A stretch of DNA of 64,000 bases from Stegostoma tigrinum (GCF_030684315.1 NC_081373.1:40401989-40465988); one strand, 5' to 3'; numbered from the stretch's first letter, positions 1 to 64,000 are shown. Translations and numbers: made by a program. Notes: generated by a model not told the origin, from the letters alone.

Positions 1-628
1 ACACTTCAGTTATGATGGTAGATTGGAGAAGTTGTGACTTCTTACTTTGTAGAAAAGAAGGCTAAGAGGGGATTTGATAAACGTTTCCAAAATCATGAAG
101 GGTCTGAACAAAGTAAAAAGGAAATATCTGTTCCCACTCATAAAAGAGAGCCAGAGGGCAAAGTTTTTATACTTCACTTCAACAATATTATTACACAAGT
201 TTGTAGCAGATAACCCATGTCTCCTGACTCAAAAATACGGGCACTACCATTTTCACCACAAGAAACCAAGAGCACAATTTTAAAATAATTGCTGAGCAGA
301 AAATACAAGCTGAAAAGCAATTTCTTTCAGACAGTGAGTGGTTCGGGTCTCGAAAGTACTGTTTGGAAATGTGGTGGACTTGGGTTCAACTGAAGCATTA
401 GATGATTATTTAAATAGAAACAGTGAGGAAATGGCAGGGATAGTAGGAACTGCAGATGCCGGAGAATCTGAGACAACAAGGTGTAGAGCTAGATGAACAC
501 AGCAGGCCAAGCAGCGTCAGAGAAGCAGGAATGGCAGGAATTTGGCACTAAGTCAAAATGCTCAAAAAGCCAGTGCAGCCATAATGGCAGAATGGCCTCC
601 TTCTGCAATAAAATGATTCTGTGATTCT
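1..628 (+). mobile_element. CR1-type LINE 3' end remnant
   Basis: Degenerate C-terminal ORF2 (YDGRLEKL..KRRLRGDLINVSKIMKGLNKV..LFPL) and CR1-like tail gaatggcctccttctg..gattctgtgattct. Confidence 0.8.
439..529 (-). mobile_element. Short PLE terminal fragment inserted in the CR1 remnant
   Basis: Matches the PLE end at 32133-32225; 9-bp TSD aatggcagg at 430-438 and 530-538. Confidence 0.8.
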
Positions 629-639
629 TAGCTTAGCGC

Positions 640-1425
640 TGGCCCCAGTACATTACCGCATGGTCCGGTGCATATGGGTACTGGCATGCTGTGTCAGTAT
701 CTGAGCTGTTGCTGCGATGCGAAATTAAATGAAAATGGTCTTCATCTTCACTTCCATCTTGCTCATTCTCCTCTGCGTGACAGCTCCCTGTTTCTAAGGA
801 AAGGATAAAGAACAAGGATTGGCTAATGATGAGAAAAGAGGAGAATGTCAGGTGTATCTGTTTACCTCATTTGCGGTTTGTAAACCAGAATAGATCGAGG
901 GGTGAGGGTGAAGAGCCAGAATGAGACAGGAGGAGGATTAATGATCCTCAACAGATTTAGGCATCCTGGTGACCGTGTCCTCAAACATAGCCCTTACCAT
1001 AAAATTATCTACTCCATAGAATTTAAAACTCACGGGCATAGCTCTCTGCTTCCTGTGGATTTGAACTGCCTCTGGTCGTGTGCCACCTTCTCCTGCAAAG
1101 AAGCAGGAATTATGTCAATGAGTCTTGTGCGTGTCATTTGGCCAATGTGGCTGCCATGGTTGAATAGTTAACAATGTGTACAAGCTCTGAGGTGTGGATG
1201 GACCAATCACAACAGTGCTAACCAAGTAAGGGTGAAGTGAAGTGAGGCTATGAGTATCATGTATGAGTCATGGCATTGATCTCCTCCAGCATCTCTTGCC
1301 TTCTGGACCCTTGTCCAAAGGATCTTGGGATACCTCAGAGCACAGAGCATCTCTCCGTCAACCTTTTCTCCAAAGCTTCTAGTACTGTTTCTGAAAACCT
1401 AGGTACCTGTGCTCTCCCATGGCCA
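640..1425 (-). pseudogene. PIF/Harbinger Myb/SANT-like gene remnant (spliced)
   Basis: Minus strand reads RAQVPRFSETVLEALEKRL; acceptor ttgcag followed by EKVAHDQRQFKSTG (exon starts at 1092); acidic third exon (EENEQDGSEDED). Confidence 0.65.
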
Positions 1426-2338
1426 GTTATTACTGATTCTTCCACAGCTCAATATTCTGAATGATCTCAGCATCACAGCAGTCACAACGCATTTTCTCTT
1501 TCGGGTTTGTTTTTAGTCATGGTAGGCACTTACAATACAAGCCACCCTTCTGACTGGCTCAGCTTGTGAAGAGTGCTGTGAACGCTGGCTACATAGAGAC
1601 ATCATGAAAATGAGCTGGCTACTTGAAGTTGGCATCCTGCTTACAGTCCAATTAATGGATGCAAGTTAATCACACTCACAACATGCTGTGTCTATTATCA
1701 GGGGTTATCCAAACTAAACTCGTTAGTCTATAAAATGAATGATCTGGTGTGACCTGAATAAGAAAAAGTATCAGCAGGAAAAGGGATGGCATATTCTAAG
1801 AATTAAAGAGCAATATGTAAATGTTACAGCCCGAATATAAAAGAAATTGATCATTTCTCCTTCAGTTTCAGTCTAATAGTTTTTCCCAATATGTTGAATG
1901 TTGAAAGTTGTGAGTTTCACTTTGTACTTGACAGATTATTCATCCACCCACCACTTGTTTTGAGTCATTTTCTGTTTTAAGTGTTTTATTTGCTGAAGAC
2001 GCATTAGCCTAAGAGTCCAAAGTCTGTCAGACAAAGTCACAAAATAAGCAGGTGTTGGTGTTCAAAAATTCCTTTTACCTCCCCTTTGTTTTTCTTTGGA
2101 AGCCAGAAGTATCTAGAAATGACAGGGTGTTACATTAGTAATACATTTGTAGGGAAACCAGGGCAATAAGGCTGTCAGTCACATACACAAGCTGTAGCCT
2201 TGAGTAAACTAGTCCACAAAAGTTGGTTAGCATTCTTGATCAGAAAGCTTAGTAATACGGGCAATTTAAATCAATATAATGACATGGTAAAGTCCCCAAA
2301 AAATATGCAAATTGCATAACACTGATCAATAACAATAC

Positions 2339-2392
2339 CCATCATAATACTGGAGACAGAAAGGATCCATCATAATATTGGAGACAGAAAGG
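2339..2392. repeat. Two-copy tandem duplication, 28-bp period
   Basis: ccatcataata(c/t)tggagacagaaagg occurs twice. Confidence 0.9.
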
Positions 2393-2589
2393 CTGGAAGT
2401 TAGAGTCAATAAATGTGGAGCCGGAAAAGCACAATAGATGCTGATTATTACTACATGAAGTGGATACAGTATAAAATTGATATTTATTTCTGACATACAT
2501 CAGGTGGACAAGTGGGCTGGAAGAGGCTGAATTAATTTACGCGATAAGGTTTCACTTAATCACTGGAGAATTAGTGGACATTTTTTAGG

Positions 2590-2930
2590 AATATGAATGG
2601 ACTATTGAAATCTTGAGCCTGTTCTGCTATTCACTTAGACCGTCTCTGACCTGTACCTGGATACCAGTTACACATCTTGCTTTATAACCTTTAATTCCAT
2701 TATCCAACAATTATACATAGATCTCAGACTTCTAAAGATTTTAGTTGATCCTATAGCCGCTGTCTCTTGGAGGCAGAATTCCAAATTTCCATTATATTTT
2801 AGTATGGGAAAGTGCATCTATATTATACATTTAACAGCTCCATTCTAATTAGCTCGCCAATTCCGGATCTCACTTACTGAGGCAAAAGGTTTTTTGTCAG
2901 CTATTCTATAAAATCCCTGAAACATGTTTG
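2590..2930 (-). mobile_element. Old CR1 3' end remnant
   Basis: Resembles the reverse-complement CR1 tails at 15300 and 45478 (gagcctgttctgctattca..ggcagaattccaaattt). Confidence 0.5.
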
Positions 2931-3802
2931 AACATAGCTTACTGGGCAGGCAGGCCGGCAGGCCAAACACTGAAGTAGGTCTACAGCAGGGCTAAAAAGT
3001 AAAGGTCTCATAAGTTCAGGGAAGCAGGTCATGAATCAGCAGGCTGAAGTTACATGGAAACACAAAGAGCACAGGAAACAGCAGAGTTGAACTTAAGGAG
3101 GTCTTTAAGATGCAAAAGTGCAAGAAAAATTATGAATAAGTCATTGATAAATCTGCTGTCAGTATTATCTGCCTGTCGCTTAAGAGCTCTTTAAATAGTG
3201 CTACAAATGGCTGCTTCCTGATCTTTACCACTCATCATTACTGAGCATGATGAGGATGCAGGAGCAGTGGCAACCCTGATTGACATAAAAATGATGTTTT
3301 GCTCCTCAGGACATATACATGTTAATGTAATAATTAGGCTGATGCACATTTCAGGCAGGGCAGCTTGCCACTTAAATTAAGATGTGTTTGAAAGTCAAAA
3401 TAAACCAGATTTTGGGATTAAGTCAGGGGTTTTCTTTTGCAATTTTGTTTTACAACTTACTCCACCAAAAATATGGACCATAGGAAGATGTAAAACCAAT
3501 GCCAAGACTTGTGATATTGATGAATGGGAATGGATTAATTCAGATGTATTTTCAACAGAAAATATCAAAGATTGGTGTGGTGAGAGAAAGAAGCTGTTTT
3601 TATGAATGTTAAATTGATTGTTATGGGGTGGAGGGGAAAGAGCAGAGGTAACAGAGGTGCTATCTCCAAAATTGAAAGCCAATATGCCTGGACACAATTA
3701 TTTTGCAATTCTTTGAATCTCACTTTTCTTTTTATTAAAACACAGCACAAAAATTCAGAACTGAAATAAGAATTGGAGCAATATTATCAGTTCAGATGAT
3801 GA

Positions 3803-4125
3803 ATAGAATCCATACAGTATAGAAAGAGGCCATTCAGCCCATCAAGTCTGCACCAGCCCTCTGAAGAGCATTCCACCCAGACCCTGCCCCCATTCTATCA
3901 CCATAACCCACATTAACCATGACTAATCCACCTAACCAGAAAAGCCTTAGACATGGCACACAATTTAGTGCAGCCTCATCTTTGGACTGTGGGTGGAAAC
4001 CAAAGAACCCCATGCAGACATGGGAAGAACCTGCAAACTCCACACAGTCTCCTAAGGCTGAAATCAAACCCACATCCCTGGTGCTGAGAGGCAGCTGTAC
4101 TACCCACTGAGCCAATGTGCCATCC
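3803..4125 (-). mobile_element. HE1-like V-SINE, near full length
   Basis: Minus strand has a tRNA head (tggctcagtgg A box), V-domain tgtgtggagtttgca..ttct.cccatgtctgcatggg and a CR1-derived tail. Confidence 0.85.
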
Positions 4126-7004
4126 ACCACATTTCATAGGTAACTATGACCACAGCAAAAATTTGAAGCGATTAGTGTCTTTATTTTGTTTTATGTAGGT
4201 CTTCCACAGAAGAACAGCAAAGGATCGGGACAACTGCTAAAAAAATTCACAATGGGCTGAAGTTCTGAAGTACAATTGGGATCCCTGGGGAGAGAATTTT
4301 TTGTACAGCATTAATGTGAGTGCTCATCAATAATACTTGACATCTTATAAAATATGGGCTATTTTTGAATTCCATTGCCTGATTTAATCCCTGAGTTTTT
4401 CATGGACTGAAGTACTTCTAGAACACAAACCAAAATCAGTGACTTAAAATGGCCATCGACATCACCTGGCCACAAGTGACAAAGTTTTGAAGTGAATTGG
4501 ATAAAGGCAGCTGAGCTTCAACCTTATCCTGTTGCCCATCTCCTTGAGACAACAGTATATACATCGATAAAGATACAGCAGAGATACTCAGTGCTCCATA
4601 AAACACAATTTGTCTATTAAGTACTTCAGTAAATGATACACACCTTTAACTACTAGAGATATCTTAACCACTGTCCTTTCCTACTCTGGGTTCTGTAAGC
4701 AACCTCAACTGTAATTACCTGGGAGAATTGTCAGCTGACCAGGCTGGAACTCTTCGCAGCGTCATCACTACTCCTCCTGATGTAGGGTATTCCCTCACAG
4801 TTGTTAGTGTTGGAGTGGACCGCTAAAAATTGGGGTTTTCCCAGACTGCTTTTTATATAGTTCAGACGTGCCAAGTTGGCATTCCAATTTTCTTATTTGG
4901 ATTTGCTTGTAAAACTTGTCCAATTTCCAAAGGTTTTACTATTCATAGCGAGCAATTGTCAAATTCCTTTGGCTTCTGCAAATCTTTCTCCCTTTTATGG
5001 TCTCATTTATAACCTAGCCCTCCAATTGGTCTTCCCTGAGGCTGGAATGTCATTCTGTTCATTCTTCCTAACTGCAGCTGGAACCTGGTTGCAGTAACCA
5101 ACTAACTCTAGAGCCAATTATTTGGCAGCTATTTTTTACAATGTCTATTGTCTGGCTTGCAGTTAACTGGTTTCAGTCCACTATAAAGTCTTATGTTGAC
5201 TCTCATATCTTCAGCTTTATCCAACAATCCCATTACCGGACTGTAGATGCCACACTCCAGGAGTTAAGAAAAAGCATATTGGCTATTGTACTTCACACCT
5301 TGATGAGAAAGCTTGCAGTTTGGAGATTGAAACATTACCTAGAATTATCGAGTCTGAAGGCAATGAACTCAGACATGCAAATGCACAAAAAAACTTGTAT
5401 TTTAAGAAGCTGCTTTGAAGAGACAAAGAAAGATGAAATGAAGGGAGCAGAATTGGTGGCTGGAAAACTCTTGCTTGCTCTGTCAAGAAGAAAAAGGCAG
5501 CTGGTTATAATAGTCTAAAAAGTAAGATCAGAACACTGAAAATTCAAAGGATAAATACAATATTTACTGTTTCTGATGATCCAAAACACAAACTCAACAG
5601 CTACAGTCCAGGTTAAAAACCTACATCTCAAGGACAATGTAAAGGATTTAAATTGCATGGACATTTCATTTTCCTTTTGCGCTGGACACTATCCTTTTCT
5701 AACTTTGCATCAGTGCAATTACGCTTGACATTGCATTCTAATTTATTTTTTGTGGGACAAGCACATAATAAAACTCCTCATTTATTCACTTGTAATTGGC
5801 TCCTTACTGATACAGTGGAAATTAGTTAACTATATTTTGTTTGGAGGAAGGTGCTAAACGGACATAAACCTATGCTACAGTCAACCAGTGAAGTTGAAAA
5901 GACGAGCTGATTTTAGCCGCCTTCATCTGCTTGTAACAGACACATGACGAAATCAAGATGGGCTAGGCAGACCGTGCCTCTGATCTGCACCCTAATATAC
6001 AGATAGTACTAATACCAAGCTGTGAGATTGAGTGACAGTGTTCCATCTTCATTAATCTCTTTATCCTCTCGGAATTCAGGGACTTGAATCACTGCCTGAA
6101 CAAATGTTGGAATGTCATTATCAAGGCACACACTAGAAGACTCAAATCCTTTCAAAATCACCTTCTATAATTCAATCTGTGAAGGTGGGGCATCACCCAG
6201 CATAAACATGTTAGAAGTAACCGCCAATGTGCAGGAGTACCAAGCTGGGTTTATTAGAAATCCCACTATAGTTCTCTGAGACTTTGGCCCAACTGTATAA
6301 AAGTCTGCTAGGCCCTCAAGTGCTCACCCATCAGGCCTTAGAAGTCATGTGAGTTTGAAAACAGTTAAACTTCTAACAATCTAACTGAGTTCCTAATCAT
6401 ATAAATTAGATGCTAGAGAGATTCTAATATATGAAAACCATTCAAATAATTTAATTCTTATCAAATGATTATTCTGTTGTAAAGTTAAATAATTTTACTA
6501 TTTCATGAAACAAATCAAAGACAAACAATCATTTAGTAACCTCTTAAAACTGTCAATCAAAATGTGAGCCCAACGCCTCTGCGGAGATAATGGGTTTGGA
6601 GTTTTGGAAACTCAACCAAGCTTTCACAATATTGCTAAACAGCCCTTGAGAAATTTCAAAATTGGTGACTAGTGTAACATGGGAACATATGTTTTTCCAA
6701 AGCTATACCAGCTGGCCGGTTGATCATTGCACTCCAAAAACATGTATGGTTTATTAATCAGTATGGGTGCATGGGTCTGTGTGGATGAGAATTTACCTGA
6801 GTAAGATAGAGTCAAATAAGCATATCTGCAAAATTTAGTTCAAAATGAAAACTCCTGACTGGTTTACTCTCTTCAATGTCATTTTTAGAGTAGTAGTCAG
6901 ATTTTGGCATCAAAATTCTGACCATAATTTGTGCTTGAGTGGTGATTGTGGTCACTGGGATGCAATTGTGAGGCTGAGTGTCATGTGGACAGCATTTTCA
7001 GAGA

Positions 7005-7525
7005 GGTAATCACACTACTGTTTAACAGCCTGGAAGCAGAAAGGGACTAGATGACTGCAAGACAGTCCAAGAGAAACAGGTATGGAGTGCAGGAGTCTCC
7101 TGAGACCTCGTTCACAAATTAGTTTTCAGTTTTAGAACTTGATGAGGTTGCTGGTTCCTTAATTGAGTGCAATCAGTTACGTTTGTGGCTTCTTGAACAT
7201 CTCAGTTGTACAAGAAGGGAGGAAGAAGAAACGAAGAGCACTTGTGATAGGGGGAATCATTAGTTAGGGAATTTCTGTTGCTGTAGATGTAACTTAAGGA
7301 CGTTATGTTGCCTCTGTGGTGTCAGGATCAATAGCAACACAGAGAGGTTGCAGGGCATTCTTCTGTAGGAGGTTGAATAACCTGAGGTTGTAGTCCATTG
7401 TCAAATCAATGACTTATGCAGGAAGGACAATGCATTCTCCTGCATTAAAAATTTAGGGAGCTAGTTAGGAAATTAACAAGTAAGACCTTAAATGCCGTAA
7501 TCCCCAAATTATTCCCAGTGCCATG
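7005..7525 (+). mobile_element. CR1 ORF1 (SGNH esterase) remnant
   Basis: Degenerate RALVIG..IVR..FC..CCL.G.R..ERLQGIL..PEVVVH...ND motif string. Confidence 0.7.
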
Positions 7526-7539
7526 TGGGGAGCCTGTTG

Positions 7540-8500
7540 AATTCTCTTTCACAGAAAGCTATTGAGATCAAAATATTGTAGCACTTCAAGAAACAGATAT
7601 AGCATCTGGGCTAAAGAGGATCAAAGGATATGGGGGAAAAGCTGAAACAGGCTTTTCAGTTAGATGATCATGATTGTGATGGGTAATGGAGGAGGGTGAA
7701 GGGCTGATTGGCCTGTTCCTACTCCTAGTTTCTATGTTTGTATGTTTGCTGCTGCTGGGCTCACACGGGAAATTTGCAGGATAAGTCTTTGAAAATCTGT
7801 CACTTCCATCCATGTATTTTTAACAGTGAGTCCGCTGACTGGTTAGAGAAGCTCTGGAGGTTGGATTCTGGCACCTGAACTTAAGGTCAAACAAGCCACC
7901 ACAATAGTATCAAAGAGCACAGTCAGAAATACTCAAAAAGCCTCATGGAATGATAACCTGTATTTCTAGAGGGCTGGAATATAAGGATGTAGAAGTTTAT
8001 ACTTCAGTTATATAAAGCTTTGATTAGACCTACACCTAAAGCCCTCTGAGTAATTTTGAGCACTACATTCCAGCAGGATATGTTGGCCTTGGAATGAGTA
8101 CAATGCAGATTTATCAGTACAATGACAGCAGTGGTTAAATTATGAGAAGAGATTTATACAAACTAGGATGCATTCCCTAGAGTTTAGAGGATTGAGGAGT
8201 GATTTGACGGCATTTTCAAAATGTTAAGGGAAAGAGTAAAGGTAGATTGAGAGAAAGTTCGGTTGGGGAATCTACGATGGCAGGTTATAAATAAAAAAAT
8301 TAATGAAAGAAACCAGGAAACCATTTTTCATGCGAAGTGTGGTAAAGTGTGGAAAATCTGTTCCTTGAATGGTAGCTGATGCAGCATCAATTATTAATTT
8401 TAAAACTAAGATTGATAGGTTGTTGTAAGCCCAAGGCATTAATGGATCTAGGGCAGCGTTGTTGTATGGTATTCGGTTTCAGATAAACTAAAATCTCCCT
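7540..8500 (+). mobile_element. Two CR1 3' end remnants (~7540-7745 and ~7880-8500)
   Basis: CR1 tail ggcc..tcctactcctagtttctatgttt; degenerate ISRGLEYKD..LYKALIRP..LEFRGLRSDL. Confidence 0.75.
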
Positions 8501-11377
8501 AAAATACACAAAAAACAAAATTCAACTGGTACAATTTCACGTGCTATTGTGAAAACACATTTTAATCAAATTATTTAAAATCGGATTTTTAACATCAGAA
8601 GTTTCAGTTACTGAGTCAAAATCGCAAATAGATTTTTACAACACTTTTTGAGATGCATTGGGAATAGATAAATCCTAACATCCAGCAGACTACTCCATGT
8701 GATATGACAGGCAAGATGCCAACACTTGACTTAACATTTGAAACTCCTATCATAATGTCTCTTAATGCAATCATAGCCAAAGGTGCAGTAATGTTCCATT
8801 ACTATCAGGACGTGCTGATGTTGGACTTTGAATAAAATATGTGATGCACTCAGTTTGTATATTTGCACTAACTATGCTTTTCAGGGCTTTTTCTTTCCAA
8901 TCTGAAGGCTGAATGACTATGTTCATTCAATTCATATTGTTAAATATTGCATCATATACATAAGTCACCATTTTAATGCTTTTGGAATATGAGCAGCATG
9001 AAAATATAATATTTAAGTATTTAACACTTTATCATTTTAAAGCATACAAACAGAATTTCAGAATAAGTCAAAGTGAAGGGTCAGTTGTGAATGAGGCATA
9101 AAAAGGAAATGTACAAAGTCTGTTGTAATATTAAAATATTTGCTTTGGTTGTTAACTTGCAGTTGTCAGATCTGTTTACTTTCTTCAGAACTATTTCAGA
9201 CTTTCTCTCAGATTCCAACTCAAACTATCTCTTGCATTTTTAAGAGTATTGATAAGCTTTTTTATACCCCAAGCATTTGTGGGTTTTTTTTTGCTATCTT
9301 TGCTTTTTGCTTTTTATCTGGCAAGCCCCAGTCTAGCCAATCTGCTACGTCTTTTTATCCTTGATCTACTGCCCGCACTCTTTACAATATGTTGTCTCTG
9401 ATAGAACAATTTTAATCTTGCCAATCTCTCATTTACAGATTCCTTGCTGCTCAATGAACTGCCAATGCTCTTAGCATTGTAACCCGACATTCCCTGATGT
9501 GCTGTTTCACTTTCTGTAATGAGCAGTCCCCTCGCCGTTGCTTAATCTTCCTGATGTCTCATCTTGGCTGACCCAACATTCTTGAATATATTGCTGCTGT
9601 TACTGCATTGTGTTTCTTTTCTGTAGTCAATGTGTTGTCCCCACCATCCCAGACATAATTCTGCTACTCTCTCTGCTACCCCTGTAGATCAATGCTAATT
9701 ATTCTTTCCTGATGATATAATTCATATTTTTAACTCATAAATTTTGAATGTTTCTAGACTTGCCTTTTTGAATTTTGTGGCTAGATGATTCAGAAAATTA
9801 GGTCCTGAATTTGGAATTATCCACCATTCAGGAGCAAAACGAAAACACGTCATCGAGCTAACACCCGCATGGAAAATATAAACACAAACAGAACTTGAAG
9901 CAGGGGATATTATGTGCCAACTAGCTGAAGCTTATGGGCAGCTTTAAATCTACATCAATTCAGTCAGCCAAACCTAAAATAAAAAATATCATGGGGACAT
10001 GATTTAGACAGATAAATTGATGGCAAAGCACCAATGGTTCTCTTCAAAATGCATTCAGTAAGATATTACCACAATTCATGATGGGAGAAAAAGATATATC
10101 AATGTGTGTCCATTGCATTAAATGGTCTTAACTTGACATTATTTCACCAGTTTGAGAAAGTTTAATGTTGCAAATCTGTAAAATAGCAATGTCAGTGAGC
10201 TCTCCATTTGACCCAAGTGGCTTACTACTGAGACTGCATACAAAGTAGAAAAATAATTCATCTTCCACTGGTGCTGTCAACTCACGCTTTAATGAGCACA
10301 CGATAATACCTCTTTGTTATAGCTATGAATTGGCCACACAGCAAAATCCTTTGCAGCAGAAAAGCAACCACATTGGAATACTGTTGAAGGAATCAGAAAA
10401 TGTGAAACAGATTATATAAAAATACCTTGCTAATTAGATGATTTGCTTCTTGGATTTTCAATGATTGTATCAATGAATCTGATAGTTCAAGGTTCAAACT
10501 GTGGTCACATTCTGGTTTGCTTTGCATAGCTCTGTTCTGAAATGATGTGAATACTTGAGTAATGATCACTGCGGTTGGTAGTATGGGGAGATTACTGCCA
10601 CCAGTCGTCTTTCCCATGTGAGTCTCAAGGAGTGTTCAGTAGTCTGTGACAGAGATGGACCATGAATAAATCTTGCAGAAGAGGCTCTTACATTCTATAG
10701 CAAAATGTGGTTTATAATATTTCAGCAATGACATCCCAGGTTATGGTAACTGTTGGATATTATAACTATTACTAACAAGAGGTAGAGAAAACAGATGAGT
10801 CTTTAATTGGAAACCAGGCCAGATCCCAAACAACTAGTTCTCGAGCCAGAGGCTGTATTACATTATTACACTATATGGAGGTCAGTATAACTCGAACATT
10901 AACTTTCTCACAATGACTGCATTACAGATCAGGCTCCATAATAAATATGATTTAAATGTACCAAATCTTCCGAATTCACTCCTGTCATCTAGAATTCACG
11001 ACTGGTGAGTTACGTTTTTCTATTATGATGGAATGGTGGTGATGGAAGGCATGAAGCATGATAACAGGAGTGGTTGGACTGACCCCCTCTGGGGTCTTTG
11101 AAGGAAGGAGGCCTCGTGGGTAGAAGAATCAGACAAAACATTCACTCAATCAGATGTAAACCATTGGTGTAATTTCATGTGTGTACTGCATCTTCCAAGT
11201 TTAATCTTAGTTTTACTTCATGTTTGCAATAATCTGATTAGATTGCCAAATAAATTGAACCTAAATCCATTACCAGTTTTGTGTGAGATTGGTAGCTTTG
11301 CATTAGGAAACCAGACTAGTTCGGATGAAGAGACACTGGACCTGAAATATTATATCTAGTTCCTTCCCACAGATGCT

Positions 11378-12072
11378 TTGAAGCTTGTGAAATCCACATT
11401 GATAGTGGAGGCTTGGGGACCACTTCGCAGAACACCTACGCTTGGTTTGCAATAAACAACTGCATCTCCCAGTCGCGAACCATTTCAACTCCCACCACCC
11501 CCCCCCCCACATTCCTTAGACGACATGACCATCATGGGCCTCCTACAGTGCCACAAAGACGCCACCCAAAGGTTGCAGGAACAGCAACTCATATTCCGCT
11601 TGGGAACACTGCAGCCCAATGGTATCAATGTGGACTTCACAAGCTTCAAAATCTCCCCTCCCCCCATTGCATCCCAAAACCAGCCCAGTTCGTCCCCACC
11701 TCCATAACCTGTTCTTCCTCTCACCTATCCCCTCCTCCCACCTCAAGCTGCATCTCCATTTCCTACCCACTAACCTTATCCCGCCCCCTTGACCTGTCCG
11801 TCCTCCCCGGATTGACCTATCCCCTCCCTACCTCCCCACCTATACTCACCTCTACTGGCTCCATCCCCGCCCCTTTAACTTGTCTGTCTCCTCTTCACCT
11901 ATCTTCTCCTCTATCCATCTTCGATCTGCCTCCCTGTCTCTCCCTATTCATTTCAGAACCCTCTTCCCCTCCCCCTTTTCTGATGAAGGGTCTAGGCCTG
12001 AAACATCAGCTTCTGTGCTCCTAGGATGATGCTTGGCCTGCTGTGTTCATCCAGCTCCACACTTTGTTGTCT
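11378..12072 (+). mobile_element. PLE (Neptune-type) 3' fragment with a small 5' inversion
   Basis: GIY-YIG C-terminus (IMGLLQCHKDATQRLQEQQLIFRLGTLQPNGINVDF) closely similar to the 32-34 kb ORF; C-rich UTR; hammerhead motif; 11378-11404 is the inverted copy of 11623-11649. Confidence 0.9.
11980..12007 (+). ncRNA. Minimal PLE hammerhead ribozyme motif
   Basis: CTGATGA-agggtctaggcct-GAAA-catc; stem III ACGT has decayed to ACAT. Confidence 0.75.
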
Positions 12073-13707
12073 GGCTTATGAATTGCCATTAAGAAAACTA
12101 CAGCATCAACAAACTTAAAAAGGCAGGGCAGGTACATTAATTGTACCTTACAGACATATTCTCCACAACAGAAGTAGGCAATAACGCACAGGCTCTGTAA
12201 GAACATAACTACTAGTTTCAGCACATTTTGGAATGGAGTGCAAGGGATTTGCAAACTTCACTGAAACATGTCAGCCTGTGTTTGGTTAGGAAATACATGA
12301 CAAAGCTGTGACAGGTTGATTGATTTGAAACTGATGTTAACCCCAATGCCTGCACCTACCTCTATGAAAGTGACAGGGGAAGATGAAGCAAGTAAATGGA
12401 CTTCTACAGCTAGAATAGGCAGGTTATTCCTAACTCAAAGGATTGGACTGTCTGGATCCACATTACTCCAAGGTAGGTAGAGAACAGAATTGCAAGTATG
12501 TTTTTCAAGGATTTCAAGGATGTCTCAATCAAAAATCATCCTTAATTGACAGCAAATGAAGTAGAAGCACCAGAAATGCAGGTAGCAATTTTTTGATGGC
12601 CTCCTCTTGTGATTAAAAATCCGAAGGCATTACAGTGAGACAAGTGTTGATGATATCCTGCTTCAGCAGTAACTTTCCACCAATGCCTGATCCTCTTCAG
12701 TGGGCTCAGTTTCAACCTCATCCAGGCTGGACGCTTTCATTTCTTTTCTGCACCAAGTACCTTGGATGCAATGATGTGCAGCATCAAGCAAACAAATCGA
12801 AATTTGACAAATTGTTCTGACTCTGACTGCAAGGCGGATTCTGAGCTGTCTGGTTGTCAGAAACATTGCTTCAGAAGTCCATTTAATCTTTTAATCTAGT
12901 CTTTGCTGAAAGAATAACAGTGAGTTCAGTGGTATTAACGCTTAATATTAATACATAAGTTGTTAAGCAACTTCTGGCAAGGAGCCATCACTGGACAACT
13001 TGTGCCTCGCCATGGTTAGCCTTGCAAGTAGAGTGGCTCTCCCTCAAGATCCTCATGAATGTCAAAATATGCTGCATTAGCAAAGTTAATGGCAATTAAA
13101 TTTGCCATAGAAAGTTAGGGCTTGTAGTCAACAGCAAATAATTAGGAAAACAAATAGCATGAAAGACCAAACAAGACAGTGGAGCACAAGAATAATGTAC
13201 CACAAAAGTGAATAAGTTTGGAAATGGGTATGGGCATCATTAACTGCATTTAAGTTGAAGCTGGTTCATTCAATGCAGGGAATATAAAATGTTTGCACTG
13301 CCTCCTCAGGAACATGGTGGCAGTGAGCATTGAGCTGTACTTCAGATCAGAGATGACAAAATTGTGAAAAGTTAGCACATGCTCATGCTACCCTATATAC
13401 TTCACAAGTAAAAGCACTTTGACCAGACCAGATACTAGAATTGATCGCGGAAGAGTGTCCCAACAGAAAACGCACTGAAAAAAATCATGCAACAAGACAG
13501 AGGGCTTGCTCAAAATTCTCAGACACAGCATTGTGGGCTTTGGTGCAAAAGATTAACAGGAGAAGAGAGGTCCTCTATCCATGGGGAGCCAGCATGCCCT
13601 CAAGCAACAGACTTTATTGAACATAACAATACACTGAGAATGGAAAGAGAATATCTGAATTGCAGGCCTAAAAGCCTAGGTTCCAGTTCCTTCTGATCTG
13701 ATATTTT

Positions 13708-14025
13708 CTGAAGTAGGGTCTAGGTCTGATACTAAAATGTGAGGCTGGATGAACACAGCAGGCCAAGCAGCATCTCAGGAGCACAAAAGCTGACGTTTCG
13801 GGCCTAGACCCTTCATCATGAAGGGTCTAGGCCCGAAACGTCAGCTTTTGTGCTCCTGAGATGCTGCTTGGCCTGCTGTGTTCATCCAGCCTCACATTTT
13901 ATTATCTTGGAATTCTCCAGCATCTGCAGTTCCCATTATCTCTAGGTCTGATACGTTAGCTTTCCTTCTCCTCCTATGTTGCTTGGCCTGCTGTGTTCAT
14001 CCAGCTCCACATCTTGTTAACTCAC
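13708..14025 (+). mobile_element. Older PLE end with a degenerate hammerhead, split by a younger insertion
   Basis: ctgaagtagggtctaggtctgatac resumes after the insert as gttagctttcc..tgcttggcctgctgtgttcatccagc. Confidence 0.8.
13733..13940. mobile_element. Young palindromic PLE-end insertion
   Basis: Perfect 84-bp inverted arms (13733-13816 and 13818-13901) plus a 39-bp tail; 14-bp TSD tctaggtctgatac at 13719-13732 and 13941-13954. Confidence 0.92.
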
Positions 14026-15294
14026 AATAACCTAGTTGGTTCTACACACTTTCAGTAGCTATGCTTAGAACAAAAATATAATTATATTTTCCCTACATTT
14101 TGGACAGGATGAGCATGAACTACTGAAACCCTTTCCCTTCCCTACTGATCAAAACAAGTATGCTTCTTGAAATGGATATTCTGTGTTTTCTTAATCCTTC
14201 TGTACATGAACAATTTGAATAACCAGCAGCAAACACCCCATGGATTTAAATCAAGAGGATTATTTGTTCAGGTGCTGAGAACAAAAAGCTATGATGTAGA
14301 CATAATGGGCCGAATGACTTATTCTGTGTTGTAACAATTCTGCGACTCTACATCACCAAAAACTGTACAATTCACCATTTGCTTAGTAGCCTGTTCAGTT
14401 GCTTACCAAAAACCGCTATGAACAATATACTTCACGATTGTAATTTAATCTCACCTACTCAGATCGAATTGATTTAAGTCTGAAAACCTCATCTCACAGC
14501 TAGCCCATATTTACCAGTTATTCAAACTTAAAATCACTTCACTGGTATTGCACTCACTGACACACACTCTGTCTTTTGTACAACATACCTCCCTGTTTCT
14601 TATAAGACCAGGTAACACACAACTGCTAGAAGTACCACTTAACTGCAGAGGTCAGGCTACATTGCATGTCCTTAAAACCTTCACTCCTTTCTTCACTCTC
14701 TAATCAAGGAGCTAATGTTGCTCAATATTAGAACTGCCATGAGTGAGGTGGCAGTCCATACAGGCTTGAAATCATTGAAGATAACCACTTCCTCATACTT
14801 AACTTACCTTCTCAGTTCCCAATCCCGCCTTATCCCATTTCCTCTGATTTACAAACTGAAAATGGTCCGAAAGTGAGCATTTTGTTTCTTCCCATTGGAC
14901 CCTTGCCACAACCTTACCTTTGTGCCTTGCCCCTTTCAAATACCCAAGAACATAACCTGACCAGGCAGTGATAAAGGAATAAAAATGAAAGAGACAAGGA
15001 GATTGATGACAACAAAATGTCACATTCACAGCAACCAGCTTAGACATTGCGGGGAGTTTAAAGAATAGCTTTGAGGTAACATCTGCAGATGGTGAAACAC
15101 TGTGTACAAGTAGTCTGCAGCCAGAGCAGGGTACAATGATAGTGCAGCTGGACGGAGGGTGAGGTTACAAGGTACTGTTGCAGTAAACTCAGATAAAGAC
15201 TTCGATGGAATAACATGTAAACAAAGGCTAGCAGATATACACATAAACTATCTCAGTGCATTGACATACTGGACAGAAATCCTTCAGTATCAGC

Positions 15295-16015
15295 ATCGGA
15301 ACAGGAGTAGGCCATTCAGCATTTTGAGTCTGCTCCACTTTTCAATTAAGTCATGGCTGATCAACTACTTCACTGCCGCTTTTCCAAGTTATCTCAGTAT
15401 CTTTGATGTCCTTAGTCTCCCGGAATCAATCGTTCTTTGTCTCTAACCTGCTCAATCAATTAATTTTCACAGCTGTTTGTAGTTGAGATTTCCAAATATT
15501 CATGCCCTTCGCAGTGAAGAAATACTTGCCCAACTTAGACTTAAATGGTTTGCTCCCTATCCTGTTTTCTGATTCTCAACTCATCAACCAGCGAAGCATC
15601 TTCTCTACATATTGTGCCATGTAAGAATTTTGTAAATTTCAATGTCATCATCCTTCATTCTTTGAAACTCCAGGGAATACAGAACAGCCTCCCCAATTTC
15701 TCCTCATACAATATTGCCATGATCCCACGGATTAGTCTGGTGAACATCCATGGCATTCCCTCTTTGACAAGACTATCCCTCCTTAGGTAAAGGGATGAAA
15801 ACTGTACGGGACAGTTCAGGTAATGTCTGACCAAGGCTCTGTATAGATGCGATATGATATCTTTATTCCCATATTCAAATCGACTTGCACTGGGGGCAAC
15901 CATACTATTTGTCTTCCTAATGGCCTTCTGTACCTGCATGCTAAATTTTAATGAATGACAATCAAGGACGCCCTTATTCATTTGCACACCTGCACTTTCC
16001 AACCTCTCAGCAATT
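15295..16015 (-). mobile_element. CR1 ORF2 3' remnant
   Basis: ORF 15655-16068 contains QVQKAIRKTN..LYRALVRHYL..VQF..YLRRD..FTRLI..YEEKLGRL. Confidence 0.85.
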
Positions 16016-16944
16016 GACAATTCCATTAATAGCACCGGTGGGCTGAAGGACTTTCTGTCACTGTTCACATGTTTACAAGCTTGAGAGAAGGAATTGCTGG
16101 AATATTGAGGTCAGAATGGCACCACTGGGGTCAAATTAGCATTTCTAACTGGATGATTGCAGTACAGGCTTTCTCTACCCACACAAATAACTGACCCAAA
16201 CTGTGGTCTGGGTATATGCAAACCAGAGGTATGCACACACAACATGAACATCCATTTGAAGTCAAGATGATACCTGTCGCATCAAAAATAGAAATGCCAC
16301 ACAATCTAATTCTATTCGGGAATCTTGCTGCAATTATATAGGGCTTTCTTAAGACCACAACTTGAGTACAAGTTAGATCTCCAAAGCTAAACAGAGTATA
16401 CATTTCCCTTAACAGGAGTACAATGCAGTTTGACTAAACAGATTGCTTAAAAGAGATTAATGTCTAATGAGTAGGGATGGGCCAAAATGCCATTAGAATT
16501 TTTAATTTTACAACCAAAAACAGAGGTCCAGAAAGAGTTCAGTAAGTGTAGTCTCATTTCAGTGAGTAGTAAATAGTGCTCAGAAAGTTTTAAACTGTTA
16601 CCTTTTAAATTTTTTTTTACTTTTTCTTTTCACGTTTTTTTTCTCTGATGGCCTTTTTCTCTTCATTTAATTTCTCTCTTTATCTATGTTTATTTCACTT
16701 GTCATATCTGAGTTGAGTCCTCTGTGCTCTCCTTCCTCTCTGTTCTTGTTCTTTCTGAATTCTTATTAAGAACATTGACTGTTGGTCCTGTCGTTTACCA
16801 TTACATTCATTGTGCATCCAGCACCATACTCTTCCAGCAACTTTCAGTGTAACAGATTCAAGGTGAAGGGGTGAGAAGCAACATATTACTAACAATGTCT
16901 AACTAACATACTAAACCATAAGATACCACATTGCGCATGGGCAT

Positions 16945-18105
16945 TTTAGGCTTGTCAGCATTTTTATTGCCTGTCCCTAGTTTCCCTTGAGAGGGTGTTG
17001 ATGAGCTGCCTTCTTGAACCATTACAATGCATGTTCTGTAGGTAGACATGCCTTTAGGGAGAAGCCCCTTTTAGGCAGGGAACTGTAGGACTTTTACCCA
17101 GTGACAGTAAAGGAATGACAATATATTTCCAAGTCAGGGTGGTGAGTGGCTTGGAAGGAATTTTATAGATGTCTATGTTCACATGTATCTGCTGCCCTTG
17201 TCCTTCTAGATGTAAACGGTTATTGGTTTGAAAGGCACTGTCTAAGGATCTTTGGAGAATTTCTGCAATGCATAGTACACACTCAGCATCAGTGGTGGTG
17301 AGGATGAATGCTTGTGGGCGTGATGCCAATCAAGCAGTCTGCTTTGTCCTGGATAGTGTCAAGCTTCTTGAAAATTGTTGGAGCTGCACTCATCCAGGCA
17401 ACTGGGGAGTATTCTATTACACTTCTGACTTGTGTCTTGTAGATGGTGGACAGGCTTTTGGGGAGTTAGGTGGTCAGTTACATGTTGCAGTATTCCTTGC
17501 ATCTGATCTGTTCTTGTAGTCACTGTGTTTACGTCCTGAGTCCAGTTGAGTTTTTGGTCAATGGTAACCCCCAGGATGTCGACAGTGAGAGATTCAGTGA
17601 AGGCAACACCACTGAATGTCAAAGGGCAGTGTTAGATTATGTCTTATTGAAAATGATTATTGCCTGGTATTTGTGTAGCACAATTGCTACGTGTCACTCA
17701 TCAGCCCAAGCCTGGATACTGCCTGGATCTTATTGCATTCAAGTATGGCCTGCCTCAGTATGTGAGGAGTCACAAATGGTGTAGAACATTGCGTAAACAT
17801 TGGTGAACATTCCCACTTCTGATCTTATGATGGACTGAAGATCTGTGGTCAAAGAGACGAAGATGGTTTAGCTTAGGACAATGTCTGAGGAACTCATGCA
17901 GAGATATCCTGGAGCTGGGATGACTGATCTACATCCAGCTCAGCAATCGTCCTATGTGCCAGGTACGACTCCAACCAGTAGTGAGTTTGCTCCCAGATAC
18001 CTGATTCCAGCTTTGCTAGGGCTCCTTGATGCCACACCCAGATGAATGCAGCCTTGATGTCAAGGGCTGTCACTAATGCCTCACCTCTGGAATTCAACTC
18101 TTTTC
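16945..18105 (-). mobile_element. Non-LTR retrotransposon family B (CR1/L2 group) RT and 3' remnant
   Basis: NSRGEALVTALDIKAAF.WVWHQGALAKLES and ILGVTIDQKLNW; tail equivalent to gggcaataaatgc. Confidence 0.85.
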
Positions 18106-19149
18106 TCCATCTCAGGCCATTTTATTTCTCCTATGTAATGTACCAAGAAGATTTTGACCAAGCAACAATTGTCTCTTGAAACCTACTTTGCAATTTCCTA
18201 TCCCTTTCGAATAGTTCTCAAGCTGTTGAATTTTTGCGTTGAGCTTGCTATCAGCCGAACAACCTTAAATAAATTTGTGCCTCTTAAATTCTACAAGGAA
18301 TGTGGTACGCTGGGTGTGCTAATTGTTATTTCACTGCTGGCTATATTTAAGGCTGGGATAGGCAGATTTAGCTCTCTCACGGAATTAAGAGGGATAGGAA
18401 GTGGTCAGAAAGGTGGTGTTTAAAGCCAAGACTGGCCACCATGGTCACACTGAATGGTGGCTCAGGCTTGAGAAATCATATAGTATATACAAAATGCTAT
18501 TTCATGCATACATGTGATTGCAAAACCAGCAGTTGTGGATGGAGTATGCCTTCTCCTGCCTTACCTGTGAAGTGAGGGTTGAAACTCTTTAAGCCGCTTT
18601 GGGGCATTTAATAATGTGGAAATATGAAACATCTCTTCTCACATTCTTTCAATGTGGAATAACTACTTAAAATAAAATTCACTGTTAAGTGTCAGTGGTG
18701 TCTCATTTGCTGCATTCTCATTTCGAGGAGATTATAATCCTTTATAAAATTACCAGTCCTGAAATAAAGGAGATACCTCCAGCCTCAGTTCAGATCTTGT
18801 TCATGTTCCAGGAGCACCACCCATTTTTGGCTCAAACACATCTCAAAAGAAATTTTAACGACACAGTGTGTGTGCTTTATGACTAAAGTAGTATTTCCAG
18901 TACTGGCAGTGATGCTAAAGGTTTAAACAAATTGGAAATAGAGGTAAAAAAATACTAGGACCAGCAAACAAATGTTCAGCATCAAAGATTAGTCGGGTGG
19001 CCTGTCCTAAGAAGTGAACCTTTATTTTGTCTCATTCATTGCTTGCCTCCCTCGTATAGGTGTCAAATGTTTGAGACAGGCCACTAATGAGAGGCAACAG
19101 AAATGAAACAATATTAGTATATAATTCAAATTAATATGCATGGATTAAA

Positions 19150-20290
19150 AAAGTATTCATGGGATGTGGGATTTGCTGACTAGACCAGTATTTATTGTCC
19201 ATCCTTAACTGACCTCAAGAAGATAAAGTTGAGCTTCCTTCTTGAACAAATGCAGTCTGTGTGTAACAGGCACACTCAGAGTACATTGAACGAGGGAGAG
19301 CCAGGATATTGATCCTATATTAATAAAGGGGAAAGTGCAGCAATCTGGCCCTAAGTCAGGATTGTGTGTGGCTTGAAAGAGAAATTGCAGAAAGTGATGT
19401 TCCCAAGGTTCTGTTGCCCTTACCAGATTTAGAAGGTGCTGTCAAAGGAGTTTTGATGACTTGCTGTCTGGCATCCTTTACATGGTATTCACTGCCAACA
19501 TTATGGGACTGGGAGTGAAGTTTTAAAGAGACGGATGTGTTTGCCATTCAAGCAGGCTGTTTTGCCTTGAAGGCATTGTCAGAGCTGCACTCATCCTGGC
19601 AAGTAGAGAGTAATTCATAATACTCTTGGTATGTGCCTCGTAGATAGTGGACATGCTTGCAGGGAGAAAGGCTGAATTCACACTATATAATTCCCAGTCC
19701 TTGGCCTGTTCTAGTAGCTATAGTACCTATGTGACTGGCTCAGTTAATAGACAGTAGTAATACGACAAACTTTGTTTTAACTGGCACCTAATGCTCTCAA
19801 TAAACCAGCAATAATTGTGCACACGAAATACCTGAAGTTTCCTATATTATCGCAGTCTCCATGATGTCAGAGTAGTCAGCTGAGGGTGCGAGTGAGAGGC
19901 TGTCTCCAGTAAATTTTATTTAAGTCAAAGTTGCATTGTTATTTAAGTGACTTATACTGCAAGTAAAGTACAACAATGATGCGTATACTCCTTGCACTAT
20001 AATTCTATTGCTTAGTGAGTGTTTTTACATTCATTATGTGGACCCTTTGATCAACTGGAATATTTGGTCAATTGGTACACTCCTGGTCCCATAGGTGCCA
20101 GATAATAAAACAGTTGCTGTACGCCCAAGGTGTCGTTGAAGTGGATTCAATGATGATAATTCTGGTGAATGTAGAGGGGGAATATTTAGTACTCTAGTTA
20201 GGCTTGGCCATTGCTTGGTACTTGTGTAGTGTAAATAATACCACCCGTACATTAGACAATGTTTGAATGTTGTCCAGGACAAGCTGCATG
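19150..20290 (-). mobile_element. Family B LINE 3' remnants, interrupted (~19150-19745 and ~20120-20290)
   Basis: Starts with the reverse-complement tail ttcatgggatgtggg..tttattgtccatcc; collinear with 16945-17800. Confidence 0.7.
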
Positions 20291-20479
20291 TGGACTTTAT
20301 GTGGGAAAGATCACATTATTCCAATGCAAGTGCAGGAAAATTGAAGTAGAATATTTTCCCAGGTAGAACTTGTGCAGGGGTCCATTGAGCATTTTCTCAG
20401 GATTGACCACAAGATGGACAATAAACCAGGGATATCTTTGACTTAAGGAATGCCTTACCTGTTGTCTTCAGGACATGGG

Positions 20480-20850
20480 TTACAAAATGATCCGTAAAAA
20501 CTATGTATGTTGTTTCTACGCCATTTTCCATGATCTTGACAGGTTCTTCTCCTGAGCTTTAGGCAGTCATAGGGGATAGCTCCATGTCAAAACTCACCAC
20601 TTATTTGTCACAATTTTCAAAAGATTTTTGACAAAAGGATCACAGAAGAACTGGGAATAAATATAGGGGCTGCAGGTTCGAATGAAAATAGAAAATTAGA
20701 TAGAATATTGGTTCAGCGCGAGGAAACAAATTGCTGACAAATGGATGTTATATACTTGGAATTTGTAGGAGCTTGTTACAAGGGTTCATATTGATGATTG
20801 ATAGCTGGAGATCTGGCAGTAACTTGTTATTCTGGATAGAACGTTAGATT
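20480..20850 (+). mobile_element. Old CR1 RT fragment
   Basis: Degenerate GFRQ..SM.NS..FQK.FD..W..NW...RKQ pattern. Confidence 0.45.
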
Positions 20851-21205
20851 GAAAGCAAAGAATATAGGCCAAAGTGTAGCTACAATGAAAACTTTTCAGA
20901 AGTTGCATAACTGCTTCAGGGTGCATCCTTGGTCACTTGTTATTCATGCTTTTCCTGCAATTTTGCTGACAAATTTTATCCCACATCAGTGGCTTTACAT
21001 GGTGTAATGCTCATGTATATACAATACATTGTAAAGGAAAAATTTAACATTGAACCAATCTCATCGCAAGCATTAAAAGAAATGAGGATAACAGCCCTGT
21101 CTTTGACCTCTATGTCTGCATGTTACAGGCTGCCTGAACAGTATGTTGTTTCGTTGTGGTGATGGTAGGAAGTGGAGGAAGGGGTTAACTTTTGCCATCA
21201 CAATT

Positions 21206-21291
21206 ATGAAGGGTCTCAGCCCGAAACGTCAGCTTTTGTGCTCCTAAGATGCTGCTTGGCCTGCTTTGTTCATCCAGCTTCACACTTTGTT
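21206..21291 (+). mobile_element. PLE end fragment starting inside the hammerhead core
   Basis: atgaagggtctcagcccgaaacgtcagcttttgtgctcc..., same family as 13818-13901. Confidence 0.85.
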
Positions 21292-24200
21292 GCCATGGAC
21301 TACAGAGGATCAAGATGGTGGCTCACTATCATTTTCTGAAGAACAGTTATGAATAGGCAGTAAATGCAGGCATGAATGAATTCAAAAATCACCAATTCTA
21401 CCTCTCTGAACCACACTTGACTGCAGTGGCATCGATGTGAAGGGAGAGGGACCCTGCTCCTCCAGGCTCAAAAGCAAAATGAGGAACTTATCCTGGCCAC
21501 GGTCCTGTCTTGTGCCAGGTTTCACAGTTGGACTTGACACCAATGGTAGATCAGTGGTTAAGATTATGTCACAGACCAATTGATTAATTATTAAATGTCA
21601 AATTGCAATCAATGAGGCCATTACCTGGATGAGGCGTATGGGCCTGATGCAGCTGGAAATGCTCCAGGTAAAACAATGCAGGCATGGCTCACACGTTTCA
21701 GGAACTCAGTGAGTAATGCAAAGAAGCAGCATTTTAACTGCTTGCCAGATTTAGGACTGGATTCAGTTAACATTACCTCTAATCAATCAATTGCTCTTGA
21801 ATACACACCGTCTTATTTGTGGATGGTGCCCTTAGGATGCTGAGTTGTACAGTGAGGCAAGAGAAAGGCTGCCCTAATCAGCTCTCCTAGGGATCCTTTC
21901 TGTACAAGATTCACTCAAATTAGGCAGCTTGTGACAACTAAGCAGAAGGTTAATGTCTGGAACATCTCCTGGGCGTGGCTACAACTGTAGGCAAAAAGGT
22001 TAAACCTGAAGTATGATACAATGATTGTTTTGGGGTCTAATGGTCAGCAACATTCAAATATTGCTGAAACTCTTGTGTGCCTGCAATGGACAGTCCTAAT
22101 GTCTACTAGGAGACTAGCAGTTAAAATAGTGACAGGCACAGATGGCATCAATTGAACACTGAGGCAACATGTTGCCCTCCAGTCTCCTGTAAGTGCTTAT
22201 CTGTCTGTCCCACACATTCATTCCACCAAGTATACCCTCAGAACTTTCTTTATACGTCCTACAAGCCACTTCAAATCAGGCAGCCGCACATTAATGCTGA
22301 CTATCTGATGGTGTGGCAAGGATATAAGTCGCAACCTTGAAAGTTATCACATGGAAACCTTAAATGCGATTCTGGCAGCAATATCTGCCAAGATAAATTA
22401 GCTGTAAGGTCCTTATTCGGTTATTGAGCAGAATGGGCTGAAAGATGACCACACAAATCCCATCAACTGCAGCAGTGCAGAGACTTCAGGCAGCAATAGC
22501 ATATGCTGCTATTTGTATTGAGTTTGAAAGGAGATGAAAGGGCCAACCCTGTGAACACAGCAGTTTGTGAACATCACACACTCTATCTAATAGCTCAGAT
22601 TAGACTGGAGCAGTTTGAATACTTTTTTTCTTTAATGCAAGGATTCCAAAACCTGCCTTTCAGCACTTTCTGGCAGCAAAGCCTCTTTTCTCGATTGTTT
22701 CTGAATTGAGCACTCACCTTGTGCCATACAACAAGCAGTTATGTTTATACTCTTAGAACTGGGGAAGAGTAGCAAACAAATGAAGAGGAAATAAGGGAAA
22801 CATGCCAAATGAAGCAGCATCATTCAGTCGTCTACTTTCACCAGACTGAAAGGTTGCTCGACGAAATCACGAAGTGTGCTTATTAAAATAATATTTCTGT
22901 AAAGAGACGTAGAAGGGATTGTGACTTCAATTGAAACTGACCTCCAAACATTCCAATTTACACAAGATCTAAACATAGAACAGGCATACTTCAGGGACTG
23001 GACATAATTCCACAAAGGTGTTTGTATTCTTAAACTATAAGCAGTCAACATTTATATTTAGCCAGAAAAGATTTCTTCAAGCACAACATGGGGGCAAGTT
23101 ACTCTTGGTTACCCAGAAGGACTTGTCTCAAATACAAAGGTTTCAGCACCGTTTTTTAATTCTCATATTAATGCAGGGCCCCCTCTTATCTTAATCTCAG
23201 CCTTGGGTATGCTTGTTTCCAAGGCAACTGAGCTTTCAGTTTTCCATTGTGCAGCAATGGATAATTATTACAGCTGGAATCAAGCTAAGGCTATTGTGCA
23301 CTTTGATTTTTTATCCCTATTAATATTAACTGTTTCATCTTTGGCTCACACCCACCTATTTGCCCTGGTCAGAAACCTCTTGCCAGAAATGCCACCTGCC
23401 TGAATACTCTGCTGAGGGACATCAAGGTTATGGGCTCTGTCTGTGTAACAATCCTCAGTTTTTACTTTGCACCTTTTGTGGCTTGACCTGTTTTCTAATG
23501 ATATGGTGGAGCCTGTATTTTCTAACATCAACAGCTGAGCCTCTTTGTCTTGTTTCTAGATCATTCTGTTGACCAGCCTCTGACATCTCCAAGCATAGAT
23601 TTCAGAAAGCAGATACAAAATGATGCATGATGACCAACACATGTGCGATGACCCATATCCAAGGATGGATTTCTTTATTAATTCCTCACTTGCACATGTC
23701 CTGCCATCAAACAGTGGCCTTAAAGTCTTAATTTCTTCCTAAATAGCCCAAAATCCTCTGACACTGGTTGGATCAAGCATGACTGTTTGCCAGATCTTTT
23801 TGGTATTTGGGCAGGTGCTCCCATCAAAGATGCAAGCCCACCCCCCATACCCCAAATAGCCATTACCTGACCTCCATTATCTCCACCTCACCTATGTATT
23901 CAGTAGCCCTCCTCACACCTCTGCAACTGAGCATTCAGTCTCTCCTCTCCACCTTTAGGTCCCCCAGTTTCCCTTCCCACAGCACTGGCCCTTGACAAAC
24001 CCCTCCCATTTGAGTTTAACAGATTGACACCCAGCCCAACCCTAAACTGACCATAGCCCACCACCTTGAGCAATTTAGCTGGACAGCTGAAAACATGAGT
24101 AATCAGACCCTGCTTGATATCTGTAAGGTTCCCTGACTGTGTTCTTACAACTCCCTAGATAAGTCATACTGGACCCATTGGGCTGACTGTGACCTACTCT

Positions 24201-25376
24201 CCAGTCTTCAGAGGTACAGCCCCACTGACCATGACCATCCTTATAGGACACCTGGGTGGATATTGGAGACTGGACTCTTATCCAAGCCCCAGAACTGATT
24301 TGGAGTCTGCTGATGACTTACTGTGTTGTGTGCAAAGTGTTTCTTGCACATGTGGCAGACACATGGTGCAGTTGTGAGATTGACAGATCAATAAGGCATA
24401 TGACCAAATGTCCACTTTCCTGACTGACTACTGCTTACAGCCATGACAAGCTACCTGGCTTCGAGTCAGTGCTGTACAGCAAGGCAATACAGCAATATGA
24501 TGAGCCTCGGGTTTGGGGTGCAGGGTAATGCAAAGTAAGGCTGGGATGCAGTGAGCTTGCAGGTGGGCACCAAGCAAGTGAGCACAAGGGGAACAAGAGG
24601 CCCTGCAGATGCAGCTTGTTCCAACCTGTCAGCTGGATGCCTGCCCTATGTGCTCAGTGGCCCCTTGCAGGTGCATTGCAATGATAGTTTGTGGAGCATC
24701 CTGAAGGGCAACACTTAGAGGTTTAAAGTAAGTGGATCATTGATGCACTACATGGGGAAACTGGCAGGTGTTGGATACTAGCAACCATTGATGTGCAGAA
24801 GCTGTCTGTCAAGCGAGCCTAAGATATTGGTGCCCAGTGCTCAAGATAGCAGTGCAGAGGATCAGGCAGTGAGTTGGAGTCACCAGGTCCCTGCCCTGAC
24901 TTCCATGTTGGGAATTTTGCAGTGTCCAGTTTTCAAGTGGTGAATGGTAGGATCAGAAGCTGCCTATTAACGAGGTGAGATTCAGTCTTGATGTGGATGA
25001 TAATGAGCAAAAATCCCTGTCAATAGGTATCTCACTGCTCTCCAGCAAAAATCTCACCTTGATGTCTGGAAATCTTTTGGAAAATGCAACAAGTTGCTCC
25101 TGCTTTTGAGAAAGGCCTCATTCAAATTTTCATGCAATTTTCTCAAATTTCTTGCCAAAGCCCAAGTTGGGCACTATAAGGTCCTTCCCGCTATTGTCTG
25201 ATGTCAATTAATCTTGAAGTAGGGCACAGAGTAAACCTGATTGTGGCTGGTAGTTTAAGAAAAAATTATGGCTATTCACTGGTGGAAAAATAACTCAGCT
25301 GTGTGTGACAACACTTCAGGGTATAGAATAAAAGAGGGTAAAAAAGTAAAACTTAAAATAAATAAAGCAAAGCCAG

Positions 25377-25460
25377 GTAATCGCTTCAACGGCACATACA
25401 CAAAAATTGGTGCAGTGTAGAAAAGATTAACATGGCCCCTATGCCAGGGTGACACATAAA
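25377..25460 (+). pseudogene. RNU6: U6 snRNA retrocopy, nt 1-84, 3'-truncated
   Basis: Gapless manual alignment to recalled vertebrate U6 gives 63/84 identities; the ACAGAGA box is mutated (gtagaaa). Confidence 0.9.
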
Positions 25461-25475
25461 ATAAAGCAGATCCAA

Positions 25476-26740
25476 GGGCTTTTGTGGCACAGCGCTAGTG
25501 TCTCTACCTGTGAGCCAGGAGACCCAGCTTCAAGTCCCACCTGTTCCAGAGGCATGCCATAACACCTCTGAACAAAAGCAAAATCCAAGTGATGGTTAAT
25601 AGTCAACAAAACAAGTCACCATGATTTGGTGGTGGGAAAGTTGTTTGGTAATGTGTGATAGCACTTTGGGATATATTTAAATAAAGCAGACTCAAAGACA
25701 TGCTGGATTTGTGGCAGAGTGGTTTGTGTCCCTACCTCTGATCCAGGAGGCCTGAGTTTAAATCCCATCTGCTCCAGAGGTGTGTCATAACATCTCTGAT
25801 ACAGGTTGGTTAGGAAAGATAAAGCAGACCCACGGGCCTAGTGGCACATAAATAGTGTCCCTGCCTCTGAGCCAGGAAACCCAGGCTCAGGTCCCACCAT
25901 CTCCAGAATGTGTAATAACATCATAGAATCCCTACTGTGAAAACACATTGAGTTTGCACAAACCTACTGAACAGAATCCCGCCCAGACTCACCGCATTAC
26001 CCTATCCCTGTAACCCCACATTTATCATGGCTCATCCACCTAGCCTGCACATCCCTGTACAATATGGGCAACTTAGCATGGTCAATCCACATCTCTGGAT
26101 TGTGGGAGGAAACTGGAGCATTTGGAAGAAGTGCAGACATGAGGAGAATGTACAACCTTCACACAGACAGCCATCCAAGTGTATAATTGAGCCTGGGTCC
26201 CTGTACATCCCTTAACAGGTTGATTCAGAAAATATAGTAAAGCAGCCCTAGTTTTGGTTGTGTGTGATGGTACATCTACATATTAAGTGATAAACAGACC
26301 TGGGAGCTTCTGTGGTGCAGTGATAATGCCTCTATCTTTGGGCCAGGTAGGCCTGCGTTGAAGTTCCTCCTCCTCCAGAAGTAGTGTAATGTCTCTGAAC
26401 AGGTTGATTAGGAAAATGTGGATAGTGGAATTGAGAAATTAATGAGTAAAATGCAATGGTTGAAATTTTAAATGAAAAATGTACATCTGTGGGGCTGGGG
26501 ATGATCTTATGGTGTCCCTGCCTCTGAGCTAGGAGGTCTTGGTTCAAATGCACATACTTCAGGGCTGTGTACTAACATCTCTGAACAGACTGATTTAGTT
26601 TTATAAAAAATGAAGCAGACCCAGCGGGTTCTTATGAAATAGTAGTAGCGTCCCTGCAATTGGAGCAAGAGGACCTAGTTTAAGGCCCACATACCCCGTC
26701 AGATAATATCTCTGAACAGGTTGATTAGGAGATTTTTAAA
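25476..26740 (+). mobile_element. Six copies of a ~115-bp tRNA-derived SINE (unit A) at ~25476, 25704, 25834, 26304, 26490 and 26626
   Basis: A box ~TGGYRCAGTGG, B box ~GGTTCAARTCC, 3' hairpin CAGAGGTGT-gtcata-ACATCTCTG, tail aacaggttgattaggaaa. Confidence 0.8.
25923..26204 (-). mobile_element. HE1-like V-SINE inserted into the third unit A copy
   Basis: Same family as 3803-4125; short duplication acatc on both sides; the unit A tail resumes at 26205. Confidence 0.85.
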
Positions 26741-27674
26741 AATTACAATGCAGACCTAGCCCTTTCCCAATATCCCTACTTTAACTTCGTTTTTGATAGA
26801 TCACATTATCTGTAGGGCATTGTCCTTAAATTTACAAATGGCGGCATGGGTGATTTACTGGTGGCAGCCAATAGTGTAAAAGCAAGAGGAAAAATTACAG
26901 TGATTTGGTGGTGGGAAGGCTGTTTGGTTGTATGTGATAACACCTCTGAAAATTTTAAGAAAAGCAGGCTCAGGGATGGATCTGCAGAAGTCTCTGTAAC
27001 CTAAGCTCACCAAGAGTATTAGCTGTATTTTAGTGTTCAACTGTAAACAATGTTACTTTCCAGTCAGGCCTCCTGATTTAAGGTTTGATAATCGATTTCA
27101 GCAAAATGTTTTGTCTTCTAGCTGATTGCTTTTTCCTCCACAACTTTCCTCTCATACAATTTTACAAATTTCACTCGTTACTACCCTATCTCTTATGTTC
27201 CCTAGAGAAATTTTAAAGTCCAATTGAATACAGTACTAACATAACAGCTTTGAAGAATAAATCAAATATTTCTACTTTATTCCAGGTACTGACATTCACA
27301 CACGGTTGTGCTTTATTTTAGATGACGTTTTGTTTTTCCTCTAAAGTAACTCAATAAATAATGCTGCACTTTTTGTATCTCAAAATCATCCTAATTTTAA
27401 AAAAATGTCGTTGTTGACATTGTTCCTTTAATATTTAATTTATTTCTCTTTAAAATAAACAAATATTCCTTTCTCATATGCACAGATATCATTGACACTG
27501 TGAATGAATGCATTTGTATTGTTTTCTGACTATTTTAATTTTCATGTGACCATTTTCTTTAAATAATGTAAAATATGACTTCAATGAACCTTAATTTCTG
27601 GAGCCCAGGCTTTGAAATGTTTGATAGTCAATATTTAATTTGTATAAAAAAGTTCTCCTCTCCTCAAAAACTTT

Positions 27675-28500
27675 GGCCCAGATTTTCCATTAACCAGACC
27701 TTTTGTTATTCCCCCATAGTTAGGGTTGTTCAAGGAGACCTGGCAGAATCCCCAATGTGGCTGTTAATTCCTTTATGCCTGAAGCACTCCAGAAGTTTCC
27801 TTAAAAATCAGAGACATTGAAAGGTTTTGATGAAATTAATTAGAATTGTTATATAAGGAAAGATAAACTATTTAATACATAATTTAAATCTGAAACAGGT
27901 ATTATTCAAAACTCATACTTCACGCCCCCAAATGCACTTTCCCCAGAAATCATATAGGCCCCAGACACCCCTGACCCAGGATCAACAACCCCCATCCCCA
28001 GGACCCGAGTCACCCTCTGGGGACCTGACACCTGCGCCCCCATTCCCTACATAACCTCGGTCAGATGAGATACATCACCACCCCCCTCCACCGCCACCCA
28101 TGCTGCACCTGATCCCACTCCTGAAAGCGCCCACACCGCACCCCCCGCAACCACCATGGGCAACACTAGGCCTGATCCCCATCCTGCATACCATCACCCT
28201 GGTCTGTAAAATCAAAACACTCCCCAATGTCATTAGAGCTGACTCCAACAGCACTCTCCAACCCCTTTCCAACATGCTTGTCAGACACCACTTCAATCTG
28301 ACACTCTTGACAATGAATCTCTCCACCCCTTCCCCCTCAGCTAGACAGGTTGTGACCTGCAGCCCCTGCCTGCCCCCACCCTTAATGAATCCAGCCCTCA
28401 CACTGTACTGCCAGTACTGAACCCCCAAGATCAGACAACTGTCCTCCTGGCCCAACTCCCTTGAACCCTTTCCTCCAGCCCCAGACAAAAGTCATATGCT
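27675..28500 (+). mobile_element. Non-autonomous TIR element (probably Harbinger-type), copy 1
   Basis: Begins ggcccagattttcc; 27735-27830 resembles the reverse complement of 48340-48440; C-rich body. Right end not found. Confidence 0.5.
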
Positions 28501-28867
28501 TTGCTCCTTGCGAGCAAGAGAAAGGTCTATCTCCTGTTACCTTGCTTTTTGTATCAAACTCTTTGACACTCACTTTCTCATTTTATAGAACATATCTTCA
28601 GACAGATTTCTTTCTGAATTACTCTTCCAATGTTTCGAGATGTCAAGCTGCTTTTTTATCTAGCGCCAATTCATGCAACTAAACATTGAACATGAACATA
28701 ACCTATTAACCAGAATTAAATGTTTACCCTTATGTTAAAGAATGCTTGGAATTCGCTCCAACCAGAAAATGACAAATCAATTTGAAACTCAATCTTAATA
28801 ATTCCAAAGTTAAACATTTATCTAAATTTTTTTTTCTTAAATCAAACAAAAGTCAGAAAAATTGCAG

Positions 28868-29062
28868 AGATAGTAGGAACTGCAGATGCTGGAGAATCTG
28901 AGATAAAACGGTATGGAGCTGGATGAACACAACAGGACAAGCAGCATCAGAGGAGCCGGAAAGCTGAAGAAAGGTCTCGACCCAAAACGTCAGCTTTCCT
29001 GCTCCTCTGATGCTGCTTGGCCTGCTGTGTTCATCCAGCTCCACAACGTTTTATCTCAGACC
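28868..29062. mobile_element. Palindromic PLE-end insertion
   Basis: Inverted arms 28897-28967 and 28990-29060 around hammerhead core ctgaaga-aaggtctcgaccc-aaaacgtc; 8-bp TSD aattgcag at 28860-28867 and 29063-29070. Confidence 0.88.
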
Positions 29063-30461
29063 AATTGCAGCTTTCTTCATTAACAAGAGAGAGGAAATTC
29101 ATTATATCTGTCTGATTCTTCTTTCTTCAATTGGCTTTCAAATGATTGCAATTTAAGAACTGAAGAAAAGGTGAATTTTCACAAGAAAACCTTTAACATT
29201 CTGACTCCAAACAAAAGTTACATAGCAACCATTCACAGTCATTTGTGACTCCGAGAGAGTCGCAATGTTACAACTGGAGAATCCTTTAATTAATGGGCAT
29301 TTTACCATCACTATCTTTTCTTAAATCTGGGACAGTTACAACAGAATAAAATCCCACCGCTAATTACTTCACATTGATACGGAACTTTAGTTTATGTGTT
29401 ACTAAATTGATGCAGGGAAACTCAATAATCACATCCGTATTTTCATATCTCCATGGACTCCAGGAATTTGTATTCCTATATTGAGTTATAAACTCAAAGT
29501 GCAAATTATGTCTCGGATCATGAGCACTAGGGGGAGAAAAATGCAAAATAAAGTTTTACTATCATTGTACAAATACATATTAAACAACATTTAACAAGTA
29601 AACTTTAAAACAGCATGCAAGATCTGGCCTTGACACATAAACATTGAGCTCCGTGATTTGCAGACACTCAAATAAATTTCATTAAAATAGAAAAGATTCA
29701 TGTCCAAATAAAATACACCCACCAAGCTTCTCAAATTAATGCGCAGGTTTCTTGTTTATGTTTTCTTCAACAAAGCTTCTTAAAGGTCACTGTTTGCCTT
29801 CCAATTTACTTTCTCACGTTCTATGAGTCACTTTCTTTAAAACTGAAATTTTCTCTTTTGCGTCTCGACCTGAGTTGTGGTTTGCTGAGAGTGAGGAGCA
29901 CAGAATGTGTTGCTTCGTAGTCAGACACACAAGCAGCTGAAACTGGAACTAGCTTCCTCTAATCTCAGCAATCAGTATTACCTGTTGCCTGTCTTCATAA
30001 ATATCTGCTTCCCAGTGAGGTTAGTTCACTGCTACTTTAACACAGCTTAGGTATCACACAGCTCCCGTGTCAGCCTCGCCTTTGCCTTTTTACTTACCGT
30101 AAACTTCTTGCCTGAACTGCTGTATCTCAATTAAAGTAGCTTCTTCATACAGATTGGATGTACTTTGTGTTCCATTATTGGTACTGACTGACTCGTCACC
30201 AAAGGATGGACTTGTCTCTTTAAATTATCCATCTCCTGATCTTCTTCCTGCAATTTTCTCTTTCCTGAATCAGTCCGACATCTCGAATGGCACATATTGA
30301 GGTAACACGTGACAAAATTATTCTTCATTTTTTCTCTTTCCTTTTTACCTTTTTGTCCCACTGTTCCTTATGCTAGTCTGGAGCCCACGACAGATCCATC
30401 TTCCTCAGTCATTTTGCTTAGGACCTTCTTATTTTTATCTGTCAAGAATTCAATGAATGAC

Positions 30462-30947
30462 TGAAAACAAAAATTGCTGGAGTTCAGAGCTAGTCAGGCA
30501 GCATCCATGGAGAAACTAAACTAATGTTTCGAGTCAAGATAACTCTTCATCAGAGCCAAAGTGAAGTGTGAAGGGGGCAGCATTTATGCAATAGTTTGGA
30601 TGGGGTGGAGTTGGAGTGCTGGGGGAGAAAAAATGTAGGTAGTTCAGGTTAAGTGATCGGAATGTGAGAATGCAGAACAATGGTGTGTCTAACTGCCAGA
30701 CTGGGAAATTGAGGGAAGGGGAGAGACGATATGGTAACAGCAAATGTAACAAGCAAAGCTAAAAGAAAGGTGGGGTGAATGGGTTCACAATTGTCATTGT
30801 GTACCCATTTATTTGTCCTCGGCATGCTGTAATGCTGCAGTGAATCATAGCAAAAACAAGAGGAGCAACATCCCATCTACAAACCAGGGACTTTACAACC
30901 TTCTGGGCTCAACATCGAGTTCAACATCTTCAAATTGTGAACCCATT
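30462..30947 (-). mobile_element. Older PLE 3' end with the ORF end inverted
   Basis: Minus-strand UTR and hammerhead; plus strand 30812-30939 encodes VLGML.C..EEQH.I...GTLQPSGLNIEFNIFKL*. Confidence 0.75.
30522..30553 (-). ncRNA. Minimal hammerhead ribozyme motif
   Basis: CUGAUGA-a-GAGUUA-ucu-UGACUC-GAAA-cauu with a 6-bp stem II. Confidence 0.75.
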
Positions 30948-31991
30948 AATTGGTACAACTACTGTTCCAACTGTTGCCATGTTTGCTCTTGATACTCTTT
31001 CATACAATTCTTAAATTTATGTTGCTGCTCATTCTGAGTTCAGCATGAGTGGCAGGGATATCAGAGAAGCTTAACTGTACTGTGGATTTTGCCTCATGTA
31101 TCAAAACTCTCCAGGGTTAGAAAGTATTGACATAACTGTGCTTGCTGAGCATTTTCAGCATTTCCTTTTTGTGTGGCAAATGGACAGTCATAGTGATGGC
31201 ACAGATATGTGTTCAGAAATTTATGTTGGAGGTCAGATTTCATACCAAGGTTGTGAACAGTGAGCTAAGTGAGAGATGTGCCAGGTTTCCTTATGCTTTA
31301 CTGATGAACAGATGCCTTAGGATTGGCCTTAGGATCACCAGCTGGGCAGCTATCACGATTGATGAATACGTTGCTGTGAAGTGTCAGAAATCCTCAAGTG
31401 ATCTTTACTGGTGCAGTTAATCATTTCGATTGTATCAATCTGTAGACAATATCATTCTTTTAAATGTAATTCTCTACTTTATTGCAGTAGGAGACTCAAT
31501 GTAATTTACTTGTGCTAATTTCCAGACATTATTTTTCCTTTGCAGCTGCACATCATCAAGCCCACTTTAGTGTTTTCCTGCACAAGTACACCTCATGATC
31601 TTTGAAGTATTCTTTCCATAGGCTACGAGCTTTGTCTGGTTTTTATCCTGCACTATATTTGTTATTCCCTTCAGCAAGGAGAGAGTATTTCAGGTCTAAC
31701 CCTCATCAGTCTAATTAATGCTCTCTGGAGCATGTAATATATTTATATGATTGGCACAAAAATGCCAGTGTTTAATATATGCAAATTGTGAGTTAGATAA
31801 TGATTTGAAATCATCTAAATCCAATGTGTCACTTTATTTGTGTCAAGATGAGAGAGGGGAGGAAATTCAAGCTTTATGTGCCTAAAGAACATGTCCTAGT
31901 GACTTTTTACAATCCTTTTAGTTAGCTTCAGCACCAGAAAATGCTAAGGGAGAATTAATAACAATGTATTTCATATTCTGGGCATGAGATT

Positions 31992-32109
31992 TAACCCCTG
32001 CTGTGTCGATCCATTGCTTGTGAGATCAAAGTAACTAGAATAACAAAGTAACCCCTGCTGTGTCGATCCATTGCTTGTGAGATCAAAGTAACTAGAGTAA
32101 CAAAGTAAC
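31992..32109. repeat. 57-bp tandem duplication with one mismatch
   Basis: taacccctgctgtgtcgatcc...taacaaag at 31992 and 32049. Confidence 0.95.
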
Positions 32110-32230
32110 TAACCTGGACCCACAGTTATCAAAGATAATGGGAACTGCAGATGCTGGAGATTCCAAGATAATAAAATGTGAGGCTGGATGAACACAGCAG
32201 GCCAAGCAGCATCTCAGGAGCACAAAAGCT

Positions 32231-32258
32231 GACGTTTCGGGCCTAGACCCTTCATCAG
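32231..32258 (-). ncRNA. Intact minimal hammerhead ribozyme core
   Basis: CUGAUGA-a-GGGUC-ua-GGCCC-GAAA-CGUC with a palindromic loopless stem III (ACGU) and GUC triplet, as established for PLE hammerheads. Local stem I is weak (2 bp). Confidence 0.85.
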
Positions 32259-32482
32259 AGAGGGGGATGGGGGGAGGGAACTGGAATAAATAGGGAGAGA
32301 GGGGGAGGCGGACCGAAGATGGAGAGCAAAGAAGATAGGTGGAGAGGGTGTAGGTGGGGAGGTAGGGAGGGGATAGGTCAGTCCAGGGAAGACGGACAGG
32401 TCAAGGAGGTGGGATGAGGTTAGTAGGTAGCTGGGGGTGCGGCTGGGGGTGGGAGGAAGGGATGGGTGAGAGGAAGAACCGG

Positions 32483-33965
32483 TTAGGGAGGCAGAGACAG
32501 GTTGGACTGGTTTTGGGATGCAGTGGGTGGGGGGGAAGAGCTGGGCTGGTTGTGTGGTGCAGTGGGGGGAGGGGATGAACTGGGCTGGTTTAGGGATGCA
32601 GTGGGGGAAGGGGAGATTTTGAAACTGGTGAAGTCCACATTGATACCATATGGCTGCAGGGTTCCCAGGCGGAATATGAGTTGCTGTTCCTGCAACCTTC
32701 GGGTGGCATCATTGTGGCAGTGCAGGAGGCCCATGATGGACATGTCATCAAGAGAATGGGAGGGGGAGTGGAAATGGTTTGCGACTGGGAGGTGCAGTTG
32801 TTTGTTGCGAACTGAGCGGAGGTGTTCTGCAAAGCGGTCCCCAAGCCTCCGCTTGGTTTCCCCAATGTAGAGAAAGCCGCACCGGGTACAGTGGATGCAG
32901 TATACCACATTGGCAGATGTGCAGGTGAACCTCTGCTTAATGTGGAATGTCATCTTGGGGCCTGGGATGGGGGTGAGGGAGGAGGTGTGGGGACAAGTGT
33001 AGCATTTCCTGCGGTTGCAGGGGAAGGTGCCGGGTGTGGTGGGGTTGGAGGGCAGTGTGGAGCGAACAAGGGAGTCACGGAGAGAGTGGTCTCTCCGGAA
33101 AGCAGACAGGGGTGGGGATGGAAAAATGTCTTGGGTGGTGGGGTCGGATTGTAAATGGCGGAAGTGTCGGAGGATAATGCGTTGTATCCGGAGGTTGGTA
33201 GGGTGGTGTGTGAGAACGAGGGGGATCCTCTTGGGGCGGTTGTGGCGGGGGCGGGGTGTGAGGGATGTGTCGCGGGAAATGCGGGAGACGCGGTCAAGGG
33301 CGTTCTCAATCACCGTGGGGGGGAAGTTGCGGTCCTTAAAGAACTTGGACATCTGGGATGTGCGGGAGTGGAATGTCTTATCGTGGGAGCAGATGCGGCG
33401 GAGGCGGAGGAATTGGGAATAGGGGATGGAGTTTTTGCAGGAGGGTGGGTGGGAGGAGGTGTATTCTAGGTAGCTGTGGGAGTCGGTGGGCTTGAAATGG
33501 ACATCAGTTACAAGCTGGTTGCCTGAGATGGAGACTGAGAGGTCCAGGAAGGTGAGGGATGTGCTGGAGATGGCCCAGGTGAACTGAAGGTTGGGGTGGA
33601 AGGTGTTGGTGAAGTGGATGAACTGTTCGAGCTCCTCTGGGGAGCAAGAGGCGGCGCCGATACAGTCATCAATGTACCGGAGGAAGAGGTGGGGTTTGGG
33701 GCCTGTGTAGGTGCGGAAGATGGACTGTTCCACGTAACCTACAAAGAGGCAGGCATAGCTGGGGCCCATGCGGGTGCCCATGGCCACCCCCTTAGTCTGT
33801 AGGAAGTGGGAGGAGTCAAAAGAGAAGTTGTTGAGTGTGAGGACGAGTTCCGCTAGGCGGATGAGAGTGTCGGTGGAGGGGGCCTGGTCGGGCCTGCGGG
33901 ACAGGAAGAAGCGGAGGGCCTTGAGGCCATCTCCATGCGGAATGCAGGTGTACAGGGACTGGACG
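32483..33965 (-). CDS. PLE reverse transcriptase plus GIY-YIG endonuclease, N-terminally truncated
   Basis: Motifs VQSLYT, QTKGVAMGTRMGPSYA, LRYIDD, linker CNRRKCYTC and NVVYCIHCTRCGFLYIGETKRRLGDRFAEH. The listed start at 33979 lies in the TSD and is not a real start. Confidence 0.95.
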
Positions 33966-34878
33966 CCCACAGTTATCAAGGTGTCTGCACTTATGTTGCA
34001 ATGTCACTTTTATTCGCAGCATTGTGCATGTTACCTACATCACAAATCCTTCATCAGCAAAGGACCCACAGCACCTCATAAAATGCTCAGCACTTACAGA
34101 ACATTTTCTTCTGAATTAAATTAGCAATTATGATGAGCAACCATTTAAATGTTTCAGACAGAAATTCTGTTAAGGTCAGTTCTTTTCAAGCAACACATTT
34201 TAGTGATATAAAAGTAATTTCCTTTCAAATCATTGGTTGCAGGCTGATTTTAAAGCCCAGGAATAGAAGGCACAATGTTGCTAAAGTTTTAACAATGGTA
34301 CATGTGATTTTCTGGGAAAAATAGTCTTTCACATGTTTTGGGCTGCAACGTTTGATATCATAACTGTGGGGATTTAAATGATGCATATTGTGTAATAAAT
34401 GAGCTAAAACATTAAAAATATTCCAGTCATATCTGAAAACATTTTGTTCCCACCTCATGTTACTTATTATTCCATTAGAATATGTTCTTTACAGTGAATT
34501 GAATGTAGAGATTGTCTGCAAGTAAATGCATTGGCTTTCAAATGCTTTGAATGAACATTAAACATTTAGGTAATTATAGCATTCCTTTATGAGTTGTGGG
34601 TGCTTACAAAAGGTTAGCTTTTAGAAGTTTTCAACACTGCTCACAGTATCCACAAATGTAAAGAAACAATTTCCATGTGACTTTACTAATAAAGCAAACA
34701 TGCTGATCAAATAAATTGCTATATGCTGTGCACTCTTCATTGGGATAATAGGATATATTACCTGTCTTGAAGTTCATTCCAAGTATTATAGTTGTTCAGC
34801 TCATAATCATAAAAATAAATTTAAAATGTTGGTACTCATGTAAAATAATAATGTTATTATGGAAACATGTCTTAAAAA

Positions 34879-35235
34879 GAGAGGTAATGGCCTAGTGGTA
34901 TTATCGCTGGACTGTTAATCCAGACACGCAGAAAATATTCTGAGAACCCGGGCTCAAATGCTGCCACAGCAGACGGAGGAATTTGAATAAAACTAAAAAA
35001 AATCTGGAATTAAAAATCTAATGATGACCATGAATCCTTTGCCAATTGCTGGGAAAAACCCATCTGGTTCACTGATGTCCCTTAGGGAAGGAAACCACCA
35101 TCCTTACCCGGTCTGGCTTACATGTGATTCCAGACCCACGGTAATGTGGTTGACTCTTAGCTGCCCTCTGGACAATTAGGGGTGGGCAATAAATGCTGTC
35201 TAGCCAGTGATGCCCTCATCCCGTGAATGAATAAA
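34879..35235 (+). mobile_element. tRNA-derived SINE sharing both ends with family B LINE
   Basis: A box tggcctagtgg, B-like ggctcaaatgc, tail gggcaataaatgc..catcccgtgaatgaataaa. Confidence 0.85.
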
Positions 35236-35387
35236 GGTAAAAAATCTCTGCCAGCTTTAGAAATGAACCAAGACACAACACAGCCTACTGGCATTTTCAT
35301 GTCATTAAGTTTGTGTTGCAATGTGTTATTTTGAATCATTCTTTAAACAATATATAAAAATGAAAACTGGAGGGGATGGGAATATGC

Positions 35388-36310
35388 CCACAGCACGCCA
35401 TTTCCTCCACCTCCAGCGAGATGCCACCAACAGATGCACATTCCCCAACCCTCCCTTGTCTGCCTTCTGCAGGGACTGTTCCCTCTGGGACACCCTGGTC
35501 CACACTTCCTTCAACCCCAACACCTCCCCACAGCCCTATGGCACCTTCCCCTGTAACTGGCAAAGGTACAACACCTGCCAATTTACCTTCTCCCTCCCCA
35601 GTATCCAAGGACCAATACATACCTTCCAGGTGAAGCAACACTTCACCTGCTCTTCCCAGAATCTAGTCTAGTGCATTTGCTGCTCACAATGTGGTCCCCT
35701 CTACACTGGGGAAGTGAAGTGTAGACTTGGCGACCGTTTTGCAGAACATCCACGATCTGCTCACAAAAAAGACCCTGAACTACCTATTGCCTGACACTTC
35801 AATGCACCACTCTGCTCCCTGGCCAACATCTCTCTCTCTGGCTTGCTGCAGTGCTCCAATGGAGGCCAATGCAGGCTGGATGAACAGCACCTCATTTTCC
35901 ATTTGGGGATCCTACAGCCCTCTGGACTCAATATTGAGTTCTATAATTTTAGGGCCTAATCTCTCCCATGTCCTAGCCCCCTACCCCATACATCAGGCCT
36001 AGTTGCCACATAGCCTGCCATTACACACCCCCTGTTGTTAGTCACTAACAATCCCCATTTACAACTATTCACCCTCCCAGCCTGATTGTCAGCAACTCCT
36101 TTGTCTGCCCAACTACCTTTCCCTCTCTTTGGGCTCCATCCTAACGTTTACTCCCTATCACACCCACCTCCCTATATTCTGCATATAAACTGATGTTTTC
36201 CCAACCATCATCAGTTCTGAGGAAGGGTCACCGGACCCAAAATGTTAACTATGTTTTTTTTCCTTCACAGATGCTGCCAGACCTGTAGAGCTTTTTCAGC
36301 AATTTTGTGT
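35388..36310 (+). mobile_element. Second-family PLE 3' portion, degenerate
   Basis: RHFLHLQRD..PPLSAFCRDCSLWDTLV..GTFPCN..FQVKQHFTCSSQNLV*CICCSQCGPLYTGE; hammerhead ctgagga-agggtcaccggaccc-aaaa-tgtt at 36217-36247. Confidence 0.9.
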
Positions 36311-36479
36311 AGAAAGTCTCTAATGTTCCCATCCTGCAAGCATGAACTATTATTCAGGAATAGCCATTTAACCCTCAGAGGACTCTGATGTAGATTCAGA
36401 AACTGAGTCTTCATTTTTCTACCAATTAGTGATTCTGATGGAGATAAATATGTGCCAGGAAGTGAATAATGCATTTGGA

Positions 36480-36910
36480 AAACCCACACAGAGATGTGCT
36501 GAGTGGGTGAGTTGGCAACACAGAGCTTGCAGGATTAATGATGTTAGGGGTTGAGGGAGGTGATAGTGACTGAGGGAAGGTGTTGCAGGCAACGGTGAGA
36601 GTGGTTGAGCACGAGGGCTGTTGGGAGGTGGGTAGAATAGAGACACAGAGATAGAGTGAGATGTTGGACAGAAGATAATGACACTTACCCCAGTGGAGCA
36701 AAGAAGGTCATTGACCTTCCTTCTACACTGCTGGAGACTGTTCCAGACAGGCTGACCTGGCTAGCAAACTTGGGCCAGGCTGGTAGAGTGTGATGTAGTG
36801 GCCTTCCATTGCCAGTCCTGGGGGTAGAAACCATCTGTCTCTCTGTACCACATCATCCACTGGGACCTCTGCAAAGGGGAGGTGGAAGTGGGACACACTG
36901 GCACCCGTGC
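36480..36910 (-). pseudogene. Harbinger Myb/SANT-like remnant
   Basis: EVPVDDVVQRD..AW..QQCRRKVNDLLCSTG followed by a gtaagt donor at 36688. Confidence 0.65.
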
Positions 36911-37604
36911 ATACTTCAGCTTCTGTAGCTGGGAGAATCCAGATGAGGGGGCAAATAGGGACATGATGGATACCTAATGGGATGGGTTTGGAACAATGGC
37001 ACAAGAAAATTCATGAGGCCTTATAAAGAGAAATCTTGCGTGAAAATGAACAAAGTTACACTTTCCACAATATTGTAACCTTCAGCACACAATCTGACAA
37101 GCCCAGTTTCAATCTGGGATCTGATATGTCCAGTGTTACCATCAGATGGGATCATAGCATAGAGAAATTTCAGGTGGGCCTCATTGATGATTCAATTTTC
37201 AGACAGGGTTTCAAATGAATATGCAACATTCTCCACTCATGTAAATAAATAAAGATAGCCTTTTGCTTGGTGTAGACCCAAAATTTTTATTTTCATCAGG
37301 AGTGGGTGCACGAATTACATGTTTCCTGATTGTGTTGGTTGGGAATTTTGTACAAAAGTCAGAGGAGAAGGATTTTTCTTTCAGGCCACAAGGAACAACA
37401 GCAACTTGCTCTTGACCCGTACATAACCACTTGATAAAAGGTGTGACCTGGCTCCATTAGGCAGAGGCCAATTTTGCATTCTCCGAGAATGATAGAACTG
37501 CCAGGCAAATTGTCATTCGCAACTCACTGAATCTGAAAATGTTTAGGCCTCTCAGATATTCTCAGAAGTAATACCTGGACCACAAACTACAGCATTTAGG
37601 TAAA

Positions 37605-40600
37605 CATGCAGCATGAGGGATGGTGCAGATGGGAGGGGTTTAGACATTTTGAGACATTCGGATTACTTTGGGAAAGGGGAAGTTGTTCAGAAGATACGGG
37701 CTTCACCTGAGTACAAAAGGAACTAATCCTCTGGTTCGGAGAGTAAATAGTGTAGTAATGGTGGATTTAAACTGGTAAGGCAGGGAAGTTGACTAATGGG
37801 TCAAGTTTTGGAAGTACCAGAGAGAGAAAAAGAGAGAAGATGGGGAACAGGGAAAAGGTACTAAGGGAAGGCTTGAGTGTTGATAGTGAACAACAAAATT
37901 GTCTCCTTCTAATGGGCAGGAGAAAGATAAAGGCATGGTTAAATTGTATGTATGTAAATACACAGAGTATAGTGAACAAAATGGGGAACTGGAAACATAA
38001 ATTGCTCTCGAGGATATGACATAGCTTCATTGTCAGAAACATGGCTCAAGCCAGAGCAAGACTGAATACTAAATATCCTGGGTTATAAAGCTTTTTGTAA
38101 AAACAGAGGAGGGTTAGCAATGTTGGTCAAACATTATATCATCGTCTTCGAATGAAATGTGGTTCCAAAATTAGAGTCAATACAGTTGGAAGTAAGAAAC
38201 TGGAAGGGAGCAGTGACCTTGCTGAGTAATTATTATAAATCTCCATGTAGTAGAGAGTAAGTAGAAGAGAGCATTTAATCAAAGAGTATGAGGACAAGTA
38301 GGGATGTGATAGTTGGTGATTTCAATTACCCAAATGAAGACTGGCAGAAAAGTGGAATATGGGGCATTAAAGAGGAGAAAATCTTACAATTTGTGCAGGG
38401 CAACTTGCTGGAAGAGTACATTTCCAGTCCTAACAGGACAGTGCAGTGCTGCATCTGGCGCTAGGAAATGAGGCAGGCCAAGTGGAGGATGCCAGACTGG
38501 GAGAGCATTTGGGAACTAGCAATCATAACATAATAGGATTCAATATTGTATTTGAAAAAGGATAAAAATCAATCACTGATTAAGACTCCAGACGGGAGTA
38601 GGGCAGATTTTAAAATGGAGCAGACTAATTGGAAACATATTTTGGTAGATAAAAGAAGTGGATGAAAAAACGGGAAACTTTCAAAACAGTACACGCTAGA
38701 TACACATCCATGGGAAATAAATGTGACATATTCAAAGCTGGAGTCCCTGGATGACAAAAGATATTGATGAGAAAATAAGGAAGGAAAAGGAAGCATACAA
38801 TGCATATCGGAGTAAAATAATTGAAATCAGGAAGAGTGTCTCAAATGCAGGACAGAGGCTAAGGCTGGAATAAGAAAGGCTAAGAGCAAGCATGAGAAAA
38901 GGATGGCAGGGTGTAGTAAAACAAATCATAAAGTATTTTCCAAACATTGTAATGGAGATTAAGATTAGCAAATGATGAGTGGGCCCAATAAAGAACCAAC
39001 AGAGTTAGCTGCTCACTGAAGCAAAGGGTATGGTAGAGGTACTAAATGAGTACTTTGCTTTTGTCTTCACTAAATTAGAACATGATGACAATGGTCAAGT
39101 TGAAAATGTGTGTGTTGAGCAACTGAGCAGCAAAGTGATAGTGAAAGGAAAGGTATTGGAAAGGCTGGCAGCACTGCAAGTAGAGAATTCAACAGGATTG
39201 ATGGGATGCATCCCAATTTGCTGAGATAGAAAAAGGAGAAAATTGCAAGTACTTGATAGAAATTTTCCAGGCCTCTCTGAACACGAGATTATCCCGGGGT
39301 GGGGGGCGCGGTGGTGGTAGAGGATTACAAATGTGACACCATTATTTATGAGAGAGGGAAAGGATAGTCCAGGAAACTACAGACCTGTCAGCTTGATATC
39401 AATAGTGGGAAAACTGATAGAGGCCATAATACAGAATAAGGTAAATATACACTTGCAAAAAAAATAAGCTGATAATTGACTGTCAACATAGCTTAGCCAA
39501 GGGCAGGCTATGTCTGACAAATTTGATTGAGTTCTTTGACGAGATGACACAAGCAGTGGACAAGGTAATGGTGTAGATGTTGTAGATTTGAAATTCCAGA
39601 AAGCATTCGATATGGTGTCAAATGGCAGGTTGATTAGCAAATTTGAAATGTTTGGGATCAGTGGGTCCTTGGCAGCACGGATTAGAAGTTAGGTAAAAGA
39701 ATGGAAACAGAGGGCAGGTATAGATTGGCACTTCTCAGATTGGAGACAAGTTGAAGGTGGTGCTCCCCAGGGATTGGTGTTGGGAACCTTGCTTTTTCTG
39801 ATTTTTGTAAATGATTTACAGACGGATGTTGAGATCAACATCTCTAAATTTGCAGGTGATACTAAGCTGGGAATAATGAATTGTGAAGATGATGCTGAGC
39901 AACTTCAGAGAGACATTGACAAATTGGTCAAATGGGCAGACATCTGCATTTCAATGCAGAGAAATTAGATAATGCATTTAAGTAAAATAAATGCTGAGGG
40001 ACAATACAGGTTCAATGGTACAAACGTGATGGGAGTTCAGGAGTAGAGTTCACATGCATAATTCTGTAAAAGTGGCCAGGCAAGTTGAAATAATTGTTAA
40101 GGCAGCTTATGGGATTCTTGCATTTATAAAGAGAGTCAAGGAGTATTAAAGCAAGGAGGTGTTGTGACACTTCTACAAATCTGGAGTATTGTGTTCTGGA
40201 CATTTTATATAAAGAAGCATGTTAAAGCCGTAGGGAGTGTACAAAGGAGATATAGTGGAATATACCAGGAATGAGGGATTTCAGATACAGTAAAAGATTA
40301 AGGAATTGGTGCTTATTCTCCTTGGAAACCAGAAGATTAAGAAGTGACCTTATCCAGGTGTAGAAAATTTATGAACAAATTTGATAGGGTGCAAAAGGAT
40401 ATTCTCTTTCCACTAGTTGATATGTCAGTAAATAAAGATCACAATTTCAAGATTGTCAGTACAGGCCTCGGATCGAGGTGAGGAGAAACTTCTTTACTCA
40501 GACAGGTGTTAGGAGTTGGAATGTGCTGCCTGGGAGAGGCAGTTTCAATAGGTAGTTTTCAAAAGAGAGCTGGATATATATTTGAAAGTGATGAATTCAG

Positions 40601-40713
40601 AGGGCTATGGAGATAAGGCTGGAGAATGGTAAAAGTTGGTTAGGCTTTTTTGGGAGGCGAACAGACATAATGGGTCAAATAGCTTTCTTCTGTACTGTAA
40701 ATTCCACAATTCT
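37605..40713 (+). mobile_element. Degenerate CR1 LINE (ORF1 end, APE endonuclease, RT, tail)
   Basis: LNCMYVNTQSIVNK, VGDFNYP, EVLNEYFAFVFT, PGNYRPVSL, LFLIFVNDL..ISKFAGDTKLG; many stops and frameshifts. Confidence 0.92.
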
Positions 40714-40985
40714 ATTTGATATTACAACGACCATTCTGTCCAAGACTTATTTTTCTTTCTAATATCACATGTCTGATTTCCAGTCACTGATTAGAGACAA
40801 ATTGAATCAGTTGATGCAGTGCTTACAGTAAAACCAGGCTGGGGGAATTCAGGTGCACAAACTAGAAAGTCTGTCCAACTGTTATTATGTATCAATTATA
40901 ATGTGACCAGTTCCAGTCAGTATTTTAAGACAAAGGAGATAAAGATGTGTAATTAAAAAGACACAATTGTATATGTCCTAATTAA

Positions 40986-41787
40986 CATAATTGTTTGATA
41001 GCTTGTACCAAGTCTGAGACACATAGAGATATATTTGACATATTTTGTGAACATTAATAGCCATCAGGCATTTTCCTCATGAGGAGAAATGCTATGATAA
41101 ATTGGTTCTGGCATTCTTTTCCAGGAAATTAGAAATCTCCTAATAGAGATATTAATCTGTGGAGCAAGCTGAAAATCATCTTCCATGGTAGTCTTCATTT
41201 TTGTAGAGTTTTCTACATTTTGGTCAGTAACATGAAAGGAAATGAAAGTATTAGTTTGATGGGTGTGTCAATGATATTGTAATCCGGTAACAGCAATTTC
41301 AAAAGTCCCTAGGGACAGGATCTGTCAGAACACACTGTTTAAACTATTTGTGTCATCTGCATTATCAGCAAACATTGGTATGATCTCCCAGATGCGTCAG
41401 AAGTGCGAGAGAGAACAGTACAAAAGTGATCATTTATGATTAATTCCCTTGATATCTGGCATAAACGTACAGTTATTGAATGAGCTTAGATAATTTACCT
41501 CTCTTAAATGCTGAATTATGTTCATCCTGATAAAATCCCAATGCCTTCCGGGACATTAATGTAGCAATGCATTATTCTGTATCACTTTCACAAGGTGCAG
41601 CGTAAAACTTTGTCTGCATAATTGCTTGATAGCTTGTACCATGTCTGAGACACATACAGATATATTTGACATATTTTGTAAACACTAATAGCCATCAGGC
41701 ATTTCCTCATGAGGAGAAATGCTTTGATGAATTGGTTCTGGCATTCTTTTCCAGAAAGTCAGAACTCTCCTGATAGAGATATTTATC
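40986..41787. repeat. Pair of ~170-bp direct repeats (40986-41157 and 41617-41787)
   Basis: Roughly 90% identical by eye, offset by 631 bp. Confidence 0.9.
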
Positions 41788-42391
41788 CTGGAAAGACCAG
41801 TGTTGTATGCTTCGATGCTAATTTACATAACAAAGAGTATCAGCCATAAAATAGAAAGAAAACAAACTTTTGCAAACAATGAAGGGTTTTGGCCACTTCC
41901 AAATATGGCAAAGTCTGGATTTTCATGTATCTTTTCTCAGATAGTTAGCATGGCCACATAATAGACATGTACAGTACTATACTTCTCTTAAGTAATTTCT
42001 CTTTCTTCATATATAACTAAGAGGGTACCAGTCTATGGCCTGTGTCAGTTCTGCTTAGCGTGATGCCTTCTGTGGTAAAGCATTATTTAAATCGAACAGG
42101 ACATAAGCCATTCTGCCCATCGAACCTGTTCTATCATTCAGTCACACCATACCCAACCTGTACCTTAACAATCACTTACCTATCTACAATCATAATCGAT
42201 CATCCTTGATATACTTACCCATTGAAAAAATGTTGATAAAGTTTACCAATCAATTATCATGGCTTTACTACAGAAGATTTTCTCCATTCTTGAGGAAACA
42301 AATGTGCCTTGAATCATTTTTGAATTCAGAAGTCATAAATATAAAATACATTATATGTGTGTGTTATACATCGTAATGTATTTTGTGTGTG

Positions 42392-42628
42392 TGTAGTGAT
42401 TAGAGGAAGGTTGTCTAGGGTGGATCTCATTGAGTGCGAGTTCCCTGATTAATCCTGTTAACCTGGGCCAATCAGGGAGTCCTGGCTGACAGATATGAAC
42501 ACAAGTGTCAGGGATTCTTTTCAATCTAGGGACTGGCTTTAAGCTGGCTGGTCAAAGTCCATGTATTGTGCACATGTAAATAAAGGGTAACTCGGTGACA
42601 GGTTGCCAGCCCCTGTGGAGTTATTTCA
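42392..42628 (+). mobile_element. Probable solo LTR
   Basis: TGTA...TTCA ends, CCAAT motif and AATAAA near the 3' end; no clear TSD. Confidence 0.5.
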
Positions 42629-43734
42629 ATATATGAGAATTCTGGAGTCATAACCTACTTAAAGTTAACTTATTAAACTGCAAAACCCCATTTCCTCGAC
42701 AATAGAGCAAACCGTCTCTGGAAAAGCCATGAAAATGAATGAGTAAATTATAGATGTGAGATCAGTCATGATGTCAGGCAACAGCCTCAATCTTTACATC
42801 CACTCTTTGGCCAAGCAGAGACGACCTGAAGGTGGTCTAGTGGACCTAGCATGGCTTTCTGCTCCTTGTAATTGCCTTTGTGCTTGCAAATGTTCCAAAG
42901 AAATTCTGCTCCAATGTGTTCCAAGTATAGTCCTAAATTGTTTATTCTGATGCATCATTATGCTTCCCTTTCTCTACCTACAACACTTTTATTCATTGGC
43001 ATTTGGACATGAATTCCACGCTAGTATGCTTACATTTAAAAGAATTCTAGCAAATCAATATTTAAATCTCAGATGCAGGAAAAAAATGGAGTAAATTACT
43101 GAAAATTGGGTTAAGTCATTTAAATTTTTTCATCTATATGTAGATGAACTGAGTATATCAACTCAGTCTCAAAGCAGAGGCAATTGAATCACGACTAAGT
43201 GTAGCTTGTTGGGTCAAAAACTAAGACAGGCAAGTTATATTGGTTATTATTTGTAGTCTATCAGGAGACGGCAAATGCATATTAACACCTTAAGGACCAA
43301 TCTTGGAAAACTCCATTTCTTATACTTCCAGCAGTAGAATAGAATTTACAACACAATGTTTCAAATGATTCCCATTTCAAAGCTGGAAATAGTCAAATGA
43401 TCCTGAACTGATGAAGGAACGCTACTATTCCCTGTATACAATTGAGGGGTGAATGCTGCATCTTAAGATGGCTAATGAGTTCAGGTCAAGAGGTGGGAAA
43501 ATTGCAGCTCTTTCAGTGTTTTTCTTCCATCATTCTGTCAGCAAAATAATGAATGAGCTGAAAGGGAATTCAGAACCTAGGTGCATTGTGTTCTGGCCTT
43601 GCCTGAAAGTTATGATGGGTCTCTGACTGCCAACAGCCGCACAGATTAGAGGTGAGGTCTGGAGTTGAGTCTGCAAGAGAAGGGCTTCCATTGTCCCAGG
43701 CTTTGTAGAGCATTGGTGAGCCAAAAACAGCCTA

Positions 43735-43955
43735 TATTTGCGTAGCACCTTCATCATGATGAAGCATCTAGAAGTATTTCACAAGAACAACATAAAATAA
43801 GATGCCATAAAACTACGTGAAGAGATATGTCAGATGACAAAAAGCTAGTCAGAAAGGTTAGTTTCAAAAAGTGTCTTGCGGGGCTGGGGGGTAGAGAGAT
43901 GAAGACACTCAGGGAGGGAATTCCACAGTTCCAGACCTAGGCTGAAGGCATGGCA
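43735..43955 (-). mobile_element. L2-type 3' end remnant
   Basis: Degenerate gtagcacctt...gggagggaattccaca..ggctgaaggcatggc pattern typical of reverse-complement L2 tails. Confidence 0.45.
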
Positions 43956-45477
43956 ATCACTGTTAGCTCAGTTGTGAAACCAGCTCACTGGATGACGAGG
44001 GAGTGCCATTCTACAATTCCAGAGCTGAATCATTGCCTGGAATCTTTTCATAAAAGTTTATGGATGTCCTTTTCCATTATAAACAGGCAATTTGGGGACA
44101 TTTTAAGTGTTTTGCTAATGGGCATTGTGCACTCAAGTCCATTCTGCCACGCTTTGGAGTCACTAATTTACCAGTGTATTTTAAAAGGACACACAGTAAA
44201 AAGACCAACTAAATTTCAAGTCAGAAAATTAGTTTTTACGGCATCTTGTGTTTTCAACCAACAATACAGCCTTTTAACTGATTAAAATGAAGATCTAATG
44301 TTGTTTTTGCTTAACTGAACCCTGCTCTATGTGATTGCATCAATGGAATAGCCATTTTAAAGCAGAACACTAAAATGTTAAACACTGAAAATACTGTTCA
44401 GTTTCAAGAGCCTATTATTCAAAATGCCCCATTTCTAGCGAAACTGAAGATGGCAGGTAATCTTAGCCAGCAATTGGAAAAGCTTTAAAAGAAACTAGGA
44501 AAATGACAAGATTGCATCAGGTTTCATTAAACAGTCAAAAGATGTCAGAACCTCCACAGTAATTACCTGTATGGGCAGAGCAACTTTTTGAAAATACTTA
44601 ATGGATTTCAGTTTGAGGCAGCTTAAGGCACATAAAAGAGAAGAAATTGCTGCACGTTAAGAAGGAACAATTTTGTGGTCACAAGCCTTGTAAAGCTATA
44701 AATAAATCTGTGTATAAATCAAATAAATGCCAAGGAAAATGCCATGTCAGAAATAACAAAAAGCATACCCAACTTGGATTCACAAGCTCAATGAGTACTG
44801 ACCACTAATGATGGAGAGTTTATCAAATTCACAAAGCAAGATGCAACATCAAAGTAGCACAATGCTTTTACATGATATGGGAAGTTGGAAGATAATCCAC
44901 ATCTTTAAAGTGACCCTGACTTCTTCTCAACTGACATCCAAAAAACTATCACCAGCTGTGAAAAACTTCTTTTTTAATCTGCAGAAGGTTATGGGCCACA
45001 ATTTCAAGTGTTATACCAGAATTTGTGTCTTAAAATGCAGTCACTACTCCTGTACTTGTCAGTGCACACCATCCATCAAGTGTGAAGCCCCATACAATCA
45101 AAATGCAACCTACAATAAACCTCATACTGTTATTATCTAGACAGACAAGGACAGTTGTACATATGCAAACCAGGTTTACCTCCCGAGTTATAAACTACAC
45201 TGATTTGGAAATTAATGGTTGATCTTTCATCATTGATGTATAAAAATTCTGAAAGTAGTTCTGGTAAAAGGTTACTGACCTGAAACATTGTGTTGGACTT
45301 TCATCCTCAAGTTTGGTAGAAGGAGCTGAGAGATTTCCTGGCTTGGTCCATCCATCTCAGGAGAATGTGCCTGAAAGAATGAGACTTCATTGGCCAGGGC
45401 AGATGCCAGCTAACCCTGGCAAAAAGTTCAAAGGGAGGGGCCTCTGCTGGCTGCAGAGGTAGGTGGCTTTAAAGGCT

Positions 45478-45927
45478 ACAAGACCATAAGAAATAGGAAA
45501 GGAGTAGGTTGTTTGGTCCCTCAAGCCTGTTCTGTCATTTAGTACGATCATGTCTGATCCAACATTCCTCACACCCATGTTCCTGCCCTTTCCCCATAAC
45601 TCTTGATCCAGAATCTCTGTATCTCAACCTTAAAGGGCTTTGCCCCACAGCTCTCTGTGGCAAGACACTTCAAAGATTCACACCCTTTTAAGAGAAGAAA
45701 TTCCTCCTCTGAGCAGTCTTAAATTGGTGGCCTTTTATTCTTAGACTATGCCGTCTGACCCTAGACCCTCCCAACACAGGAAACATCCTCTCAGCATTTA
45801 CCCTGTCAAACCACTTAAGAATCTTATATGTTTCAATGAGATCACCTCTCATTCTTCTAAACTCCAGTGGGTAGAGTTCCAATCTGTTAGCCTTCGTTCA
45901 TTAGACACTCCCTCCATACCAGGGATC
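45478..45927 (-). mobile_element. CR1 3' end
   Basis: LYPLEFRRMRGDLIETYKILKWFDRVNAERMFP..RRNFFS. Confidence 0.88.
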
Positions 45928-46587
45928 GCCATGTTGTCATGGGACTTTGCTATAGTTACAACAAAAACAGAAAGGCCCTCCAGTCATTGCCCCTCACATC
46001 CATACTATTCTCAAGCTCTCCCCATGTCCCAACCATTCTGCCTTATGCTCTCTTCTCACCCCTACAGTCCCCCATTCTAAGGTAAGCGCCCCACATAATC
46101 CCCCATATACCAGGATGTGGTACTTCAGTACCACTAACCCACTATATACTGCATAGAAGTAATGAGCCCTTCAGTGATAACTTAATGTGTTATATATCTT
46201 TAAAAACATTGATCATTTTCCATTATGTTAAAAATATCTATTTTTCACTCCAGGGTCAAACATCCAGGGAGCTCCATAAAAGGTATGGTCACCCATTCCT
46301 TCATGTATATGACCTCCTTTCCCTGCTTGAGGTATGGACTGGGTCTCCAGGAATACATGATTTTCCAGCTTTGAAGGTTTATTGTATTTCATAGTTTGTG
46401 ACAACCCAATCCTAACCTAACACTTAATAACATTGATGATAGAAAAGTTCTACTGCATCTGCTTTGGTGGTGTTCCGACTATCAAATCAAACACTGTAGA
46501 ATGAGTTTCCATTTTATTATCGCCTATAGTATCACCTAAGAATAACTGTTTTGTTAAAAATATTAATATTAAAATCACACCAAAAGC

Positions 46588-46790
46588 CTAAAGACATGCA
46601 GGTTAGGTAGATTCGATATGCTAAATTGCCCATATTATCCAGGGATGTGTAGGTTAGGTGGATTATTCATGGGAAATGCAGAGTTACAGGGATAGGGTTG
46701 GGGGAGGGTTTGGCTGGGATGCTCTTCAGAGGGTCAGTGTAGACTCGATAGGCCAAATGGCCTGCTTTGACAATGTAGGGAGTCTATGGT
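46588..46790 (+). mobile_element. HE1-like SINE 3' half
   Basis: aaagacatgcaggttagg..gctaaattgccc..ggccaaatggcctgct. Confidence 0.8.
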
Positions 46791-47283
46791 TCTTCTATGA
46801 TGAAGAATAATGGGCAGTACATTCCTCTCTAGAAGGCAATATTCTTTGTTTAACAGGGCACTGAATTGTGTCTTGAGGGGCTAATAACATAAAGACAGGG
46901 AGGAAATTAACTTGCTAGTATCTACATTCTTAATAAGTCTTCATTTCCAAATTGGCAAATGTACAAAACTATTAAACTGGTCTACATTTCACAGAAATTT
47001 CTGGCAGAACATTTTCTGATTCTGCGACATGTGGTTACTGTAACTACCTTTATCCCTAATGAACCATTAACTGAATACAAAAACATTAGTACATCATATC
47101 TCTGTGCAGTATAGGCAATACATATTCATAAAGCCTGGCATCTGAAATAAACTCTCCTCTCTCTTACTAGATCTTGACTGCATGTACGATCCTATAATTT
47201 ATGTGGTGTGTCATTTATCAGCAGTAACGGGTTTAGGCTGTTCCCTCGGGTATTCTGATTCCAGCCAATCCCATAAACAAGTG

Positions 47284-47515
47284 AGTACCAAAAGAACTGC
47301 GGATGCTGTAAATCAGGAACAAAAACAAAGTTGCTGGAAAAGCTCAGCAGGTCTGGCAGCATCCGTGGAGGAGAAAAAAAGAGTTACTGTTTCAGGTCTG
47401 GTGACCCTTCCTCAGAGTTCTGAGTAAGGGTCACTGGACCCAAAATGTTAACTCTTTTTTTCTCCTCCGTACATGCTGCCAGACCTGCTGAGCTTTTCCA
47501 GCAACTTTGTTTTTG
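47284..47515. mobile_element. Palindromic PLE-end insertion (second family) with hammerhead motifs on both strands
   Basis: Arms ~47319-47416 and 47419-47516; 15-bp TSD tcccataaacaagtg at 47269-47283 and 47516-47530. Confidence 0.92.
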
Positions 47516-47538
47516 TCCCATAAACAAGTGCATATCTT

Positions 47539-48491
47539 GGGTCAGATTTTCTGGGTAGTGACAATCTTGAGCAGATTGCCACTCTGGCCGATTTCCTTTA
47601 GGATAGAAAGGGATAAAGGGTTTAACAGCAGTCAGCTGCTCTCAATGCGGATGTGTATAAGGTGAGTGTGACGATCAGGTGCTGCGAGGGTAAGCTGCCA
47701 GATGGTTGAGAGGTAAGTTGCCAGGTAAGTAGGGTGCCAGCTTGGGAAGGGTCGGTGCAATGAGTATGATGCCAGATGAGTAAGGGATATGGTGCCAGCT
47801 GGGTACAGTGGCAGGTGAGGAGGAGGCAGGATACCAGGTGAATGGGCTGTCAGCTGTGAAAGCTGCCAGGATGCAAAGTGACAAGGTTAGTGAGCAATGT
47901 TTAGGGTAGATTGAGGTGAGTGGGAGAAATCAAGTTTGTCTGGGGGAGTAGGCGGGTGTTGGGTCTGGAGGGATGTGATTGGGTCATGTATGCCAGCAAT
48001 GGGCAGCATTTGGTATGTCAGGTCTGGTGGCAATGGGGTCAGCTGAGGTCCAGTAGCAGGGAGGTAATTTTGAATCCAGTAGTAGGGGTGTTAGGTTGAG
48101 TTTGGCAGAGCATGTTGAATCAGCTTGAGTAGGGTGGAGGCAGGGTACATTTGTTGGGTTGGGTCCAAAGCTGGGGCTTACAGACATGGGAATGCTGGGT
48201 CAGGGTCTGGGAGGCAAGGGGTCTGGGAGAGTTGTAGTTTGAGGGTGTCAGCCATAAGTATGAGGTCAGTTAAATAATTATTCATAAGTTACACTGTGCA
48301 TTTAACAGTCTAACTTCTATTTTACTTTATCTCTCTGAAACTTCTGAATTCTCTGATTTAAATGGAGAGTTTCAGAGGGCTCCAGGTGTTGAGGTGTTGC
48401 CCAATGGTTAGAATGGAGATTTGCAGGATCCCCATATGTAACTCCCACCAGCACTGGAATTACGACTGTTGGTCATTGGAAAATCCAGGCC
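47539..48491 (-). mobile_element. Non-autonomous TIR element (probably Harbinger-type), copy 2
   Basis: Imperfect TIRs gggtcagattttc and gaaaatccaggcc; G-rich body; related to the copy at 27675. Confidence 0.55.
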
Positions 48492-49338
48492 TTCATCATT
48501 AGAGTGTGCCCTCCTTTATCAATTCATGAAAAGTAACACAGAAATGTAACAATGGAATCTCCTTGCTTAAAATCATTACTTCATTTTGTGTGTCCTCACA
48601 TGTGCTTCCACAATTTTACCAAAGGTAAACCAGTTGAATATTTGGTGAGGTGAGGCCCTGATATGAATTGTTAAACTGATTTGTTTTTGAACAGGTGAAC
48701 ATTCACTCTAATAATGATATTCAAATTCACTCAATCCAATCTGTAAAGCTTGTGTTTGAAAAATAATACAGGACAATAAAAATGCTAAAAATTCCCATCT
48801 TCGAGGTTTCTCTGATTGATGTTAAACCTTCCCACTGCACATTTCTTCCCAAAGACTTGGCTGGATGCGAATGTTTCCATCTCTGTTTTATCCCATTTTC
48901 ACACCCTGGAACTGAGGGACATATCTACCAACTGAGTAGGAATAGGGTCCCCGCTATGTGGTGGTTGTTAATTGCTGACTGAGACAAATTGAATCATTCC
49001 TTGGTAACTTCAATACCTCACACATTAGCATTGCAACTATGGGCTGAATGTTTCTCTTTTGATCAAGTCCAATTTGTGTGGAGTTTTTTGGAGAGATTTC
49101 TGCTACAAGACCTTGTGAGTTTTCTCACTGTATCTTACCACACATGCTCCATTACTTACTTACCCATGATGTCTGTCACATCGTAACACAAGATCCCAGA
49201 ACAACTTGCCACTCAACAGATATCTTCCGCAAGACTGGCATTTCTTGTGCCTATGCCATCTTTAAAAGGCTGTTGTGCACCCAAATAAGCAATGGAATTG
49301 TGAAGCTGCCCTTCTTTATTGAGAGACAGAATCTGAAC

Positions 49339-50735
49339 ATGTTAGAAAAGGGGAAGATGACACCACAGTCTTTGACGGGGACCTAGAGGCGTTGGTGGAG
49401 AAGGTGGTGCAGAGGACAGAAGTTCTTTTCCCAGATGTCCAGCAGAGGAACCCACAGCACCAGACCCTGGCAGTCTGGTCCAAGATTGCCATCTGGTTCA
49501 GTGCCATCTCCATGGTACAAAGGAACAGTCACCAATGCCATAAGGTCAATGGAATTCTCCGCTGCCACTGGTTAAGTGACCCACTCTTCTCTGCTTCCTC
49601 ATACTCACTCTATCTCTGCTACTGCACCCACCTCCCACAAAAACTCATACTCTGCCACTGTCATGTTGCCTGCTCCTACCCTATTCCCACCGCCTCCTTC
49701 ACCATTAACCATGCATGACCTCTGCGATGCATCCTCACTCCCTTGCCACCTTTTGACCACTTCCACCAGCTGTGCCACCCATTCTCATCTCACTCATTGC
49801 CTCCCTTTCTATTATTGCAGGAGAAGACGGTCCATAACAGGGAAAAGGCCAAGCCTGTTTGGATGGAGGAGTTTGAAATCTCCTCAATTCATCTGAGGAG
49901 AGAACCTGTCCCTCACAAGAGAACACCAGGACCACTCCAGCAGAAATGCTGATTCATAATGCCCTGCAGTTGAGTAAGTACCATACTTCATTTCACTGTA
50001 ACTCTAACGTTAACCCCACTATTAGTGTTGTCCAATACACACCACCTCGAACCATCGGCAGCAATGTCATCCATCTCTTGTGACTTACCACCAGTATCTT
50101 CATTATCTCCACAGTGAAACTCCCGACGCCATCAGAAACCATCTCATTGGCCTCTGAGGCCCCAGAGCAAGCATAGGCAGGGTTGCTTTCTGTCCACCCT
50201 ACTGGACCAGATACTGCCACCTCAGTGGAAATGGCAGGCCTATAAAGTGTGGATATACAATGCAGTGAGCACCTCACTGTGATAGCTCCACAACTGGCTA
50301 AGAAAGAAACACTCTAGGTCAGAGTCCAGGTTCCTGCTCAGAGCAAGGCAGAAGAGGACCCTGTAGCACTGGCAATCAGGGACTTCAACGGCCTGCGCAG
50401 GAAGGAACAGGGGCAGCAGACAGGAATGTGGGAGACAATGATACTTATTGCCCAGATCCTGCGACTGTCTCTGTGGACAGGTTGGTGGCTGTCATGGAGA
50501 GCCACGTCCAAACTCTTCAGGGGCTACTAGAGAGATTCACACTCTCCAGTACTCAATCACCTTAGCCATTGGACCTCAGGACCAAAGACATGGTGACAGG
50601 GCAACAGGGAAAATAGCTCATACACCAGGTTCCCAGTCTTCACAAGGACATAGTGTATTGCCAAGAGGCAACCAGATGGAGGGGGAGCTACACACAACCT
50701 TCTCAGGGGCCTGTACTCATAACACTGCATGACCA
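49339..50735 (+). pseudogene. Harbinger Myb/SANT-like gene remnant, multi-exon
   Basis: DLEALVEKVVQRTEVLFP..AVWSKIA..RNSHQCHK; acceptor ttgcag followed by EKTVHNREK at 49821; frameshifted. Confidence 0.7.
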
Positions 50736-51629
50736 AGCTATCCATGTCCACCCAGTCTGCTCTCCCTCGTAAATGTTGGAGCTCCCAATGTCAAGATCAG
50801 CCCTACCACACTTCTCATCTGATTCTGTCTCAAATCTTGCTATAGTCCACTTTGCTTGGACCTTTATAAAATTCTACTCTGTGTTTCATCTTGAACTTAC
50901 GTGAGTAAAGATAGCATTGAAAATTCAATATGACAATATTACTAAAATATATCTCTTTTCCAAAGGTCCACAAAAAATTAAAAATCCTAAATGTGGTACA
51001 TACCAATACTTAATATTTTTATAAGGATTTACTTTGCTATTCAGGGAAAGGTAGTTTGATTAAATTTTATTCATATTCTAAATTTGATTAGCATTATTTC
51101 TGGTCTACAATGTAAGTAATTTATTTATTTAATGTGGCACAAATAATTCAAAAACAAATTCATCTGTAGAATACAGAAGCTTGATTTATTTAACATTTTT
51201 GCACAGGCTGACAGTTATAAGGCAAGTATCAATCTGAATATATAAAAACAAAAGATGTTATAAACACTCAGTAAGTAGGTAGAATCTGTGGAGAGAGAAG
51301 AACAAAATTAAAGGCAAAAGTGTTACCAGCCAGGAGCAGATCATTTTGGGTTTATAAGAGGAATTTAATTCACTTAATACAACATTGGGCTCCCACTCAG
51401 CCTTCTTCTGGGTTTTATGAGAAGAAGTTGGAGGTAAATATGGATATTGCTTGTAGCTGTCAGTTAAGGCATCTACATATTTTAGTAGGTGTTGAGCTGC
51501 TGTTTGAACCTAACTTTAGCAGCCTGGGAACCTTATTCCCAACTTGTCAGCAACTTGTCAGGATTGATGAGATGAGTGCCCAGCGCGAAGTGTTTCTTTA
51601 GTTAAATTTACGAGCTGTGAAGGGCATGC

Positions 51630-51692
51630 ATCAAAGTAGCACAGTGGGAGCATGCTGGGCCTATAACCCAGAAGTTAATGGATCAAAGCCAT
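51630..51692 (+). pseudogene. Initiator tRNA-Met pseudogene lacking the last 9 nt
   Basis: Gapless manual alignment to recalled vertebrate tRNAiMet gives 50/63 identities; anticodon CAT changed to TAT. Confidence 0.85.
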
Positions 51693-51697
51693 ATTAA

Positions 51698-51813
51698 GGC
51701 TCTTGTGGCATGGCGGCAGTGTTCCTAACTCTAGACCAGACAGACCTAGGTTCAAGACCCATATTGTCCAGAGGTTTGTCACATAACATTTGAACAGGAT
51801 GATTAAAAATATC
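51698..51813 (+). mobile_element. Solo copy of the unit A SINE
   Basis: ggctcttgtggcatggcgg..ggttcaagaccc..ccagaggtttgtc..tgaacaggatgattaaaaatatc. Confidence 0.8.
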
Positions 51814-52039
51814 AACAAGCTTTGTCAATTACAGTGAAGGGTTCTAGCCATGAAAAGGTGTGTGGTATGCCATTCCAGGCATTTCTGGAATCAGACTTTG
51901 ACAATGTTTAGGAACGGACTTCCAGCACCATGCAATCCACTTAGTGGTAGCTGCATTTTCCTACTGCTAGCCTTCACTAGAGCATTGGGCTCAGCTTCCA
52001 GTTCCACCAAGGGGCAAGGGGCAAAGAAATATCAGGAGC

Positions 52040-52600
52040 AGGAAGAGCAACACCAGCAGTAGCAGCTGCCTTCTCCTTAGCCAGGTGCACAGAGGGGTTG
52101 ATGTTGAGCTCTGACTGAAATGAGGTGAGATTCCCAAATAGCGTCTGTAGACAGAAACTCAACTCTCCTGTCTGAATACCCGTGCTTCGTGAGGCTCATA
52201 CTCTCATAGTGGCTAACATCCACCATCAAGATATCTTTACAAGCAGAATAAGTTGGACATCTATTGCTAGTTGCAATTGACATTCTAGTCACGGGTTAGT
52301 CATCCTCGTTTGTCTGCCTCTTGTCAAGCTGCAAGAAGAGGAACAGAAAGTTGTGCCTGCTTGTGTCGAGGAGGGAAGGATAAGTGGAATGGAGCCACAG
52401 AAAGATACTGAGTATGAGGGTTGCTGTGGGGATTTCAGGTGCCTATAGACTGTCAAGACCTACTGTGTGCAAGAATACTGAGGGAATTAGAGTGTGCGGT
52501 TTGGTACCTCAAAGTTATTTGTCACTTACCTGTCATGCACTAGTGAGGTGTTAAATTTGGTTGGCACTAAATTTCCAGGTGGAAGGAACCACATTCAATT
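52040..52600 (-). pseudogene. Possible further Harbinger Myb-like remnant
   Basis: Donor gtaagt at 52529 after a degenerate QC..KFN.LT-like segment; acceptor cttgcag at 52329; weak. Confidence 0.35.
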
Positions 52601-53374
52601 TTTCTGTGCATTAGTTCATAAATTCCAAGATAGGTTCAACATTTTTTAAAGCTAGTTAACCTGAATCTAATTATTGGAATGAGAAACTGAACAAATCAAC
52701 ATAACAAAAGCTGGAAATGTTCAATACATGACACAGAGTATGTTCTTGGAATTATGTGTCACACTTGAATCAGGCCATATACTGTCAGATTTGAGTCAAT
52801 ACAACTACAGCTAATTTTAATACTTTTCAGAATGTATTAGCAAACACAAGTCCACATGTCAATCTGATTACATCAGGGTAGTTGCGCAGTAGTGTGCTGA
52901 TGCATTGTCCTCATGATATTGTTAAGTATGTAATAATCTTTAATTCCATCACATTACTTTCATGCATTATTCTGTAGCCACAAAGTAGAATAGATGCAAG
53001 TGGACTACCTCAGTGGTGGAAATTATTTTGCTGCTGCTTCAGACAGAAGTCAAGACACCCCCTGTCTGAACATATTCATGTTAATGGGAATTTGAGGTTA
53101 AAAGTGCATCGTGAGCAACTAAACGTTCTAGGAAATGATACTGTAGCCTGGAAGAGTGAGCTTCCAAGTATAATGAAGGATTCATCCTGAATGTGAACTG
53201 GAATTGATGGACTGGCAAGAATGAGAAAGAACAGAAAAGACGAGAAAACTAAAGACATGTTACTTCACCAATGAGGAAAGTGGACTGTACGTATCCACTG
53301 TCTCCTGCACACAGGCAAAGTTTGTTGGCAAAGGACTGGTAACACAAGGACATTTTAAGCAGCAGGTCAACCAA

Positions 53375-53740
53375 TTGTATTTCATTCTTCTTTCAAGGGC
53401 TATGGGCTTCACTGGCAAGACCGGCATTAGTTCCCCTTTTCTAACTATCCTTGAAGTGTGTGGCTTGTACTTAAGGTCAGCACATTACTATGGGTCTGGA
53501 GTTACAAATAGGCTACACCAGATATAGTCAGTGGTTTTCTTTCCCTGAAGGGCAACATGACCTAAATAAGCTTTCAAACAATGATTTGATGAAAGTTTCA
53601 TGGTCACCATGACCAAGACAAGCTTTACACTTCCAGATTTGTAGATTGAATTTAAGACCCACCAGCTGCTGTGAGGAAATTTGAATCCATGTCCCCAGAG
53701 CATTAAGTTGGGCTGCCAGATTGCTGGTGACATTATCAAT
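53375..53740 (-). mobile_element. SINE of the 34879 family
   Basis: Reverse complement shows the same head, body and tail. Confidence 0.7.
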
Positions 53741-54207
53741 AAGCCACCTTCTCCTCCTTTAGGCTGATAACTACTATAGGGACTGTTTTCCCAAGTTGCA
53801 AACAGGCAGATAACTAGAGGCAGAATGAAGTAATGTACTAAAGGACCCTTACTGCTACTATGCAGCACAGGGCTCGCTTTGAATCTTCTTGACATTTGTG
53901 CTGTCAGAAATGTAATTATCCTACAATGATACTTTATTTACCTTTTCATTTCTCTGGAATTTTCCATGTCTATCATAAGTTCCTTATATCACCTCAAATG
54001 CATATTTGAATCTGTGAGTAACTGTACAAGTAGGCTGACATAATGGAGATCAGTTAATACACTACCTTCCCATCGTAATTAGCATCATGTCTTAACTTTT
54101 CAATCTGAATCACACAAGTAGATTAAAGTTAGCTCCAATGCCTGCACAAACCGTTATTAGCATACTAATGCAGTTTGATATTATCAAGGATACACTTAAC
54201 CCGGACA

Positions 54208-54665
54208 CAATGGCCAAGTGGCATTGTTTAATCCAAAGACCTAGATAATGTTCTCGGGATACAGGTTCAAATCCCATTACAACAGGTGGTGGAATTTAAA
54301 TGCAATAAAGGAAATCTGGAATTAAGTGTCTAATAATAACCATGAATCCATACTTAGAAAAATTCCCATCTGGTTCACAGGCACCATTGAATCTAGTCTA
54401 TGTTTGTGTTTGCAGAAATGCAATTCTCTTATTATAATATTTCATTTACCTCTTAACTCCTCTGGAATTTTCTGCATTTTTCACAAGTTCCTTGCATAAC
54501 CCACCCTTTTAGGCAAAGAAACTGCCATTCTTACCTGGTGTGATCTGCATGTAACTCCAGATCCACAGCAATGTGGTTTAGTCTTAAATACTCTCTGGGC
54601 AATTAAGGATGAGCAAATAAATTCTGTCTCAGCCAGTGACACCCACACCCCTTGAATGAATTAAA
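54208..54665 (+). mobile_element. SINE of the 34879 family, interrupted at ~54385-54500
   Basis: Head tggccaagtgg..ggttcaaatccc, body, and tail gcaaataaa..cccttgaatgaattaa. Confidence 0.8.
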
Positions 54666-54997
54666 ACAACAAACATTAATTGATTGAACAATTTTATTTT
54701 AACAAAAATAAATTTCATACTCACTGGACTAGTAAAAATTATTTTCTTTTGTTCTTGTTAAATGATTGGAACTTCTAGCTCAGGCTAAATGATATCCTGC
54801 AACCGGTTTCTGATTATTCTGGTCTTTTACCTTATTTGAAGATATTTAATCTAATTCCTGACAATATCACAGCATTGTAGAAATTTGGGAGCTTGTTTTT
54901 AATGATTTAAGCATAATTTTTGGATGCAAAATTTAAAACATGGACTGCTAATCTTAAATGAATTTCAAAGCATCCAGTCTTTCTAGCAGTCCCAACT

Positions 54998-57910
54998 GGG
55001 GAGGTGATGCCCTAGTGATATTAACATTGATTAATAATCTTGAATCCGCTAATATTTGAAGAACCTGGGTTTGAGACTTATCGTGGCAGATGGTGGAATG
55101 TGAATTCAATTTTTAAAAATCTGCAATTAAGAATCAACTGATGACCATGAAACCATTATCAATTGTTGGAAAATAAAGCCCTGGTTCACTAACACCCTTT
55201 AGGGAAGGAAATCTGCTATCCTCTTCTGGTTTGGCTTATATCTGACTCCAGATCTACATGCAATATGGTTGACTCTCATTGGCCTAGCAAGCCATTCAGT
55301 TTTATCAATTGCTACAAAGTCTTGATTTTCCACCAGAAAAGACAACAGCAGAAATAGTCCTGTTGACCCTACAGAGTCCTCCTCTCTAACATCCGGGGCC
55401 CAGTAGTAAAATTGAGTGAGCTGTCTCACAAAGTAGTCAAGCAACAGCTTGATGCAGTCATACTCATGAAATCATACCTGACAGTTAATGTCCCAGACAC
55501 CACCATCACCATCCCTGGTAATGCCCTGTCGCACCGGCAGGACAGACCCAGCAGAGGTGGCCACACAATGGTATATGGTCGGAAGGGAGTTGCCTCAATA
55601 TTTACAGTCCCCCATGAAGTCTCATTGCTTCAGGTTAAACATGGACAAGAAACTTCTTACTGATTACATTGGCTGTCTCCTCCAAGTTAAACAACGCTTA
55701 GAGGAAGCACTGGGGAAGTCAAGGACACAAAATGTACTCTGGGTGAGGGATTTCAATGTCCACCATGAAGAGCCGCTTGGCAGCAGTACTACTGACTGAG
55801 CTGGGGATGAAGTTCCACTTTCTAATTGAGAATGACCTCTATCGTGCTGTGTGGCACTATTAAGGTGCTGAATAGGACAAATTTTGAATAGATCTAGCAA
55901 CTGTAGACTGGGTATCCATGAGGTGCTATAGGCTGTCAATAGCAGCAGAATTGTACTCCAGCACAATCTGTAACCTCATGATCTGGCATATCCTCCACTC
56001 AACCATTACCATCAAGCCAAGAAGTTCAATCCTGGCTCAATGGAGAGTGCATCAGAGCATGCCAGAAGCAGCACCAGGCATACCTGAAAATGAGGTGTCA
56101 ACCTGGTAAAGTCACAAACAGGGCTATTGCACACCAAACAGCATAAACAACTAGTGATAGACAGAGTTAAGTGATCCCACAAGCAGCAGATTGGATCTGA
56201 GTTCTGCAGTCCTACCACAATCAATGATGGAAGACCCCAGCACATCAGTGCAAAAGAAAGGGCTGAAGCATTCGCAGAAATCTTCAGCCAGATGTGCCGA
56301 GTAGATGATCCATCTCGGCCTCCTCCAGTGGTCCCCAGTATCACAGATAGCAGTCCTCAGCCAATTCCATTCACTCCACATGATATCAAGCAACAATTGA
56401 AGACACTGGATTCCGGCAATAATACTGAAGACTTGTACTCAGGAACTTGCATCCCCACCCCCACGACCAGCCAAGACGGTCCAGTATAGTTACAACACTG
56501 ACATCTACCTGACAATGTGGAAAACTGCCCAAGTATGTCCTGTACATAAAAAGTAGGACAAATCCAACCTGGCCAATTACTGCCCCATCAATCTCCTCTC
56601 AATCATCAGTAAAGGGATAGAAGGTGTCACCAAGAGTGTAGTCAAGCAGCACATACTCAGCAATAGCCTGCTCAGTGATGCCCAGTTTGGGTTCCACCAG
56701 GGCCACTCAGCTCCCGACGTCATCATAGCCTTGGTTCAAACATGGACAAAAGTGCTCAATTCCAGAGGTGAGTTGAGAATGACAGCCGTTGACATCAAAG
56801 CTGCATTCGACCGAGGGTGGCATCAGGGAGAACGAGCAAAATTTGAATCAATAGGTATAAGATGGGAAACTGTCTGGTGGTTGGAATCATATCTGGCAAA
56901 TAAGAAGATGTCTATGGTTGTTGGAGGTCAGTCATCTCGGCTCCAAGCCATCTCTACAAGAGTTCTTCAAGGTAATGTCATAGGCCTAACTATCTTCAGC
57001 TGCTTCATCAATAAGCTTCCCCCTGTCATAAGGTCAGAAGTAGGGAGGTTCACTGACAATGTTCAGCACCATTCACGACTCGTCAGATACTGAAGCACTC
57101 CATGTTCACATGCAAAAAGATCTGGATAATATCCAGGCTTGGGCTGACAAGTGGCAAGTAACATTCCCCCTGCACAAATGTCAAGTTATGACCATCACCA
57201 ATAAAGGACAATCTAACCACTGCCCCTTGACAATCAGTGGTGGTATAATCACTGAAATCCCCCCAGAGTCAACATCCTGGGGGTTACCGTTGACCATAAA
57301 GACGTGGCTACTAAAGCACGTAAGAGGCTAGGAATACCGCAGTGAGTAACTCACCTCCTGACACCCTCTCCCACCCCCAGAGCCTATCCACCATCCACAA
57401 GGCACAATCAGGAGAGTGATGGAATACTCCCCACTTGCCTGGATGGGTACAGCTCCAACAACACTCAAGACACTTAACATCATCCAGGACAAAGCAACCC
57501 ACTTGATTGGCACTGCATCCATAACATCAACTCCCTCCAGAAATGGTGCTCAGCAGCAGCAGTGTGTACTACCTACAGGATGCACTGCAGAAATTCACCA
57601 AAGATCCTCAAACAGCACCTTCCAAACCCATGACCACTTCCATCTGGAAGGATGAGGAATGCCACCAATTTCAAGTTCCCCTCCAAAGCTCCCACCATCC
57701 TGTCTTGGAAATATGTCACTGTTCTTTCACTGTTACCGGGTCAAAATCCTTGAATTCCCTCCCTAATGCCATTGTGCATCACCTGACAGCAGGTGGACTG
57801 CAGCAGTTTCTGAAAGCAGCTTACCACCACCTTCCCAAAGGTTGCTAGGGATGGGCAATAAATGCTGGCCAGCAAGTGGTGCCCACATCCACCAAAATGA
57901 AAACAAAAAA
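54998..57910 (+). mobile_element. Near full-length family B LINE (APE plus RT, no visible ORF1) with a SINE-like 5' end; degenerate
   Basis: 5' 280 bp match SINE 34879-35160; then NIRG..VKLSELSHKVVKQQLDAVILMKSYLT, WVRDFNVHH, KSNLANYCPINLL, AVDIKAAFDRGWH; tail gggatgggcaataaatgctggcc. Confidence 0.9.
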
Positions 57911-60079
57911 TATTAGAGACCCAAGTTATTCAAAAAATATCCTCCTGACAATCGCTACATTTGACCTCCCTGCAGCATTGGCATAGAACCTTAAGAAAAC
58001 AGTGCCAGCAGTCAAGAGGAGAAGGGTGTTTGGTTAAATAGATGATACTGCAGAGGTTTGACTGGGTACCTGATTGAAAGGGAAATGCCTGGAGCTAGAG
58101 CATTCCTCTCTCAATACAGGAAGTACGCAGTATTATTAAGGAGTATACACATTAAAATAAAACATAGCATTAAGGATTTACTTCAACTAATGCAGAATTT
58201 GAAGTGTTAAGATTATAACTCATTTAATGTAGAATTTGAATGTGTGCCCCAAGCAAAAATGTAAACAACTTCCTACAAGGTACAGGAAATATATACAAAG
58301 CCTTGAAATTTCTTACTGTGTGCCAGGAGCTTTGAGTAAAATTACAAAAGACACAAAGACCCAGGCACCGATTTGATCCTTGTCCTGAAAAAATCTGAAA
58401 GACAATGGTGAAGTGTTAACCTAAAACAAGAGAGATTCTATAAGTTTGGCCTGTGCTTAAACGTTGAGACAGGCCTGGCCATTGCTGTACAAGTAGAGAG
58501 TAGATAAAGATCGCTTGTAGCTGAGATAAGACAAAAATTGCAATTTATCGATTGACTGCCAGAATGTTCATCCCAAGGCCAGAAAAGACAAAGCTTTCAA
58601 AGTACTAAACTAAAACCATCCTCACCAAACCGAGGCATTGATCGCCTAACATCTGGCCCCAGGTGGGCTAGGGAGGCAATTCGTCCACCAGTTTGATATA
58701 ATCAAGGAGCTCGGAAAGCCATACACACATTAAAGTTCAGTACTACCTATTGTTCTGCAATATCAGCTCGTCAAGGGTTGGGAAAACAATACACATTCAA
58801 ACAAGAGGACCAGTCTCAATAGGTGAGGTGTCAAATGGTGGAAGTAAGAAAGAAATATGAAGGCAGACAGCTACAAGATTGGCATATCAGAGCAACTTCC
58901 ACTCTCTCTCTCTCTCTCTCTCTCCAACCAGGACTGAAGGAAGTTGTACATCCCAAGGAAAGAGTGTGGCACCAAGGATGCTGACCAGAGGAGACATGAT
59001 GGGGTGAGCATTTCGTTCGCAACCTGCAGAAGACTCGACCAAATGCCATATCAAGAATTGACCCACATCTCCCACGGTAATTTTTGAGAGTTTAACAACT
59101 GTTTTGTAATTAGTCATGAGTTCTGTTAGCATTGATTGTGTAATATTTGGATTCACTATATGTATTAAACAATATCTTCTTATTCAAAAATCTGAAACAG
59201 GTGTAGATTGCATTGTTCACCACTCTTCAATGTTTTCTTAAAGGTGAGTTCAGACCTTTGACTGTGAGTTCGGTTGTAACCAGGAAGCTGAATGATCAGC
59301 AACATCCTACAATGCTATTTTTGTGTATGATTTGTTCAAATTCCACAGTACTAAGTGGATTTCTCACTGGACTCATTTCGAGGTCGACTATTTTACATTT
59401 CTTCTTTGACAAATTTGTATAACCAACATTTGTTTCTGCCTTTAATTCTGGATGAATTGACTATTTAAATTGCTTTACATTTTCTAACATTTTTGACGTT
59501 AATACAATCCTTTTATTCTTCTAATATTTTAAAACAATCATTACCAAAGTTGCAGAATCACTGTATACCTCAGGATTCAAAACTTTATTCAATTTCTAAA
59601 ATTATGTACTGATAGTAGTTAACTCCGAGTGGTTACTCAGCCATAATATAACTAATGGAATATTTTAATGAGATCTAATTTTGTTTATTCTTAATACCCC
59701 TGGAAGTGAGGACATTTTATTTTGGGACCAAGTCCAAGAGCTCCTATAATTAGTCAAAATCACTTTGAGTTCATGATTGAGACAGGCAATAAACTAAGCT
59801 TGAAAGGTACTTAAATACGACAGAATCACTATAACTGAAGACATAACAAACTCATTCAGCTTTCAATTATAGAGCAAAACATGTTCATGTTTGAGCCACC
59901 AGTAATTTTGCACTCCTGTAATTGTTGGATGTGAAGAGCAAAATTGTAAATTCCAGATACTTCAAAGAGTAAAAATGCCATCCACTCCAATAAGGCAACA
60001 AAGAAAATGTCATAATGCAGCTCAGAGTTGAGTGAGGAGTATTTGTTTAAACATCCTTCTGTGATGTTAGAAATCCAAA

Positions 60080-61525
60080 TCAAATTGAGATGAAGTGAGA
60101 GCCATTGCTGTTGATATCTAGGCAGCATTTAACAAATTTTGGCACTGTGGGAATTGGGGGAAACTCTCCATAGGTTGGAATCATACATAGCTGAAAGGAA
60201 AATGGAGATCAATCATCTCAGCCCTAGTACACAAAATTCTTACAGCGTTGAAAGAGGTCACTTGGTCCATCAAGTCCGCACAGACCTTCTGAAGAGCATC
60301 TGACCCAGACCTGGCTACCTACCCTCTCCCTGTAACTCCACACTTACCATAGCTAGCCCTCCTAACCTGTACATCCCTGACACTGCAGGACAATTTAGTA
60401 TGGCCAAATCATGTACCCTGCAAATCTTTGGACTGTGGGAGGAAACTGGTGCACCCGGGGAAAGCCCAAGCACGGAGGGAGCATGCAAACTCCACACAGA
60501 CAGTTATCTGAGGCTGGAATCAAACCCTGGGTCCGAGGCAGCAGTACTAACTACTCTGCCACCATGTTGTCTATCACATTACTGAGGAATTCTTCATAAT
60601 AATGAACTGAACCCTACTACCTATTGTTGCTTCTTCAATGGCCTTTTCTCCATCTTAAGGTCAGAAGTGGGGACATTTGTTGATGATTACACTATTTTCA
60701 GTACCATTCATGATTCCTCAGATATTAAAGCTTCTATATGCAGAACAACATTCAGGCTCAGGCTGACAAGTAGCTATTAATATTCATGCAACACAAGTGC
60801 TAGTCAATGACCATCTCCACAAGAGAAAATCTAACCATCTCCCCTTGACCATGCATATTAATCCCAACACTGTATCCCTCACTATCAAAATCCAGAAGAA
60901 TACCTTACACCAGAAATCAAACTGGATTAGCCATACAAATACTGTGGCTACAAGAGCAGGTCAGAGGATTGGAAATCTGCAGTGTGTAACTCATCTAACT
61001 CCCAAAGCCACTAACCATAAGGCACACTTCAGAAATGGAATACTCTCCAATTGCCTAAACACAGAAATCTTAAACAACATTCAAATAGCTTGGAAACATC
61101 CAGGATAAAGCAGCACACTTGAATGGTGCTCCATCTTTCACTCCCTCCATCACTGAAGCACACTGGAATTATTTTGTACAATCTATAAGGTGCACTGCAG
61201 CAACTTGTCAAGTCTCGTTCGAAAGCACCTTCTAAAACTGTGACCATTAGCACCTCAGAGGACATGAGCAGACATACATAGGAACATCACATCAGTAAGT
61301 TCTTCTTTAAACCACAAATGACACTGATGCAGGACTATACCCTTGATCCTTCAACATTGCTGGACTGAGTCCTGGATCATTTCGAACAGTACTGTGGGTC
61401 CACTTACATGACATGGGCAACAGCAGGCCAAGAGGACAACTTACCAACACTTTTCCAAAGGCCATTAGAGATGGGCAACAGATAATGACCTAGTCAGTGA
61501 CACCCATATCTTCTGAAAGAAATAA
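60080..61525 (+). mobile_element. Family B LINE RT and 3' remnant
   Basis: Collinear with 56755-57900; tail gagatgggcaacag..cacccatatc. Confidence 0.75.
60232..60567 (-). mobile_element. HE1-like V-SINE nested in the family B LINE
   Basis: Same family as 3803-4125. Confidence 0.85.
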
Positions 61526-63559
61526 TTTTTAAAACTTTTGTGTATAAAAGGAGCACTGATTGATTACAAATTTTCTTGAATGAAACTGGTGCTAAGAATA
61601 AAAAAAAACACATCTTAACAAAACTGGGAAGTCAGCAAAAGTCTCCAACAAAAGGGGAAAAAATATTTTTGCCTTTTCTAAAATCATTCCTTGCCCTGAC
61701 TTAAACCTTCCATAACAACCTTGGTATTATTTACAAACTTGAATATTCTGACTTCTGTTTCTAAATCATTAGCATTGGTATCGTTGATGCTACTTACATT
61801 GAATTAGGCAGAATTTACAGCACAGCAACAGGCAATTCGGCCCACTCAGTCTGTCCTCCAGTTTATACAATCCAATATATTTCAACCTTTTCACATAACT
61901 TTCTATTTCCTTTGCTCAAGCGGTTCCTCTGGAAAGTATTTCAGCTATTTGCCTCAACCCATTCCTGATGTGACAGAATCTGTGGTCAGAATGTATACTT
62001 CTGGGGTAGATCCTCGTTGAAGAAAGAACCTGATGAAGGAGCCTGATCATCCCAGGTGCTAAGGAAGTCAAGATTGGAAACTAAAACTTGTGATTGAACT
62101 TGTGCGATGAGTCCAGTAGTATACTTAGGCTGAAGAAGACACATGCTGGAACTGAGAATATTCAAAGATATGGTTATTGTCACCAAATACACTGCTTAAA
62201 GATAGTCTGAATGGTGTAGATCCATTATTCTTAACAAGAGCAGCATTGAGGAAGTTCTGCAGGCATGTGGTACTTTTGGTGTAAAGCATGTACATTTTGG
62301 CAATGTGATGCACTTGGCTGAGAGATCAAGTTAAATCCTAGAAGAATCGTTAAAATTCTTTGTGGGGGAGATGATGTTTTCAAGGACTTAGTGATTAAGA
62401 TTGCTGAGTGGACTGCTGGACCACTTCGTAAGATCTGATTATTGTATCTGCACGCTATTGATGTGTAATTTACATTTTATAATTGACTGCAATTTTCCTG
62501 CTAATTCACATTTAAGTTGCATTGATTTGAGGTTTTAAATTAAAGGAAGTTATTTTAAAATAGATTTAGTCGATGGTTTATTTTATTTTAGGTGATGAAA
62601 TCTTGTGGTTTCCTTCTTTCAGTATGCAACTGGGACTTTGGAATTCATCTTTTTCTAAAATTATGATACTGGCCTTAACCAAGACTTTTACATTCTAACC
62701 ACTCTGACAACATACACTTCTGTTTCTTTACATTTGGAATTATTAGAAATGATTATATCATAATTTAGGATTCTCTGACAATTGAATCAGATGTTCTTCA
62801 AGAACATGAGCATCTGGAGTTGGGTAAATTCCATTCCCATAAACCCATTCCTGTCAGGAAGGTCAGGTAGGAGCTGGACCAAGTTGAGTCCATTTTCTCC
62901 AGAGGCAAGCCTGAGGTAGCAAGGAAGGTGGGTTAGCAAGCTAGAAGGCTAACTTCCAATTATTCAGACATTGGGTGTAATAGCAACTGTCAGGCCCTCG
63001 AATTCTCGCTTCATTATGAATGCTTGTCTGGGATTCAAGGTTGACAAAGCCACTTAGTTCAGCAGAAAATGTTTACACAGTTTGAAGAGGCATTGGCAGC
63101 ATTGTTTAGATGTCATCCATCTATACCAAGCTAATTTATCTCCATGTTTGTCAAATGTGTATGCTTGTTTACACAAATTTGAGAGGTTAATAATGGACAA
63201 ATGCTTGTTGAAATTAATACAATGAATATTATTGATTGACAGTTCATGCAAAGTTAAAAAGGGCAATGCACTTGAAACAGAATGATTTTTCTTTTAGTTT
63301 CCAACAGGGAATGAGAGGTTGACGTGATCAAATAACCATCACAAAGCAGCGAAACAAGTCTACTAGTGGAATGGACCCAACTCCATTCAAATTTTGGGGG
63401 GGGTTAGTGGGTGGTGATGGGGTTGGAGTGATCCCAATGGAACTGGCAACAGTGGGAGCACTGTGCAGCTAGCTGTACCTTTCATCACACACAGAGAAAA
63501 TTCCCAGAAACAGGAATTTGAGGAGTAGGAGGCAGCAAGAATCCTGGAATCCTATCTCC

Positions 63560-63810
63560 CATTTCTTAAGGTTTTCTGTTTCAGCAAAATCCAGATCAAT
63601 CACCCAAACATTTACCCTGTCAATTCAATCATTAGCTTGATATATTCTGTCAGGTTTCTTATGAGGCTTCCGTTTTACAAAGAAAAATGCTCCAATATGT
63701 TCAACTATCCTGATTGCAGTATTTTGTCCATTCTGATATGAACCTTGTAAATATTTTTATACTTCCTCCCATGTTTCTATGTTCTTCTTATGATAAGAGA
63801 CCAGCGGCAA
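63560..63810 (-). mobile_element. Old CR1 3' remnant
   Basis: atttaccctgtca..gaaccttgtaaat..ttcttatgataagagaccag is collinear with 15600-15810 and 45795-45925. Confidence 0.55.
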
Positions 63811-64000
63811 GATTTTTGTGACTCAAATCAGACTGCAAATGAGGCCAGAAAATATTGTGACAACGTTGTGTGACCTTGTCTCCATTCCTGACATAGGAAA
63901 CCTTCATGAAAGTGAGGATAGCATGGGCCTGTGAACTCATCTGTGCTTTGTCAAAGATCATTTTCTGAAACCTTTTGGAATTTTTGGAAGATTTCTACCT

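Follow-up and report, generated by a model that had tools for sequence, protein, structure and literature searches.

A linker-separated array of co-oriented retroposons and RNA copies at a Ty3/Gypsy LTR of Stegostoma tigrinum, very probably grown by repeated target-primed insertion

Layout of the array in the window

The window, i.e., the whole stretch of 64,000 nucleotides of Stegostoma tigrinum DNA that was analysed, contains an array of 11 cassettes, which lie head to tail in the order B, U6, A, B, A, A, short B, A, A, A, long B and are separated by a repeat of about 14 bp, ATAAAGCAGACCCA, in the following termed the linker. An earlier sequence-only reading had reported this order and about ten linkers, and a re-reading of the window confirmed the order as well as all ten linkers with their positions and sequences. 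Mismatches were counted against the reference 14-mer at 25819-25832. Seven of the ten linkers had at most three mismatches and eight had at most four, compared with 0.10 and 0.83 matches, respectively, expected by chance in 1.64 kb, as estimated from the rest of the window. The other two, at 25574 and 26290, are decayed and had six mismatches each in an ungapped comparison. A looser scan of the whole window with a 12-mer yielded ten matches versus 5.2 expected, which was equalled by 6 of 100 shuffles and is not significant alone; six of the ten matches were on the same strand, inside 1.3 kb.

All features are on the plus strand unless noted otherwise. The first cassette, B1 (25215-25361, 5′ border approximate), represents a 5′-truncated 3′ end of a Tx1-like LINE with an A-rich tail. 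It is followed by linker 1 (25362-25375, two mismatches to the 25819 copy), a U6 snRNA retrocopy that is complete at its 5′ end and breaks off after about nucleotide 84, where it has an internal A run (25377-25460), and linker 2 (25461-25474, one mismatch). A1 (25475-25574) is a tRNA-type SINE without the last ca. 15 nt of the SINE tail, and the decayed linker 3 (25574-25589, six mismatches ungapped) joins it to B2, a LINE 3′ end of about 90 nt (25590-25680). Linker 4 (25681-25694, one mismatch) precedes A2 (25695-25818), the best-preserved SINE copy, and linker 5 (25819-25832) has exactly the sequence that empty LTRs carry at this site (see below). The third SINE, A3 (25833-26236), was split by a later insertion into a head (25833-25922) and a tail (about 26200-26236). 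The inserted sequence, which had been overlooked in the earlier reading, is an unrelated SINE in reverse orientation (25921-26205, minus strand) with further copies at 3845, 46607 and 60273; it is presumably HE1-type.

Downstream of linker 6 (26237-26250, three mismatches) lie B3, a LINE 3′ tip of about 38 nt (26251-26289), the decayed linker 7 (26290-26303, six mismatches ungapped) and the SINE A4 (26303-26420). About 70 nt of A-rich, unassigned sequence without a recognisable linker separate A4 from the SINE A5 (26488-26609); the best linker candidate at this junction had seven mismatches, in agreement with the earlier statement that no clear linker is visible between the fourth and the fifth A. 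The array continues with linker 8 (26610-26623, one mismatch), A6, the most decayed SINE copy (26624-26744), linker 9 (26745-26758, three mismatches) and B4, about 200 nt of the LINE 3′ end (3′ UTR; 26759-26958). Linker 10 (26959-26972, four mismatches) is still joined to the host LTR, because the sequence past it, also overlooked before, is the 3′ half of a Ty3/Gypsy LTR (26973-27083). The 5′ half of this LTR was not found in the 10 kb upstream of the array. ARAGORN and tandem-repeat scans of the window gave nothing within the array, and there was no tandem period.

The host LTR and the origin of the cassettes

The genome (3.2 Gb, 835 contigs) was searched for related sites. In its uninterrupted form the linker lies at the TATA-like box of an LTR of about 260 bp, in which the motif occurs once, is preceded by a T run and is followed after about 90 nt by a poly(A) signal; to judge from its position only, it may be the working TATA box of the LTR. 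When one mismatch was allowed, the LTR site was found 35 times, mostly in intact LTRs, versus 0 for the reversed control. Exact matches to an A tail joined to the linker were found 73 times versus 0 for the control, and 28 of the first 30 were flanked by an LTR half, a SINE or a LINE end. A survey of 171 loci, which came from our own searches and are not a random sample (19 duplicate or long loci were excluded), contained 32 arrays in which both LTR halves were present and 32 LTRs in which no unit was recognised. Clustered linkers, for which the sequence-only reading had suggested to search, are thus present elsewhere in the genome.

Empty LTRs had one linker copy, while filled LTRs had several copies, which lay between co-oriented units with A-rich 3′ ends. 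Junction base counts revealed sharp motif borders: upstream, the LTR bases are replaced by A's two bases before the core, and when a LINE follows, the match to the motif stops one base past the core. By these counts the duplicated stretch comprises about 14 bp. Because empty sites hold one copy and the motif borders are sharp, the linker behaves as a target-site duplication, as had been proposed.

The host LTR was flanked by a 5-bp duplication in 11 of 31 copies, versus 0.9 by shuffling; the LTR ends had been located with motifs containing TG and CA, and the independent test is the 5-bp duplication alone. A decayed internal region adjoined the LTR halves in 19 of 20 loci, and the internal regions seen had lengths of ca. 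2.4-2.9 kb. A 126-aa open frame in the interior matched RVT_1 slightly below the cut-off, had the Ty3 RT as its best PDB match (E 0.01) and also matched 63 Gypsy-type polyproteins. Pfam and PDB searches with stop-spanning frames of the decayed host interior and of the LINE gave nothing useful. Because of the 5-bp duplications, the decayed interior between LTR halves, and an RT closest to Ty3/Gypsy, the host element is classified as a Ty3/Gypsy LTR retrotransposon.

The twin LTRs of one such element are identical at birth. After an LTR 5′ half the linker was found within four mismatches in 12 of 30 cases, versus 61 of 101 cases for internal linkers and 29 of 40 for terminal ones. This frequent linker loss beside the LTR 5′ half is not predicted by a clean duplication.

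Cassette B is, as judged by sequence, the variably 5′-truncated 3′ end of a decayed Tx1-like LINE and not a captured cellular RNA. The LINE copies in arrays reach upstream to differing lengths (34-1999 nt), and an A-rich 3′ end, 5′ truncation and a target-site duplication of ca. 15 bp are all present. Longer copies enter the ORF2 C-terminus (47% identical to P0001), and one LTR carries about 3.2 kb of LINE that aligns colinearly with residues 197-937 of a 1291-residue endonuclease-RT ORF2 (E 7e-27). Full-length homologs contain Exo_endo_phos, RVT_1 and a weak zf-RVT, and the LINE match is colinear with them from the endonuclease end through the RT; the decayed LINE copies themselves had no Pfam match. 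Two of ten homolog clusters checked via P0001 were named “transposon TX1 149 kDa protein”, and the rest were unnamed or had a generic or unrelated name. The assignment to Tx1 follows the names of these ORF2 homologs, hence “Tx1-like”. A word search for longer relatives of P0001 yielded none. No intact or active LINE was among the copies seen, all of which were broken, and the longest reaches upstream as far as the end of the endonuclease domain.

Cassette A is a tRNA-type SINE. Using patterns that we take to represent the Pol III boxes, an A box was found in 108 and a B box in 143 of 184 copies, versus 23 and 5 in shuffles. The SINE head reached a best score of 54 against tRNA genes (seven types only; shuffle maximum 43), and Rfam gave no tRNA match for the one copy searched. 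An 18-nt motif, which was picked by eye from the same copies, is common to the SINE and the LINE tip (120 of 184 SINEs, 34 of 76 LINE ends, ca. 0 in shuffles). The SINE is abundant, with 2773 first-look candidates and a background density of about one copy in 36 kb, and most copies are dispersed with unrelated flanks. An enrichment of the linker at SINE copies, which the sequence-only reading had suggested to look for, was not found: 2 of 29 top copies were at the motif, one with an LTR half and one with a linker. In addition, none of 26 dispersed copies carried a downstream linker with at most four mismatches, which rules out that the linker is an integral part of the SINE.

The U6 cassette scored 47 bits versus the Rfam cut-off of 44. 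At its 3′ junction the score was 12 for the LTR site and −9 for the own end of the U6 gene, and these scores rule out that linker 2 is the native U6 3′ end. An intact 5′ end, a 3′ end cut at an internal A run, and target-site duplications on both sides mark it as a tailless retropseudogene. It is single-copy, and none of the 30 best U6 loci had an LTR half or an adjacent linker; 16 of these 30 are likely template-switch chimeras. Several tRNA-like pieces and U6 copies are joined directly to the SINE head without a linker, and the tRNA-like pieces at this position are also likely template-switch chimeras.

Other arrays contained two mRNA 3′ ends, a Rab11 3′ UTR and a second unique poly(A)-ended sequence, and tRNA-like pieces made up 4 of 16 hand-picked candidate cassettes. 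One tRNA-like piece was recognised by Rfam below the cut-off and one by ARAGORN with a relaxed threshold, and two matched tRNA genes from the same genome, with scores of 83 and 86 versus shuffle maxima of 45 and 43. Rfam searches of 20 other array loci gave two junk matches only. In total, linkers were followed by 72 LINEs, 70 SINEs, 85 LTR halves, one U6, one LTR 5′ half and 67 unassigned pieces, many of which are decayed LINEs, SINEs or LTRs by eye. Nearly all cassettes come from two repeat families, the LINE and the SINE. The proposed capture of different RNAs therefore holds for occasional copies of U6, tRNA and mRNA ends, but B is the LINE itself and two families dominate.

Independent insertion, target use and age

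In the surveyed loci all 270 SINE and LINE units had the orientation of their LTR (SINE 140/140, LINE 130/130), compared with 12 of 23 for the unrelated SINE. The unit order was irregular and different in every array. Twin LTRs of one element (L226, L235) differed in their contents, or one of them was empty. These observations support independent, co-oriented retro-insertions of the array units, in line with the repeated separate insertions envisaged earlier. Alternatively, a SINE/LINE block, with the linker copied along, could have been multiplied by local tandem duplication or unequal crossing-over. The irregular order, the absence of a tandem period, four different LINE-unit lengths in the window array, and arrays elsewhere that are flanked by both LTR halves argue against this, and so do the SINE copies: the siblings in the window were 65-78% identical, while dispersed copies reached up to 88%, and they ranked 18-154 of 183, none being within the 18 nearest of any copy. 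In a tree of 184 SINE copies the common ancestor of the window copies spanned the whole tree, and 0 of 61 cherries joined copies from the same locus. The scattered placement that the sequence-only reading had named as a sign of independent insertion was thus observed, but an AU test (46 rows, ca. 110 nt) did not reject one clade of the six window SINEs (p 0.18). The SINE identity was slightly higher within arrays (72.9%) than between arrays (71.0%, p 0.002), and therefore some local duplication or bursts are allowed. As the origin of the array, tandem duplication is very unlikely.

A second alternative is 3′ transduction, in which read-through transcripts bring a unit, the linker and the next unit, so that some neighbours would have arrived jointly. 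The compound cassettes described above, i.e., tRNA-like pieces and U6 fused to the SINE head, would fit, as would the locus L028, at which a single LTR-type linker is present in a cluster that has another repeat in common at its remaining junctions. Against it, 27 of 29 top SINE copies had no linker at their ends, the motif pre-exists in empty LTRs, and no unit order recurred across arrays. This route is improbable, and separate insertions into the LTR site remain the preferred reading.

The sequence-only reading had invoked a sequence-specific, Tx1-type machinery. This applies to the LINE, which is biased toward the target: 26 of 57 LINE loci (15/29 and 11/28, ca. 46%) had an LTR half within 1.5 kb versus 0 in 145 kb of background, with a mild bias in the 15/29 set, since the first LINE query contained the linker. 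The fraction lies above the value of more than 20% of flanks sharing a sequence that the accessible text of PMC4494074 gives for target preference. With its 2 of 29 copies at the motif, the SINE is not motif-specific. Of 29 LTRs that were found by their 3′ half, ten were empty, 16 had one to six units within 1.5 kb and three were unreadable. The numbers of units per LTR were over-dispersed (p 0.004), and a geometric distribution fitted better than a Poisson distribution. This would be expected if each insertion adds a target; uneven accessibility would have the same effect.

Away from the LTR, co-oriented neighbours within 140 nt were found at 4 of 27 SINE and 11 of 27 LINE loci, while about 0.4% were expected from the background density. 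These non-LTR arrays repeat their own private linker: 37 of 150 junction pairs within a locus reached 11 of 14 matches, versus 37 of 400 between loci. A cryptic linker at non-LTR LINE sites was found in 1 of 22 cases versus 0.5 expected. A short motif that the tails of the SINE and the LINE have in common with the LTR was considered as recognition signal and rejected, since it occurred upstream of 3 of 32 first insertions with 3.1 expected; its pattern fits just 9 of 75 LTR halves. Because private-linker arrays grow away from the LTR, junction re-use is as important as the sequence of the target. Arrays are seeded with strong preference, though not exclusively, at the LTR site, and a single regenerating target, as initially proposed, is not the whole story. 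It is likely that the enzyme preferred the LTR box and also re-used its own junctions.

An orthologous array is present in a second organism, a relative with about 7% divergence, whose contigs cover 24950-25504, 25514-25749, 25770-26027, 26102-26416 and 26712-27069. A comparison with related sharks had been suggested as a way to find sites with single linkers; the array turned out to be shared, and no unit was missing in the covered parts, with 26417-26711 lying outside the coverage. The array pieces differed by 3-11% from the relative and the flanks by 7-9%, and no conservation of the array above the flanks was seen versus this relative. The units deviated by 14-30% from the majority of their family columns. 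The 3′-most SINE was more decayed in 22 of 35 arrays, so that the age gradient is not significant (p 0.10).

The repeat-cassette layout and the diverse passengers might suggest a selected, CRISPR-like store of RNA-derived sequence, either as a source of small RNAs or as a trap that silences the LINE, the SINE or the LTR element, and an insertion at the TATA-like box would indeed likely disable the LTR promoter. The divergence of the array from the relative, the decay of the units, the lack of significant polarity, and the origin of most cassettes from two families make such a store extremely improbable. The array appears to show no sign of selection and is regarded as an old, fixed by-product without host function; as in the earlier reading, nothing points to a function.

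Proposed mechanism and comparison with known systems

Taken together, the array in the promoter region of the Gypsy LTR has very probably grown by repeated target-primed insertion, with a now-dead Tx1-like LINE as the driver. With each event the array would gain a reverse-transcribed RNA together with a further copy of the 14-bp target. The LINE endonuclease would first cut the bottom strand within the run of T's that faces the TATA-like box. The T's released by this nick would pair with the A tail of the RNA, or with an internal A run in the case of U6 and A1, and a second nick about 14 nt further on would lead to the duplication. Since each new duplication is preceded by an A tail, its junction would stay a target, and occupied sites would receive further insertions more frequently than empty sites. 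Junction re-use of this kind would also give rise to the private-linker arrays at non-LTR sites. A more general version is put forward as a tentative possibility: the Tx1-like ORF2 might re-target its own junctions, so that any first insertion could seed a self-extending array that logs the RNA that was grabbed. Its favourite seed would be the TATA box of a competing Gypsy element, which would thereby be disabled. If true, this would be a germ-line RNA-to-DNA tape recorder in a vertebrate, logging the LINE's own RNA, the SINE, U6, unspliced tRNA and mRNA ends.

In this genome one and the same insertion site is replicated naturally in dozens of copies, and likely in hundreds, which are empty, lightly filled or heavily filled. 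They make the long-debated question of retroposon pile-up, i.e., site re-use versus later selection, directly testable. The cassettes also reveal the RNAs that an enzyme of the Tx1 type reverse-transcribes in trans, and such copying is a candidate origin of fish retrocopies. The ability to write repeatedly at a site that renews itself would be an enzyme property of interest for RNA-templated genome writing. A new immune or memory system is not indicated by the arrays.

CRISPR arrays grow by one insert plus one duplicated repeat, and their inserts may derive from RNA. The array shares this mode of growth, and the CRISPR-like architecture seen in the sequence-only reading is an analogy of layout and bookkeeping only: there are no Cas genes, no significant chronological or leader polarity was seen, and there is no sign of use. 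Unlike the unique, uniform spacers of CRISPR, the cassettes range from 34 nt to kilobases and stem mostly from two selfish families. Tandem Alu elements are said to have been explained by El Sawy and Deininger in 2005 by re-use of the endonuclease site beside an earlier insertion, and they reportedly form mostly short clusters with no fixed host target or shared linker. Endonuclease-site re-use would be common to both systems, while the fixed host target and the shared linker are found here. Tandem Alu insertion is also cited in the accessible text of PMC3415434.

Tailless retropseudogenes are described in the accessible parts of PMC5322556 and PMC4476161 as 3′-truncated copies of small RNAs for which internal A-rich stretches served as priming sites and which lie between target-site duplications, and the same sources describe U6 chimeras, in which U6 was fused to SINE or LINE ends through template switching. 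According to these texts both are dispersed single insertions in mammals and reptiles, while the U6 copy described here is a member of a regenerating site. According to a preprint (10.64898/2026.06.26.734816), Tx1 is one of the elements that drive the formation of retrocopies in non-mammalian genomes. A literature search that lay outside Repbase, Dfam and most subscription journals, so that the families may well be catalogued, found no paper on this LINE/SINE/LTR trio, and likewise neither the LTR target, nor arrays this long and mixed, nor private-linker arrays; the supplements of PMC4494074 may show more.

The main text of that article reports that Xenopus Tx1 targets Tx1D, that Keno targets U2, and that Kibi and Koshi target microsatellites. 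These elements and the LINE described here are endonuclease-RT LINEs with a target preference, and Tx1 also targets a transposon. Compared with the account given there, the LINE described here has another target, is associated with it at ca. 46% in the sample and is dead. The closest precedent in the accessible text is formed by the crocodilian Tx1-Mar LINEs and SINEU, which share a target in Mariner-N4_AMi (Kojima, 2015; PMC4494074). There, one target-site duplication is sandwiched between tandem SINE insertions, which are interpreted as sequential events, SINE families vary in the strength of their preference, pieces of snRNA were added at 5′ ends, and Tx1-8_Crp and Tx1-4_AMi prefer LTR retrotransposons. 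The array described here appears to work in the same manner, and in both cases a Tx1-type LINE and its SINE share a target inside another transposon. In contrast to Tx1-Mar/SINEU as described in that text, the host target is the TATA-like box of a Gypsy LTR, the SINE is tRNA-type, the arrays reach 9-11 mixed units including U6, tRNA and mRNA ends instead of pairs, and arrays with private linkers are also present at non-host sites. Because target sharing by Tx1-Mar and SINEU, tandem Alu insertion and retrocopies made by Tx1 precede it, the mechanism is known in kind.

RNA-derived cassettes at the linker

Among the loci fetched from the genome, a tRNA copy that follows a linker (L048:783-912, minus strand, and L289:8906) extended across the position at which a tRNA gene carries its intron. 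As this position is included, an unspliced pre-tRNA was the likely template. The matching intron-bearing gene was typed as Arg by ARAGORN; its body is presumably that of a Pro tRNA.

A retrocopy of about 600 nt, derived from a Rab11 gene's 3′ UTR and 76% identical to its single parent, was found inserted at the linker site in the host LTR (loci L162, C1:26965423-26966103, and L309, C38:27454117-27454721). A second unique cassette (loci L239, C23:61544134-61544469, and L317, C24:27603460-27603698) matched one parent as far as twin poly(A) signals.

Arrays with private linkers and the host element

Tandem arrays of the Tx1-like LINE and the tRNA-type SINE A, of up to about ten units, were also found with a repeated linker of their own, and neither half of the LTR was seen in view at these loci (L042, L116, L119, L034, L109, L123, L099 and L103).

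The interior of the host element between its LTRs was only about 2.4-2.9 kb long (L226, L228, L235 and L238); the element is probably a non-autonomous Gypsy form with an internal deletion. At L138/L139 and L230, LTR copies occurred in closely spaced inverted pairs.

Further features of the window

Between the SINE copies A4 and A5, an A-rich stretch of about 70 bases (window 26421-26487) had no match to any array unit and contained no linker. An open frame of 506 aa (window 32483-34003, minus strand) showed RT-like and GIY-YIG-like motifs by eye and is taken by us to be Penelope-type; a Pfam search of the frame yielded no match. Its 3′ end was found again at window 11329-12072 and at many fetched loci. 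A LINE RT fragment of 178 aa (window 56557-57093, plus strand) matched RVT_1 (E 2e-15), and a related piece in inverted orientation was noted near window 17071-18110.

U6-SINE chimeras

Among the 30 best U6 matches of the genome searched (G000; L196-L219), the 5′ end of the HE1-type SINE was joined directly to U6 in 13 cases and SINE A in three. Judged from these best 30 matches, U6-SINE chimeras are unusually abundant in the Stegostoma tigrinum genome.
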